Shown one piece after another: positions 1 to 555 of a stretch of DNA of 555 bases. This DNA is from a phage. Position numbers and translations under genes: made by a program. The stretch is from sequence record EF517110.1, one strand, 5' to 3'. The notes under the pieces are model-generated. The model saw only the letters and a list, made by a program, of their open reading frames with translations, was not told the origin of the DNA and made no database searches. The number at the start of each line of letters is the position of its first letter. The stretch's first letter is position 1.

Positions 1-100
1 TAGAGTACATAAAGTATGCATAATGGTGTACCTAGAGTGACCTCTAAGAATGGTGATTATATTGTATTAGTATCACCTTAACTTAAGGACCAACATAAAG

Positions 101-107
101 GGAGGAG
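101..107 (+). promoter_or_regulatory. Shine-Dalgarno / ribosome-binding site for the 112-261 CDS
   Basis: GGAGGAG at 101-107, a near-perfect complement to the 16S rRNA 3' end, with a 4-nt spacer (ACTC) before the ATG at 112. A CATAAAG heptamer (94-100) sits immediately upstream. Confidence 0.7.
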
Positions 108-111
108 ACTC

Positions 112-261
112 ATGTTCCGCTTATTGTTGAACCTACTGCGGCATAGAGTCACCTACCGATTTCTTGTGGTACTTTGTGCTGCCCTTGGGTACGCATCTCT
201 TACTGGAGACCTCAGTTCACTGGAGTTTGTCGTTTGCTCTATACTCACTTGTAGCGATTAG
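112..261 (+). CDS. 19.5: Small hydrophobic protein, 49 aa (MFRLLLNLLRHRVTYRFLVVLCAALGYASLTGDLSSLEFVVCSILTCSD), T7 gp19.5-like, function unknown
   Basis: Seen in sequence: ATG at 112-114, open frame of 49 codons, TAG stop at 259-261, with GGAGGAG four bases upstream. It is the only ORF in the window with a ribosome-binding site. From memory the position (last gene before the right terminal repeat) and the N-terminal sequence match T7 gene 19.5; not verified by search. Confidence 0.8.
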   Translation: MFRLLLNLLRHRVTYRFLVVLCAALGYASLTGDLSSLEFVVCSILTCSD

Positions 262-371
262 GGTCTTCCTGACCGACTGATGGCTCACCGAGGGATTCAG
301 CGGTATGATTGCATCACACCACTTCATCCCTATAGAGTCAAGTCTTAAGGTATACCCATAAAGAGCCTCTA

Positions 372-409
372 ATGGTCTATCCTAAGGTCTATACCTAAAG
401 ATAGGCCAT
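372..409. other. Imperfect inverted repeat (10-bp arms, one mismatch) bracketing two heptamers
   Basis: Seen in sequence: ATGGTCTATC (372-381) against GATAGGCCAT (400-409), complementary at 9 of 10 positions (T376/G405 is the mismatch). The 18-nt spacer holds CCTAAGG and the start of CCTAAAG. Confidence 0.3.
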
Positions 410-500
410 TCTATCAGTGTCACCTAAAGAGGGTCTTAGAGAGGGCCTATGGAGTTCCTATAGGGTCCTTTAAAATATACCATAAAAATCTGAGTGACTA

Positions 501-555
501 TCTCACAGTGTACGGACCTAAAATTTCCCCATAGGGGGTACCTAAAGCCCAGCCA
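501..555. repeat. Start of the direct terminal repeat of a T7-like genome (partial; continues beyond the window)
   Basis: From 501 the sequence reads TCTCACAGTGTACGGACCTAAA..CCCCATAGGGGGTACCTAAAGCCCAGCCA, which matches the first bases of the T7 genome and terminal repeat as I recall them, apart from two apparent substitutions. The distance from the gene 19.5 start to this boundary (389 bp) also fits the T7 layout as I remember it. Not verified by alignment. Confidence 0.7.
527..538. other. Short GC hairpin inside the terminal repeat (C4-ATA-G5)
   Basis: Seen in sequence: CCCC (527-530), ATA (531-533), GGGGG (534-538). This can form a 4-bp G:C stem with a 3-nt loop. Confidence 0.4.

Follow-up and report, generated by a model that had tools for sequence, protein, structure and literature searches.

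The right end of the T7 genome carries a very short open reading frame (ORF), and this raises the question of whether the ORF encodes a genuine protein, whether that protein is inserted in the host membrane and what part it may play in the infection. T7 deprived of its one known holin still lyses, with a short delay (Heineman, Bull and Molineux 2009, PMC2680503), and for this reason a second membrane-permeabilising factor of T7 has been missing for years; gp19.5, the product of gene 19.5, is the published candidate. Once its role is settled, the lysis pathway of this reference phage would be complete, and the answer would also be informative for engineered T7 genomes, since deletion of the gene costs plaque size and burst.

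Identity and conservation of the ORF

The window (the whole 555-nt stretch of DNA analysed here) aligned over its full length with positions 39278–39832 of the T7 genome (NC_001604) with 98.9% identity, and represents the extreme right end of that genome. The ORF spanning positions 112–261 of the plus strand translates as MFRLLLNLLRHRVTYRFLVVLCAALGYASLTGDLSSLEFVVCSILTCSD. Judged by sequence comparison, this ORF is gene 19.5 of phage T7 in an S39F variant. The peptide scored 84.9 bits against the NCBIfam model NF040465 (T7_gp19.5; cut-off 33), matched PHROG 2193 with E=2e-24, and matched Pfam DUF5465 through residues 31–49 with E=3.6e-10 and 39.6 bits (cut-off 25). The original prediction had described the product as gp19.5-like. 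The family was correctly named, but the peptide is not merely similar to gp19.5; it is T7 gp19.5 itself carrying one substitution. As the prediction stated, this is the last gene of the T7 genome: gene 19.5 belongs to the 17.5-18-18.5/18.7-19-19.5 block, and only the right terminal repeat is reached without a further gene. The coordinates of the features recognised in the window are collected in Table 1.

Table 1. Features of the 555-nt window (coordinates counted from its first nucleotide)
Feature	Position in window	Strand	Remarks
phiOR downstream leader			promoter phiOR at T7 39229, 49 nt upstream of the window
Shine-Dalgarno GGAGG	101..105	+	read from the sequence; 6 nt 5' of the gene 19.5 ATG
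gene 19.5 CDS	112..261	+	T7 39389-39538 in the annotation; 49 codons plus TAG stop (259-261)
basic N-terminal segment, codons 1-16	112..159	+	R3, R10, H11, R12, R16; predicted cytoplasmic
most conserved family block, codons 10-21	139..174	+	spans the cytoplasmic boundary of the hydrophobic core
uncharged hydrophobic core FLVVLCAALGYASLTG, codons 17-32	160..207	+	predicted transmembrane segment
acidic C-terminal tail, codons 33-49	208..258	+	predicted periplasmic; E38, C42-x4-C47
S39F codon	226-228	+	window 227 C>T
inverted repeat, 19-nt arms	291-331		30 nt 3' of the gene 19.5 stop codon
right terminal repeat			first 55 bases included at the window end

Six positions of the window (7, 227, 345, 410, 523 and 526) differ from the T7 reference. 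All six are C:G>T:A transitions, and the one at 410 alone is common to close relatives of T7 (3 of the 16 compared). The change at 227 converts Ser39 of gp19.5 to Phe, at a position that is variable in the family (T, S, A or V, with F in two of the 113 aligned sequences). The region 3' of gene 19.5 contains the concatemer-processing hairpin. Promoter and terminator scans gave counts at background level, and an Rfam scan returned nothing credible (one snoRNA match, E=0.38). The class II terminator of the T7 concatemer junction was considered for the window and dropped, since its ATCTGTT signal presumably lies outside the window, past the distal border of the terminal repeat.

Comparison of the homologous loci indicates that gene 19.5 is real and conserved. 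A ribosome-binding site of the AGGAGG type, at equal spacing to the start codon, was present in 36 of 36 homologous loci, and in 35 distinct homologues, with identities as low as about 37%, all length changes are in-frame and the reading frame is uninterrupted. These homologues belong to Teseptimavirus, Teetrevirus, Berlinvirus, Pifdecavirus, Unyawovirus, Eapunavirus, Helsettvirus and Elunavirus. A search for conservation in protein and profile collections had been proposed together with the original prediction. With tblastn, 451 phage records were found to contain the ORF; profile searching of the protein collection gave 247 clusters at 90% identity, nearly all of 48–57 amino acids and located on contigs of about 39–41 kb. 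The ORF is thus conserved across the Studiervirinae, and the lack of conservation that the original prediction had named as a refutation does not apply. The profile was also run exhaustively against 1.84 billion cluster representatives, which yielded 31 clusters (clustering at 50% identity), all of proteins of 35–92 amino acids, and no link to any larger protein. On this sequence evidence the family is small and confined to T7-like phages. Throughout the annotated loci the homologues are placed 3' of the large terminase gene, and a distant metagenomic homologue lacking both cysteines is found in a locus where a holin gene (PF10746) is followed by the small terminase gene, two small genes, a T7-type large terminase gene and then the 19.5 homologue.

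Family signature and predicted membrane layout

The original prediction had drawn a small peptide with a basic N-terminus, a hydrophobic core, an acidic C-terminal end and three cysteines. A script check of the translation found every residue named in it, namely the basic R3, R10, H11, R12 and R16, the acidic D33, E38 and D49, and the cysteines C22, C42 and C47. Conservation in the family singles out only E38 among the acidic residues and only C42 and C47 among the cysteines, C22, D33 and D49 being variable. The core had been given as about 14 residues, FLVVLCAALGYASL (residues 17–30); this stretch is present, but the uncharged run is really longer and comprises 16 residues, from 17 to 32. Across the homologues the uncharged core measures 14–22 residues, and 14–16 in most of them.

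The alignment of 113 family sequences revealed a compact signature. The near-invariant residues are L8, H11, R12, T14, F17, L18, V20, G26, E38, C42 and C47; each of H11, R12, T14, F17, L18 and V20 occurs in no fewer than 110 of the 113 sequences, G26, E38 and C42 in 112 each, and C47 in 110. Either Y or W is found at position 15 and either R or K at position 16, so that codons 10–21 read as the motif (R/K)-H-R-x-T-(Y/W)-(R/K)-F-L-x-V-L, and positions 24 and 28 are occupied exclusively by A, T or S. Both the motif and the LG of the core persist in the remotest relatives, including those in which the cysteines are missing. Pooled pairwise Nei-Gojobori values, which are rough, gave a dN/dS of 0.20 for codons 10–21, about 1.3 for codons 22–37, 0.53 for codons 38–49 and about 0.6 (0.4–0.7) for the whole ORF (codons 2–49). 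These values indicate that codons 10–21 are under purifying selection, and within the T7 group the variable sites in codons 10–18 are all third positions. The codon-position entropies were 0.95, 0.57 and 0.95, with the least variation at position 2, as is expected of residues that are exchanged within one hydrophobic class. One-sided conservation on the helices, of the kind that would mark a packing face, was no better than in shuffled sequences (2175/5000, 3353/5000 and 898/5000).

The hydropathy of the core was assessed by comparison with other T7 proteins. The best 19-residue Kyte-Doolittle mean of gp19.5, starting at residue 17, was 1.59, which is only just at the usual threshold of about 1.6, and the core is short. 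The values obtained for the holin gp17.5 and the i-spanin gp18.5 were 1.47 and 1.35, respectively, whereas that of the o-spanin gp18.7 reached 2.04 (in the signal sequence region) and that of the small terminase gp18, used as soluble control, was 0.86. The AlphaFold2 model built from the 113-sequence alignment placed helices at residues 3–9, 13–31 and 34–45 with moderate confidence (mean pLDDT 65). The central helix would comprise 19 residues, enough for crossing the membrane, and the first one is short and amphipathic (hydrophobic moment of residues 2–12, 0.50).

The strongest point for the membrane layout is the distribution of charge. Every one of the 113 homologues carries a net charge of +3 to +5 in the N-terminal flank and of -1 to -4 in the C-terminal tail, which, according to the positive-inside rule, predicts an N-in/C-out orientation. 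The tail, acidic and moderately hydrophobic, would by the same rule be periplasmic. Hydropathy, the predicted 13–31 helix and the charge split therefore agree with the single-pass shape that had been proposed, with the N-terminus in the cytoplasm, and gp19.5 is supported as a predicted single-pass peptide with this topology. Membrane spanning of T7 gp19.5 had already been predicted with TMHMM by Heineman, Bull and Molineux in 2009 (PMC2680503), the AP5 genome paper lists a TMD in gene 19.5 (PMC4283147), and the GenBank note of phage LL2 reads 'TMHMM detected a N in C out transmembrane protein; T7 gp19.5-like'. A literature search found no experiment on the membrane location, the topology or the hole-forming or depolarising activity of gp19.5.

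Proposed role in lysis timing and competing explanations

The genetic evidence on gp19.5 comes from the literature. When T7 lacking the holin 17.5 was evolved, gp19.5-A24D was the sole strongly compensatory change; the same substitution in holin-plus T7 delayed lysis by 2 min. The gain in burst size from A24D was not significant (P=0.24) (PMC2680503). A second substitution, E38G, arose in a T7 line without endolysin activity and without gp16 (PMC2680503). Based on the appearance of these two changes in lysis-defective T7, Heineman et al. proposed gp19.5 as a second holin-like factor and as a candidate for the missing holin-like activity of T7. According to the same authors, an older deletion of 19.5 together with the M-hairpin lysed late and formed small plaques, much of the late lysis being possibly due to the loss of the M-hairpin (PMC2680503). 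The same A24D and E38G changes were found by Xu et al. (2021) in an independent holin deletion of T7, E38G being added on top of A24D later in the passage series, and the 19.5 mRNA rose 1.7- to 4.5-fold (PMC8365609). Jack et al. (2019) reported 19.5 as the most abundant transcript of T7+ just before lysis (PMC6938266). Deletion of 19.5 alone, in an engineering study of 2025, gave much smaller plaques and a burst of 152 against 224 in the wild type (PMC12153263), and a genome-reduction study of 2022 counted gp19.5 among the removable genes.

Both the membrane prediction and the holin-like, lysis-related idea were thus already published in 2009, and the finding adds nothing to the literature in the form in which it was first written. 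Its suggestion of a lysis-timing peptide agrees with the A24D and E38G genetics; the family is without an assigned function. What the family alignment contributes is that both recurrent adaptive sites are constrained, position 24 admitting small uncharged residues only and E38 being kept in 112 of the 113 sequences. For this reason A24D and E38G are more likely to disable or sharply retune gp19.5 than merely to improve a latent holin.

Taking these data together, gp19.5 is very probably what the prediction makes it, a small inner-membrane peptide tied to host lysis timing. As for the manner of its action, we give an even chance to a bitopic inner-membrane gp19.5, predicted as to insertion and topology, that would work as an accessory lysis-timing factor outside the holin families. 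Gene 19.5 is a true late gene, transcribed by the T7 RNA polymerase from phiOR. The basic 16 N-terminal residues would stay in the cytoplasm, residues from about 13 or 17 to 31 or 32 would cross the membrane as one short helix, and the tail, which is acidic, 17 residues long and carries E38 and the C42/C47 pair, would reach the periplasm. There gp19.5 may oligomerise or contact the holin gp17.5, and late in infection it might perturb or depolarise the inner membrane, helping to set the time of holin firing. In the presence of the holin this perturbation would advance firing, from which the 2-min later lysis of a phage with defective gp19.5 would follow; in the absence of the holin, wild-type gp19.5 would halt phage production without opening the cell, and its loss would then be beneficial. 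We infer that a depolarising action fits the genetics in these respects. It fits poorly with the addition of E38G on top of A24D, which is hard to explain if A24D is a null allele, and also with the lower burst of the clean 19.5 deletion, which is unlike the effect of later lysis alone.

A further proposal, which we consider unlikely, is that gp19.5 represents a new component of the lysis clock: a non-holin, single-span peptide that would act by depolarising the membrane or by binding gp17.5 through the invariant juxtamembrane motif and the periplasmic tail with E38 and the cysteine pair. As the product of the last gene, beside the concatemer-processing hairpin, it might even couple late DNA maturation to lysis, and A24D and E38G would then disable or retune a function that is harmful once the normal lysis route is broken.

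The proximity of the hairpin also suggests that the phenotypes of the region may be mainly a matter of DNA maturation, with gp19.5 aiding the processing of concatemers at the M-hairpin, or with deletions disturbing cis-acting packaging sequences, and with only an indirect link to lysis. Gene 19.5 ends only 30 nt upstream of the inverted repeat at 291–331, which shows hardly any variation in the T7 group (1 of its 41 sites is variable, versus 0.23 per site in the ORF) and whose centre, at T7 39588, lies 190 nt to the left of the terminal repeat, in the area that we take to be the mapped site of the processing hairpin. DNA identity between T7 and T3-type phages is about 75% across the leader, the ORF and the downstream region alike, and pS is about equal to pN in the comparison of T7 with a T3-type phage, which suggests some constraint at the DNA level. 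The work of Kim et al., as far as it is cited in Heineman et al. 2009 (PMC2680503), speaks for the same explanation, and the drop in burst on deletion of 19.5 would fit a packaging defect (PMC12153263). However, it is not obvious what a hydrophobic, charge-asymmetric and membrane-shaped peptide would do in DNA processing, the missense changes A24D and E38G affect constrained residues and were selected specifically in holin- or endolysin-defective backgrounds, and the purely synonymous variation in codons 10–18 reflects selection on the protein. An origin of the phenotypes in DNA maturation is, hence, assigned a low probability.

The tightness of the conservation leads to another possibility, that gp19.5 is a membrane peptide directed against a target of the host or of a competitor, off the lysis clock, such as a host membrane protein, a defence sensor or a superinfecting phage. 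The HRxT(Y/W)(R/K)FL motif, E38 and the cysteine pair are kept far more strictly than a plain anchor requires, as if they served to bind a specific partner; plaques still form without the gene, and the family is limited to T7-like phages. Against this, the literature search found no such activity of gp19.5, and the genetic signals so far concern lysis only. The same motif occurs, moreover, in phages of Escherichia, Yersinia, Klebsiella, Pectobacterium, Erwinia, Pantoea and Pseudomonas, and a phage-encoded or universal partner fits its retention across these hosts better than a host-specific one. We regard a target of this kind as improbable.

The short core allows yet another interpretation, in which residues 1–26 or 1–28 would be a cleavable Sec signal peptide and the product a secreted, anionic, periplasmic peptide of 21–23 residues with E38 and C42/C47. 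A positive n-region is followed by the short hydrophobic segment F17–L25 and then by G26, and in every homologue the residues that would stand at -3 and -1 are small (G26 in 112 of 113; A, S or T at position 28). The uncharged run of 14–16 residues in most homologues is nearer to an h-region than to a typical span, and signal peptides can be mistaken by TMHMM for N-terminal membrane helices. The family profile also aligned weakly with the signal peptides of antibody heavy chains in the PDB (E=0.011), an anecdotal match. The pattern of conservation argues in the opposite direction, since conservation and selection are strongest (H11, R12, T14, Y/W15, R/K16, F17, L18 and V20; dN/dS 0.20 from the rough pooled values) in what would be the n-region and the beginning of the h-region, and weaker in the would-be mature peptide, whereas in signal peptides the targeting part is normally the less constrained. 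In addition, Thr, which is unusual at -1 for signal peptidase I, stands there in 38 of the 113 sequences, the n-region of 16 residues would be unusually long, and some distant homologues without both cysteines keep the N-terminal motif. We therefore consider a cleaved and secreted product very unlikely.

Finally, a spurious ORF, its conservation being that of non-coding DNA at the genome end, has a practically negligible chance of being correct: the ORF is very short, its overall dN/dS is high (0.4–0.7, and about 1.3 in codons 22–37), and the flanking non-coding DNA is conserved at least as well, but it has a strong ribosome-binding site at fixed spacing, only in-frame indels in 35 sequences and a dN/dS of 0.20 over the motif, its hydrophobic character and charge asymmetry outlast the turnover of the sequence, and two laboratories obtained identical missense changes under selection.

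For the preferred explanation, an accessory lysis-timing peptide of the inner membrane, the family analysis provides residues for mutation, namely the HRxT(Y/W)(R/K)FL motif, positions 24 and 28, G26, E38, C42 and C47.

Comparison with holins, signal peptides and the gp19.5 family

Comparison with the holins gives a mixed result. Like gp17.5, gp19.5 is small and expressed late, its span is as hydrophobic as that of gp17.5, and in phages with a defective gp17.5 or endolysin it has a genetic link to the timing of lysis. The predicted N-in/C-out layout with a single span can be likened to that of class III-like holins. A likeness in function, which for a holin means inner-membrane lesions that let the endolysin out at a programmed time and early under energy poisoning, is suggested indirectly by the genetics of A24D and E38G, and the loss of gp19.5 shifts the time of lysis by only about 2 min. 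The C-terminus of a canonical holin is highly charged, hydrophilic, basic and cytoplasmic, whereas the tail of gp19.5 is acidic and predicted to be periplasmic. No significant match to a holin family was obtained: phrog_4712 matched with E=0.1, and with 2 of 17 diverse gp19.5 members (best E=0.032), and no Pfam holin model matched. Homology with holins was rejected, the phrog_4712 match being weak and failing across the 17 diverse members.

The search of the PDB with the family profile gave no solved relative; the matches were summation artefacts on TALE repeats, with no stretch significant alone, and the antibody signal peptides mentioned above. Two export signals were discarded on inspection of the sequence and of the family alignment. 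The Tat motif (S/T)-R-R-x-F-L-K is not formed by T14-Y15-R16-F17-L18-V19, where a single Arg precedes FL without the RR-x-FL spacing, as is also the case in the family consensus. A lipobox, [LVI][ASTVI][GAS]-C, is not formed by V19-V20-L21-C22, which has Leu at -1, and C22 is replaced by A, L, T, G or V in most homologues. With Sec signal peptides gp19.5 shares the positive n-region, the short hydrophobic stretch and the small residues at candidate -3 and -1 positions in all homologues; it differs from them in having its strongest conservation in the n-region and h-region.

The segments of pinholins and SAR proteins (phage 21 S68 and the T4 RI antiholin) resemble that of gp19.5 in being short, weakly hydrophobic and rich in small residues (in gp19.5, Gly, Ala, Ser or Thr at 7 of 16 positions). 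A role as a depolarising trigger would explain both the delay caused by A24D in the wild type and its benefit in the absence of the holin. In contrast with them, gp19.5 has one span only and no sequence similarity. The T7 endolysin gp3.5 is a cytoplasmic protein rather than a SAR endolysin. The system to which the peptide of the window itself belongs is the gp19.5 family (NF040465, PHROG 2193, DUF5465): it has the same length and the same genome position as the other members and scores above every curated cut-off, and its sole difference from the T7 reference, S39F, falls at a variable position.

Substitutions relative to the T7 reference

The window was compared with the T7 reference and six differences were found, at positions 7, 227, 345, 410, 523 and 526, all of them C:G>T:A transitions (four C>T and two G>A). 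When the phage collection was searched with the window, the top identity was 98.9% and no match was higher. Five of the six transitions were absent from the 16 close T7 relatives compared; the T at position 410 was common to three of these phages (loci L007, L008 and L016). Because the transition spectrum is one-sided at a divergence of ~1.1%, the window looks, on its sequence, like a laboratory T7 line mutagenised chemically or by heat, or exposed to a deaminase, rather than a natural variant. The existence of heavily mutagenised T7 populations of this kind has been noted in a published paper.

Two of the six transitions (523 and 526) lie inside the part of the window occupied by the right terminal repeat. 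The T7 records give a second match site for the window, which fits the left-end copy of this repeat. If that other copy were unchanged at these two sites, the two copies would differ from each other.

Features of the window and of related loci (L-numbers, DNA loci from related phages)
Feature	Sequence	Positions	Details
Inverted repeat	window	291-331	19-nt arms, 79% complementary, 3-nt loop
Dense short direct repeats	window	329-470	CCTAAAG / CCTATAG / TAAAGAG-type units; families D1-D4, D7, D9
Inverted pair	window	343-354 / 390-401	within the short-repeat stretch
Start of right terminal repeat	window	501-555	begins TCTCACAGTGTACGG...
HNH homing endonuclease gene	L022	46-468	
HNH homing endonuclease gene	L026	6-449	
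HNH homing endonuclease gene	L029		
HNH homing endonuclease gene	L031		

Gene calls and insertions around gene 19.5

In some homologues of gene 19.5 the ATG start is replaced by TTG or GTG (L008 position 1465, L017 position 1465 and L023 position 701), and the same ribosome-binding site precedes these alternative starts. Several entries of 69-92 aa in the protein database (e.g. P0004, P0012, P0067 and P0106) apparently represent gene 19.5 with its start assigned to an in-frame codon further upstream. In four other entries of the family (P0128, P0143, P0144 and P0147) the N-terminal motif and the hydrophobic core are kept and the C-terminal tails are unrelated. The tail of P0128 (LYSLVAIRVLVTE) is similar to a +2-frame ORF at window 164-280 (LYSLVAIRVFLTD), a resemblance which suggests that the divergent-tail members are either frameshifted copies or the result of sequencing errors, not genuine variants.

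In several relatives the large terminase gene and the 19.5 homologue are separated by an inserted HNH homing endonuclease gene, so insertions recur in the space between these two genes. Insertion at this point spares the promoter-19.5 unit, which is left intact.

Repeats downstream of gene 19.5

The inverted repeat lies 30 nt beyond the stop codon of gene 19.5. It is almost invariant, with one variable site in 41 across 16 phages of the T7 group, and is thus much more conserved than the 19.5 ORF. Conservation of the short-repeat stretch across the T7 group is fair, at 0.17 variable sites per position, and we take this stretch to be, probably, the short-repeat array known from the T7 genome ends. 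The centre of the inverted repeat corresponds to T7 position 39588, 190 nt to the left of the terminal repeat, and its position presumably matches that of the concatemer-processing 'M-hairpin' of T7.

Follow-up and report, generated by a model that had tools for sequence, protein, structure and literature searches.

The right end of phage T7

The window, by which we mean the whole stretch of 555 nucleotides analysed, corresponded to nt 39278-39832 of phage T7 with 98.9% identity (megablast of all 555 bases), and the end of a T7-like genome, from which an earlier note made from the letters alone had derived it, proved to be that of T7 itself. Gene 19.5 occupies window positions 112-261, with its own stop codon at 259-261, and the phiOR promoter, which transcribes the array region, is found immediately upstream of the window in the T7 record. 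The right copy of the 160-bp terminal repeat (TR), a feature annotated in DQ100054.1, 13a and Yanou, begins at window position 501 (T7 nt 39778), and positions 501-555 are those of T7 nt 1-55 except at 523 and 526. The interval 357-547, in which the earlier note had described an array of heptamers, consequently comprises non-coding DNA that separates gene 19.5 from the TR, followed by the first 47 bp of the TR itself, which bears out both its location outside coding sequence (gene 19.5 ends at 261) and its extension across the boundary between unique and repeated DNA. This interval almost certainly represents the short-repeat array at the right end of T7 and, in addition, the copies within the terminal repeat (Table 1).

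The window differs from T7 at six positions (7, 227, 345, 410, 523 and 526), all of them G:C to A:T transitions in the pairwise alignment, a pattern that marks a T7 line mutagenised by chemicals or by a deaminase. The change at 227 leads to S39F in gp19.5, and two of the transitions destroy heptamer units, at 345 (344-350, CCTAAGG to CTTAAGG) and at 523 (517-523, CCTAAAG to CCTAAAA). No sequence identical to the window was detected in the phage collection, in plasmids or in IMG/VR.

Table 1 Features of the right-hand array and adjoining sequence, in window coordinates.
Feature	Position	Strand	Basis and remarks
Degenerate unit CTTAAGG, first of the right-hand array	344..350	+	T7 alignment; C345T; just outside interval 357-547
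Heptamer unit CATAAAG	357..363	+	Strict pattern match
Heptamer unit CCTAAGG	381..387	+	Strict match; absent, with unit 394, from laboratory-evolved T7 clones
Heptamer unit CCTAAAG	394..400	+	Strict match; 13 nt after unit 381
Heptamer unit CCTAAAG	423..429	+	Strict match; opens the 12-bp tandem pair
12-bp tandem pair TAAAGAGGGTCT / TAGAGAGGGCCT	425-436 / 437-448		Carries AGAGGG
Degenerate unit CTTAGAG	435..441	+	In second copy of the 12-bp tandem pair
Degenerate unit CCTATGG	446..452	+	CCTAAGG there in 13a and Yanou; start 55 nt before TR
Degenerate unit CCTATAG, nearest the TR	457..463	+	CCTAAGG in IME15 and CCTAAAG in T3 there
Conserved box CCTTTAAAATATACCATAAAAATCTGAGTGACTA	467..500	+	Abuts TR start; TR-anchored comparison
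First 55 bp of the 160-bp right TR	501..555	+	Match to T7 nt 1-55
TR-internal unit CCTAAAA	517..523	+	CCTAAAG in reference T7; G523A
TR-internal unit CCTAAAG	541..547	+	Strict pattern match

Heptamer enrichment and orientation

The strict pattern C[AC]TAA[AG]G, which stands for the three variants named in the earlier note, occurs seven times in the window, at 8, 94, 357, 381, 394, 423 and 541 and always on the + strand, with about 0.46 copies expected and none of 200 shuffles reaching seven. Interval 357-547 contains five of these copies (357, 381, 394, 423 and 541), and seven if up to one mismatch is accepted, with CCTATAG at 457 and CCTAAAA at 517 as the additional ones. The earlier count of at least seven copies in this interval is thus correct if point variants are included, as they were in that count, but strictly there are only five. 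Heptamer frequency was not matched by the shuffled-sequence control proposed with that count, since none of 5000 dinucleotide shuffles of the interval reached either five strict copies (mean 0.27) or seven relaxed ones (mean 1.02). The array is real and highly non-random. Degenerate units recognised through comparison with relatives (CTTAGAG at 435, CCTATGG at 446 and CCTATAG at 457) bring it to about ten units, at 344, 357, 381, 394, 423, 435, 446, 457, 517 and 541. The AGAGGG motif is present at 428-433 and 440-445, exactly where it had been described, and lies within the 12-bp tandem pair 425-436 / 437-448.

CATAAAG is also found at window 8-14 and 94-100, between phiOR and gene 19.5, the second copy running into the ribosome-binding site of gene 19.5. 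The corresponding place in IME15 (L008 67-97) has CATAAAG, CATAAAG and CCTAAAG, and the heptamers between phiOR and gene 19.5 form a small third cluster, apart from the classical arrays.

Across the whole T7 genome CCTAAAG is present 22 times on the + strand and three times on the - strand, and 16 of the 22 + copies are located in nt 1-420 or 39200-39937. In the concatemer junction, reconstructed as right unique sequence, one TR and left unique sequence (639 nt), CCTAAAG is the commonest 7-mer, with 13 copies on the + strand versus none on the - strand, and the remainder of the 39.9-kb genome holds six and three, respectively. The information content of the aligned T7 copies is limited to 7 nt, with flanks at about 0 bits. 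Units are found from 44 to 172 nt before the TR start, within the TR and from 14 nt past the TR end in T7, with a comparable arrangement in T3, K11 and K1F, and the spacers between the 7-nt units vary from 4 to 22 nt. Tandem-repeat and CRISPR-like readings were rejected on the basis of such short units, such variable spacers and the lack of long repeats.

The names SRL and SRR for the two arrays reportedly originate from Dunn and Studier in 1983. The left array (T7 nt 175-355, outside the window) comprises 11 strict units, and the 13-mer ACCAGACCTAAAG occurs in it three times. This left-end array is annotated as a repeat_region named 'SRL', nt 175-338, in GenBank DQ100054.1 (the T7.1 record of the Endy group), so the element was already known.

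Arrays in related phages

Heptamer-type arrays flank the TR on both sides in T7, T3, K11 and K1F, in line with the earlier statement that such arrays sit just inside both terminal repeats of T7-like phages. When junction 7-mers were ranked without any preset pattern, the top ones were CCTAAAG in T7 (13 copies) and in T3 (nine copies, plus four of CCTGTAG), (A)CCTGAG(G) in K11 (five to seven copies) and CCTACAG in K1F (six copies), with nearly all copies of the dominant 7-mer on a single strand and on both TR sides. T3 carries CCTAAAG and CTTAAAG on each side of its 231-bp TR and inside it, and CCTAAGG is the preferred unit in IME15 and Ebrios. The units are (A)CCTGAGG in K11, (A)CCTACAG and CCATAAG in K1F, and CATTAGG and CCTTAAG in Pectobacterium-phage-like contigs.

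Anchoring the comparison on the TR revealed that one unit starts 44-46 nt before it in T7, T3, K11 and K1F and a second at 55-62 nt, and that the first unit after the TR lies 12-14 nt downstream in T7 and T3 and 26 nt downstream in K11 and K1F. The two TR-proximal units carry the same lineage-specific variant in different flanks, which indicates concerted change and not recent duplication. Units are most often spaced 11-13 bp apart (T7, 15 of 25 intervals; T3, 9 of 18). The comparison across T7-like genomes, advised in the earlier note as a check, showed unit placement near the TR to be conserved, the motif to be lineage-specific and the copy number to be variable.

Concerted, lineage-specific change would be expected if the units co-evolved with a trans-acting reader and, because T7 and K1F both infect E. 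coli but differ in their units, such a reader would be phage-encoded rather than a host factor. Of the two roles considered plausible at the outset, that of a site for a sequence-specific DNA-binding factor fits the comparative data, in which lineage motifs changed in concert and units are positioned, while a structural one fits less well. According to the latter, which was suggested in the earlier note, bending or flexibility of the arrays would aid the portal or core in handling the right end, which is packaged first, and the left end, which is packaged last, or would aid ejection. The presence of units at both genome ends with a quasi-regular spacing of 11-13 bp agrees with such a role, as do the short A runs of the T7 and T3 units, but the units of K11 (CCTGAGG) and K1F (CCTACAG) have no A-tract, and units 11-13 bp apart do not keep phase with the helical repeat of 10.5 bp. 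In addition, a bend needs no strict single-strand orientation (13 versus 0 in T7), and concerted lineage-specific sequence change would be left unexplained. We consider a structural role improbable.

Since the region is transcribed from phiOR, the units might also act in the transcript, as a barrier to ribosomes or RNA polymerase made of stop codons in all three frames. CCTAAAG and CCTAAGG contain TAA, CCTGAGG of K11 contains TGA and CCTGTAG of T3 contains TAG, and since the spacing of 13 nt is not divisible by three, the frame shifts from one unit to the next. The dominant K1F unit CCTACAG has no stop codon, however, no long ORF enters the region (gene 19.5 stops at 259-261), and ATCTGTT, at which the polymerase is known to pause, is distinct from the units. 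No terminator-like site was found in the window and the Rfam search of the region returned only a sub-threshold chance match; the absence of both a terminator-like site and a credible RNA family match also speaks against a barrier of this kind, which is very improbable indeed.

A single sigma-70-like match at 216-245, inside gene 19.5, was no better than those in shuffled sequences. Structured RNA was rejected even though the array transcript folds somewhat better than shuffles (z=-2.4), because its stems are T7-specific imperfect palindromes that are not kept in 13a and YpsP-G. A T7 promoter-like reading of CCTATAGGG (457-465) was rejected as well, given that relatives have CCTAGAGGG at this place and that the units of K11 and T3 do not track promoters.

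Sequence elements adjoining the array

The box at 467-500 lies at the same distance from the TR in T7, T3, K11 and Pectobacterium-phage-like contigs, despite their differing heptamers, and a search with the box pattern retrieved T3-like and Pectobacterium-phage-like contigs. The cut that produces the left end of the genome probably depends on this box as its essential cis signal. Within the box is ATCTGA, similar to the pause motif ATCTGTT that comes after the other TR boundary. Three laboratory-evolved T7 clones (L016, L017 and L018) have a CC insertion in the box at the equivalent of window 480/481 (TATACC to TATACCCC), and one of them also has T to C at the equivalent of window 470, so the box tolerates some change in the laboratory. 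At the other boundary, the laboratory-evolved clones L031 and L032 (MZ375286 and MZ375269) carry T to C at T7 nt 162, turning the pause motif ATCTGTT into ACCTGTT. Both have an 18-bp deletion within the TR, accompanied in one of them by an 11-bp deletion.

Upstream of the array, the inverted repeat AGGGATTC...TCATCCCT (window 291-331) is conserved in T7, IME15/Ebrios, T3 and K11, with compensatory changes in four pairs and a DNA fold of z=-2.8. It may correspond to 'm', the element that forms a hairpin in the processing of T7 concatemers. The laboratory-evolved clones lack the repeat altogether, and it is hence dispensable in them.

Constraint and turnover of units

Evidence for constraint on the heptamers is mixed. 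Among eight natural T3-like junctions, three of 91 heptamer columns were variable compared with 58 of 472 other non-coding columns (Fisher p=0.009), and substituted cells amounted to 1.1% in heptamers and 4.9% in other non-coding sequence; two of the three variable heptamer columns correspond to the degenerate second motif position. In T7 and four close relatives, no heptamer constraint was detected (10 of 62 versus 52 of 336 variable columns, p=0.85), and the copies inside the TR were the most variable.

Differences in copy number involve entire units, as in a T3-like contig with an additional CCTAAAGTTGTTT ahead of the box and in two with two additional 13-bp units in the left array. Units have also been lost from laboratory-evolved T7 clones deposited as complete genomes (MZ375268, MZ375269, MZ375270, MZ375272 and MZ375286). 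In these clones T7 nt 39420-39608 is deleted, which removes most of gene 19.5 and the conserved hairpin, and deletions of 9-23 bp remove the unit pair 381/394, so that three of the five strict right-hand units remain. Two of the evolved clones were checked at the left end, where none of the 11 CCTAAAG copies in the TR and array is missing. The loss of units from the evolved clones and from the window itself indicates that individual units are dispensable.

An imperfect inverted repeat, AATGGTCTATC / GATAGGCCATT (window 371-410), encloses units 381 and 394. The window transition C410T raises its pairing from 9/11 to 10/11, and the 9-23 bp deletions of the evolved clones fall exactly within it.

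Turnover of this kind could mean that the arrays are functionless, being made and turned over by replication slippage and unequal exchange at a concatemer junction prone to recombination. Gains and losses of units come in blocks of 12-13 bp, as the 12-bp pair at 425-448 illustrates, and the threefold ACCAGACCTAAAG of the T7 left array and the extra 13- and 26-bp units of T3-like contigs are of the same nature. The lack of excess heptamer conservation in close T7 relatives and the loss of units from evolved clones also agree with slippage. Drift after duplication should nevertheless erode heptamer and spacer alike, whereas in T7 information is found only in the 7 nt and in T3-like phages the heptamers have four-fold fewer substitutions. 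Slippage would also not account for the persistence of arrays at the same positions on both TR sides in four genera while the motif differs, nor for two proximal units with a common variant but unlike flanks. We therefore regard arrays produced by slippage alone as unlikely.

Primase sites in the spacers

The spacers, rather than the heptamers, may be what matters if the arrays are end-replication zones that offer T7 primase sites on the lagging-strand template near the termini, the heptamers being secondary. Strong sites (GGGTC, TGGTC and GTGTC) number four on the + strand and none on the - strand in the right array, and none and five, respectively, in the left array, with a genome mean of about one strong site per 240 nt per strand. 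With dinucleotide shuffles of the respective array region as control, P was about 0.002 for the right and about 0.001 for the left array. The sites span the spacers at window 373-467 and T7 nt 249-333, and the biased strand is in each case the lagging-strand template for an approaching fork. T3, K11 and K1F have a bias in the same direction, although in none of them is it individually significant, and the left-array sites at 290, 303 and 329 lie within the repeated ACCAGACCTAAAG 13-mer and so are not independent of one another. Since this explanation also leaves the retention of the heptamer itself unaccounted for, we deem it decidedly improbable.

A candidate reader of the heptamers

The single orientation of the units, the confinement of information to 7 nt, fixed placement, concerted change, spacing of about one helical turn and redundancy together point to reiterated sites for a co-evolving phage protein. 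From this combination we infer that the units are read by a protein, which protein this may be and what the resulting complex may do. The heptamers would be individually weak, redundant sites in the same orientation for a phage DNA maturation or packaging protein, with the small terminase subunit gp18, acting as an oligomer, as the leading candidate reader. In replicating concatemers, where units lie on both flanks of a single TR, several subunits could be loaded at intervals of 11-13 bp to form a nucleoprotein complex adjoining the conserved box, on the left side of the TR, and the motif at which RNA polymerase pauses, at the right TR boundary. Such a complex might aid precise cutting by gp19 and duplication of the TR. 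With many redundant sites, single units could be lost or gained, and the motif could drift with its reader in each lineage. Our best reading, tentative and possible rather than probable, is that the heptamers redundantly serve as recognition sites for a maturation or packaging factor encoded by the phage, most plausibly gp18; gp18 as the actual reader of the heptamers would claim perhaps half of that likelihood and is thus doubtful.

T7 and T3, with their common heptamer, have gp18 proteins that are 92% identical, and residues R21, A24 and D45 are common to the CCTAAAG phages (T7, T3 and contig L025) and differ in K11, K1F and L024/L026, a co-variation that is anecdotal given the small alignment. 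The gp18 of L025 is 73% identical to that of T7, about as distant as that of K11 (71%), and yet L025 uses CCTAAAG, which counts against gp18 as the reader. The lack of heptamer constraint among close T7 relatives would likewise count against the units being protein sites in general, as would the dispensability of individual units. T3 and T7 are reported to differ in packaging specificity (Yamagishi 1985); as they do so despite their common CCTAAAG, the heptamer cannot be what sets that specificity. A domain and structure search with gp18 returned Pfam PF11123 only, with no recognised DNA-binding domain and no solved relative. According to a paper from 2022, PacB in the concatemer is recognised by gp18 and PacC is cut by gp19.

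A more specific reading takes the heptamers as a lineage-specific code that would co-evolve with the N-terminal helices of gp18 (R21, A24 and D45 being the candidate residues), with the arrays, and not only the box and pause site, selecting the junctions to be processed and the spacers adding fork-oriented primase sites. We consider this reading quite unlikely.

Relation to known systems

The array is a known feature that was correctly recognised in the earlier note, a textbook element of the best-studied podovirus and not a discovery. It is the same element as the SRL and SRR arrays of T7, agreeing with it in heptamer, in strand and in lying between gene 19.5 and the right TR, and the window departs from reference T7 by only six point transitions, two of which inactivate units (345 and 523). 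The view that these repeats have no settled function is supported by the literature searched in full text, which did not include the key mapping papers of 1983-1996 and in which no discussion of the heptamers was found; the deletion-mapping work of 1990-1996 may show the arrays to be dispensable. Packaging of the T3/T7 type is still called poorly understood in reviews. Our additions are descriptive, namely a lineage-specific motif, conserved unit placement, a box by the TR, natural unit turnover, the loss of two units in evolved clones and mixed constraint. The heptamer repeats are the most conspicuous unexplained cis feature of the T7 concatemer junction and, with T7 packaging signals now used in phagemids, transducing particles and continuous-evolution systems, it would be of practical value to learn whether packaging becomes more efficient through the arrays or owes its lineage specificity to them.

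Direct repeats in one orientation with a spacing of about one helical turn recall replication iterons, although these are usually 17-22 bp long and the T7 unit is 7 bp. To our knowledge T7 has no Rep-type initiator, and its origins fire via transcription by T7 RNA polymerase. The T7 arrays do lie near secondary origins at phiOL and phiOR (phiOL is annotated as a replication promoter/origin in DQ100054.1) but, unlike iterons, they flank the TR and not an AT-rich unwinding element. Membership of the iteron family was rejected, since the T7 gene table lists no Rep-type initiator and the unit has only 7 nt.

Arrays of sites for terminase small subunits are known from the R-sites of lambda cosB, bound by gpNu1, from the hexamer repeats on both sides of the cut in P1 pac and from the pacL and pacR boxes of SPP1. 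T7 differs from these systems in making direct terminal repeats instead of cohesive ends or headful cuts, in that initiation of its packaging is reported to depend on a paused RNA polymerase, and in losing units without loss of viability. What the T7 arrays have in common with cosB and pac is that short, oriented and redundant repeats are placed beside terminase cut sites, on both sides, and a 2026 review gives it as the general rule that the small subunit recognises cos or pac sites.
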